A DNA stretch of 63,871 bases, counting the filler, from Kipferlia bialata (Eukaryota): the NCBI GenBank assembly GCA_003568945.1. It is 6 parts of 6 records of this genome, joined end to end, with 100 filler letters (N's around TTAATTAATTAA, not from the genome) between each part and the next. Parts side by side here need not be neighbours in the genome. Positions count along the whole stretch, not along the records: positions 1 to 13,042 come from BDIP01000992.1; 5 more parts are not named here. One strand, given 5' to 3'. The translations under genes were made by a program, and so were the position numbers. Of the stretch, positions 1 to 63,871 are shown one piece after another (positions within the stretch are counted from its first letter, which is position 1; every line of letters begins with the position of its first letter). The notes under the pieces are model-generated. The model was not told where the DNA came from and did no database searches. It saw only the letters and a list, made by a program, of their open reading frames with translations.

Positions 1-46
1 CCCCCTCCTAATCCCATAGAACCCCCCCCCCCCCCCCTCATCCCAG

Positions 47-1311
47 GCATGGATCTGTCCAACATGGAGATATGCCGCAAGTGTGATGCAGTGAGGCCGG
101 AGAGGGCCCACCACTGCTCCCTGTGCAACAAGTGCTACCTGAGGATGGACCACCACTGCCCGTGGGTATGTCACACACTATGTATGGTCTGACTATACTG
201 GTACAATGTGACTTATAGTGAAGAGAGGTCTTAGCCACACTCATATACACCTAATCATACACCCTCTGACCCTTGTAGGTTGCAAACTGCGTGGGTGTCA
301 ACAACTACGGGTACTTCTGGCTCTTCCTGCTCTGGGCATGCATAGGCACAGTCACCATGGGTGCGTGCTCCATACGTATACCTTATCTCTCCCTCTCTCT
401 CTCCATCTATACCCCCTCTGTCCTGTCTGACCCCAGGCTGTGGTATGATCCCCTATCTGTACAAGATGTTCACCACCAAGGGCTACGTGCCCCCAGTCTC
501 GGTGCTCGTGTCCATACCCATATCCATAGGGCTCAGCCTCGGCACAGCGTTCCTCCTCTTCGTCCACACATACCTCCTCGTTACCAACCAGGTACCCCGG
601 GACCATTACCCCTCAACCCTCCTGTGTTCTGTATAGTACTGTATATATACATGTGTGACCCTGACCCCAGACCACCATTGAGTTCTACCAGAACAGGTCT
701 GACCTCAATGAGGCTAAGAAGAGGGGGCAGACGTGGACAAACCCATACGACCTCGGGTGGGTGCCATGGTGTATCTGTATACTTACTCTGTCTCTCTCTC
801 CCTATCACTTACACCCTAGTCGCAAGGCCAACTTTGAAGAGATCATGGGTCCCGTCCACCCCCTCTTTGCCGTATTTGTTCCAGTACCCATCAGACCCCT
901 TTGTGATGGATTCAGCTACAGGCGCAAGGTTGGTGTGTCCTCTCTATCTCTACATGTCTCTCTCTCCCCCCTTTCCTTACTCACTATCAGACCCAGCCCC
1001 TGACCGTTCCCATGGGATGCGACATATTCCTGGAGGGGACTGATGTAGGGGGGAGGGGGGGAGAGAGTAAGCGGTCCCCCAGGGTAGGGGGTGGAGAGAG
1101 CGTGAGTGCTATTGGCCGTACTGATGCAGTGACCCAGGAGATGGATATGGACATGCCCTCTCTGCCTGGTACCCACTCTGCCAGGGGACCGTACGACTAT
1201 CCATCAGCTGGCCTTGCGGATATGTCCCTACCCGTTGTGTCCGGTATACCACACATACCACAGCCAGAGAGAGAGTCATATGGGGCCAGGAGGGCTAGGA
1301 AGGATGACTGA
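47..1311 (+). CDS. DHHC-type S-palmitoyltransferase, 5'-truncated, about 6 exons
   Basis: Exon 47-165 encodes [31 protein letters not shown] and the next exon [20 protein letters not shown] segments, a TTIEF motif and NPYDLG..NFEEIMG follow. Stop at 1309-1311. Confidence 0.95.
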
Positions 1312-1705
1312 TCAGTCATGTTCCCAATAGAAGATATCTCATCCTTCTTTGACTTCAAGTATGAATGTGATAGTTCAGGAGAACGCGTATGGCTCAATAT
1401 CAGAGACACAGGCTCACAAGAGCCCATCCCATATACCAGCATAGGAGTGACTGTCTATTGGCGAAGGGGACCGAGGGCTAGGGTACAGCACATACGCTGA
1501 CCCCGACCCCGTGCTCTACACAACACAGACACTCGTCTCATTGTGCGCTCCTCAGAAAACGGAGGCGAGTGACACAGGTATATATATAGGTGTACAATGC
1601 ATATGGAATAATAATATAATGTGGCGGCGGCCCCACAGCACGTATATACACAGACAGCCATGGGGGTGAAGCAGCCAGGCTCTAGAGAGTGGTTACACAG
1701 AGAGG

Positions 1706-3841
1706 TCACTCGGAGGGCTTCTGCCTCTGCCTCTCCTTCTCGGCTCTCTCTCTCTTCCACCGCTGGTTGCGGGCGGTGTTCTGTTCCCTCTCAGCACCGT
1801 GTACACCCCTGGTGGTCAGAGAGAGATGGGGAGAGGCTATAGGGCAATGGGGTCAGTATAGGAGTATGCATCCATCCCAATATATCCATCCCACCTGGAC
1901 CTGCTGGCTGCCCCGGCTGGGCCTGACCTTCCCTTGGCCCTGACAAACCTCACAGACACACCCTTGCACTGGATGGGTTCCTAGGGGGTGAGGCAGGGGG
2001 GGGGGGGTGATGGAAGAGAGAGAGGAGGGATGGTACCTTAGGGATGGCGGCCCAGACCTCTGCTGCATACTCGACCATGACGGTGTGGGTGGTGTCATCG
2101 TGCTGAAGGGTCAGACAGAGGAGGGGGGGGTATAGAGAAGGAGAGGGCCAAAGCTTGGAGAGAGAGAGAGAGGACAGTGGATACCCAGTACCCATAGCGT
2201 TCCCTACCTGCTGCATGCCCCTTGTGAATGAGTTGACCTCCCTGGCAGGCATCACCCTCTCCACCTGGCCGTACCTGCTGACAATGGCCTGCATGTCGTC
2301 CTGGGGGTGAGCGGGGGCAGAGGGAGTTATCTTTAGGAAAGGCAACACTATTAGTCACAAAGACGCAAATACACAATGAGGGTTTGAACGGAGTATACAT
2401 TCTAGAGTGTACATGTCTGCCGTACCATGCCGAGGTCTCCTGTCAGCTCAATGAAGCAACGGGTCTTGCCGCGGGCGGGCCTCTTCCTCTCCTCGGGGTT
2501 CCGCCTCTCTCTCTCTCCCTTTCCAGTAGCCCTGGGCTTAGGGGTTGCCTTGGACCTGTCGGCTCTGGGCTTGGCCTCCTTCTCTCTCCTAGGCTCTGCC
2601 TTGCCCTTGGCCTCCCTCTCTCTCCTGGGCCTCCTCTCCCTGGGCTCGGCCTTGGCCTTGGGGGCCTCCTCCTTAGCCTCCTTAGCCTCCTTAGCCTCCT
2701 TAGTCTCCTTGGCCTCCTTGGGCTCCACCTCAGCTACAGCCTCAGCAACAGCCTCAGTGGCCACTGGCTCAGGCTCGGCCTCCTTAGGGGCCTCATTCTC
2801 TGCCTCTGCCTCGGGAGCTGGGGTCTCAGCCTTGGCCTCGACCTCAGCCTCAGCCTTGGGTGCCTCAGCCACAGGCTCCTCCTCCTCCTCCTCCTTCTCC
2901 TCTACCACCTCCTCCACAGCCTCAGCAACCACAGCTGGGGTGGTCACAGGAGCACCGGGAACCTCCTCAAGTCTGGAATCAGAATAGGGTGGGGGGGGGA
3001 GTACCCTAACAGAGAGAGACGTATTACACTAATAGCTCACCTGAGGATGCTAGAGCGCACGATATAGGCTGTGAGAGGCTGACCCTTGGGGCCAACTGTC
3101 ACAATGTTATCTGAGGGTGAGCAAACTACATAGGATGGGGCCTCCAATACTCCTATCATATCACAGTGCGTACCAAGATGGAATGACTCCCAGAAAGTCT
3201 TTGTCTCCACATGGTGGGCAAATATGGACCCAGAACACATGATCAGGAGACCTGGGCTGAGACAACGCGATGAACACGGAAGAGACAACAGACCATGACC
3301 GGGACTGGCATACGCAGTAAAACACACACTCGGCCACATACGGGACAAACAAATGGCCCAAAGAACAACACAACAGCAGATAATAACATGGCCAAAGAGA
3401 AGTGACTCGGAACAGAGAATCTACACAATGATCACATACCTCCCTCATAGGCGCTACAATCAATGCTCTTGAGCTTGACATGGTCACCATAGGAAGTGAA
3501 CTCCGTCTTAATGAACTCGGCAACCTCCTCGGCTGTGTTGTACTGCTTGATGACCTCCCCTGCTGTCTGGGAAGAGTGGGTCACAGTGGTAGCAACCTTG
3601 TCATGATAGAAGATGATGCAGTGCTCAGGGTCGGTCAACAGCGTGGTGTAGTACTGAGTTAGAGCTGTGCAAAAGTGTACATCCCCCGCATACAATAAGG
3701 ACCTCCCTTCAGCGAGATAGAGGCTCGAAAAAGAGATCACCAACCAACACCGAACAATACAGACTGATAGAGGGCAAAATGCCTGTAAACTGGTTGTTAT
3801 ACCTCTGAGGCAAACTTGCAACCTAGTGAACGGCCGTTCAT
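1706..3841 (-). CDS. G3BP/Rasputin/Bre5-like protein (NTF2-like domain, acidic Glu/Ala linker, RRM)
   Basis: Spliced N-terminus MNGRSLGCKFASE|YYTTLLTDPEHCIIFYH...KLKSIDCS...IMCSGSI...KTFWESFHL resembles the G3BP NTF2 domain. An acidic/EAK-repeat exon lies at 2426-2975, then RRM-like exons (CFIELTGDL..DDMQAIVSRYGQVERV..VMVEY). Confidence 0.72.
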
Positions 3842-4053
3842 GTGCAGTAGTGGAGCAGTATGGTGAGAGACAGCTACTGTTGCTGTCTCCCGCCCTGAGC
3901 CATGAAAAACTCTCGAAAGAAAGGGTGTAGAGAGAGTATGCAACGTTGCCAACGTTGCAATTACTACGAATCGACGTTGCTTTGAAAGATAACAACCGTT
4001 GGGGAACTGATCTGTCAAACCTGGACACCAAGGCCTTCTTTGCACATAACAGG
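3842..4053. promoter_or_regulatory. Short divergent (probably bidirectional) promoter region between the G3BP-like and SCS-beta genes
   Basis: Head-to-head ATGs at 3841 (-) and 4054 (+), 212 bp apart. No specific element was identified. Confidence 0.45.
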
Positions 4054-6582
4054 ATGTCTCTCGCCCTTGTTGAGAAGTTTTCCGGTGTTCTCTCCTCCGT
4101 ACGTTTTTATTGTCCTATATTGTGTGGTTTCTGGGGACTTGAGTGAGTTCGAACACTTTCTTCAATTGTCAACAGGTTCAAGTCCCTATTTCCAGTCATT
4201 TACGAACATCCGGCTTACTCCAGGCCGCCAGGAGCCTCGTGATCCACGAGTACCAGGCTAAGGGCCTCCTTCGTGACCACGGAGTGAAGACCCTTCCCGG
4301 TGAGGTCTGCTGGACCCCCGAGGAGGTTGTTACCGTCTGCGAGGACCTCCACGCCAACCAGGGAGTCAACCGCTTTGTTGTCAAGTCCCAGATCCACGCT
4401 GGTGGCCGTGGAATCGGAACCTTCACTGATGGATTCCAGGTATGAATGTGTGTCACTCGTATGGAGATATGACAATCGGTTTCACTAGCTCTATACTCGT
4501 ATGCACTCACTGTTTATCGTACATAGCTTGAATGTATACGGCTATGTTCAATGTGCTTACTTGAAGTATAGTACACAGTTGTGTTTCCATTGATATGTGT
4601 GTCAGAGTTTGTCATCTCTCCCCTGTCGTCATCATTCTCCTCACTCTTGTGGTACAATGCATTTGGTTTATCTGTTCTGGATATGTGTTGATATGATACT
4701 GCTTTGCCTTTGCGTGACTCCCTGTTCTCACTGCAGGGTGGCGTCCACCTCTGTGACACCCCCATGGAGGCCAAGGAGCTGGCTGCCCACATGATCAACA
4801 ACACGTGAGTATCAGTCACTCTTCGCTACCCGGCCTTTCACACAATCATTATCCGTATGAATGTATCCATTTCCATTAGCTCTCCTCTCCTCTATCATCC
4901 CGACCCTCACACCAGCCTTGTGACCAAGCAGACCCCCCCTGAGGGCCGCCTTGTGAGGAGGGTGTTCATCGAGGGCGCCGCTGACATCGAGAGGGAGCTC
5001 TACTTCTCCATCCTCATGGACAGGAACTCCAGGGGACCCATGGTCGTGGCCTCCGTCTGCGGAGGTGGGTCGGCTGCTGTTGCCTAAGTGATACATTTAT
5101 GTGTATATTTGTTGTGCATTTGCAACTCTCCATGTGTTATTGGTGTCCATTCGCCCTAGAACTGCCAGTGATATTCCTTATGGTATTCCCATTCTATTCC
5201 CCTAACTGTATGAGCGTACGTGTATCATATATTCCTTGTGCCATCATCACCCACCCCCAGGTGTGGACATTGAGTCTGTGGCCCACGAGACCCCCGAGAT
5301 GATCATCACCATGCCCATCGACATCGACGAGGGCATGACCATCGAGCAGGCCGGAGAGCTCGCCAAGCAGCTCGGTGAGTGCCTGTGTTCAGAATTCCCC
5401 TCTCCCTCTCTGTATGCTTATCATGTCTGACCGTAGGATTCGACAGGCAGCCCCAGCAGGCCACCGAGCAGATCCTGGCTCTCTACGAGACCTTCAGGAG
5501 CACCGACGCCACCCAGGTATCAGTGTATGTTGGATATCGGACTGGTGGAGCTATACTACTCTGGTGCTTATACCGTTTGTGTCTGACGCCAGGTTGAGAT
5601 CAACCCCCTGGCCGAGCTCAAGGACGGGTCCGCCGCTTCCCTCGACGCCAAGCTGAACTTCGACGCTAACGCCGAGTTCAGGCAGGTACGGGGTTGTGTT
5701 ATATTGTATCATGTCATTCCCACTACCCCCTCCCCCCCCTTCTCCTTACTGCCGACCCACCCCAGGAGGAGGTCTTCGCCATGCGTGACATGGCCGAGGA
5801 GAACTGGAGGTAGGGGTGCATGGTATATATGTTGTGTGGCAGCGTGTCACATGTTGTGTCTGACGCCCAGGGAGATTGAGGCCACCAAGTTCGGCCTCAA
5901 CTACATCGGCCTCGACGGCAACGTGGGATGCCTTGTCAACGGCGCCGGTCTCGCCATGGCCACCCTCGACGTGCTCAAGGTGGGTATTATGCCCCTCTCT
6001 GCCAGGGGCAGTCTTGGTCGTTTTTCTCTCTTTCTTGTGTTCTGACCTCCAGCTCAACGGAGCCGAGCCCGCCAACTTCATGGACACTGCCGGTGCCATC
6101 ACCATCGACAAGGTATATACATACCATACATACATACATACATACATGCATATATACATACATATACATCACCATCGACAAGGTACTCCTCCACTCCTTC
6201 CTCACTCACTTCCACATTGCCATTACAACCCTTACCCTAGGTCTGCCAGGCCCTCGAGATCATCATGTCCGACGAGAACGTCGAGGTCCTCCTGATCAAC
6301 GTGTTCGGAGGTATCGTGTCCTGCAAGATCCTTGCCGAGGGCATCCTCAAGTTCAACGAGACCAAGGGCCTCAACATCCCCCTGGTCGTCAGGATGGAGG
6401 GCACCCACGTGGAGGCCGGAAAGGCACTCCTCGAGGCCTCCCCCATCGAGTACTACAAGGTACAGGGGCATTAGTAGAGTGTATATATATGCTGTATTGT
6501 GACAGTGTTGTTCTCCATCTCACCCCAGGCCGACAACCTCAAGGAGGCTTGCGAGAAGGCCGCCCAGCTCTCCAAGAAGTAA
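4054..6582 (+). CDS. sucC: Succinyl-CoA ligase (synthetase) beta subunit with a short N-terminal organellar leader
   Basis: Exons give [109 protein letters not shown] and [12 protein letters not shown] at 6580-6582. Confidence 0.97.
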
Positions 6583-6800
6583 TTGGAGATAGAGGATGTG
6601 GATATGACCGAATGGTCTTGTGTTAGTAGACTCTTTTGCAGAGAATAGAAGGATATTAGTTATTATCTGGGAGCGGAGGGCTATCATTCTCATTATACTA
6701 GGCCTTGTAGTATACACGAACCGACAATCGTAATGCTTAATGAATTTACGAGAACCCAAGAGGGCCTAATCAAACACTCCCCATCATACACTCACTGCAC

Positions 6801-8908
6801 TCAGATCTCGACAGTCTCTGCCGGTGGCTGGGAGGCAGACTTGAACCTCTGGCCCCTGTCTGTGTCGACCTCTCTCTCTCTCTCCCTGATGTCCCTCCTG
6901 TGACTGTGTGCGTGAGGGTGGGGGTGAGGGTGTGTCTCCTGGGTCTCCTGGGGAAGGTCGAGGCCCTGGGGTGAGAGTGTAAAGATAGACACACATCGAC
7001 ATACACACCAAAACCCTCCCCCACCTCCAGCTGCTCCATGCTGATGACTGGTGATATGACTGGGTTGACCACAATCTGCACGTTGATGGGCTGCACCCCC
7101 TGGGTACCCATCCCAGCACCCACTGCACCCACTGCAGAGGAGAAGATGGGGACAGAGGGGGGAGGCCTAGGGGTGAGAGTGGAAGATGGTCGTGTCAGTA
7201 TCAGTGCTGTACACTGGGCACATACCTGACAGGGATAGGGGGAGAGTGGGACTGGGCGTGTGTCTGGGTGTGGGAGAGAGGGTGGGAGCCAGTCTCCTTG
7301 GGGGCACCGGCTGGACCGGCAGTAGCAGGGGTGGGGGCCTAGTATTAGCACAACATATACACATAGTACACGATATATACCAGCTCACGACATCCTCTAC
7401 TCCACGACTCCGATAATGTGTGGTACCTGGGACTGTACGGGTGTCACTGTCTGGGTGACAGAGACTGTGGCGGGTAGGGAGGGGGGAGCGTGCTCAATGG
7501 GGGGGAACATCTCCTGGGGTCAGACGACACGATGGAGAGAGAGGGGGGGAGAGGGGGGGGGGGATCCGGTACCTGACGGGAAGGGGGCACAACGACTCCC
7601 ATGAGAGACGCAATCTCACGCTGCCTGGATGTCAGAATAACATGTACGGTGCTTACAGTAACCCATACACCCACACATACACACTCCTTCCCCACCTGGC
7701 CTCCTTGAACCTGTTGGACACCCTGAGGTACTTGTACCACCCGTCCCAGTGCCTCGGGATGAGGCCTGGGGGTAAGAGGAGGTGAGGGTAGGGATGGTTA
7801 CTACGCGAATACACGCATGTACGCACCGGCCTTCTGTGCGATGGACCTCTGCACCCTGTTGGCAAAGTCAATGGGGGTCTCATCCTCCTGGGGGTCAGTC
7901 ACTCTAGTGGTATATATATATATATACAGAGTGCATACTACACCATGACCCTATATCGGAAGTATACAGAATTCGCCTGTACCTGTATCCTTGTCCTGTC
8001 TATGAAGTGCACGTCCACCACCACAGCCCATCTGGTCATGATGTCGATGATGTGCATCAGGAAGGACTTCTTCCTGGGGGTTGGTTTAGTGTATATACAG
8101 TATGGTATATAGAACGGGCGATGTCTCACACTAGCACCCCACCTGCTGTTCCAGTAGCAGCACGAGCTGAACAGGTCGTTGTACTTGATGGCAATGGGGA
8201 CAACATCGGCCCCAAGCTCAAAGGCTCCCTGGGGTAAGGCAAGAGAACAAGGATGTATAGGCCCTACTCTGTACACAGTACCCAATCCTACCTTCTTGAA
8301 GAGCACGCAGTACTTGTTGTTGACACATGTACCCTCTGGGAATAGGAGGAGAGGCTGCTTGTCCTCCCCAAACACATGCTCTGTGATGCGCTTGCCCACC
8401 TAAGGGGTCAGACACACAGATTGGGGGAATGATACTGGAAGTGTAAAAGTACAATACTGATACCACGTACCAGCCCCCTCTCCCTCTTCTCCATCCTGTC
8501 GAACCACACTGGGTCGAGGCAGTCCAGGATGTTCTTCTGTATCCATCCAATCCAGCCCTGGGGTCAGAGAAGGTAGGTGGGGACACTGTATCATGTATAC
8601 ATGGTGAGATGTATACATGGTGAGATATGGGTCTATTCATGATCAGATGGGCAATAGTAACACTAACGACCCATACAAACCTTGTGGAGCTGTCCCACGA
8701 CTGACATAGGGGTGTAGCTGGAGAGGAGCAGCCAGTCGATCATGGAGGTGTGGTTGGCAACAAGCACCTGGGGGTCAGGGGCAGGGTGGGGGCTACTATA
8801 CTATGGCTATACACACTCGCACCTGCCCACTCTTCATCTCTGGCAGTGTGCCATGGAACTGGACCACTCCCATCCAGGACATGACCAGGACCTGGAGGTT
8901 AGGGTAAG

Positions 8909-8947
<39 letters not shown>

Positions 8948-10939
8948 GTTGGGCCGGGTACCTGGCAGAATGACCTGATGCACCAGACCCTGACCCTCTT
9001 CCTCTTCTGTCTCTCCATGAGATGGGAGCCTATCAGGACGAGGGTAAGCAGTGAGAAGCCGACAGCAATGATCATGACCTGGGGTGGGTGGGGGGATGGT
9101 GGAATACACATGCATAATCATACACTTATGACACTACACTATGACTAAGGACCAATGACATATACCTTGACCGGGAACAGGATGCAGTACCGGGTCACAA
9201 CCCCGACCAGCCACATGACCTAGGGGTGAGGCAGGGAGAGAGTGAGTGATACTGATAGTGATACTGATACTGATACAACCCCTACCAGCCACATGACCTA
9301 GGGGTCAGACGCAGACGATGTGGAAAGAGAGTGGTGGTGGAGCCAAACAAGTAACTGGTAGATCTCAGTAGATACAGAGAGATACATGCCCGTACCATGA
9401 GGAAAGGGTTCCAGTTCCAGGGCCTGGGTCTCTGGTCATCGAAGCACTCGGTGAAGGAGTCCTGGGTTAGGGTATCCATAACCATATCCATCGATATATG
9501 TGTGTATGCGTATATGTATACACTGTATCACCCACCACACTCCGTGAAGGAGTCTTGGGTCGGAGGCTGATACAGCAACACGGCGCCATCACTCGCATTC
9601 CCAGAAATGAATGTATACATAAACCGCCGCCCACCTGCACCACCGCCTGCATGGCGTCTCTGAGGGGGTCGAACAGCATCTCCATCCTGAAGACAGGCTC
9701 GGGGGGCTGCTCGGCATCACCAACCTGGGGGTGAGAATACAGGAGGTGGATAATGGCGAGATCAAATCAAGGCCATGCCATCTATCTGTGCCCCGTACCA
9801 GCTGTGCTGTGATGAGGCGTCTCCTGTGTCTGTGTGCAGTCATGATCCTAGGGTGAGGGTGAGGGTAACACGGGATGGGCTATATATGATGGTAGGATAG
9901 GCCCCCACCTGCTCTCCAGCACTCTGTTGATCTCATTGACAAAGGAGGGGTCGATGTGGACAGGCTCAACCTGGGATGGGATGGGAGGGGAGAGAGAGGA
10001 ACATCACACTTGAGACAGAAAGGTGAGAGAGAGTATATGAGAATCCATACCGGGAACATGTCATTGCCAAATGCGTCCCCGTCCCCATCCTTGGACACAA
10101 AGGCCAGCCTGGAGTGAACAGGTATATAATATATACAATATATATACATTGTGTATAAATACGAAGATCTTGGCCAAGACGCCAATTGCCGCACCTGACT
10201 GCTGCCTCGTCCGACAGGTTGAGAGACCCTCTGATAAGGGCGGGTGCCCTACTAGCATAGGGGACGGGCTGGGTGTGGGCCTTGACCATAGACATGGGCT
10301 TGTACACAGCCTAGGGTAAGAGTAAGAGGTGGAGGAACCAGAGGTAGAGATACCACAGATGAGGAATCCTATTGGACACCAACAGTGACACACAGCCATA
10401 CCTCAGGCGACCTGTTTGGCCCCTTGGCTGTGTGTGTCCCACCCATGCCAGTGTGGTCAGGAACAGGGCTCGACTCGTCATCTGGTATCAATCCACTAGC
10501 AAAACGTCCCACTGATTGATGACGATTAGTCCATAACGGAACACACACTCCCTATATATGTACATAGCTACTAGGGCCCCGTACCTGTGAGTGCCCCTCG
10601 GAGGAAGGACCTACTGCCTGTGAAGCCTGAGGAGTAGGACCCGGCCCTGTTGGTATTGGACAAAGGAGCGGCACTAAAGAGCGAGGAGGCAGACGACACA
10701 GAGGGGGAGAACGACGAGGACGAGGCATCTGTGTCCTCCCAGGTGTCTGGCACCACCCCATCCACTGTCTCCCGGGACCTCTCCACAGTCTGGGTCTGGG
10801 CCGAGACTGGCGTGCCCGGTATTGACTCACCATCACTGTCTGCAAGAGGGACCACAGTGTCAGCAATCTCGACCTCAGGTGTGGCCAGTCCTGGTCGATC
10901 CCCAGTCTCTTCCATATGTGCGGGGCTTAGCTCGCTCAT
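6801..10939 (-). CDS. Glycerol-3-phosphate acyltransferase, GPAT3/4/GPAT9 family (PlsC-type acyltransferase), many exons
   Basis: Motifs DSFTECF..PWNWN, VANHTSMID (about 8738-8764), LLLFPEGTCVNNKYCVLFKK|GAFEL..PIAIKY..YWNS and WDGWYKY. Long Ser-rich N-terminal extension. Exact ends inferred from splicing. Confidence 0.92.
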
Positions 10940-11144
10940 GCGAGTGATCAAGAGACGTGAGTACCAGCTGGGTGACAGACTCTGTCAGACAGAGTGGGAA
11001 ACCTTTGTGTCGAGAAATTAATAAAACCTAGGCCCTCCTTCGAGCAAATGGTCGCCTGTTCCACATTGTTGAGAGAAGTTCTTGTGCTTTCAAGTCTATC
11101 AGAACCCAGAATTCCATAGGAGCCCCTTACTGGCGTCTTAAGCA
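10940..11144. promoter_or_regulatory. Short divergent promoter region between the GPAT gene and the intein-like gene
   Basis: Head-to-head ATGs at 10939 (-) and 11145 (+), 205 bp apart. Confidence 0.4.
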
Positions 11145-12983
11145 ATGTTCTCGGCCCAGTCAAAGGTTCTCTTGAACATCTGGACAGGAGATACCACCTC
11201 TCTGCCCGAAATTGACAGTGTAGAGCATGTACAGGCCATCACGCCCTCTGGAACTGATGTAGACTTCCAGCATCAGCCTCCAGGCGATGTTATTGGTGCA
11301 GTGGAGCCCTGTGGCGATAAGCCGCTGTATTACCTTCAGACTGTCTCTGGCCATGAACTGGTGGTATCTGGCGACACGCTGGTGCGGACGTCGGACTCAA
11401 CCTCCGTTAGAGTCGCCGATCTCAAGCCAGATGGAGACAATAAGCTGCCAGCTGTAGCCGTGACCCACGCCAAGGTGTCCTCGGCAAGGTGAGTGAACGT
11501 GTGTCAATTGTGAAGGGCTGCATTCAATTTGCCTTTGCTCTTCGCTCACTCATGTGTTGTATTGATGTTCCATCCTGTGTTCTCTCATTGATATTTACTC
11601 AATTGATGTAGTTCATCAACTCCTCTGGTGTGTATTTGTCATACACGACCATCCGGGAATTCCACGGTTATAGCCCTATATTCCATTTCCTGTCCCCACC
11701 TCACCCCAGATACGAGAGTGGGGCCTGGGATACTTTGAATGATACCGAGTTCCTGGAGCAGCAGAGACGGCGACCCATTATCACTGAGGTTAGTTTCATT
11801 CTCTCTATTTCCTCTTTGACCTTACACTTTGTGCTTGTGTGGGTTTTGGCTTCTGTCTATCTCATGTCTCTGTGAGGACCAGTCAGTATCAGGTGATAGT
11901 GCCTCTGAGTTATATAGAGAAGGAAGTGTTGTGTTGTGCAAGTGTTTTCCCGTCCCGTGAGTATGTATACCCGCTCCTCATTGTCTCTCTATCTCTCTCT
12001 CTGTCTGACTGTCTAGGCTGAGATGGAGAAGAACCTGGTTGTAACAGGTCTGACACACGAGGCCAGGAAGGACGTCATGAGCAGGTATAGCACATATACC
12101 CCTTGCCATTGTCTCTCTTTCGTCAGATGTCTTTCTCCTCTCCTGCCTCACCCTAAGGTTCAAGACTGTAGGCATTGTCCCCGTGCTCATGGGCGCCCAG
12201 ACCTCCCTTCTCTTCAGGGTGCTTGGTGCCATATCCTCCAGCGGCATAGTCACAGTCACGAGGGGGTCCACTCTCGAGAAGCTCAAGGTGGGGGATTGTG
12301 ATGTTTGTGATACAGGGTCTCTCTCTCTCTCTCTCTCTCCACTGACCCCAGATCCGCGTTGCTCTTGTGCACCATGCCGAGGGGGTGCTGACTCAGATTG
12401 CAGACGAGATCGACTCCTTTGGACTCGGGCAGGTACCGCACTCTCACATTCTCCGACATATCCCCCCCCACCATACCCACCCCACCCTCACCCCAGGCCG
12501 ACCTGGCTGACCTAGGCGAGGCCGAGACCAGGGAGCTGCTGCCCAGGTTCTACACCGGAATCCTCTCTGCTGCCAGGTACCCACAGTACATATCCACCCA
12601 CACCCCACACACCCAAATACATGCATATATATACTTTCTATAATCCCCTCCCATGTATATATCCCAACACCAGGCTCTCCGAGAGCATGCGCCTTCTGAC
12701 CCTGCCCCAGCACTTTGCCCTTCTCCTGCTGGCCCTGGGACTCGTCCCAGGACCCCCTCTCAAGTGAGTGTATGTAGTCTCAGAGCATGTCTCCTCGCTC
12801 TCTTACTCTACCCCCACTCTTCCCTACATCCTCACCCCCAGGGTCAACTCTGTGCCTGCCTGTGTGCGTGCCCTCTCTCCCTTCCACCAGCACATCGAGG
12901 CATACCTGGCCGGACTCCTCTCCATCAGACCAGTGGCTGTGTACCGGAAGCCATGCCGCAGACCATTCTTCAGAGACCCCCAG
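11145..12983 (+). CDS. Stand-alone intein-like protein (Hint N-terminal region plus degenerate LAGLIDADG/DOD endonuclease), 8 exons visible, 3'-truncated by the contig end
   Basis: Phase-compatible exons at 11145-11488, 11710-11788, 12017-12084, ~12158-12287, ~12352-12432, ~12497-12576, ~12674-12763 and ~12842-12983. They translate to MFSAQSKVLL...KPLYYLQTVSGHELVVSGDTLV...VRVADLKPDG...RFKTVGIVPV..LLFRVLGAISSSG...QHFALLLLALGLVPG..VNSVPACVR..EAYLAGLLS. Confidence 0.75.
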
Positions 12984-12990
12984 GTACTGT

Positions 12991-13042
<52 letters not shown>

Positions 13043-13142
13043 NNNNNNNNNNNNNNNNNNNNNNNNNNNNNNNNNNNNNNNNNNNNTTAATTAATTAANN
13101 NNNNNNNNNNNNNNNNNNNNNNNNNNNNNNNNNNNNNNNNNN
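13043..13142. other. Artificial contig linker (N-run, TTAATTAATTAA, N-run)
   Basis: 100-nt spacer with stops in all six frames, identical at five positions. Confidence 0.99.
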
Positions 13143-13190
<48 letters not shown>

Positions 13191-13341
13191 GAGACTGTGT
13201 GCGTGGCTCTACCCTATGCAACAATACTTATGACACTGACACCCCATATGGTGTACCTCCATTAAGAATACACACATGTGACCCATCCTCATTGACAGAC
13301 ACATACATATATATACTATATGTATACACATATGCATCCAC

Positions 13342-13585
13342 TCACACTGTCCACTCTGAACTGCCCTCCTCTTGAGTTCTGGATGCACCTGTCCACCTGG
13401 GACACAACCTGATGGGTCAGTACCCACAGACTCATAGGAGCACACTGACACTGACACTGACACTGACACTGATGCCAACAATAATAATATATCGATGTGT
13501 ATACCTCTGGGTGCTCCTCCCCGTATCTTGCCCTGAATGCACTGAACTCAGCATCACCCCATGCCTTGCACCCCCGACTAGGCAT
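13342..13585 (-). CDS. Fragmentary exons of an unknown gene, truncated at the contig start
   Basis: MPSRGCKAWGDAEFSAFRARYGEEHPE|VVSQVDRCIQNSRGGQFRVD, with a GT..CTGACCCATCAG intron. No family recognised. Confidence 0.35.
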
Positions 13586-13948
13586 GCAGGGTAACAGGTG
13601 GGTGTATCGGCGTCACTGCCAGCCCTTGTGACTCAATGGAGGGGCAGATACATCGTAGTGAGCAGAAACACCGTTGGGAGAACGGTGCCCCTAATACAGT
13701 GACACTGTGTGGACCGCAACTTACAGTCTACATGTTGCTTTAGAGAGACTGTCCTTTCCACTGGTAGAAGGGTCTCGCTGGTGGAGTTATACGAATGGGT
13801 CACACCAAGCAACGTCTCAATCAGTAGTAAGCTCACTTCAACATGAGAAACAGGACCAACCCCTTGTTTTTGTCACTGTAGATTGTCACAGTTGACTCAC
13901 ACTGACGGGCCACCATGCCTCTCTACCGGTCTCCTGTGATTCTGCTAC

Positions 13949-16900
13949 ATGCCAGAGGAGCACTATGGCAGCTCTACACTGAGCGCCATGTGCCCCGGCA
14001 TCCCACCCGGCCTAGCAAGGGTAGTAGTGCCTGCAGTGATTGGATTGTGTGACGGTTCCAACACCGACCCCCAGCACCTAAGCCTCCGCCCTCTAGCACT
14101 CAGTGTGTCCCAACAACTTGACGGTCTGTCCTTAGGTGTCTCTGAGGTTCATGTGATGTCAGTGTTAGACCAGCACCTCTTCCTTGTGGGTCAGTGTCAG
14201 GGTGGGGGTGGCTGCCACTCTGACCTTGTCTCTGCCCTTCTCTCTGACCGTCCCTACACCCCTATAGCAGACTCGGGGGAGGACATCACCACCAGGTATC
14301 TCTCTGTCTGGACAAATACTGATTCCTTCTTACACAATGGTGACTCCCTAGTGGTGACACTCAGTAGTGTCGTCTACACGCATGCCCACATATATACTTG
14401 GTGACAGCAAGTTGGTGTACAATGTGTATACATACATATACATACATACCTGTATATACATACCTATATACATATACCTATTTATTAAAGTCGCACTCAC
14501 ACCCAGGTGTCAGGTGATACGAGTCCTCTGGCCATGCATCCAGGCCCTGCTGTCCTCTGTCTCTCGCCTGTGTCCGTCCCATACCAATGATGCATTGACC
14601 GATGCACCCGATGCATGCCTCAGATACCCCAGCGAGGGGGGGGCACACCACATGGCTCCTGAGGAGTACGGAGACACATGGGAGAGGGGAAGCCAGCCTG
14701 TCTGTCTCTACAATGAGGCCAACCGCACCCTCCACCTGGCGCGGCTAGCGGCGATATCCAGTCAACTACTCTCCATGACCCTGAGATACAACACGATGCA
14801 GATGCAGCCCAGGGCCATGTCGCTGGCTGCTGCCCTACAGGTATCCGAGACACTTCTCATTCAGCAGGACCTCTGCAGTGAGGACGGTGTGCAGTACCAG
14901 GAGGCCCTCCATGTCTGGACCCAGGCCACTGCCCCTGTCCTGTCATTGTTCATGAAGCAGGTATCGGGGTATGCATTGTACTATACCCTATACAGTATCT
15001 GGTGTTAATACTGGTCTCTACCCTGTACAGTATCTGGGTGTATACACAGCGTAGGCCGTGTATTCATTATGGCGTTGTACTAGTTTCACTAGGTATGAGG
15101 CAATATTCTATATATTAGAAACTTGCTTAATAATACTCACAATTCAACGTGATGATATGATTATTCTGTGATGGAATACATTCGTTTATAGCCGAATCCC
15201 TACCTGTCTAACAAGACCAGAGAGGGTCCCGATCCCACCCCATCAGGCCTCTCATGGTACTGCTTGGGGCTAGGGGTGTGGGAAAGACATGGCAAGCAGC
15301 TGCCTTCGCACTACAGACTGCAAGGGACAAGCACCTCGCCACCGTGCCCTACTACGTGTCCCTGCGCCACCCCTTGAGGGATACCCTCCTCTCATGCTTT
15401 GGGGTGTCTGAGCCTGGGGCACTGGCCAAGTGCATATGCAGCATGGCATCTAGGGGGAAGGGACTGCTACTGATCCTAGACGGTCTGCAGGAGGTTCAGG
15501 GGGAAGAGCAACGCCATGAGACAATATCGTGGGTCCTTCAGCTCTTAAAGGTGTGTTCTGTACATCGAGAGAGTCCTTATTATAGTGACACTGGATAATC
15601 TTATGTATTTACTCATTAGATCAATAGTTTTAAATGATGATTTGACGGTTATACTCTCTCACAGATTTTATCACAGATGTGGGCTTCTTACTTACCGGAT
15701 ACTACTCCTTTCTCATACCTTATCCCTTAGAGCGCCCCTCCCACCACTCGTGTACTCCTCACGTCCACCCGCGAGACGTGGCACGAGTGCATTGGTGCTG
15801 GTGTCTCCTTGTACAGACCCGTGGTGGAGGCCCTCACCTTCAGAGCATCTCCCTGTCAAGACGACCCTTCGACCACCACACTACCCCACATGTCCCGAAC
15901 AGAGATACAGGAAGGGCTGTCCCGCTACGGACTGCCTTGTGTGCTGACGTCCACTGTTACAGAACTGGGTGGCTCCCCTAGTCTCCTCGGGGTCCTGTCT
16001 CGACACATGTCAGGTGTGGACGCTATGCCCTCTGACACCACCTCCATGTCCCTGGCGGTGTTTGAGGGACTGGGCCTCACCCCAGAAGTGCTGTCGGAGT
16101 GTGTGTACCCTCTATTCAAGTGCCTGGGATACGGCACAGACGGCAGGGTATCGGATTGCGACCTGGTGGGGCTCAGGTCTCTGCCTGGGTGGAGTACCGT
16201 CACTAACTCGGGTCTACTATGCAGGGTGAGTGAGACTGTGCACACACTGAGGCACCAATACAGACCCTTTGCACAGGTACTTATGCACAACCTGGACGGG
16301 AAGACAGAGCACCGGCAAATGCTAGTCGCAGAGCTGCTCAAAACAGAGGTTACCTTTAACCAGAGGCTGTGGGAGTTAAGGCGAAGACTCACAGAACTCA
16401 GTCTTGGACTAAAGGGGGCCAGAAAGGAGACAGCGGAGCTAGGTCGCTACACTAGAAACCTCAACATCATACAGGAAGTGAGTGATGGCTTCATCAGAGA
16501 CCTGGAAGCGATGGGAGCTACTCCGGCCACGTTGGGTGATGTACTGAACAGCAACGCGGCATCTATCTGTATGTACAAGCCGTACATAGCCCAGCTAGCG
16601 GCATGCCACCGATACCTTGCAGGGAGGAGGGTGAGCAGGGCTCTGAAGGCAGTAAGGGTGGAGAGCGTGGGAGGAGACCCTGAACCATGGTAAGCCACCG
16701 TACGTACTGGATGATAACCACAGTTATGATATAGAGAAGCGCCGCTGTGTAACAGCAGCCTAAGATTGTAAGAGAATTATATGTCCATCGCCAACCGCAG
16801 GCCCACCTCAGCCCTTCTTGTTGAGCCAGCACAGCGCACCATGCGATACCACCTACTCGCCAGTGAGTACAGGAAGTGCCTCCCCCCTAACCACCATGAG

Positions 16901-17920
16901 ATAGTGTCTATGGACAAGGCAGTGTGTGTCCTATCACAAATGGCACAGGGGGTCAATGAGACGGAGCGCCAGGTGGATGGCAAGACGGGTCTGCGCACCC
17001 TCTGTCAGACACTCACAGGGCAAGGATCTAAAGAGCTGGCTGTGCTACTGCTGCAGCCTCACCGGACAGTGGTGGCTGAGATGGAAATGGAGGTAGATGT
17101 ATGTGTCATACCAAAGACAATATGACTCCATTTGTTCTGTCACCAAACCCATGCATTTCTGACTCAAGGTGGAGACTGGGATTCAAGGCACGGGTTCCAA
17201 CCTCCACAGGGTGTATCTCCTGAATGACATGGTATTGGTGATGGGTCCTGTGGATACCACAGAGGCACACACCTGTGTGGTCAGATCATCGCTAGGGGAA
17301 GTGGAGGTATTTGTCAATCCCAATGTATACAGGACTGCGCTTCAGTAATACTGAATCAGTATCCATCGTCGTGGAGACAAATCTCGTTGGAGTAGTTAGG
17401 TCTCCCTTATACTCTCAATTTGAGAGTATCAACGCTAGTACGACTGGAATTCTGCATTCCCCACCCCAGATAGAGATGGCGGGTCCTGGTGGTGCCCCGA
17501 CCCTGTTGAGGCTGAGGGTGTGTATAGCTTACTAAATAATATATAATATGTATGGGATTCCACCTTTAATCCACTTGGACATGTGTGCTACGAGGACATA
17601 ATGTCTATAACTTGCCGTTGTCTAATGAGTGGGAATAGATGTGGGTATATATCTCAAGGCACATCTCCCTCCATCCCCTTCCTGACCTAGGTATCAGGCC
17701 TCAGTCTCTCTACAGTCTCAGCCTATAGTGCTGGGGTATGGGCCCCAAGAGTCATGGCAGCTGTGGTAGGGCACACTATGTATGTATACTTATTATGTAT
17801 AACTGTATGTGAATATTATGACACTATTGGTTGGAACTGTCCCCATATAGCTTCGTTATGAAAGTGTATTGGTACTCTGACGCTAGACTGCCCAGCAGGA
17901 CCGTTAGGCTGGGGAGTTAA
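13949..17920 (+). CDS. NACHT/STAND-like P-loop NTPase fused to a Dbl-homology RhoGEF (DH) and a PH-like domain
   Basis: NTPase motifs: Walker A GARGVGKT (15266-15289), Walker B LLLILDGLQE (15464-15493), sensor-1-like RVLLTSTR and GxP-like ELGGSPSLL. DH motifs: HRQMLVAELLKTEVTF, YKPYIAQ and LLVEPAQRTMRYHLL..CLPPNH..MAQGVNE. PH-like HRVYLLNDMVLV. TAA at 17918-17920. Confidence 0.8.
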
Positions 17921-18246
17921 CAACGCACGAGTTGAATTCTTTGCTGCTGATGTGAATATCTCTGGTGTGGTGTTGAGTCACAAGATGACAATGTCCAGAG
18001 ATAGACAGTGTCTATAAGACACAACTTCTCTTCTCCATGACGTCTATGTAATCAGCGACAAAGGCGGATTCAATTTTGACTATTCGTCAATATATTATAA
18101 ATTGATGAATAGATTGCAATCAGTCACCTTGTCAGCAAAAGGGTTACAGGATGAGGACGCCGTCCTGGACGATGAACGCATTGCTGTCTAACGTTAAAGT
18201 CTAACCGCTGAACAGCTCTGGCCCCTTAGTCAAAAACTCTGGACCG

Positions 18247-19179
18247 ATGGTCCTGCGGATGAACGTCTATACCAAGGCCCTACATCAAATGGTCAGCCGG
18301 GGCAAGGTTGCACTGCTGCTGGGGGTGCTGGGGATCAGGTGAGGGTGTTAGTTACACTAGGGGCCTAGATATACTAGGCCTAGTTATAATGGAGATTCAT
18401 AAGGTGATCTTGACTTCAGTTGTGTCAAGACAATATGGATGCACCAGTCTCAAGTCGTCTATATACTCTACCCCCCAACATTATCTTTATGTTGGGTTCA
18501 GTTTCGTGGCATATGCACACCAATATACTCTGTGTATGCAGTAAATAGATGGCAATAGTATATGTTTATTGGATTGTAGTATACCAATCCATCCTGAACC
18601 CCAGTGGTCTGTTTGGCCCTGCCTGTCAGGCACTGATGGCCATATACCCACAGACATTCCTAGGTGGATACTGAAAGTGTATTGTATATATATATAGGGG
18701 TACCGACGGACATTCCTAGGGGGTGGGTGGGTAGTTGGTGGTGTCGATATACATGTGTATCGGTATCCCAAGCTTTGACACATTCAGCCCCTTTCAATAG
18801 TATGTTGACACTCTCCTATATCCCTCTCCATACCCATCATGCCCCCCCCCCCCTCACCCCCCAGGATGGTTTGAGGCCCACACCCTGCTCTGGATCGTAG
18901 TGGGGTACGTAGTGTTCCTCTACATTCATGTGTATATGTCTATATGGTATATATACTGTATCAGTATCAGTATCAGTATCAGTGAGGGGAGAGGGTGGCA
19001 AGACCATAAGGCTGGGTATGTATATACTATCACATCAATGGCTATACTGCCTCCCCCCCCACCCCAGCTCTGCCGTGGCCCTGGGCACTCTGGCATACTT
19101 CATGGGGCTGGTGGTGTGGTCAGAGTGGTCCACACGCACAGTGTGAGTGGATGCTGTATAGAGTTTAGTGTGATAGGGG

Positions 19180-19216
<37 letters not shown>

Positions 19217-19273
19217 ACCCACACAGCCTCTCCCCATCTCTCCCCCTCCTTCTCTCTCACTCCTAGGCCTTAA
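18247..19273 (+). CDS. Possible small hydrophobic/membrane protein (exon chain uncertain)
   Basis: Exon-like segments KVALLLGVLG, GLFGPACQALMAIYPQTFL, WFEAHTLLWIVVG and SAVALGTLAYFMGLVVWSEW lie between canonical splice sites. Phases are not fully reconciled. Confidence 0.35.
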
Positions 19274-19364
19274 CAGAGTCTTCCTTGCTGTCGATCTCCC
19301 TGGCCACGCCCTGTCCTGCCATATAGGCACATACCACCCCAACCCCACTGCCCCTGGGGCCGGC

Positions 19365-22300
19365 ATGGCAGTTGACTGCGAGGCAGAGGCAGAGGCAGAG
19401 ACAGCACTGCCACCCACCCTATCCACCCTGGGTAGGTGGGAGTGGCAGGACGTGCCTGGGGGGGAGTGGGCACCTGGGGCAGACATGGCTACTGTGGCCG
19501 TGGTCAGGTATGTGTGTGTATATACGTGTGCCTCCATCCATCCACTATTTGTACACACTTTCCCATTCACCTTCCAGGATTGAGCGTCGGGTGTACGTTG
19601 TGTATTCAGGTGGTATGTACTTCCGCTGCTTCGATCTTGACCTGCACCAGTGGGTACCAGAGCATGAGCTCTTGCAAACAGAATTCAATGACCACCCAGG
19701 TATCTTTATGTCGTGCCAGTGTCCTATCCTCTACCTATTCCCACGGTGTTCGCTGGATCAATTATTCATGCAAAACTATTCCTCACTCGGGTGTTAACTT
19801 ATGTCAGAGTATCGCGGGAAGCCTTGTGTGTTTGCTCTGAATGGGTCTCTCATTGTGACTGGCGGATACGGGTGCGTATTTATGACCACACTCCTAGCAG
19901 TCTCTCTCAATCTCACATTATCCTCTCAACTGGGATCCCTGGCAGAATGCACACATCCAACTAATCCAACTAATCCAACTAACTAATCCTCAGTGCAAGG
20001 GTCTCCAGCTCTCTGACCAAGATTATGGCGTACGATCCATCTCTGAGGTTTGTCTCATGCAATGTTTCTGATTGTATTTGCTAGAAGTATTCTGATACAT
20101 GTATACTTTGCGCTGACCTTAAGACGCTGGGCGATTGTGGGAGAGACCCCCTACTCTGTGCTGGATCCATCAGTGTGTGTCCAGGGCACAAAGGCATATC
20201 TATATGGGGGGAAGTTCCACATTACTCGGGCCATGGGCCGCAGCACCTACCTTACCCTCTCTGTCATTGGTGGGTCAGCAGTGTGTTCAGTGGGGGACCT
20301 GCCAAAGGTGAGGGTTGATGCCTGGAATGGTGTGTTGGTACTATTGATGTCATCTTCGGCATGGATATAGATATGTATATATATATATATATATACCTAT
20401 ATATAGTATATATATTCCTATATTCAACTGGTCCCATGTGTTTGCCCATGTGTGCCCACTTACTCCCTAGGTGATGTGCGTCTCTGAGCCCTGTCCGTGC
20501 CTGGACCTGGGCGAATGGGCCCTCATCATGAGAGAGTCTGTGTGTGTCAGGTACCCTTTGGGTGCTGCGCCAGAGTGGGTGGAGTATCCAAAGGTGGACG
20601 AAGGGTATGTGGGCCGTCCCACTGTACTTGCACATCACGTATGTCGACTGAGTGCCGGTGTCTGGGTGAACATTGAGTCCATGGCCAACGGTAGGGTGGA
20701 TACACCTATCGAGCTGCACTACATCGCCCCTAGCCTTGCTGGAGCCCAGATTAGTGTAGCCGCGCTGGCTCCCAGACTACAATGCTCAGTGGCAGACGTC
20801 GTAGAAGACGTTGTACGGTTGTCTGTTTGTCTGGTATGTGGTTTGGCAGTTACTGTGTTTTTTTGTATGCTCAGGTACACTCAATCCATCTCACCCCAGT
20901 ATCCCCCTACTGATCTCTTCTTCCCTCTCCTTGCTGTTGCCTTCCGAGTTGCCGTTCTCAACGATACAGACGCCACGTCAGCATTCACCAGGACCCTGCG
21001 GTCTCTCCCAAAGCCCCTTCCAGACCGGTCTGAGACCTCTGGGTCCAAGCCTCTTTTCGACTCAGTCATATCCTTCCTTCTGCAGCTTCTGTCCTCTCCT
21101 GAAGTCACTGGGTGCACCGGTACCATTCCTGTAAACCCAATCGAGACTGTAGTCCTTGCTCTCTCTCTGGGCTCGTGTGCCATCGAGCCTATCACTCACC
21201 GGCTGTGCTTCCAGGTAGACAATATCTGAGGACCATAATACACCCATAATGCTGGTACACTACAATAACAACAAGCTACTGAGGCGTTACTCTAATAGTC
21301 AAATAATAATAGGGAATGCTAGTCATGATGACCATCTTTAGACGACGGAGTGCACACGCCATACAGTGCTGTGTAGCATTCCTGGACACCCTATCAGAGA
21401 CTGCTATGGGGGACTTGTTCCAATCCATGGCCAGCGACGTTTTGGGTGAGGACACGTAATTCTTTCCTATACTTGGGGTATATGGAGGTATATACTAATC
21501 CCAGTCTTCGAGGACAGGGGTCGTAGGAGTATCTTAGCGTCAATGGAGGGTGAGAACCCTCTGCACGAGAACCATCTAGGGAGGGCAGGCGGTCTCTCCC
21601 ATGCATTCTCCTGCCTCACCATCCTGCAGTTCGGGCGTCAGGCTGATGGCACCTACCCGGAGTGGATGGGTCCCATCAAGGTCTCTCTAGACAAGGAGAG
21701 AGAGAAGGACCCTCTGGGAGTTCTTGCTGCTACTGCCGCCTTCAATGCAGGTCCAGTTGGTTTCACCCCTCCTAATGCGGTATTGGACGAACTGAAGCGT
21801 ACAGTGGGCCCCTGTGGTTGGGAGAACCCAGCCCACATGATGCAGTGTCTGGTTGGGATGACTCTCGACCACCCTAGGTACCTTGGGGTATGGCAACAGA
21901 TGGCTGCTAGAGTGACGAAAGACTGTTCCATACGGGCGGTGGATATCTCTGCATACCTGGTAGAGCCTGACCGCATGTCTGATGTTCTCAGTGTCCTCTA
22001 CGCTGCCCCTTCCATCCCCTCCCTCACCCTGCACCCTGAGACGCCTTCCCACGTCGGGGCATTCCTTCGTAGGGCGGCCCTTTGTCCTTCACAGGTCAAG
22101 CAGTGGCCACACCCGGCACCATATTCGTTCATGGGTACCCCCATACTGACACACCCTCCTGGGGTTGTATCTGTAGGGCCACCGATAGTGTCCCTGACCG
22201 AGTTAGACCACTTCGGCCTTGATAGGGTGATGTGTCTATCCAGCTGTGCTCTAGGGGATGGGAGATGTCTGGTGATGGCCCAACCCCGTCTCGAGACTTC

Positions 22301-23656
22301 CCAGTATGATCCCGACACTAGCATGCCCTGTGAGTGGTACACAATACAGGAGGAGGACACAGAGAGTGATGAGGACGAGGATATGTTCCACCCTGGCTTT
22401 GCCCATGTCAGAGTCGATAAGGTGGAGAACGGGCCACCGCTTGCCCACGTGCAGGGATGCAACATGTGGATGAATGGAGGATCGATGTTTGTACTTCTAC
22501 ATATGGCAGAGATGACACGCCCCCAGCCGTTAGAGATCATGCACACCCCTTGTGAGGAGTGGCACCAGCTATACCGAGTAGACACCGACACGATGCAGTG
22601 GACCCTCATTCCGGACCCCTCGCACCCCCCATACATAGATCTGGGCTACTGCGGATCTAGGGGTCTCAGTGTGGATGGCAAGTTGGTACTGTATCTCGCT
22701 GATGGTATTCAGGGGGGTGTCCATCGCGCAGGCCTCTCCGCTGTCAATGACAAGCCCGACAGTGCCACCCTTGTGTTCGATCCAGAGGCAGTGGCCTGGG
22801 TACAGGTGGAAAAGGCCCCCATGATCGTGGGGCGCTTCATCCAATGCGAGTGCAAGGCGCAGGAGAAAGTGTACTTCAGGGGAAACCCGATGCATAGGAT
22901 ACACGAGCAGGGCCCCTCGTCCTTCCAGTCAGCAGACGCATATGGCAAGATCACCTCCCTGGGGGACACCCTACCCATCACACACGTCACTGCTCACCCA
23001 GGGATACTATGTGTAGACAACACCATATACATGGCCACCCCTGGAAAGCCCGGTGTGTAATGTGGATATACTGTACCTTACAGTTCATATGTGTTGACCC
23101 GTACGGCTCTACTTTGACTTGCCTTTGTGCATACCTACATTCACTGGCTAAGAAGTAGGTTCTCGTTACTGACCCGCTAGCTCTTGCACTAGACACAGTG
23201 ACTGGGGTATACACCACATGTGGCACGATGCCCCCAGAGTCTGACGCAGCTACTCGGGAATTCTATGGGTGGGGATAGATGAACAGTCACATATTGCACC
23301 TGAAAGATACAAATAGTATTCACCATTAACGGACAACTCACACTCAGATATAAGACTCTCCAGATTGGCGAGGGATTGGCTCTACTCTACAATAATGAAG
23401 AGGGTATGTACTGGCGTATGTAACCGGCGTATATATGATATATACAGACATACTATGTATGTCTCACTGCCCCACTCTTTTGGCCTGCTTCCTTGCCTTC
23501 GTTGTGAGTCTGGCCCCAGTCTGGATGAAGTTACACAGATAGTGAATTGCTACCTACTCTCGTTCTTCATTGTTTCTCCCCCCAGAGGCCTCTCAGTACC
23601 TCATGAGGGTGGACATGGAGGCACACAGGGACAGGGAGGATGAGGTGTTCGAGTGA
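19365..23656 (+). CDS. Kelch-like beta-propeller protein(s), one long gene or two adjacent genes
   Basis: Kelch-type blades: GSLIVTGGY, IMAYDP..RWAIVGETP..AYLYGG, LYRVDTDTMQWTLIP, LSVDGKLVLY, LVFDPEAVAWVQVEKAP. Long ORFs at 20471-21229 and 21543-23060. Terminal exon ends with TGA at 23654-23656. Confidence 0.55.
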
Positions 23657-24007
23657 CCGCCTGTATATATACATGCTTCTTGTTGGGATGAATACCATCA
23701 TAACACGGGGAAATATAATAATCGAAATATAATAATCGTTAGTTCTTTTAGAATGTATATATACCGACACTAGCACTCTGAACACCACTCATGAATCAAT
23801 GTCAGATACATCATCTATTGTTTCATACATTCAATGAACGGGAGGTGAGATGTTGTACCACTAGGTCACACCAGCAATAATGCTGCGGACAATATGAATT
23901 CTATATACCCACTAGACGCAATAATAACACACACATCATTGAGAAACCTCTCTCACGGGTGGGCCGTCGTGATGTGTCTCTCTTTCAAACTCTCTCTCTC
24001 TCTCCAC

Positions 24008-26183
24008 CTAGACGGGCACCTGGGAGACCACCCTGTCTAGGTTGGAGTCCTCCTGCTCGGCAGCCCTCTTGCGGATCTCAGCCTCGATCTAAGGGTAAGG
24101 CAGGGTTGTGGAAAACATATGAGATGGTGGTTGTGTAGTGTCCACTACTAGAATCTAGTCTAGATATCTACAACTCTTATGAATGGGGTTGTGGTATATA
24201 CAATCCTCCTCTTGTACCTGGTGTCTCTCGAGTGGCACCTGGGGCACGATGGTGCAGATGATGCCGATGACTGGGTAGATGAGGGCAATGACCCACGACA
24301 CGTGGTTGTCCCAGTCGAAGATGTACCCCTGCACAAGCATGAAGACACTGCGGCCGAGGGAGTTGCCGATCTGGGTGAGGGGAGTAGAATACTAAAGGCA
24401 AGAATGAACTGGAAAGATAGAGAGCAGATAGAGCACAGAGAATATATGCAATACAGTCCACTGACCTGGAAGAGTCCGAGCATCATGCCTCTGTCCTCGG
24501 GAGATGACCACTCGGAGCAGAAGTGCAGGAAGGAGGGGTGGGCAAGGCCGTCCTGGATACCATTGAGCACGCAGCAGAAGGTGTAGATGTAGTAGTTGAA
24601 TACCCCGTCAGGGTCAGTGGCGCAGTACCCGATGGCAAAGACGGAGCAGGCCTGGCCGATGTGGATGACCTGCAGTGAGGGATGAAGAAACCAATATGCA
24701 ATAGGACTGTGAGACCACATACCATCTTCTCTCCAAACTTCTTGGAGAGGGGTCCCACAATGACAGAGCCCAGGACTCCGGCAGCGTTGAAGAGAAGGAC
24801 AGTCCAGGAGTAGAGGTACTGGGGTGAGAGGAGGTCGATCGACTGTATAGCTTCTGATGACATGTGTTCTCTACTCACCCCGGCATCATCGCTGTCCAGC
24901 CCACAGTGGTTGTTGACAATGCCTCCAGCCATGCCCTGGAAGAACGAGTGGGAGCCGAGAGTGACTGGGGTGAGTACTGGTAGAGTATTGAAGATTAGAC
25001 CGTGCCTCAAAGAGAGAGTGGGGATACATGCAAGGGGTGTGAGAACTAGCAACGTACATGTGTATCCGATGAACATGATCATGAGGTTCTTGTTCTTCCT
25101 GATGACCTTGATGGTGGAAACAAAGCCGGACTCCTTGGGGGCGCTGGGGTGGGTGGTGGGAAGAGGTGCACAGTCCGTTCCAAGTAGGGAGAGCTCATTT
25201 ATATATACAGACAGTGTCATCACTCTCCATACCTGTTTACATCCAGGGACAGAGAGTCGGCCTCAGTTCGGGCAATGCGGCTGGGGGTGAGGGATTAATA
25301 GACCAGTACTGATAGACTACTAGTGATATACTGCTATTGACTGACGCACATGGGGGCAGACTCTCTGAGGAAGAAGAGTGAGACCATGGCACCCATGAAG
25401 GAGAAGAAGGCTCCCAGGAACATGAGCTGCTAAGAGGTTAGGAGCAGAGTTCATGTGGAATAGATACTTGTAATATAGGTGAGGTACATCAGTCTTGCGT
25501 ACTGTGATACAGAGACTACTACCCACCTTCCACTCCCAGCCCATCTTGCCCAGGATCATGTTGAGGATGATACCTGCAAAGCAGCCAACCCAGCAGGCAC
25601 CGTTGAGGTAGGCGAGGGCCTGGGTGTGAGCGGTGAGGCATGATAGAAGGTGAAGACTGTGATTAATGTGTCTATATCTCTATATATACGTGTACCCCCA
25701 CCTTGGCCGTCTGCCTCATGGGAGTTACAACAGTGTATATATATCCAGGGATACATATATATATACTACATGCATGTAATTACCTTGGCCCTCTGCCTCA
25801 TGGGGGTGATATCGGCACAGATGGTGTTGCCGAGGGGGGCGTACTGGGGTGAGGGCAGTGTGGGACAGACATAGGTATAAGTATCTAAGTATACTGAATG
25901 CAACGTACAATGGCTCCGACACCGGAGAGTGCCCTGAAGAACAGGATGCCCCCGTAGGAGGTGGACAGAGCAAAGCCGACAAAGCACCCTGCATAGTTGA
26001 GGGAGATGATGACCATTGAGGGCTTGCGGCCAATCTTGTCACTGATCCTGGGGTGAGGGGGAATACTGAGTGTATACATACATATATGTGTATATAGTAC
26101 AACTGACTAAAACAGACAGCATATACCTGTGCCAGATGGGGGAGGAGAAGAGCTGCACGATGTTGAAGATGGCGAGGGCGTTG
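24008..26183 (-). CDS. Major facilitator superfamily transporter, 5'-truncated
   Basis: Motif A-like ISDKIGRKP, FFRALSGVGA, ADITPMRQRAK, GPLSKKFGEK and EDRGMMLGLFQ, with multiple TM exons. Last exon ...RVVSQVPV*. Confidence 0.92.
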
Positions 26184-26283
26184 NNNNNNNNNNNNNNNNN
26201 NNNNNNNNNNNNNNNNNNNNNNNNNNNTTAATTAATTAANNNNNNNNNNNNNNNNNNNNNNNNNNNNNNNNNNNNNNNNNNNN
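26184..26283. other. Artificial contig linker
   Basis: N-run, TTAATTAATTAA, N-run. Confidence 0.99.
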
Positions 26284-26322
<39 letters not shown>

Positions 26323-26442
26323 ACCCTTATTCTCAGGGGCCATGACTCTGCCATGGTTGTGATGGCATACACCTCTCTCTCTCTCTCTCTATGTATATAT
26401 ACAGTGCATATATGTATATATATATATATATCTCTTACACTA

Positions 26443-27248
26443 GGGGCCATGACTCTGCCATGGTTGTGATGGCATACACTGATCCATCATTCAACAGGGA
26501 GAGTGCAGAGAGAATGGTGAGTGTACATATTCTATGAACTGAGTGTATATATATGTGTACTTGTATGTTATGCATATATAGATGGATATACACTGACCCA
26601 TCCTTCAACAGGGAGAGTGCAGAGAGAATGGTACGGATTATATATGTATAGATATACTTTACATTAGTATATGTATAGATATTGTAAAGGTGTATATATA
26701 CACCACTAATGTGTATGTACACTGACCCATCCTTCAACAGAGAGAGTGCAGAGAGAATGGTAAGTATATACGAATATACCGTTGGTGCTTGGTCTCTGTA
26801 TATAGTCTCTTTCTCTCTTGCTATCAATACTATATGCATATATGTATCAACGAATAGGTCATGGACGTCATCAATCAATGTCGTCTCTCTCTCTCTCTCT
26901 CTTTCTCTCTCTATGTGTTTATATATGTGTGTGTGTATCTATTTCCTCTTACATCAGCTCAACCACTGGCTGAGGGTCATGTCTCTCTCTCTCTCTCCCC
27001 CCTCTCTCTATGTATATATATAGTCTTATTCCAGCTCAACCACTGGCTACGTGTCATGGATGTCATCAGGGAGAGGGGGCCCAAGGTCACACTCACTCAG
27101 GTAGGACGTATACTATTCTAACAGATGCTATGTGTAGAATACACCATATACTCATCACAGCTGTACCAGGCAGGGTAATGATATGTACCTGTCAGATTAT
27201 ATATTTGTGCTCATCTCAGCTCTACGAGGCAGTGGGTGACTCTCCAGA

Positions 27249-27252
<4 letters not shown>
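26443..27252 (+). CDS. 3' end of a gene whose C-terminus resembles the tail of an NRPS-type condensation domain
   Basis: Three phase-0 exons give GHDSAMVVMAYTDPSFNRESAERM|LNHWLRVMDVIRERGPKVTLTQ|LYEAVGDSPE*. Confidence 0.45.
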
Positions 27253-27292
<40 letters not shown>

Positions 27293-27548
27293 GGGGATCC
27301 ATTCCTTATTACTAATGTCACAACAATATGAGTTGTTGACTATTTGTGTGTAGTCAGTATGTATGTATGCATAGGGTATATATATGTCAATGACTCGAAT
27401 CCCCGTAATAATGTGCGTGTACTTTTCACGCACAGTCGCGTGTCGTCAGAATAGAAAGAGTTTTCCAAGTCAATCTATTATGGATCTGTCACGATTCTCT
27501 ACACCTCTAAGAGCGTCTGGGTGTCTAAGCGTCTGGGCGTCTGAGCGT

Positions 27549-28802
27549 CTATGCCTGCTGGATACCTATGTGGTGCTTGAGTCTCTGGAGCTTCTCAGCC
27601 TTGGGTTATTGGGATATATGGAGTATGTATTATAGACTCATTAGACGTATTCAAACTATACCATAGTACAGCACACACAAGTTTGGACTCGTATACACAC
27701 CACAGTTGCAACACTCATTGCTTCACTGCTATACTGTCAAGCATTAATAGAGGTGTGTTATGTACATACCTTGTCCCCCTCGACGTCCAGTCCAAGAATG
27801 CAGGGTATATATACTGTCTACACAGACTCTATATGCATTTATATATACATATATATATATGTATATATATATATATTGTATACCTTGTCCCCCTCGACGT
27901 CCAGTCCATAGGCCAGAATAGCATATATAGTATACATCATGTATGTCTATATATATAATGTATATACAGGATATCTAGTGTACATACCTTGTCCCCCTCG
28001 ACGTCCAGTCCATAGGCTAGGAGGAGGGCATCGATGCTGACATAAGAGATTCATCTGTACACTTATGAACACATCAATGTCTACATATAAACATACAGAA
28101 GTATATGCATTTCACAGGCAAGAACCCAGGTATATATATTCTAACATACACACACACATACACCCACCTCTCCTCCCCCATCCCCTCCAGTGCCTCCAGG
28201 GTGTCTGGGAACCCAGGGGGGACATCACCACCCTCTGAGGATAAGATGTACACACACATATACATATTTAGACCGATAGATAGATAAATGTAGATGTATA
28301 TATTGGATTATTATGGGAGTAAACACACATACTGTATACATACCCCTGTCGTGACATTCTCCGAGAAACCTTGGTGACACAGTTGGCCAGTCTGGCATGT
28401 ATACACTATACAGTATATATGAATATATGTACAGTAGTACTCTAGTATATAGTATGTATATACACATACTCATATGACAATAGATATACCTGTGGTGACA
28501 TTCTCCAGTATGTCCCTTGTGACACAGTTGGCCAGCCTGGCCTGGGCCCTGTCCTCATTCCTCTCAAGCTATGGTTAGACATACACACACACACATATAT
28601 ATGTATACAGAGAGAGAGAGAGGGTATGATAGTGGTAGGCCTGGCCTGTGCCCTGTCCCCATTCCTCTCAAGCTAAAGGGTAAGATAGGCATATAATACG
28701 TATATACTATTGTATACTATGTGTATATATATATATAAGAGAGTAGTGGTAAGTCTAGCATGTACCCTGTCCTCATTCCTCTCAAGCTAGGGGGTTAAAT
28801 AT

Positions 28803-28834
<32 letters not shown>

Positions 28835-29683
28835 GTATATGTATAATATCATCATTCCTCTCTAGCTGAAGTATTAGATAGACATATATAGGGTAAATAT
28901 AGTATATTCTAGAGTATTACACTATATACATGGATGGCCTGTGCCCTGTCCTCCTTCCTCTCAAGCTAGGGGGTAAGATAGGCATATATATATATATATA
29001 CTAATAGAGAGAGAGAGAGAGAGAGAGAGAGAGGTCTGATAGTGATGCCCTGTCCTCCTTCCTCTCAAGCCTGAAGAATCTGATATACTGTATACCAGTA
29101 TGAGCTAACTATACTCAGTGTCCACTCACCAGCGTGTCGAGCATTGCAATGTCATTATATACACAATATTAGATGAATATATATTCATGCAGATGTATAT
29201 ACTTGATTTCTATACATGTTTACACATGCTTACCAGTGTGTCGAGCATTGCAATGTGCCTGCCCTGCACGGCCAGCTGCATCTGGGGGGTCAGGGTATGA
29301 TATATACATATATATATATGTAGGTATATATATATAGAGAGACAGAGAGAGTATCCAATGACTGCCCTGCACGGCCAGCTGCATCTGGGAGTGAGATAGA
29401 CTATATATATACATATATACATAGTATGCGCAATATATAAAGAGAGAGAGCGCATAACAGCAAGGAGAGGGCATGCTATCACTTTCACTTGGGTAAGAGG
29501 AGGAGAGAGGGGAAGAAAAGAGGGGGGAAATGGCGTGGGGCCCCACTCCACTGTGGGGAAGAGAGAGAGAGAGAGAGAAAAGAGGGATGAGAAATGAGAG
29601 TTTGACGGTTATCAATGAATGAAGACATCCCTGTATATCCCACCTGCAGCTTCATGATCATGAGGTCCTCCCCCCCCCCCCCC

Positions 29684-29717
<34 letters not shown>

Positions 29718-29771
29718 ATGAAGGGACGCTTCAGAGGCACTGTGGAGTGTATAGGCAACATTAGAAGACAT
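27549..29771 (-). CDS. Small coiled-coil protein with a Mug135-like C-terminal helical domain
   Basis: Exons give EDLMIMKLQ|MQLAVQGRHIAMLDTL|LERNEDRAQARLAN..|GDVPPGFPDTLEALEGM..|IDALLLAYGLDVEGDK|AEKLQRLKHHIGIQQA*. The family call is from recalled pattern only, and the start is interrupted by a poly-G/poly-C tract. Confidence 0.55.
27767..28012 (-). repeat. Three 28-nt direct repeats of an exon end plus 5' splice site
   Basis: TACCTTGTCCCCCTCGACGTCCAGTCCA at 27767, 27881 and 27985, separated by unique AT-rich spacers. Confidence 0.95.
28547..29070 (-). repeat. Six ~24-nt direct repeats of a 3' splice site plus exon start
   Basis: CCCTGTCCTCATTCCTCTCAAGCT-like units at 28547, 28651, 28765, ~28852 (partial), 28944 and 29048. 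Confidence 0.93.
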
Positions 29772-30345
29772 GTCTGTTGTCACAAGGAGGCTTCCCTTGC
29801 AGCACACCCACCCTGTCCCCCTTGGACTGACTGACACCCACCTGGTATGTGAATGGGTGGTATATGCAGCTCAGCACAGCACCGGAGGGCACAAGCGTGT
29901 GGGCGTAGTATCCCATGCCAACAACACCGAAGGCCTACACTGTATGGGGTGTATGGGGGGTCAGACACGGGTGGACTGAGTGGGTAAAGCCGCTTTAGCG
30001 GTTGGGGGTGAGTTGAACCCTCAGAATTTTTGACTCTCAGAGTGAGTCGCTTCCCAGGCTGAGAATCCCGGTAGCCCCAAAGTCTACCTCAGAATGTATA
30101 GTTCTGATATTGCCATTGACTCATAGGCTTTGAGGGAGCCCCTATGAAGGCTTCTTGTGTTGATACTACATCACACGCCGCAGTAATCTAACTACACAAA
30201 TCTATATTCTCCAGAGCATTGAACTGTTATTATTATCTATACCACTCTATGTACTATACCACTCTATGTACATTACTATACCACTCTATGTACTAGGCAG
30301 CATGACACACCACACACCATCCACACCAGTGCATGTACTGTACAC

Positions 30346-33300
30346 TCAGCACACCCCCTCGTCGCCCTCGTCCTCCATGACGCCCTGGGGGGGGAGTGGG
30401 GGGGGGGGGGGGGTAGGGCACATATATGTATGATTGTAACTGTACCTGGATCAGGGCCAGTATCCTCTGGGAGAGAGGGGTGGACACAGCCTGGGCAGCA
30501 GCAGCCTCGGGGGTCAGGGGGCGGGGCACGGGGTGGCTGGGGACCTCCTCCCTCTCTCTCTCCCTCTCCACCGCCCTCTCCCTCTCTCCCCTTGGTGACA
30601 TGGAGAGAGAGTGCGACAGCTGGGAGTGGGACCTCATGGTAGGCGAGGGTACATGGCTGTCCCTGACCAGGGGGAGGGTGGGTGTGTGGGAACGGGACCT
30701 GGCCTCGTACGACTCATGCATATCTCTGGGGCTCATAGATCCATGTGCACTCTCCCTCTCCTCCCTCTCGCGTCTGTAGTGCCTCTCTGCGCCCTTATCC
30801 TCCAGCATCTCTGGGCCTGTGTCTGAGAGAGAGTCCAGCTCTGCGATCAGCCTGTCCAGCTGACCCTGCTCCAGAGGGGGTAGGCCCGGTACCATCACTC
30901 CGTCCCTGTCACCTAGCTCACCCATGAGCCTGGCAGCCTCTGACAGTGAGAATATGGGGATGGTACATAGTGTGTATACACATACCCTGCAGTGCGAACT
31001 CCGATGCCCTCACGTGGGACAGCAGGGCGCGGCATCTCTTGAGACCGGCCTGCTTGACCTTTCCAAACCTAGGGGGTCAGTGTACAGTGTATGTGTGACA
31101 ATAGTAGTGTATAATGATACTATAGTAAAAAATGTGGGGCTACCTGTCCACGAATGACAGCTGGAGGTCTGTCCTGAGTGCCGCATAGCGTGAGTGCTCA
31201 GCCTCCATCTGGTGCACCACCTCGGCCCTCTCCTTCAGTCTGTCAGACAGACGGGCCCTGGGGGGAGAGGAGGGGGGGGGGGAGAGAGAGAGGGAGAGAC
31301 GGAGAGAGAGTAAGTAAAAAGTATATATATAGCCAACCACCACCCTACACCATACCTTCTGACGGCTATGACACTGCGGGTGTGTCCTAGTGAGGCTAGG
31401 ATAGATGCAGCAGGGCCAGAAGCTGGCATGGCAAGGTCGCCATCGCCCTCACCCCTGTGGGTCAGTGCCACTGTCATGATGATATGTATACACATGTGTA
31501 GTAACCCTAAAGTATCAGCCCCCCACCTGTGCCTGAGGGGCAGCAGCTGTGCCTCGATGGTCCTCAGTCTCTGCTTGCAGTCAGAGAGACTGTCCTCTAT
31601 GTCTGAGTGGGCCTGGCGGGTGAGGGGGATGATAGGGTAGGTATAGTATGTACTGTCAGGCAGCCGCACCTTGGCGAGTGCCTCTCCCTCCCTGTCTGCC
31701 TCTCTCTCTCTCTCTCTGTACTGTTCTCTCACTCTCTCCAGGGCGTCGACCGCCTGTCTCTCCCTGGTCTGGGCGTCTCTCTCCCTGGCCCTCTGGTTAT
31801 CCACTGCTGCACCACCCCTCCTCTGCGCAGAGGCCAGGTCGGCACGGGCCTAGGGTAAGGAGGGGGAGGGTCTACCGTCTTTCTATATACAGGAGAGAGT
31901 ACCATATAACTCACCTGAGCCACGGCCCCCTGGCACAGGGAGAGAGAGGATGTCAGGGTGGAGACTGCGGCGTCTGAGGCCTCAATGCCAGCCTCCAGGG
32001 CAGCCACCTCAGCCACATACAGGTGGAGCTCCAGAAGCAGCAGGTGACTGGGGTTAGAGTATACATATACAGATGAGGAGGCAGATAGGCTGGTAATGAT
32101 CCCACTAGTCTCCCACTCACCGTGTAGCCTTTGTGAGCTGGGTCTGTGCCTCCTCCAGGGCCTGTGTCAGCTGTGCTACCTCAGTGTCTAGGGCCTCGGC
32201 ATGGGCCTAGGAGGGTGAGGATGGACCCACACTTCGAGTGGCAGTATTATTAGGAACAAGTCTAGAGTAAAATAGAGGTTTGTTACTAGTTAACCAGCCA
32301 TACCTTGAGAGCTGCGATCCTCTCCTGTGTCTCCTGCGTCTCCTGTGTCTGCCTCTCTCTCTCCCTGAGGGTGTCCTTGACCGACACCCCCCCAGGCAGC
32401 GACAGGGACTGGGAGTGCGACAGGTGCTTGGGGGTATCTGCCCTGGCCTCTGTGCCACTGGGTGTGCCGTCCCTACCCAGCATGGCCACCACATATGCCT
32501 CCACATGGTCACTCTCCAGCTGGGACTGGGTCCCGTGCTCCCAGGACAGACCGGACCCAGAGGCAGAGGCAGAGGAGGGGGCAGCCTCCGAGGGAGAGCC
32601 TGGGATTAGAACGGGAGGGTGTGAATGGGAGTGTGGGTATACTAACAATAAGCCGCACCTCCGTTTCCGCTCCATATCTGCAGCAGGCTGTCCCTCTCCC
32701 TCTGCAGCCTGTTGATGCGGTGTGTCAGGATGGACACAAGCTCCTCATGTCCTGCCTGGCACAGGTCGAGCTCCCTCTGCACGCCCTTGGCCTCAGAGGT
32801 CAGGGACTCCACAACCTCGGAGACAGCAGTAAGGGCCATCCTGAAGTGAGGGAGAGAGTGTGTGTGTGTGTGTGTGGCTAGGTATGATGATATAGATCAT
32901 CATCACTGGTACCTGTCCTGCAGCTGTGCCTCCGGCAGCATGGAGATGCCCTCCCCAGAGGCCTCTAGCCTAGACTGGGACCGGGAGAGAGAGGAGAGGA
33001 GGTCGTCCTTGGGGGCACCCTCGCCATCCTGAGGGTGAGATATAATGGATATGTATATATGAGTGTCACTCTATGTATACATATGTATATGTACCCACCT
33101 CCTCATCGCTGAGTGCGTCCAGTGACATTGTGGCCAGGGACTCCAGGGACAGGGGGGCATTGGTACCAGAGGGGGTGGGGGAGGCCGGGGAGGCTGTACC
33201 CATACCGTGTGCACTGGAAGATGAAGGGGACAGTACCTGGGGCACGGTATGCTTGTTGCTGAGGTCACTCTGCTGGGTCTTGGCCGTGGCCAGGCGCTCA

Positions 33301-34128
33301 CTAAGGTGAGTACAGGCTATATACTATAGAGGGGTAGATGAGTTCACTTGAGAGAGAGAGAGAGAGAAAGAGCATATACCTTGCTCCCTGCAGCCATGTG
33401 TTCAGCTCCTGCCTCTTGGCCTGGTACAGTCCCTCTCTCTCCCCCGCTGTCTGTGCCACAGCCCCTGCCTCTCTCTCCACCCTCTGCAGCTGCTGGGCAG
33501 CCTCGGCGGCCTAGAGATGAGTGAAGGAGTAAAGGAGATGTGAGTACCGGAGTAATCATTTCATGTTTATACCACCGTCCAGTGGCACGCACCTGGGCTA
33601 TGCAGTCTCTGTGCAGCTGGTAGGACTTGAGAACAACACCAGGATCGGTGGAGACAGAGCTGTATCTGGGGTGGGGAAGAGGGTGGGAGAGAATAATAGT
33701 AGACTAGAGATCAGCGGAGGAGCCGAGTGTCTGAGCCACCCACCTGTCCACGTGCTGTGTCTGCCTGTTGGATATGTTGGAGGCAGCGTCCCTGACCTCA
33801 AGGAGCACGCCTGGAAAGGTAAGAGAGAGAGAGCGAGAGGAATAGTAGATATGGGGAGTGGCATGCGTGTACAGTGTCAGCCCGTACCCTGCTGGAGCTG
33901 CTTGATCCTGCCCTCTGACTGCTCTATGTTGGAGACCTCCTCCTCCACCGAGGCAGGCACGGTCAGGCCCCTCTCGTCTATGTATGTGGAGCAGGGTGCC
34001 CACTCGGCGAGGACAGGCATGATGCGCTCAACGATGGAGAGGGGGTAGGACACCTGCTTCCTGGGGGTGAGGGAGAGTGTGGGTGTGGGATATGAGAGAC
34101 TACCACTGCATGTACTTGACACTCTCTT

Positions 34129-34164
<36 letters not shown>

Positions 34165-37100
34165 CCATATCACTGTACCTGACCCTCTCTGCCCCCTTTG
34201 CGAGGTCTGCCTCTGATATAGAGTCTGTCTGGGACAGGTGGGACAGACGGGCCTGGGCCTCAGCCTCGGTCCTAGGGGTGAGGGAGGTATCAACCAGCAT
34301 AGGTGTAGTGCAACCTGTAACACATACCTCTGCAGCTCCTGCTGTCTCTCCCTGAGCCCAGCCAGCACCTCCTTACAGACATCCTCAGATAGGGGGAGAG
34401 ACAGGGGCTGTCTCCGCTGCTGCAGGAACTGCTTCACAGCAGTCACGGCGTTCCTGAGGGTGAGAGGACATACAGAGCATGATTAGCAGTCAACACACAT
34501 CTACTACCCACCCACCTTCTGATGACGAATGCCTCACTGACTGTGACCAGGTGCTCTAGGAGATGCAGCAGGGACTGGTTGGCACCAACCTGGGGTGAGG
34601 GGGAGAGAGACAGAGAGTGTGTGTGTACACTGATACTTCCACCCACCTTCCGTGGCCTCTGGGCATCGAGTAGGGAGAAGAAGCGTCTGCTGTCGGCCTG
34701 GCAGGTAAGTGGGTAAAAATAAATGCTGAGAAGTATCCAGTGGGTCTCATTCGATATTTGCAATAAACCACACACATGTATATACCCCTGCTATACCTGG
34801 TATGCCTGCAGCTCTGCCAGCCTCTCTGCTGCCTGGGACGCCTCGTCAGACAGGGCGTTGGACTGGGGGTGAGGTAGGTTGTGAAGGAGAGAAGACATGG
34901 CTGTATTCATCTCTATGATCCTGCCTCCGATATGATAGATGTTCAGCCCCCACCTTGTCCTCGTCTGCCTGTCTCTGCTCTGCCATCAGGGTGTCCATGG
35001 ACTGGACCTGGGCCTCAACCTCCTGGGGGTGGGCACAGATACACAGATACACAAACACATATATACACATACATATAAATGTATAGATATATATGTATAC
35101 CCTGTATGTAGCGATGCGCACCTGTATCTTCTCGGTGAGCTTCTGTATGTGTGTGCTGAGTCTGTCTGGCAGCTGGGAGATGCCATGCCTCAGGGACAGC
35201 CTGGGGGGTGAGAGGAGGTATGCATACACACACACACACGTATATATACATCTCTGTACCTAGCCCCGATGGTCTCTCTCTCCCCCTCCGCCTCCTCCAG
35301 TGACTGGCCCAGGCTGCTGAGTCTCTCCTTCAGAGCATCCACCTGGGGGGTGGGGGGGGGGGGGAAGCGGATAGAGGGAGAGGGATAAGAAGAGAGGGAG
35401 AGGCTTCGGGGACTGCCCAATACACACTATATACATCACAATGCAATACGCACACAGCATACACGTACCTCCTTGGCATGCTCTGTCTCTCTCTCAGCCC
35501 TCTCCTGCTCCAGAACCTGGGGGGTGAGGGGTAAAGGGAGAGGTACACGAGGAAAGAATAAGAAGCGTAAATTAGTTACAAGACTGCCGCACCTCCCTCT
35601 CCTCGTCTATGTGTGTGAGCCTAGTTCTGATGTCATCCTCGCCCTGCCTCAGCCTCTGGATGATGGTCTCCGTCTTGCCATGCACCACCAGTCCAGAGGA
35701 GGACAGAGAGTCAAGTCTGGGGGGTGAGGCATCAAAACCAGAGGATATATATATGTGGGTGTATATACACCACCCACCTCTTTGTCTGCTCCTCCTCCTC
35801 TGCCCTGACCTTCTCTCTCTCTGCCTCCTTGGCGGACAGCTCCGCCTGGCGCTGGGAGTGAGAGGTATGTATATGGATATATGGATATACGCTAAAGAGA
35901 GAGATAGGTATACTGCTTTGCCCCCATCTCTGCCTCTATACACAACACTCTCTGTATACACCCCCACCCACCTCTGCCACAGCCTCTGTCTGTGCCAGGA
36001 CCTCTGCCTTCTGGGCATCCACACAGGCAGAGAGGGCAGCAGGGGACCTGGGGTGAGATGAGGGTGAGGGGTGGGGGAGTGCAGGGAGTCCATCTCCACA
36101 TATATATATATATAGATAAATGCTTATGTGTGTATATGCCTCTACCTGTCTCTGTCCTGTCTGATGGGCAGGGCAGGCAGGGGCTGGCCATTAAGTACAT
36201 GGGTGGACAGGCCGTTGTCAGCATCCACCACGGCATCAGGGCCAGACAGGGGGCCTGGGGGTGGGACAGAGTAAGGGGGAGAGAGAGAGAGAGAGAGAGT
36301 GCATCATTGTGGCACATATTATATGCACCTCCACCCATACCTGGCCTTGGTGCTCTAGTAACCACCTGTCCTAGCCTCTGCTGTAGAGAGGCCAGTCTGT
36401 CCCTCCCCTGCTGCAGCTCGGCCTCCACACCACCTACAGTGAGAGGGAGAGAGAGAGAGAGAGAGAGAGACCACTGTGGTATCTGTAGGTATCCCTACCT
36501 AGCTTAGCAGTGGCGTCTCCCAGGACTGCCTCTGCCTGTGCCTCTCTCTCTCCCCTCTCTCTCTCCACCTCCGCTAGGGTCTCTCTCTCAGCCTCCCTCT
36601 CAGCACGGGCCTGGGGTGAGGGTGGATGACTCTGCATCTGTGATTATAGATGTACATATCCATTAACACTCAATACCCCACCTTAGTGAGTGTCTGGTCT
36701 GCACTGGCCTCTGCCTGCTGTCTCTCCTGTCTCAGTGTCTCTCTAGTGTTTGTGGAGTGGGTCACCCTCGACTCGGCATGCACCAGCTCTCTCTCCTAGG
36801 GTGAGACAGTAGAGCATAGCATATACATACAGGCGATACATGAGAGGGTAAGACGGCGCCAGAGTACATACAGACATACCTTTGTGGATATGGATGCCAG
36901 TATCTCCTGGCTCTCTCTCTCCAGGTCAGATATCAGCTGGTCTATCTTGAGGCACAGGTCAGCCTCCTCGTGCTCACCTGACTAATAAGGGGCTAGGCGG
37001 ATGCTAATAGAGAGAGAATATGGGTATGTATACTAACGTTAGTACATATAGAGAGAAGGTGAGTTTACTAGCGTGCCCGTACCCTCTGCTATCGACCTCT

Positions 37101-38723
37101 CTATGGCCCCTGCCTCTGCCTCTGCCCTAGAGAGAGACTGGTTCAGCTGGCCTATGACCGACAGGTGCTGCTGGGCCTTGGCGTCGCTGGGGGTCAGGGG
37201 ATAGAGTATCATGACTCATATATACTATATATTATATATAATAATAATATATACATCACTGGGGGTCAGTACAGGGGGGATGAAATATGGGAGGTCGAGG
37301 GGGATAGAGTATCGCGACTCCACAATTATATATATACTATATTACATATATATATATTATATCAATATATACCTGATGCTCTGCCCCTCGTGGCTCATGG
37401 CAGCCAGGCTGTGCCTCAGGGCCAGCTCCTCAGACTCCAGAGAGTGGAATATGGTAGTGAGCCGGACCAGCTGTCTCTCTCTCTTCTTCTTGGCAGCTGC
37501 CACACGTCTGACAGTTAGGGGTATCAGTGAAAGGTTGGTAACCAAGATAGAATCACGCCTAACAGTGCCATTGAATACCAGTGTCAGTCGCAAGCATTGA
37601 ATAGACACCCATCACACCCACCTAGCGAATGACCTCTGCCCCTCAAGCTCCTTCTCCTGGTCACGCCAGGCTCTGAGTCTGGGGGTAAATAATCAGAGAG
37701 ACAGAGATACACTCCTAATAGTAGGGATATTGAAAAGTAATGATACAACCCAAGTACTATATATATAATATAGCCACCCACCTGGCCCTTGCCTTCTCCC
37801 TGGCCCCTGCTGTCTCGACCTCTCACTACTATATATACTCTCACTACTATATATATACATATATATACCATACCCACACACCTGGCCCTTGCCTTCTCCC
37901 TGGCCCCTGCTGTCTCGACCTCTCACTACTATATACATATATATATATACAATACCCACTCACCTGGCCCTTGCCTTCTCCCTGGCCCCTGCTGTCTCGA
38001 CCTCTGTCACTGAGTGGGACAGGGGTATCTGGGGCAGCATGTCCTCCAGGGCCAGGGCCCTCTCCCCCTCTGCCTCGGGGGTCTCATCCCTACCCAGGTC
38101 AAGCTGCGGCAGAGACTCCTGCTCCCGCTCCATCCTACCCATCTCACTGGGGTGCTGGGCTGTGGGGGGAGGGGGTGTGTCGAGGGGCTGGGGGTTGAGG
38201 GAGTAGGGGGTGTCTCTCCTGCCCACAACCTCAAAGCGAAGGTCCAGACCGCTCTCACTCCCATCCCGGTCAAGCTCTCTCCTGTCTCTAGTGTCGTACT
38301 CTGCACTGAGGACACTCACAGGACGTGTGTCACTGTCTCCCTTGGTGGAGGAGTAGGGGGGAGGGGCAGTCTCCACTGGGAGAGACGCCACAGGGGCAGA
38401 GGGGGACGCCTCAACAGGCCCCGGGGGATACACCGTATCTCTCCGCTGAGCCTCTGCGGCAGAGGGCATGGCAGGGGTGGGGGCAGCTGCCTTGGGCCTG
38501 ATACTGGAGCTCATGGCACGGGCACGCTCAATGACCTGCTTTGTCTCCATCTCCTGGCGCTCAAGACGTTGCTAGGGTGAGATACATGCGCCACGCTACT
38601 ACTATGGAGACATAGAAACTGATTGAGGCACTAGAGCAGCAAGGAAGAGGAAGAGAAATATGGAAGCTCGATTAGGATTGCGGCACACACCTTCAGCGCC
38701 AGTATCTCAGGAGGAACTGACAT
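30346..38723 (-). CDS. Large multi-exon coiled-coil protein of unknown function
   Basis: Starts MSVPPEILALK|QRLERQEMETKQVIERAR. About 30 short exons rich in E/R/Q/A/L heptads. Last exon GVMEDEGDEGVC*. Confidence 0.75.
37779..38005 (-). repeat. Three 45-nt direct repeats of an exon end plus 5' splice site
   Basis: CACCTGGCCCTTGCCTTCTCCCTGGCCCCTGCTGTCTCGACCTCT at 37779, 37879 and 37961. Confidence 0.96.
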
Positions 38724-38916
38724 ATTAGCTGGGTACTTGCGTCAGCAGACCCTTCTATGCGTCCACCTGGTGTAGATGGCTCAGAATGAGTCGGTAAAAG
38801 GAGCGATGAAACTTGAGTGAAGTTCACTCGACAAAAACACAACACCTCAGCTTCTTGCCTTTCTATTGAACTGCGCACCGACAAGCCTCAGACATAGTTG
38901 GAGGCCCATATAGGAT

Positions 38917-39132
38917 ATGGCGCGCAGCGGCAGCCGCAGTGCGGAGCTGGAGGATCTGTTCAGTGTGGTATCAAGCACCCTGTCCTTTGTAAGGTACTGT
39001 ACTCTCTCCCTCTGTCCCACTCTCACTTTGTCTTACTTTCAGCGAGCTTGCACAGAGCAGCGAGTCGCTCAGAGAACGGGTAGACCGTATCACAGACCGC
39101 TCCTTGGAGTACATTGGAAGCCCTGACACCCG
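38917..39132 (+). CDS. 5' exons of an unknown gene, truncated by the contig end
   Basis: MARSGSRSAELEDLFSVVSSTLSFV|ELAQSSESLRERVDRITDRSLEYIGSPDT. Divergent from the coiled-coil gene, 193 bp away. Confidence 0.5.
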
Positions 39133-39266
39133 GTAAGTGCGATAGTTGTACTGAGATGTCTGTTAGTTGATATATGCATTGAAATGGCTCTTTCAATCCT
39201 CTTCTATGGCCTCCCACATCTCCTTCTCCCTTACATGGTCTCTCTCTCTCTCTGTCTCTCTCCCTG

Positions 39267-39314
<48 letters not shown>

Positions 39315-39322
39315 ACCCCCCC

Positions 39323-39422
39323 NNNNNNNNNNNNNNNNNNNNNNNNNNNNNNNNNNNNNNNNNNNNTTAATTAATTAANNNNNNNNNNNNNNNNNNNNNN
39401 NNNNNNNNNNNNNNNNNNNNNN
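39323..39422. other. Artificial contig linker
   Basis: N-run, TTAATTAATTAA, N-run. Confidence 0.99.
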
Positions 39423-39460
39423 GTTATTGTTGGCTATGTGTAAATTTATTGATATGTACG

Positions 39461-39777
39461 GTAGGGGATGTGCAGACCAACCAGAGGGCCAAGCTACATG
39501 GTATATGTATACCTACTTGTATATAGGGCTATTGTTGACTATGTATTCATTTATAGATATGACAAAATAGAGGGCAGAGCTACATGGTGAGGGTATATAC
39601 AAATGTCTGTAGGGTTCCCTCAAAACATCTTTCTCTCTCTCTCTCTCCATCTCTGTCTCTGCACTATTATCTCTTTCTCTCTCTCTCTCCCCCCCGCTCT
39701 CTGTCTCCATCTTTCTTACCATTATATATACCCTAACTCCGGCCTTCATGCTGGCCTGCCGTGCCCTCAAGACATCC

Positions 39778-39816
<39 letters not shown>

Positions 39817-40036
39817 CCTAAGTGTTCTTCATTCCTAATATCAGCCTTCATGCTAGCATGCCGTGCCCTCAAGACATCCATTGGGAGTGACAGGAGAGCA
39901 AGGCGAGAGGGGGACATACAGGTATATATATATATATATATATATATGTATGGTATTCATATACTGTATATATCAAACGATGGAATTGGGAGTGACAAGA
40001 GAGCAAGGGGGGAGGGGGACACAGCGACACAGGTAT

Positions 40037-40067
<31 letters not shown>

Positions 40068-52605: not shown

Positions 52606-52870
52606 CCTCCTGAGAGTCACACCCTGGGTACGCTCTAGCAATGGCTCTGACTCCTCCAGCAGTGCCACAAAGGAGACAGGCTGGGGGTGAGGTGTATACA
52701 ACACATAGAATGAGTGACACCGAATCAAGGATCAGTGTGCGAGTCAGGCCACATATTTTTCAGCTTGAGCGACATACGTTAGTGTGTGCATAGTATCTCA
52801 ATGACCCTACCTCGTACATGGCCTCTGCCTCCCGTACAAAGGCATCAAGGAGACGGGAGGGGTCCGTCAT
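52606..52870 (-). CDS. 5' exons of an unknown gene, truncated
   Basis: MTDPSRLLDAFVREAEAMYE|PVSFVALLEESEPLLERTQGVTLR. Confidence 0.5.
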
Positions 52871-53117
52871 GACAGTACAGTAGTAGTGTCGCTGTCTCTC
52901 ACTCGTCCTGTCTCTCTTCCTCTCTGGGTGGACACGGGTTACTAACTCTAGCTATGGTAGTAGTCAGACAGTAGGACACGCCAGTCGAGCAACACCCCTG
53001 GGTTCGTAAGACAATAAGAAGGTGTTCTTCTCACTGAGTCTCAGACTAGACCCTTTGAATCTCAATGCCAAAAAGAGTACCAGGCTGAGTTGCATTACTC
53101 CCTCTCTGTCTCCTGTG

Positions 53118-53661
53118 ATGGCTACCTACACCAAGCTGTCCAGCCATGCTGTGTTGGGACCATTGATGAAGCGCCTAGACCACCAGTTTCCAGATATAGC
53201 GGATTTCACGCACCCGTCCCTCCGTCTGTGCCGCGAGGGTCCCTCCCAGCTGTGCATGCGATTTGCCTCTCCCCTCCCTGCAAATACTGTGCTGATGGTT
53301 GCCAAACCAGTGGCATCTGTGTGGAACCCAATCCTGGCCCCCTGGCTCCCTGTCGGTGAACTGGGTGCTCTGAGTGTTGCCTTCTCTCCTGGTCTTTGCC
53401 TGGGCAACCTACATATGGTATATATGCATTGTATACATTGTTTATATGACCAGTGGGACTTGTATACGTCATTCAGGGCTATTGATTATGTACAATACCA
53501 CTGTGTATTCTGACCCCAGGTACTTGGTGACATCAAGGACCAGGGAGAGAGAATGACTCTGCTGAGGCAGATGTTGGCTCTCTACCACCCTGAGAGGGAG
53601 CTGGATCAGATAGAGCTGCCTGGGAAGGATGAATGCATCACTGGACCACCCAAGTACACAG
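53118..53661 (+). CDS. 5' exons of a gene with a possible SET-domain (SMYD-like) N-terminal segment
   Basis: MATYTKL...LCMRFASPLPANTVLMVAKPVAS weakly resembles the SET pattern xATRDIPAGTVLLxExP. The second exon is at 53520-53661. Confidence 0.35.
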
Positions 53662-53725
53662 GTATGCCCTCTCCCCGATGAACCCCCTTTCCCCCCCCCC
53701 CCCCCCCCCCCCCCCTTGACCTCAG

Positions 53726-54954
53726 GCCCCCTACACCTCCTTCATGGACTACTCCGATGAGGGCATGGAGAGGGCCATCGCTCTGGACCGTGTGCTCTCC
53801 AACTTCAGGTACCTACCCAGTATATTTTTGGGGTGTCTCTGTCATATATATAGTGTTGCTGTCCAACCTCAGGGCCTCTGTGCAGTCTGTGCTCCGTACC
53901 CCTGCCTCTGAGGGTGATGCTACCCCAGCTGGCGAGGAGGCCTCTGCCCTTGCCGGTGCCATTGACGCCTATGAGGCCAAGGTGGACGCCCTGTTCAGAG
54001 ACGACTTCGACTATCCCTCTGTGCTACTTGTGCTCATGGACCTGGCCAAGACCGGCAACGCATACCTCACCGCCACTGCCCCTGGCCAGGCCGACAAGGC
54101 CATGCTCACCCAGGCTGTAGGTACGCACTCGTATCTACAGTAGTACAGAGACATGCCTCTCATCCCTCACCTCCTAACCCTCAGCCCACTTCGACCGCAC
54201 CATGGACGTGCTTGGTCTGTCTGCTGCCCAGGAGGCCGACAAGTACACCCTCGAGCCCGCCAAGATCAGCAGTGCCGCCACCGCCTTCCACGCTGACATC
54301 GCCGCCGCCCTCGAGGCCTCTCCCATCGAGGGGTACACCCTCCCCGCCCTCGAGATGACCGAGGACACCCCCGTCCACGACATGGTTGACGCTGTCGTGT
54401 CTGTGAGACAGGCTGTGAGAGAGGCAGCCCTTGCCGCTACCCCCAAGGCCAAGGCCGTGCTCGCCGTCTGTGATGCAGTCAGGAACCACGTCCTGCCCGA
54501 GCTGGGCATCAGGATCGAGGACTCCGGCAAGGAGGCTGGGACCTGGAAGGAGGCTAACCCCCACGTGTGGGCCAGAGAGCAGAGGAGGCAGCGGGAGTTT
54601 GAGGCCGCCAAGAAGGCCGCCAAGGCCGAGGCCGCCCTTAGGAAGGCAGAGAGAGAGGCCGCCAAGTGCGTGCCCCCCCAGCAGATGTTCAGGGCTGACC
54701 CCAAGTGGACCCAGTTCAACGAGGACGGCATCCCCACACACCAGGTGCATATCTCTCATTGCTTACTCAGTTATATGTATGAATTGTATTCAGTTACCCA
54801 CATACTCTACTCACCTTAGGTCAAGAAGGTCGAGGGAGAGCCCGACACCGAGGAGGTTGTGCCCAAGTCTGCCGCCAAGAAGCTTCTGAAGCAGTGGAAG
54901 CTGAGGGAGAAGCAGCTCGCCAAGCTCCAGGCCAAGCTCAACGCTAACAAGTAG
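53726..54954 (+). CDS. CARS: Cysteinyl-tRNA synthetase, C-terminal half (anticodon-binding/DALR region)
   Basis: APYTSFMDYSDEGMERA..SNF|..DALFRDDFDYPSVLLVLMDLAKTGNAYL..LAVCDAVRNHVLPELGIRIED..WK..PPQQMFR..WTQFNEDGIPTH|..KSAAKKLLKQW. HIGH and KMSKS exons are absent here. Confidence 0.92.
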
Positions 54955-55349
54955 AGGGATTATTCCAGATAGATTTCGTGTATTGTTCAGACACTGCTGT
55001 TGTGTTGACGTACTAGCAATGCTAGTCTAGCATATCTCAGAGTCAAGAGTCAGTCTGAACACTTCTGGAAATAATCCACTCAATACAAAGCCATACCCCC
55101 TCACATACATAAGTAGAAATCTATTGGTACAAAGCATCAGAGCCCTCCTTGGTATTCGAGGTCTCACCCCGTGGGTGTTCGTATGATAACAGCCTATGAT
55201 ATACATAGGGAAACTGCCGGCAACATCACAACAGCAGCGTATAGAACCACTACCCTGCGAAGAAGTAACGAAAGCAGGAACATGCACGGGACAGGACATC
55301 GAGACACACGAGACCAACGAAGGCCCTGATATAGAGGAACTGGCCCCTC

Positions 55350-57908
55350 TCAGATCTGGTAGTTGATGTTGACCAGGTACTGGGTGACGGCGTCCATGAT
55401 GTGCTGCGCCTCCCAGTACATATCGTGGGACAGACCACACCTCAGCACCCCGAGGTTCCTCTGGAAGCTAGTCGACGCCTCGAGCAGCTCAGGGGAGGTG
55501 GGGCCCCTCAGCATCATAACCACGGGGGTGATCTTGGCACCGACGGAGACGGCGCCGGCGAGGTAGAATGCATAGTTCTGCATAGTGAACTCATCTAGGT
55601 ACACAGCATCCCCCTCGGGAGGTGGGAGGCGGATGCGGCAGCTTGTGAGGCCGTCCTTCCGGAACTCAATGGCCGGCTCCGTCATGGGCTCCTGGGGCTG
55701 GGCGCCGAGGGTGAGGTTGGGGGAGGGGGGCTGGGCGTTGAGGAAGCAGTGCACCACCTTCATCCCGGCCTCGTTGCACATGGTACGAACCATGGGTAGG
55801 ATGTGGGGGTAGTTCTCGAAGATGCGGTCCTCCTCGTGCTGGATCAGCAACATCCAGGGCTCGGAGTGTTCCACGAGGGACATGAGCGCAGAGAGGACGG
55901 GGCTCTCCTCCTCCTCGCAGGCCTCGGACTCAGAGGACTCTGTCTCGGACGTCTCCTCCTGGCTATCCTCATGGCTGTCCTCTGACTCATCACACCCCTC
56001 GGAGTCGGAGTCCCCACTGACCTCGGTCAGGTTGGAGAGAGCTCTCTCTCTGCCCTTGGAGGTAGCGTCCTCGGTCTCTCCCTCGGGACTGAGACTGGCG
56101 GGACGCTTGGGGGATCTCGCTGAGACCTTGGGGGAGCGCTGACGGGAAGCCTTCCTGGCAGCCCTGATGTTCTTCTGCCAGTCCCCCCCGGTGTATCTCC
56201 TGGCCGACTCTTTGACAAGCTCTGTGAAGAGACGCAGCGAGGCGGCCTCCTCGGCATCCCTGTTGGTGCTGAAGATGGAGCTGACCCTCTCGAAGACTGA
56301 GTGTGAGCCTGGTTTCGTGATGATGAGCAATACACTTGAATACAATATGTCTAGAAGATGATGATACATACGTGTACTCACCCTGCTGCCAGAGACACAC
56401 CCTGATGACGCAGAAGAAGCCGTTGTCCCTCTGGCCGTGCCTGACCTTGACGACAGACATGGACCGCATGTCGATGGCAGTCTCGTCCCTGGCACAGATC
56501 TTGGCGACCAGGGCATTGACCCTCTCCCGGTGGTTCACCAGAGGAGGGGGGGGACGCACACCCAGCGGAGGACTGACCTTGCGGGTCCTAGCGGCCTCGA
56601 GGTCCCTCAGGGTCTGGAGTCCTCGGATGGCAGCACTGTGGCTAGCAGCCTAGGGTGAGAGACAATGAAATACCAGCCGATGAGGCACTAGTGCATGTAG
56701 ACCAACTATGCAGACCAACGCCCCCCACCTTCTTGGTGGGCTTGAGGTCCCCGGTGGCGGATAGGTCCTTGGGCTGGCCGCCATGTGGCTTGGGGTTTTG
56801 GAAGGAGACCACTGCCTATGGATCAGAGGACAGGAATGAAGGAGAGAGATATGTACAGAGAGAGACACTGCCCAACCCACCAGGAAGAGGTTGCCGCGTG
56901 TCTGGAAGTCATAGACGGGAGGGGGGAGGCCTGCCTGCTGTATTATCTCCTGGGGTGGGCAAACAACACATACATCCACATATTAAATAGAAATGAGGCT
57001 GAGGATTCCTATATCACTGAACGAATAAAAGATACGTGGGGATATCAACTGACCTGCAGCTGGTTCTTGGGGTGGACTGAGGGCTTCATGCGTGATGCAG
57101 GATGCCCGTCCCCCATCCCCTGACCTGAGGACGTCGATGAAGGCGTTGGTGAGGGCGATGTCGTCATTGGTATCATAGGTGGACCATGGGGGGACATGCG
57201 GAAGTGCGGCGGGTACTCGGGTGGGGGTGCCTGCATAGGGACCGGCATGCCGCCGTGGAACTGACCATACATAGGCCCATACTCGCCTCCCTGGGGAGGT
57301 GGGTGCATGGGTGCATACTGAGGCCTGCCCTGCGGTGGGCCCATACCCATACCCATACCCATGCCGGGCATGGGATAGCCCATCCTGGGCGGCACATTCC
57401 CATACATGCCAACGGGGACGCCCGGTCTCGGGTAGGGCATATGGAAACCAGGCTGAGTTAGAAGATATTCTATGAACATGATGTAGATACACTCTATCCA
57501 TACCTGTGGGTAGGCCCCCGGTCCACAATCCCCGAACTGTCTCCGGGGAGGTGGAACCTCTCTTGCAAACTGACGGGGGTCGTAGGAGGGTCCAGGTGAT
57601 CCACTTGACGATACACTGCGGCGTTGGCCGGTCAGCTGTTGGTTCATCTGGTGGGCTGCACTCTTCTCGGCCTCTCTCTTTGTTGGCATGCGGAGTCCCC
57701 GCGCTGACACAACGCGGGTAGCGGAAGAACCCTGCCGGGATTGGCAGACATTGTCATGACCACCAGAGACTTCAACGGGAAGGGACACTGAGACTGTGGA
57801 TACGAAATATCCAGAATCTACGTTGTGGGTGGCGTACTTGGGTAAAGGAAGGTGCCGTGATTGCACGTACTCCTGAAGCGTGTTCTTAGCAAGAGCGGAA
57901 GGATCCAT
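55350..57908 (-). CDS. Protein with three dsRNA-binding domains, a Pro/Met/Gly-rich linker, an acidic linker and an unassigned C-terminal alpha/beta domain
   Basis: dsRBD1 AKNTLQEYVQSRHLPLPKY..FVSTV..TKREAEKSAA. dsRBD2 HPKNQLQ|EIIQQAGLPPPVY..F..PTKK|AASHSAAIRGL. Divergent dsRBD3 NHRERVNAL..FFCVIRV..STNRDAEEAASLRL. Confidence 0.85.
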
Positions 57909-58350
57909 AGGAACTGGTCCTGAGACAATGGAACTCTCAGAAGAGGAAGACGTTGTCGGTGCACTGGTATTAAGCTAACAGTTTAAAAGCTAAATAAGTT
58001 AGGAGTGTGCAATTTGGTCAAAAATCACATTTTGTCCAATTGAATCTGTGGACGAATAGGCCCATGGAGGAATGATATAAGTACTTCTCCTTACCATAGG
58101 ACTCAGCATGCCCCGAAAGGTCAGCGAAACCATTATCTTACCGGCATAATGAAGTGTATATCCTACAATGGTCTTGCCGTTATACTATAACTTATAGTTT
58201 AATCTTCAACTTGAACCCTTATATATATGCCAAAAATAGTGGCTCTCTCAATACTGACAACGAAGTGTCACGACTGTCCTGTTTTCGAACATTAGGAGCT
58301 TCTTTCGTTTGTTGACTGCCCCACAGTGTGGGTTTTGTTGACTACTCGAA

Positions 58351-59417
58351 ATGGGCCTCCCATTCTGGCTTTTGGCCATTGTGTTTTTCACTGTGGCTGT
58401 CTGTTGCTCAGAAGATGGTCAAGTAGATGTCGCAGCAAGCCCTGCTTCATCTAAGTCTTGGTATTCCAACCAAGACCTTGACATATCCCTTTATGGGGTG
58501 AACAAGGTGGGTTTGGTCTATTGACATTTGACATTGACCATCAGATATTCATTCTGGATTGGTCTCATATCCCCACAGACTCACCCAGGTGTATCCCGGC
58601 GTTGTGCCGTTCCGGGTGGATTTGAACTCTTCCTTCTACGAGCTTATCTCTGGGGAAGCAAGTTCCCTTCAGGTATAGTTAGATCTGTCTACTGTAATTA
58701 CTGTGTGGTTTACAATGTATACTTATCATACGTACATACCTTACCTAGGTTGGAGTCCAATGTGGCACATCTGCCCCAGTGTACAGGAGAACCTTCAGCT
58801 GCCGGAGTCTCAGATACTTCTGGTGGGCTCGGTCTTGGTGGTCAACAATGACACTGGGGACTCAGCACATTGGTGAAGACACTGAGAACACCTGCCGTCT
58901 GGTGGCCAGGATGAACTACTCCCACTACAGGTGTGGTATATAATTATATGGATACACACACATGTACTCTAGTGCATTCATTTTACTACCACTCACTTAG
59001 GCACCACGGGCACTGTTATGGTCGTGGATACAACCACTATCTCTGCAGTCTGTGGGGAGGTTGGCTCTGCCAGGGGTGCGGGTGTGGAGCAGGATACTGG
59101 TGGCCTGTGAAGGGGTCTAATGTGTACTACTCCGACCTGGCTTACCAGATCTCCTCTGGATTCATCCAGCTTGAAGAGCCTGGCCAGGACTTCTACTCAT
59201 CCCCCATCCAGGCCAGCATTGCATCCCCATCCTACCTGGTCTATTCACCTACCGTGGTTCTGGCACCCTACCGTCGGTGCAGGCGGTCGTACTATGGGTA
59301 CTGGTACTACGACCAGGATGGATATTCGATGACCTACAACTCTTCCTCTGGCATGTATTCCGGGACTCTACCTAGTAGTGTGACGGATGGAGTGGCTACT
59401 GTTAAGGCGTATCACAG
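58351..59417 (+). CDS. Secreted or surface protein rich in Trp/Tyr/Cys/Gly, 3'-truncated
   Basis: Signal peptide-like MGLPFWLLAIVFFTVAVCCS, followed by four phase-compatible exons (..YFWWARSWWS..HCYGRGYNHYLCSLWGGWLCQGCGCGAGYWWP..). Confidence 0.7.
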
Positions 59418-59421
59418 GTTG

Positions 59422-59458
<37 letters not shown>

Positions 59459-59465
59459 TTCTCTT

Positions 59466-59565
59466 NNNNNNNNNNNNNNNNNNNNNNNNNNNNNNNNNNN
59501 NNNNNNNNNTTAATTAATTAANNNNNNNNNNNNNNNNNNNNNNNNNNNNNNNNNNNNNNNNNNNN
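59466..59565. other. Artificial contig linker
   Basis: N-run, TTAATTAATTAA, N-run. Confidence 0.99.
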
Positions 59566-59620
59566 AGTTTTTGCGGGGGGGGTTGCCCCCCCCCCCCCCC
59601 CTCTCTCTCTCTGACCCCAG

Positions 59621-61584
59621 GTGGGGCCCTTCAATGCAGCTGTCAAGGGCATGTGCCTGGTACCCTTTGACCCAGACCTGGTGTGTGTGGGCAGCGGGAG
59701 TCACGACACCCACCTCAGACTGATCAGCACCAGGTCAGGGGCAGAGGTGGCGAGGCTCAGGTAACACCACAACTGTGACATTCACATTGGATATATCATG
59801 TGGGTATTCTATACTGGATGCTGGAAGGGCTCTGTCATAGTATGTGACATAGGTATCAGTGACATCATGTGTGTGTATCCTTCACATATCTCGTAGTGAT
59901 GTAGCGACCCCCCTGCCGCTCATGATGCAGGACAGGCAGTCAGATCTGTGGGCTGCACCTGGTGCCCCTCCCCCTCTCCCCCCACGCCTCTGTGCCCCAG
60001 GCCCTGGTGGCAGGTATGGGGGGACTGGAGGGGGTAAGACAGAGGAGACAGAGTGGGTCGGTGGGGTCAGGCATTCCTAGCCGGCACCGCCCCCATCCCC
60101 CCGACGACCTGTGCCTCTTGGCCCTGTGTCATGGGTTCAGTACCAATGCCATATCCTACGTCGCAGTGTCCCGAGCCCCCTCTGGGTTGGTGTCCCTGCA
60201 CCCCCTCCTCTCCCTGTGCCATCTGCATGGAGGCAGGGTCCTCCACTCAGACGTGTCCCCCAGGGGCACCCTGTACTCCCTCTCTCTTGGTCCTGCCCCC
60301 CGACTAGTGGCACTCAGGGCATGCAGTAGACGCTCACCCACAACGCCCTATAGCGTACTTCCCACACCTGGTGGTGCCCCTTCCCATGCCCTGAGCCACT
60401 ACCACTCAGATGCCTCACTTCATGTGTCTAGGGCCCACAGGCATAGACACAGTGCTGAGGTGCACCTAGGGGGCAGGGACAGGCATCATGGGTCGGCGTC
60501 GTCCCTCCCCTCCCTCGGTGCAATGCGGGTACCTACCCATGCCCATGCAAATGTACACGAATATATGCATCGTGTAGTGTCAGATGATGGCCTGGCGTCC
60601 CGTCCCAGCTCTGGCCTTGGGGTGTTGACCCGGCCTTACCGCGATCATGATGCACTTTCCCCTGTATCTACCATATCCCCTGTCCCGATGGCTGATAGTG
60701 AGGACAGGGACGGTAGGGACGATAGGGATGGTAGGGAGGATAGGGTGCTGGATGTGATAGACATCCGTGGGGGGGACGTGGATATGGTGGAGATTACTGG
60801 CGACAGTCCCACTGACTCACTATATACAGGGTCCCATTCAGTGTCGGGCAGAGAGAGAGCTTCGTTTCCTTCTACTGACACTGGCATGGGGTTGGCACCC
60901 CAGGACTCTTCGTCGTTGTCAGCCCCCCAGGCCCCCCTCTGTAAGAGAACCCCGCCCAGCCCTGTCTCACTAGGAGCCTCTATGACTCAGGGGGCCTATG
61001 CTCCTGTCCCAGTAGAGACCCTAGGAAGAGCAGACTGTATGGAGAGAGAGAGAGAGGTAGCCAATGGGAGACGTGAGTTGTGGCGTCCACCTCATAGGCC
61101 CTCGATGACCATTGACGTCTACTCTCGCGTGGCATCCCCCTTGTCGGGAGTGTGTTCACCTACCCCTACCGACGTCAACTCGATCATCCAGGTGAGGCAT
61201 CGAAGTGTATACACCGGTCACTGTCCTATCCATGTGAATCACTCTTCTATGTCTGTCCCTCCACACCTAACACAGGATTTGTTCTCCCGTCCTGTCACGC
61301 CTGACACCCTGGCCTCTCTGACCCAGCCTGCCCCCCCTCGGCCTGGGCTGGTGGACATGGCCGTGACAGAGCATATAGGGGTGGCAGGGCGTATACCCAG
61401 GGTCAGTGCCCCTAGGGCATGCCAGGGTATGGGGGCGGGGGAGGAGGGGGCCATCGACCTGGGGCCCCTCTCTCGCTTCTCCCCCCCATACTCCCCTGCC
61501 TACAGCCCCTGCTCTGGTGCCCATCTACAGAACGAGAGGGCCTTTCTGAGCGAGGGTTCGTCAGAGTCCCACTCCTACAGCTGA
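59621..61584 (+). CDS. Cdc20/Fizzy/Cdh1-family WD40 protein, divergent, 5'-truncated, with a long disordered C-terminal tail
   Basis: AAVKGMCLVPFDPDLVCVGSGSHDTHLRLISTRSG..|TGSQICGL..LALCHGFSTNAI..HGGRVLHSDVSPRG follows the Fizzy-family pattern AAVKA.AW.P..LLA.GGG..D..I.FWN..G..DTGSQVC.L..S.HG.S.N.I..H..RVL.L..SPDG. Confidence 0.82.
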
Positions 61585-63158
61585 TGTATGCAGTGGGTGT
61601 AGGGGATGAAGGGGATGAAGGGGTCATGGGTTGAAGAGGTGGTTACCAACAGCAGTAACTGTGTGTCATTGTGTATGTATTGTATGTGTGTAGTCTTTCT
61701 AGTCGTCATCGAGGCGTCTCCTCGTTGTGAAAATAGAATAGGTGTTTCGTGTTGTTAGTTAGCTGAGAAAGAGTTTGTATCTAGTGACGTATCCTGGCTG
61801 GAACAATGCAGTTGCAGACAGCTACTTGCAGTGGATAGTACCGTGATATAGCACCACTGACGGGTCGAAAGACACTATGAACAGGACTATGACCACCGAG
61901 TTATGAACACAGACAGAACTGAACACAAGAACCTTGGACAGACCTCTCTCTGCGAACTCGAGCCTTTTGGTATTCTCAACATCTTGTCACTAGTCAGTCT
62001 AGCTGACACCTCCGTATTCTTGAAGACTTCAAGTTGAAGTCCATATGAAATCAACTGACTCTCTCGAATCCACGCGTTAATAGCACTTGCGTCTCCTTAG
62101 CGTTCGTACTTAGATCATGTGAGTTAGATGACACTAGCTTGCCAGGGGTATAAGAGGACGTAGACCAGTGGTCAGTTGCGGATTGGAGAAACAGCTCTAT
62201 ACTACAGTAAGTACGATTGTGATCATATACATAGCATATAGTATACTTGAGTCGAGGAACAAGAAGTTGTGTTAGATAGCTATAGCCAATGACTCTTTGT
62301 AATCGTCGATAGTACTCCACTATGGGCTCTAATTTGCTACGTTTTGCTCTGGCTGGTTGATTCACCCACCAACACAGACTCCAAGTTTACAACTCGTCGA
62401 GTAACTCGACTTCAAACACGGCTGTAAGTGACACAATCGATATCAATGACTAAGTCAGTCACTAAGTAACTCGACTACCTCATTGGAGACTACATGTCGT
62501 GGTTACATGTCATATACTCTATGGAACAGAGTCTTTGCTAGAGACTGTAGCGCATTGACTCAGCGATACTGACTTAAGAAACGGATTGAGCACTCTATGT
62601 TCCATGTCTCAGGATTACATTCTCTTAGAATGAAACAGACTAATGTTTCATTTACCGTCAATAGAACACATACCATTCGTATACATCAAGAACACGACTC
62701 ATTTGACTCATCTACACGACTGGTAAATACTCCGATTCACACCTTCATATGTAGTCAACCATGTAGTGGGTCTGTCCTTATATCAACTAGTACTCTGTGC
62801 ACGGTATGAGTATAACTCACACTGTGTAAGCCACCAGCCAAACATTCTGATACTGGCCCAAAGCTCTGACCCAAACAATCACTAGCGTGTCAGAGTCTGA
62901 CTCAGACACTCTGAGTCGGTGAGGGAGATGGAGCAGGTGAAAGAACCCTCTTGACTTCTATTGAACACCAGCCAAAATCTCTACTACAACATACTCATAC
63001 ACAATAGATACACACTCGTACATAAACTACTACAATTCACAAGCCAACCATCGATAGATCCCAAGTATCCATCCAAGACACATGACAACAGAGGGAGCCC
63101 CCTAATGTTTCTGACCCCTTCACATGTATACACCTACACACACACATCGACTGTGGGA

Positions 63159-63826
63159 TCAGGCCATCCGCTCCAGCCTCTCCAGCCTATAGTGGGTGAG
63201 GTGCTCCTGTATCTGGAACACTATGGTCACCCTGCTCGACGCCTTGAGGCCAAAGGTCTTGCAGAAGTTGCGAGCCAGGACCTGGGGGTCGTCGTTCTCT
63301 CTGACTGCAATGAGCCCTGCCCTGCCAGGTGCTATCTCGACCCTGAGCTTGAACAGGACAGGCCGCACAGAGGGGGCGTGGAAGCGGAACTCCTCGGCCT
63401 GACATGAGACATGAGATACCAGGACAAAGAGGGAATGGGAATCAGAATGGGTACTCGAATAGCTATACATGGACCCAAGTATCATCTCCGTCAACTACCA
63501 CACACAACTGATACAGCACCGTACCTTTGTGGACTGGCCGATCTCAGCTCTGGTCCTGGCCTCACTGGGCATGGCCAGCCCCTGCCCCATGCCCCGGAGC
63601 ACTCTCTCTCTCTCGTCCTGGCGCCGCTGTGCCTCAGAGGCCAGATACTCCTGCAACCTGTCCTGCACCAGCAGAGCCAGGCGTCTGATGTAGGACCGGT
63701 CTAGGTCGAAGGCACGGCAGAAAGTCTCGGCCAGCTCGAAGGCACTGTCCGTTCTCCTCACAGCTATCTGGCCCACCTTGCCATCCCCGACAGACACATC
63801 CACGTAGATGACAGCGTCATCCATAC
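63159..63826 (-). CDS. 3' end of a gene with two tandem copies of a small beta-hairpin/helix domain
   Basis: VIYVDVSVGDGKVGQIAVRRTDSAFELAETFCRAFDL and VLFKLRVEIAPGRAGLIAVRENDDPQVLARNFCKTFGL are alignable repeats. Stop at 63159-63161. Confidence 0.7.
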
Positions 63827-63871
63827 CTGGGGGTAAGTAGGGGGGGGGAGGGGGGGGGGGAGAAGGGGGGG

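What the first reader, a model, noticed from the sequence alone, without database searches (positions are those of the whole stretch)
11145..12983. Candidate domesticated intein: free-standing, intron-split Hint-LAGLIDADG gene with apparently dead catalytic sites
Seen in sequence: eight phase-compatible spliceosomal exons form an uninterrupted ORF. It starts at its own ATG, with an in-frame TAA two codons upstream and only 205 bp to the divergent GPAT start, so there is no N-extein. Established: bifunctional inteins run block A (C-F/L-xxx-T-x-V/I), block B (VY.L.T.SG..L.xTxxH), W..A.DL..GD, then the LAGLIDADG blocks C and E. Here the same order appears as MFSAQSKVLL, LYYLQTVSGHELVVSGDT, VRVADLKPDG, LLFRVLGAISSSG and EAYLAGLLSI. 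The intervening stretches (RFKTVGIVPV; HFALLLLALGLVPG..SVPACVR) recall, from memory, archaeal RtcB-type inteins. Every catalytic position is replaced: Cys1 by Met, the block-B His by Thr, and both LAGLIDADG acidic residues are lost. Inference: a prokaryote- or virus-derived intein escaped its host gene, gained introns and was kept as a non-splicing, non-cutting DNA-binding or scaffold protein. This would parallel yeast HO (domesticated intein, still cuts) and bacterial WhiA (dead LAGLIDADG regulator), but in a protist.
Basis: partly seen in the sequence, partly recalled or inferred. Interest (0 to 1): 0.92.

Follow-up and report, generated by a model that had tools for sequence, protein, structure and literature searches.

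The report
Disarmed intein heads a protist protein
A spliced, expressed gene of the free-living protist Kipferlia begins with what is likely a prokaryotic self-splicing intein and homing nuclease that has lost its catalytic residues, and it likely runs on into a much longer protein whose end is missing from the assembly, which would make it a rare domesticated intein outside yeasts.

Summary
The gene is real: it is Kipferlia bialata KIPB_004597 (338 aa, partial). An RNA contig supports all seven introns (five joints listed, two by exact length). No Pfam, NCBIfam, PHROGs or PDB-sequence hit and no relative was found. Intein ancestry is nevertheless supported. ESM Atlas look-alikes are intein/LAGLIDADG clusters. 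A profile of 60 prokaryotic RtcB inteins aligns end to end and beats all 2,000 shuffles, though weakly (8.9 bits). The five visible catalytic positions are all replaced (Cys1>Met, His>Thr, Asp>Ser, Lys>Pro, Glu>Arg), while 16 of 31 other conserved positions are kept. The contig ends inside intron 8, and the RNA contig runs 3,254 nt further. An intein would need only about 580 nt of that, and neighbouring mRNAs have 3' UTRs of 66-80 nt. The product is therefore probably about 1,390 aa, with roughly 850 unseen residues behind the intein. Best reading: a domesticated, non-splicing, non-cutting RtcB-type intein fold kept as the N-terminal module of a large protein, HO/WHO-like in layout and WhiA-like in its dead nuclease. 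Function, Hint-C end and orthologues are untested.

The parts
11145..11488 (+). Exon 1: start ATG and Hint N-half (blocks A and B), aa 1-114
   Evidence: Sequence; RNA contig covers 11158-11486; generic intein profile 9.6 bits on aa 1-100, 0 of 1000 shuffles reach it
11139..11141 (+). In-frame TAA two codons before the ATG: no N-extein in cis
11145..11147 (+). Met1 at the position of the intein nucleophile Cys1
   Evidence: Cys in 60 of 60 RtcB inteins at this column
11367..11378 (+). Block B core: Ser75 (Thr/Ser B:7 kept), Asp77 kept, Thr78 in place of His B:10
   Evidence: His in 60 of 60 RtcB inteins
11710..11788 (+). Exon 2: start of helical linker between Hint-N and nuclease domain
12017..12084 (+). 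Exon 3: helical linker typical of long RtcB inteins
12158..12287 (+). Exon 4: end of linker and first LAGLIDADG helix (block C, about 12216-12245); Ser192 in place of the metal-binding Asp
   Evidence: Asp in 56 of 60 RtcB inteins; no acidic residue in aa 180-200
12352..12432 (+). Exon 5: LAGLIDADG domain 1 strand and helix
12497..12576 (+). Exon 6: LAGLIDADG domain 1, predicted beta hairpin
12674..12763 (+). Exon 7: helix and block D region; Pro289 at the column of the conserved Lys (a Lys lies two residues further)
   Evidence: Lys in 56 of 60; nine residues identical to an RtcB intein of P0002
12842..12983 (+). Exon 8: second LAGLIDADG helix (block E, about 12903-12929); Arg320 in place of the acidic residue
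   Evidence: Glu/Asp in 60 of 60; no acidic residue between aa 311 and 335
12984..13042 (+). Start of intron 8 (GT donor, poly-C) and end of the assembly contig; the gene's 3' part is not in the window
   Evidence: RNA contig leaves the DNA at 12983 with 3,254 nt still to come; continuation not found in window
10940..11144 (.). 205-bp spacer shared with the divergent acyltransferase (GPAT-like) gene; probable bidirectional promoter (inferred)

Best explanation
The gene is spliced and expressed, and its first 338 residues are likely a prokaryotic RtcB-type intein that no longer splices or cuts DNA and is likely kept as the folded N-terminal module of a protein of about 1,390 residues. Shown: intact frame, seven introns removed in RNA, no room for an N-extein in cis, five of five visible catalytic positions replaced. 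Inferred history: an intein of the long RtcB class entered the nuclear genome by gene transfer, lost its upstream extein so that a start Met now sits at the Cys1 position, gained host-type introns, and lost the chemistry of both active sites while the fold-defining glycines, prolines and helix residues were kept. Inferred mechanism: it works as a non-catalytic binding module, the LAGLIDADG saddle and Hint sheet holding nucleic acid or a protein partner for whatever the unseen 850-residue C-terminal part does, as the dead LAGLIDADG domain does in WhiA and as the extein-less intein body carries the zinc finger in HO and WHO. Separate odds: intein ancestry 0.93; no N-terminal splicing and no DNA cleavage 0.9; maintained by selection 0.8; long fusion rather than stand-alone 0.7.
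For: RNA contig with GT-AG joints, 4,255 nt, 1,001 nt on the eight exons. Neighbouring RNA contigs are single mRNAs that start within 30 nt of their ATG and have 3' UTRs of 80 nt and at least 66 nt. RtcB inteins have a median 193 residues left after the aligned part, against up to 1,084 codons left in the RNA. Atlas: of the 7 feature rows listed, 6 carry intein/Hint/LAGLIDADG families (best 0.91); all 10 structure rows are clusters with intein or LAGLIDADG/WhiA families, row 1 an RtcB cluster (TM 0.44 whole, 0.56 for aa 100-338). RtcB-intein HMM: 8.9 bits, P 2.8e-5, 0 of 2,000 shuffles as high; hhalign global 1-338 against 1-312 of 498 columns, P 3e-6. Linker plus nuclease part: RtcB profile 7.7 bits (0 of 1,000 shuffles), profile of 39 other inteins -3.5 bits (297 of 1,000). 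Catalytic positions kept 0 of 5, other highly conserved positions 16 of 31, weakly conserved positions 42 of 233 (Fisher p 0.04 for the first contrast). GC3 0.68 against 0.48 in introns.
Against: Local pairwise scores do not favour RtcB inteins over others (7 of 60 against 6 of 40 with z above 3, p 0.38), and BLASTP to P0002 finds nothing meaningful. Atlas feature hits share only about 150 of 256 features, TM-scores for the whole protein are under 0.5, and shuffled proteins reach 0.9 four to ten times in 100. No orthologue found, so selection cannot be measured. The 3' 3,254 nt were not read; the RNA contig could run into a neighbour's transcript. Net charge of the nuclease span is 0 against a median of +5.5 in RtcB inteins (range -12 to +16), which does not support DNA binding. 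DNA and RNA runs are one sample.
Confidence: 0.5

Rival explanations
1. Stand-alone dead intein: the frame ends near residue 530-550 after the Hint C-half, and the rest of the RNA contig is a long UTR or an overlapping neighbour's transcript.
For: Only 338 residues are seen and all align to an intein; contigs can run across two genes (tool note); convergent genes lie close in this genome (219 bp between the stops at 6582 and 6801).
Against: It needs about 2.6 kb of non-coding or foreign sequence, whereas both neighbouring RNA contigs are single mRNAs with UTRs under 100 nt.
Confidence: 0.2
2. Remnant of a transferred rtcB gene: the intein is still followed by its C-extein (RtcB from the catalytic Cys on), possibly with a second intein between, giving a dead or split RNA-ligase-like protein.
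For: RtcB-type affinity. A natural two-intein RtcB, P0002, measures 1,398 residues from its first intein to its end, close to the estimate of about 1,390; a one-intein form would be about 910-930.
Against: Only a length coincidence; P0001 is closer to the second intein of P0002 (z 4.6) than to the first (z 3.2). RtcB without its N-extein lacks a metal ligand (own knowledge). No RtcB-like frame in the window, which says little since the 3' contig is elsewhere.
Confidence: 0.15
3. Self-removing pro-domain: splicing is dead but an intact block F/G (His-Asn) still cleaves at the intein's C-terminal end and releases the large downstream protein with a fresh N-terminal Cys, Ser or Thr.
For: C-terminal cleavage by Asn cyclisation uses block F/G residues, not Cys1, and occurs off-pathway (PMC4031507, passages); those residues lie in the unseen part.
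Against: In some inteins C-terminal cleavage is coupled to the earlier steps, and loss of His B:10 strongly lowers it in a class 2 intein (same passages). HO and WHO lack motif G (PMC7282813, passages). It does not explain why the nuclease fold is kept.
Confidence: 0.08
4. Transcribed relic with no function, drifting neutrally.
For: About 18% identity to RtcB inteins, no relatives anywhere, all catalytic residues gone.
Against: No stop or frameshift in 338 codons despite that divergence; seven correctly spliced introns; conserved structural columns kept at 52% against 18% elsewhere.
Confidence: 0.04
5. Chance resemblance: an unrelated alpha/beta protein.
For: No curated profile hit; single-sequence AlphaFold fails (pLDDT 34) and finds nothing in PDB; exon 1 alone ranks second in a six-frame window search (E 2.9).
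Against: Two separate regions match two different intein profiles in the right order beyond all shuffles, and the Atlas model, made without my alignment, lands on intein and LAGLIDADG clusters.
Confidence: 0.03

Closest known systems
Long RtcB inteins of bacteria and archaea (448-516 aa; 60 fetched)
   Same: Domain order Hint-N, helical linker, LAGLIDADG helices; family-typical linker end and block D helix; best semi-global matches L063, L058, L020.
   Different: No N-extein, Met for Cys1, Thr for His B:10, no acidic LAGLIDADG residues, seven spliceosomal introns inside the coding sequence, about 18% identity.
Yeast HO and WHO endonucleases (PMC7282813, passages)
   Same: Independently expressed nuclear gene made of an intein body with no exteins and no protein splicing, with extra C-terminal sequence; a start Met at the Cys1 position in HO is recalled, not checked here.
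   Different: HO/WHO come from the VDE intein, still cut DNA and end in a zinc finger; the paper calls them the only intein-zinc finger fusions known. This protein is RtcB-type, predicted unable to cut, and its C-terminal part is probably far larger and unread.
WhiA/DUF199 (PMC3384342, passages)
   Same: LAGLIDADG fold without the metal-binding acids and basic catalytic residues, kept for a host role; WhiA clusters and structures appear among the fold matches.
   Different: WhiA is bacterial, has no Hint domain and binds DNA through a C-terminal HTH; no WhiA Pfam hit here.
Anaeramoeba nuclear inteins (PMC10710043, passages)
   Same: Prokaryote-like inteins in a metamonad nucleus, including one in RtcB.
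   Different: Those sit inside host proteins; the Anaeramoeba RtcB intein is at another site and clusters with PEPS inteins; introns are reported near empty insertion sites rather than inside inteins.
Eukaryotic Hint-domain proteins (Hedgehog/Hog, Vint, BIL; PMC5784728, passages)
   Same: Hint fold used in a host protein.
   Different: They lack the LAGLIDADG insert and keep autoprocessing residues.

Membership tests
Bifunctional class 1 intein | In-frame N-extein | tested here: not met
   In-frame TAA at 11139; 205 bp to the divergent gene; no 5' loose end in the RNA contig, which however starts 13 nt inside the ATG; one AG at 11142 is open to the ATG but lacks the usual branch motif spacing
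Bifunctional class 1 intein | Cys/Ser at position 1 | tested here: not met
   Met1 against Cys in 60 of 60
Bifunctional class 1 intein | Block B Thr B:7 and His B:10 | tested here: not met
   Ser75 kept, His replaced by Thr78
Bifunctional class 1 intein | Hint N-half sequence/fold | tested here: met
   9.6 bits with a profile of 39 inteins, 0 of 1,000 shuffles; Atlas; below every curated cut-off
Bifunctional class 1 intein | LAGLIDADG helices C and E in order after Hint-N | tested here: met
   own AlphaFold model agrees but was driven by an intein alignment
Bifunctional class 1 intein | Acidic metal ligands in blocks C and E | tested here: not met
   Ser192, Arg320; no Asp/Glu near either helix end
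Bifunctional class 1 intein | Blocks F and G (His-Asn) and a Cys/Ser/Thr +1 | not testable with these tools
   Beyond the contig end; no whole genome held
Class 2 / class 3 intein | Splicing without Cys1, needing an N-extein and His B:10 | tested here: not met
   No N-extein in cis and no His B:10 (PMC4031507 passages); Cys F:4 not visible
RtcB intein lineage | Long helical linker and family-typical nuclease domain | tested here: met
   7.7 against -3.5 bits; semi-global z of 4 or more in 10 of 60 against 0 of 39; no difference by local pairwise scores; only 39 other inteins sampled
RtcB intein lineage | Inserted in an rtcB gene | tested here: inconclusive
   N-side absent; C-side unread
HO/WHO | Extein-less intein body expressed from its own start | tested here: inconclusive
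   Met on the N side; C side unread
HO/WHO | Active LAGLIDADG nuclease | tested here: not met
   Both acids lost; by sequence only, no assay
HO/WHO | C-terminal CxxC zinc finger; descent from VDE | not testable with these tools
   3' part missing; no tree built
WhiA/DUF199 | LAGLIDADG fold lacking catalytic acids | tested here: met
WhiA/DUF199 | No Hint domain; WhiA_N, LAGLIDADG_WhiA and HTH profiles | tested here: not met
   Hint N-half present; no WhiA Pfam hit; HTH not testable
Domesticated mobile-element gene | Intact, expressed, host-type gene structure | tested here: met
Domesticated mobile-element gene | Orthologues under purifying selection; host function | not testable with these tools
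   No relative found

The most novel reading that the evidence does not exclude
A whole bifunctional prokaryotic intein, both active sites switched off and the coding sequence filled with spliceosomal introns, has become the N-terminal nucleic-acid- or partner-binding domain of a new host protein of about 1,400 residues in a protist: a route to domestication independent of yeast HO/WHO, and one in which the Hint and the LAGLIDADG folds are both kept purely as scaffolds.
Probability: 0.4. Interest if true: 0.82.

Novelty: new variant of a known kind. Interest (0 to 1): 0.66.

Why it matters
The intein literature proposes that inteins are rare in eukaryotes partly because they were domesticated and lost their features (PMC5784728, passages), but HO/WHO are the clear cases with a nuclease domain, and they still cut. 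This gene would be an independent case in another supergroup, from another intein family, degraded past the reach of Pfam. It shows that such genes escape profile surveys and gives a testable example of the end state: fold kept, both chemistries lost, introns gained. Reading one existing 4.2-kb RNA contig would show what the intein was fused to.

Tried and rejected
Curated libraries: no family at E up to 10 in Pfam, NCBIfam, PHROGs, and no PDB sequence. Relatives: only the protein itself in three word-index searches for exon 1 (longer) and P0001 (near) and in phmmer over 1.84 billion representatives; the profile search for longer proteins returned 31 prokaryotic or unnamed intein-bearing proteins and none with a eukaryotic source label; metagenome scan 0 of 234 pattern matches confirmed; tblastn on phages (3 records) and plasmids (5 records) gave only chance hits at E 2-9. 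Single-sequence AlphaFold pLDDT 34 and its PDB search were uninformative. The alignment-driven model (pLDDT 74) matches PI-PfuI, PI-PkoII, TliVMA, I-DmoI, WhiA and Hint domains but is circular and is not counted as independent evidence. The 3' exons are not in the window; the sequence after the gap at 13143 belongs to another contig. A first exon join with three boundaries off by one base was corrected. Panels: 98 loci from a scan of 14 of 64 parts, 62 gave complete RtcB inteins, 2 mini-inteins dropped; 45 candidate other inteins, 3 RtcB inteins and 2 rows of L118 dropped (40), then one viral RtcB intein (39). Motif counts were picked after seeing the alignment and are descriptive only. No tree was built: at about 18% identity a donor could not be resolved. 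Earlier findings of the scan: none returned. Print: no paper holds Kipferlia with intein, RtcB or LAGLIDADG; supplements searched without hits, but one search also missed words that the appendix should hold and one PDF was unreadable, so these blanks are weak.

Full report
Observation. With three boundaries corrected by one base they give a stop-free frame of 338 codons, identical to database protein P0001, labelled Kipferlia bialata KIPB_004597 / g4597.t1, partial. All seven introns are GT-AG, 64-228 nt long, and six end in the CTCAC/CTGAC-then-AG pattern seen across the window. An in-frame TAA lies at 11139, and 205 bp separate the ATG from the divergent acyltransferase gene. GC at third positions is 0.68 against 0.48 in the introns.

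Expression. Two runs hold the stretch, both from one sample. X1 keeps the introns. X2 is only guessed to be RNA, but its contigs skip GT-AG introns and one ends in poly(A). A 4,255-nt X2 contig starts 13 nt inside the ATG and lists joints for five of the seven introns; the other two fit by exact length (147 and 159 nt). At 12983 it leaves the DNA at a GT donor; the first ten codons beyond are open in frame (read by eye), and 3,254 nt remain. The DNA contig ends at 13042 in a poly-C run. The window is a chain of unrelated contigs with stop linkers, and the next exon is not in it. The two neighbouring RNA contigs each equal one mRNA: 417 codons with an 80-nt 3' UTR and 755 codons with at least 66 nt (with the ATG at 10939). 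By that yardstick the frame may reach about 1,390 codons. This is an inference: a contig can run through two overlapping transcripts.

Ancestry. Curated libraries see nothing, and no relative was found among 5.8 billion clusters, 1.84 billion representatives or metagenome contigs. The ESM Atlas, which uses none of my alignments, returns intein/Hint/LAGLIDADG families in 6 of 7 listed feature rows (best 0.91) and in all 10 structure rows, with an RtcB cluster first (TM 0.44; 0.56 for residues 100-338). By the tool's own notes these scores are leads, not proof. I fetched RtcB genes with an intein at the DIN/C site (pattern recalled) and kept 60 full-length inteins. Their profile scores P0001 at 8.9 bits (P 2.8e-5), above all 1,000 global and 1,000 local shuffles (best 3.5 and 7.0). 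hhalign aligns residues 1-338 to columns 1-312 of 498 (P 3e-6, probability 75%; local 70%). A profile of 39 inteins from other host genes matches only the Hint part (9.6 bits, 0 of 1,000 shuffles). The linker and nuclease part is matched by the RtcB profile (7.7 bits, 0 of 1,000) and not by the mixed one (-3.5 bits, 297 of 1,000). The mixed profile is heterogeneous, so this does not exclude an unsampled family. Semi-global pairwise scores favour RtcB inteins (z of 4 or more in 10 of 60 against 0 of 39); local pairwise scores do not (p 0.38). The best single matches are long inteins from a planctomycete, Rhodothermus and a methanosarcinal, so 'prokaryotic' is as far as the donor can be named. 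AlphaFold fails on the lone sequence (pLDDT 34). With the intein alignment it gives pLDDT 74 and matches intein and LAGLIDADG structures, which shows compatibility only.

Catalytic state. In the alignment Cys1 (60 of 60) is Met, His B:10 (60 of 60) is Thr, the block C Asp (56 of 60) is Ser, the block D Lys (56 of 60) is Pro, with a Lys two residues away, and the block E acid (60 of 60) is Arg. No acidic residue lies near the end of either LAGLIDADG helix, so this does not hang on a one-residue shift. Of the other 31 columns conserved in at least 90% of the inteins, 16 are kept, against 42 of 233 weaker columns. Chemistry lost and fold kept is the pattern expected from selection on structure (Fisher p 0.04; small numbers). 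From known mechanism (PMC4031507 and PMC3384342, passages), a protein with no N-extein, no position-1 nucleophile and no His B:10 cannot splice by class 1, 2 or 3 routes, and a LAGLIDADG domain without both acids cannot cut DNA. Blocks F and G are unread, so C-terminal self-cleavage stays open.

How it most likely works. RtcB inteins have a median 193 residues left after the aligned part, so the intein body should end near residue 530-550, leaving room for about 850 more. I take the protein to be a large fusion whose N-terminal intein fold serves as a non-catalytic binding module (0.5). DNA binding is not supported by charge (net 0 over residues 176-325; RtcB inteins median +5.5, range -12 to +16), so a protein-partner role, as proposed for the WhiA LAGLIDADG domain, is as likely. 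Rivals are a stand-alone dead intein (0.2), a remnant rtcB with its C-extein (0.15; a two-intein RtcB, P0002, spans 1,398 residues from its first intein, a length match only), a self-removing pro-domain (0.08), a neutral relic (0.04) and chance (0.03).

Comparison and novelty. It is not a member of the functional inteins, of HO/WHO or of WhiA: each fails a defining test. It is laid out like HO/WHO (own start, no N-extein, extra C-terminal sequence) and disarmed like WhiA. Papers seen: PMC7282813, PMC10710043, PMC5784728, PMC3384342, PMC4031507, PMC1635734, PMC5874029 and PMC12699882 as passages; supplements of PMC5874029, PMC10710043, PMC12699882 and PMC8516963 by word search only. Searches for Kipferlia with intein, RtcB or LAGLIDADG found no paper. 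A narrow search for introns inside inteins gave two papers; the one I opened concerns introns in host genes. The library lacks most subscription papers. I score it as a new variant of a known kind, interest 0.66: surprising to intein specialists and cheap to settle, but seen in one species, with three quarters of the transcript unread and no function shown.

Noticed in passing
window 13043-13142, 26184-26283, 39323-39422, 52454-52553, 59466-59565: N-run/TTAATTAATTAA/N-run linkers join unrelated contigs (13,042, 13,041, 13,039, 13,031 bp ...); gene neighbourhoods across them are not real.
   Followed up: yes
window 15212-17125 (+): A NACHT/AAA P-loop exon (PF05729, E 3e-7) lies just upstream of RhoGEF exons (PF00621, E 2e-7); possibly one gene with an unusual NACHT-RhoGEF pairing.
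   Followed up: partly
window 4054-6582 (+): Succinyl-CoA-synthetase-beta-like gene (ATP-grasp_2 and Ligase_CoA), 417 codons, poly(A) at 6662; its RNA contig carries 24 unmatched letters before 4062, either a library chimera or a leader.
   Followed up: partly
window 6801-10939 (-): Acyltransferase (GPAT-like) gene of 755 codons with a long low-complexity N-terminal exon, divergent from the intein-derived gene; RNA contig 2,360 nt.
   Followed up: partly
window about 1740-3690 (-) and 1-1300 (+): An NTF2-domain gene with a long Glu/Ala/Lys-rich middle (G3BP-like layout, recalled) and a DHHC palmitoyltransferase gene, convergent.
   Followed up: no
P0002: A 1,475-aa RtcB with two related long inteins only 25 residues apart (78-581 and 607-1100).
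   Followed up: partly
L099, L100, L101, L105 (viral contigs) and L195: Inteins related to the RtcB class in viruses, two of them on giant-virus MAG contigs (L101, L105), and in a nanoarchaeal ATPase-like gene; L099 looks like a viral RtcB with an intein at the same site.
   Followed up: partly
L055, L076: RtcB mini-inteins of about 134 aa at the same site as the long ones.
   Followed up: no

What the first reader, a model, noticed from the sequence alone, without database searches (positions are those of the whole stretch)
13949..17920. NACHT/STAND NTPase fused to a DH-PH RhoGEF
Seen: Walker A, a NACHT-type Walker B (DGLQE in place of DGLDE), sensor-1-like LLTSTR and a GxP-like motif are followed by DH motifs. 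Sensor-1, GxP and the DH start share one long exon (~15731-16690), so the fusion is not a product of exon joining. Established: STAND NTPases are ligand-gated switches in NLR-type immunity, and DH-PH modules activate Rho/Rac GTPases. Inference: an NLR-like switch wired directly to actin or phagocytosis control, with the GEF in the C-terminal position normally held by sensor repeats. I know of no characterised protein with this architecture.
Basis: partly seen in the sequence, partly recalled or inferred. Interest (0 to 1): 0.75.

Follow-up and report, generated by a model that had tools for sequence, protein, structure and literature searches.

The report
Asgard-type NLR fused to Rho activator
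A protist gene joins an NLR-type immune-receptor core, whose closest relatives found are in Asgard archaea and which was likely acquired from them, directly to a domain predicted to switch on Rho/Rac GTPases, so an archaeal-type surveillance scaffold may have been rewired to control the cytoskeleton.

Summary
The fusion is real. It is one nine-exon gene for an 887-aa protein (database name: Kipferlia bialata KIPB_004599): helical N-terminus, NACHT-type STAND module (NBD-HD1-WHD), then DH-PH. NACHT and RhoGEF pass Pfam cut-offs, the modelled STAND part matches NLR structures, and spliced contigs join five introns and link the winged helix to DH-PH. The gene is one of at least 14 Kipferlia paralogs sharing this STAND module; the others end in LRR, ARM or MORN repeats, four in DH-PH. 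Every named outside relative is an Asgard archaeal protein (NACHT-LRR or NACHT-HEAT). Trees nest Kipferlia among them, apart from the Heimdall/Hodarchaeales copies, favouring transfer over inheritance. This copy keeps all key GEF residues but departs from the family at sensor-1 (Arg to Thr), Walker B (DGLQE) and the N-terminal hydrophobic hairpin. Best reading (0.42): a likely active Rho GEF on a weakly switching NLR scaffold; close rival (0.33): an integrated sensor or decoy guarding Rho signalling. No function is tested. Ten literature searches found no description.

The parts
13949..14295 (+). Exon 1 (aa 1-116): start of the helical N-terminal domain; holds the degenerate version of the family's Gly/Ala-rich hydrophobic hairpin
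   Evidence: boundaries; family alignment, hydropathy; helical, mostly pLDDT >70
14507..14960 (+). Exon 2 (aa 116-267): coiled-coil helices and the conserved pre-NACHT segment
15221..15550 (+). Exon 3 (aa 268-377): NACHT nucleotide-binding domain, first part
   Evidence: Pfam NACHT 30.7 bits on this frame; both flanking introns joined in X1
15266..15289 (+). Walker A GARGVGKT (aa 283-290), intact
   Evidence: sequence; K and T conserved in 60 of 60 other rows (loci rows were found by a Walker A pattern)
15464..15493 (+). Walker B LLLILDGLQE (aa 349-358); second acid replaced by Gln357
15731..16689 (+). Exon 4 (aa 378-697): sensor-1, HD1, winged helix and first two thirds of DH in one reading frame
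15755..15772 (+). Sensor-1 LLTSTR; Thr390 at the family's Arg column, Arg391 one place on
15887..16024 (+). HD1 helical domain (about aa 430-475) with conserved Pro460
16037..16294 (+). Winged-helix domain (about aa 480-565)
   Evidence: model pLDDT about 85-94; structural matches run to aa 560-571
16313..16978 (+). DH (Dbl homology) domain, about aa 572-756, split by the intron 16690-16800; conserved E578, T582, E583, P706, Q708, R709, R712, Y713, L716, N749, E750
16801..17092 (+). Exon 5: end of DH, start of PH
17169..17306 (+). Exon 6: PH strands
17470..17517 (+). Exon 7: PH
17691..17779 (+). Exon 8: PH end; donor at 17766 or 17780 unresolved
   Evidence: not covered by the stretch laid
17887..17920 (+). 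Exon 9 and stop (17907 or 17920 by the donor used)
   Evidence: not covered by the stretch laid

Best explanation
The gene encodes a DH-PH module, predicted to be an active Rho/Rac exchange factor, fused behind an NLR-type STAND scaffold that likely came from Asgard archaea and likely binds nucleotide but switches weakly; the scaffold would hold the GEF folded back or dispersed until clustering, probably with a repeat-bearing paralog or on a membrane, releases it to load Rac with GTP. Shown: single spliced gene, domain order, paralog family with exchanged C-terminal modules, nearest relatives in Asgard archaea, intact DH residues, altered sensor-1, Walker B and N-terminal hairpin. Inferred: direction of transfer, GEF activity, nucleotide binding, weak hydrolysis or ATP sensing, regulation of the GEF by the scaffold, any partner, any role in immunity or feeding.
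For: DH keeps 11 of 11 listed signature residues that are 77-100% conserved in 60 other DH rows, while P0002 lost N749/E750 and P0004 most of them; best PDB sequence match is the Rac GEF P-Rex1 (E 5e-5). The two parts that give ordinary family members their own output are altered here: sensor-1 Arg (60 of 60 others, 10 of 13 Kipferlia) and second Walker B acid (60 of 60, 9 of 13), and the N-terminal hairpin is the least hydrophobic of 12 compared (35-residue maximum 0.81; P0002 1.04; ten others 1.09-1.68). Walker A and the Mg-binding Asp are intact and the full NBD-HD1-WHD fold is kept, so the scaffold is not decaying. DH starts within about 7 residues of the WHD end. The family has put signalling domains in this slot before: P0075 NACHT-kinase, which lacks the N-terminal hairpin region, and P0079 NACHT-FHA.
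Against: DH-PH sits where paralogs carry LRR (4), ARM (3) or MORN (2) sensors, and in NLRs that slot senses. The residues that mark an active GEF also bind the GTPase, so a sensor would keep them too. Arg391 may stand in for the sensor-1 Arg, and Glu358 is kept, so the switch may work. Two ARM paralogs also changed the second Walker B acid, so that change is not tied to DH. No Rho/Rac gene of this organism could be checked (no genome held). Only 3 of 15 Asgard loci had a PADLOC-matching neighbour, so an immune role of the parent family is not shown.
Confidence: 0.42

Rival explanations
1. Sensor NLR with an integrated domain: DH-PH binds Rho/Rac (or bacterial or viral proteins that target it) as a guard or decoy, and signals by nucleating paralogs that keep the switch and the membrane-active N-terminal hairpin.
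For: DH-PH replaces repeat sensors in a family of at least 14 paralogs. One capture event: the STAND modules of P0001/P0002/P0004 form a clade (99/97) and the three scorable DH domains form a clade (100). P0004 has canonical DGFDE and TCR motifs but a dead DH, the pattern of a decoy; P0002 lost the catalytic Asn. Loss of own effector and switch residues is typical of sensor NLRs in pairs (recalled).
Against: P0001 and the last DH of P0003 keep every catalytic residue. No helper partner or cell-death output is shown, and the hairpin matches no named pore-former (best lead JukB, E 0.057).
Confidence: 0.33
2. An ordinary Dbl-family GEF that picked up a STAND module as a passive localisation or oligomerisation tag; nucleotide state does not control it.
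For: Switch residues altered in both P0001 and P0002; long branches for these two (0.7-0.8 plus a 0.74 stem); earlier scan notes list many unrelated RhoGEF fusions in protists (unchecked).
Against: Walker A, Mg-binding Asp, Glu358, HD1 Pro and WHD Gly are kept in P0001 and P0002, which are only about 41% identical over the module.
Confidence: 0.2
3. Gene-model or assembly artefact: two genes, or archaeal contaminant DNA, joined in silico.
For: No single transcript contig spans NBD to DH; only one run holds the stretch and it may come from the same source. P0003/P0004 are partial models with odd repeated parts.
Against: WHD and DH share one stop-free exon and one contig; contigs overlap by 26 bases at similar depth (8.0, 7.1); spliceosomal introns interrupt the NACHT itself; paralog P0002 on another contig has the same order.
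Confidence: 0.03

Closest known systems
Asgard archaeal NACHT-LRR / NACHT-HEAT proteins (e.g. MDO8083447.1 Ca. Sigynarchaeum springense; MHA1450705.1 Ca. Hodarchaeales; the copy in Promethearchaeum syntrophicum MK-D1, locus L021)
   Same: Same N-terminal hairpin plus coiled coil, same NACHT-HD1-WHD module, alignable over about 550 aa.
   Different: They end in HEAT (10 of 22 scanned), LRR (9 of 22) or nothing detected (3 of 22), never RhoGEF, and keep DGhDE/E and the sensor-1 Arg. None is characterised to my knowledge.
NACHT-type NLRs (NAIP/NLRC4, NLRP3, NOD2) and bacterial NACHT proteins (Kibby et al., bioRxiv 10.1101/2022.07.19.500537)
   Same: NBD-HD1-WHD fold (NAIP 8fvu_B Z 15.2, rmsd 4.2, 311 aligned); tripartite N-terminal domain / NACHT / C-terminal module.
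   Different: No HD2 or repeat sensor; DH-PH follows the WHD directly; D[GAS]hDE signature is DGLQE; RhoGEF is not among the domains listed in that paper's Figure 2 legend (Table S1 not seen).
Dbl-family DH-PH RhoGEFs (P-Rex1, Vav, FGD, intersectin)
   Same: DH-PH tandem with conserved catalytic residues.
   Different: Accessory region is a STAND module; the survey of 175 genomes (PMC5499878) has no mention of NACHT, NB-ARC or P-loop in its main text and reports no Dbl proteins in diplomonads.
Plant NLRs with integrated domains and NAIP-type sensor NLRs (recalled)
   Same: A host signalling domain placed in the sensor region; degenerate copies among paralogs.
   Different: NACHT of archaeal kinship, single-celled host, no paired helper shown.
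Archaeal stand-alone STAND ATPases (PDB 2qen, 2fna)
   Same: Top structural match (2qen Z 16.5, rmsd 4.2, 280 aligned), tied or nearly tied with NLRs.
   Different: They lack the N- and C-terminal modules; Walker B of this family is NACHT-type.

Membership tests
STAND NTPase | P-loop NBD followed by helical domain (HD1, GxP-type Pro) and winged helix | tested here: met
   Model from 37-row alignment, pLDDT mostly 80-97 over aa 230-565; Z 15-16.5 to 2qen, NAIP, plant NLRs over aa 213-571; Pro460 in 13 of 13 and 57 of 60 rows
NACHT clade | Pfam PF05729 above gathering score | tested here: met
   36.4 bits against 26.7; several Asgard relatives score nSTAND_NTPase5 higher than NACHT
NACHT clade | D[GAS]hDE Walker B signature (Kibby et al.) | tested here: not met
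   DGLQE in this protein; the family has DGhDE in 57 of 60 outside rows and 9 of 13 Kipferlia rows, so it is a derived member of a family that meets it
NACHT clade | Sensor-1 arginine (hhhT[CS]R; motif recalled) | tested here: inconclusive
   Thr at the Arg column, Arg one residue later
NLR (strict) | C-terminal superstructure-forming repeat sensor | tested here: not met
   DH-PH follows the WHD; no repeat family hit. Paralogs P0006, P0009, P0011, P0067 do meet it
NLR (strict) | N-terminal effector of known type (TIR, CARD, PYD, CC/MADA, HeLo, enzyme) | tested here: inconclusive
   Helical hairpin plus coiled coil; only generic coiled-coil or weak hits; not folded alone
NLR (strict) | Ligand-triggered ADP/ATP exchange and oligomerisation | not testable with these tools
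   needs biochemistry
Dbl-family RhoGEF | DH domain with conserved CR1 Glu, CR3 QR..Y and C-terminal Asn-Glu | tested here: met
   PF00621 49.3 bits against 27.6; residues kept
Dbl-family RhoGEF | PH domain directly after DH | tested here: met
   local profile 32.7 bits against at most 2.1 in 500 shuffles (training rows were found with this query); Atlas structure neighbours are DH-PH proteins, all under the service's naming bar; no Pfam PH hit
Dbl-family RhoGEF | Nucleotide exchange on a Rho-family GTPase | not testable with these tools
   needs assay
Asgard-type NACHT family (this report) | Groups inside the Asgard sequences in a tree of the STAND core | tested here: met
   Kipferlia clade 100/98, joined to 10 Asgard/metagenome rows 100/98; archaeal rows as one clade without Kipferlia rejected, p-AU 0.012 (long outgroups)

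The most novel reading that the evidence does not exclude
A free-living metamonad took an NLR-like receptor from a Loki-type Asgard archaeon long after eukaryotes arose, expanded it into its own intracellular surveillance family (LRR, ARM, MORN sensors), and grafted a eukaryotic Rho GEF into the sensor slot, producing both decoy copies (intact switch, dead GEF) and output copies (live GEF, altered switch): an archaeal-derived NLR network that guards and drives Rac signalling in a single cell.
Probability: 0.33. Interest if true: 0.87.

Novelty: new variant of a known kind. Interest (0 to 1): 0.72.

Why it matters
Eukaryotic NACHT proteins are usually traced to bacteria (Kibby et al., passages read); a link to Asgard archaea was only hinted at (PMC11291487). 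Here a whole NLR-like family in one protist sits inside an Asgard family that already has NACHT-LRR form, including a copy in the cultured archaeon MK-D1, which makes the origin testable. The DH-PH members would be a direct join between a STAND switch and Rho GTPase control, and the mix of live and dead GEF copies lets one test how integrated domains become sensors or outputs outside plants.

Tried and rejected
Single-sequence fold: pLDDT 39, unusable. Mixed STAND plus DH alignments A3 (inspected) and A5 (judged by its summary) were misaligned and not used; so DH-PH is poorly modelled in the good model (pLDDT mostly under 60) and the STAND-DH contact is untested; the complex predictor was not available. 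Word-index homolog searches returned only the protein itself although 13 paralogs exist, so they are no evidence of absence. Exact-peptide scan of metagenomes with P0001: 0 of 76 candidates. No listed run is on record as RNA; X2 and X3 gave no cover. Atlas feature hits were all under 0.9. PADLOC and NCBIfam gave nothing for P0001. IstB, Roc and AAA readings of the P-loop: below cut-off and without the HD1-WHD match. Viral origin: 1 of 33 candidates, 42 residues only; BFVD matches generic. Bacterial origin: best plasmid matches 46-50 bits, on very long branches outside the group. Vertical descent through the Heimdall/Hodarchaeales copies: rejected, p-AU 0.0066, though paralogy among Asgard copies weakens this test. 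Defence-island context of Asgard copies: 3 of 15 loci (74 of 84 frames scanned), not convincing. Sec6-like reading of the long tails of P0002/P0004 is a recalled motif only; Pfam and PDB sequence searches gave no support. N-terminal domain: no named fold.
Full report
Observation. The window is a chain of contigs of an intron-rich eukaryote; the gene lies on a 13,041-base contig (N linkers; contig length). No whole genome was held. A search with the long exon returned one protein, P0001, 887 aa, named by its sources as Kipferlia bialata KIPB_004599, UniRef 'DH domain-containing protein', with precomputed PF00621 and PF05729. So the two-domain call already exists as machine annotation. P0001 maps onto nine exons from 13949 to 17907. 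Pfam gives NACHT at aa 278-398 (36.4 bits, cut-off 26.7) and RhoGEF at aa 576-749 (49.3, cut-off 27.6). The PH domain has no Pfam hit but scores 32.7 bits on a profile from 97 non-Kipferlia post-DH segments, against at most 2.1 for 500 shuffles.

The family. A phmmer search of 1.84 billion representatives gave 134 rows including the query. 23 hits match the NACHT region. With P0001 and the partial P0003 this makes 14 named Kipferlia proteins. Their C-terminal modules differ: LRR in 4, ARM in 3, MORN in 2, none detected in 1, DH-PH in 4. Among all 135 stored proteins only these four hold both STAND and DH. P0002 and P0004 add a long helical tail; P0003 and P0004 are adjacent partial models on one contig. 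One search used one divergent query, so other eukaryotic members may have been missed.

Origin. A Walker A pattern from the family alignment, scanned over 185,579 prokaryote genomes, matched 42 stretches; 22 were confirmed, 21 titled as Asgard lineages (including Promethearchaeum syntrophicum MK-D1) and 1 as 'uncultured archaeon'. The pattern came from the hits themselves, so it favours them. A profile search found the family in 35 of 400 genomes of that phylum at E up to 1e-20. Of 22 archaeal-type proteins scanned, 10 end in HEAT and 9 in LRR repeats, 3 in nothing detected, none in RhoGEF. They share the N-terminal domain: a basic amphipathic helix, a Gly/Ala-rich hydrophobic hairpin and a coiled coil. 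In a 42-row tree of the STAND core (36 of the 78 extracted rows left out: near-copies, partial rows, two paralogs and the distant rows; five loci and proteins were dropped earlier as too short), 11 Kipferlia rows form a clade (100/98) that joins 10 rows including Sigynarchaeum and MK-D1 (100/98), apart from the Heimdall/Hodarchaeales rows. Forcing Kipferlia with those three rows is rejected (p-AU 0.0066); forcing 24 archaeal and metagenomic rows together without Kipferlia is rejected too (p-AU 0.012). With four bacterial outgroups the Kipferlia-plus-8 group has 89/97, but the outgroups are very long and not one clade, and several rows have skewed composition. Transfer from a Loki-type archaeon followed by expansion and intron gain is the best inference; inheritance of one Asgard paralog with wide loss is not excluded.

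Structure. With a 37-row alignment the model is confident over most of aa 10-565 and poor over DH-PH, where the alignment held unrelated tails. Foldseek ranks plant resistosomes, CED-4 and NLRP3 first; the wide aligner gives 2qen Z 16.5, BrxC 15.3, WRR4A 15.2, NAIP 15.2. NBD-HD1-WHD is therefore present and DH begins at once after it. The N-terminal domain matched no named fold and was not folded alone.

State of the parts. In 73 aligned rows, the sensor-1 column holds Arg in 60 of 60 non-Kipferlia and 10 of 13 Kipferlia rows; P0001 and P0002 have Thr (P0001 has Arg one place on). The second Walker B acid is Asp or Glu in 60 of 60 and Asp in 9 of 13; P0001 and P0002 have Gln, two ARM paralogs His. 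Walker A Lys-Thr, the first Asp and the Glu are intact in P0001. The hairpin of P0001 is the least hydrophobic of 12 compared. The DH of P0001 keeps E578, T582, E583, P706, Q708, R709, R712, Y713, L716, N749 and E750, each 77-100% conserved in 60 other DH rows; it departs at some structural positions (F618, P711). P0002 lacks N749/E750, and P0004, whose switch motifs are canonical, has a degenerate DH. STAND modules and DH domains of the DH-bearing copies are each one clade, so the GEF was captured once and the copies then diverged in complementary ways.

Mechanism. Established knowledge: STAND proteins oligomerise on ADP/ATP exchange, the sensor-1 Arg reads the gamma-phosphate, and DH-PH catalyses exchange on Rho GTPases (recalled, apart from the tripartite layout and signature read). 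For this copy the only intact catalytic output is the GEF, so I favour a GEF restrained and clustered by a weakly switching STAND scaffold (0.42). The sensor or decoy reading is nearly as strong (0.33) because DH-PH occupies the variable slot and P0004 looks like a decoy. A passive tag (0.2) and an artefact (0.03) follow. An immune role is inferred from architecture only: neighbours matched PADLOC in 3 of 15 Asgard loci (74 of 84 frames scanned), and the window's own neighbours are unrelated genes on short contigs (114 of 189 frames scanned).

Literature. Ten searches listed no paper on a NACHT-RhoGEF protein or on this family. Read: PMC5499878 (passages, section 14; no NACHT; no Dbl proteins in diplomonads; supplements not seen); bioRxiv 10.1101/2022.07.19.500537 (passages, section 6; Table S1 not seen and may list these sequences); PMC11291487 (passages; says some eukaryotic NACHT groups appear to share ancestry with Asgard proteins; 8 supplements searched, one of them cut, Kipferlia only under viperin and pAgo; one PDF unreadable); bioRxiv 10.64898/2026.10.28.762692 (passages; one NACHT-ankyrin cluster, no Kipferlia); PMC13581612, PMC5874029, PMC10853773, PMC7145615 and 10.64898/2026.04.11.717937 (passages only, nothing on this). 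Leipe et al. 2004 was not read. Subscription papers are largely outside the library.

Verdict. Real, expressed as spliced contigs in one run, lineage-restricted as far as searched, and a new variant of two known kinds (NLR-like STAND receptor; Dbl GEF). The Asgard kinship raises the interest above the fusion alone; lack of any functional test and of a profile search over eukaryotes holds it at 0.72.

Noticed in passing
L021:3830-7105 (and L013, L015, L016, L018, L020, L022, L023): Asgard archaea, including cultured P. syntrophicum MK-D1, encode hairpin/coil-NACHT-LRR proteins with textbook NLR layout; Thorarchaeota copies end in HEAT repeats.
   Followed up: partly
P0002 aa ~950-1521; P0004 aa ~940-1748: Long helical tails after PH; one motif recalls exocyst Sec6 (recalled, unsupported); PH of P0002 weakly matches PH_EXO84 (E 6e-4).
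   Followed up: partly
P0003 and P0004 (KIPB_003296, KIPB_003295): Adjacent partial models with near-identical starts; P0003 lacks the NBD and ends in a second, intact DH-PH preceded by a WHD-like end: tandem copies or a merged model.
   Followed up: partly
P0075, P0079: Unnamed members on Asgard branches with a C-terminal protein kinase or FHA domain in place of repeats.
   Followed up: no
P0067: Database name 'RNA polymerase I associated factor A49-like' hides a NACHT-LRR; likely a merged gene model.
   Followed up: no
window 13150-13590, minus strand: A divergent gene seems to start about 360 bases upstream of the ATG at 13949 and runs off the contig; no Pfam hit.
   Followed up: no
window 21450-23057 (+), 24163-25262 (-), 57048-57974 (-), 279-1040 (+), 3435-4106 (-), 7941-8399 (-): Other genes: weak Kelch-like, MFS sugar transporter, dsRNA-binding motif, DHHC, NTF2, acyltransferase; no link to this gene seen.
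   Followed up: no
L009:633-5041: Njordarchaeum copy lies beside PADLOC matches to PDC-S01, a kinase-like protein and a diadenylate cyclase.
   Followed up: no
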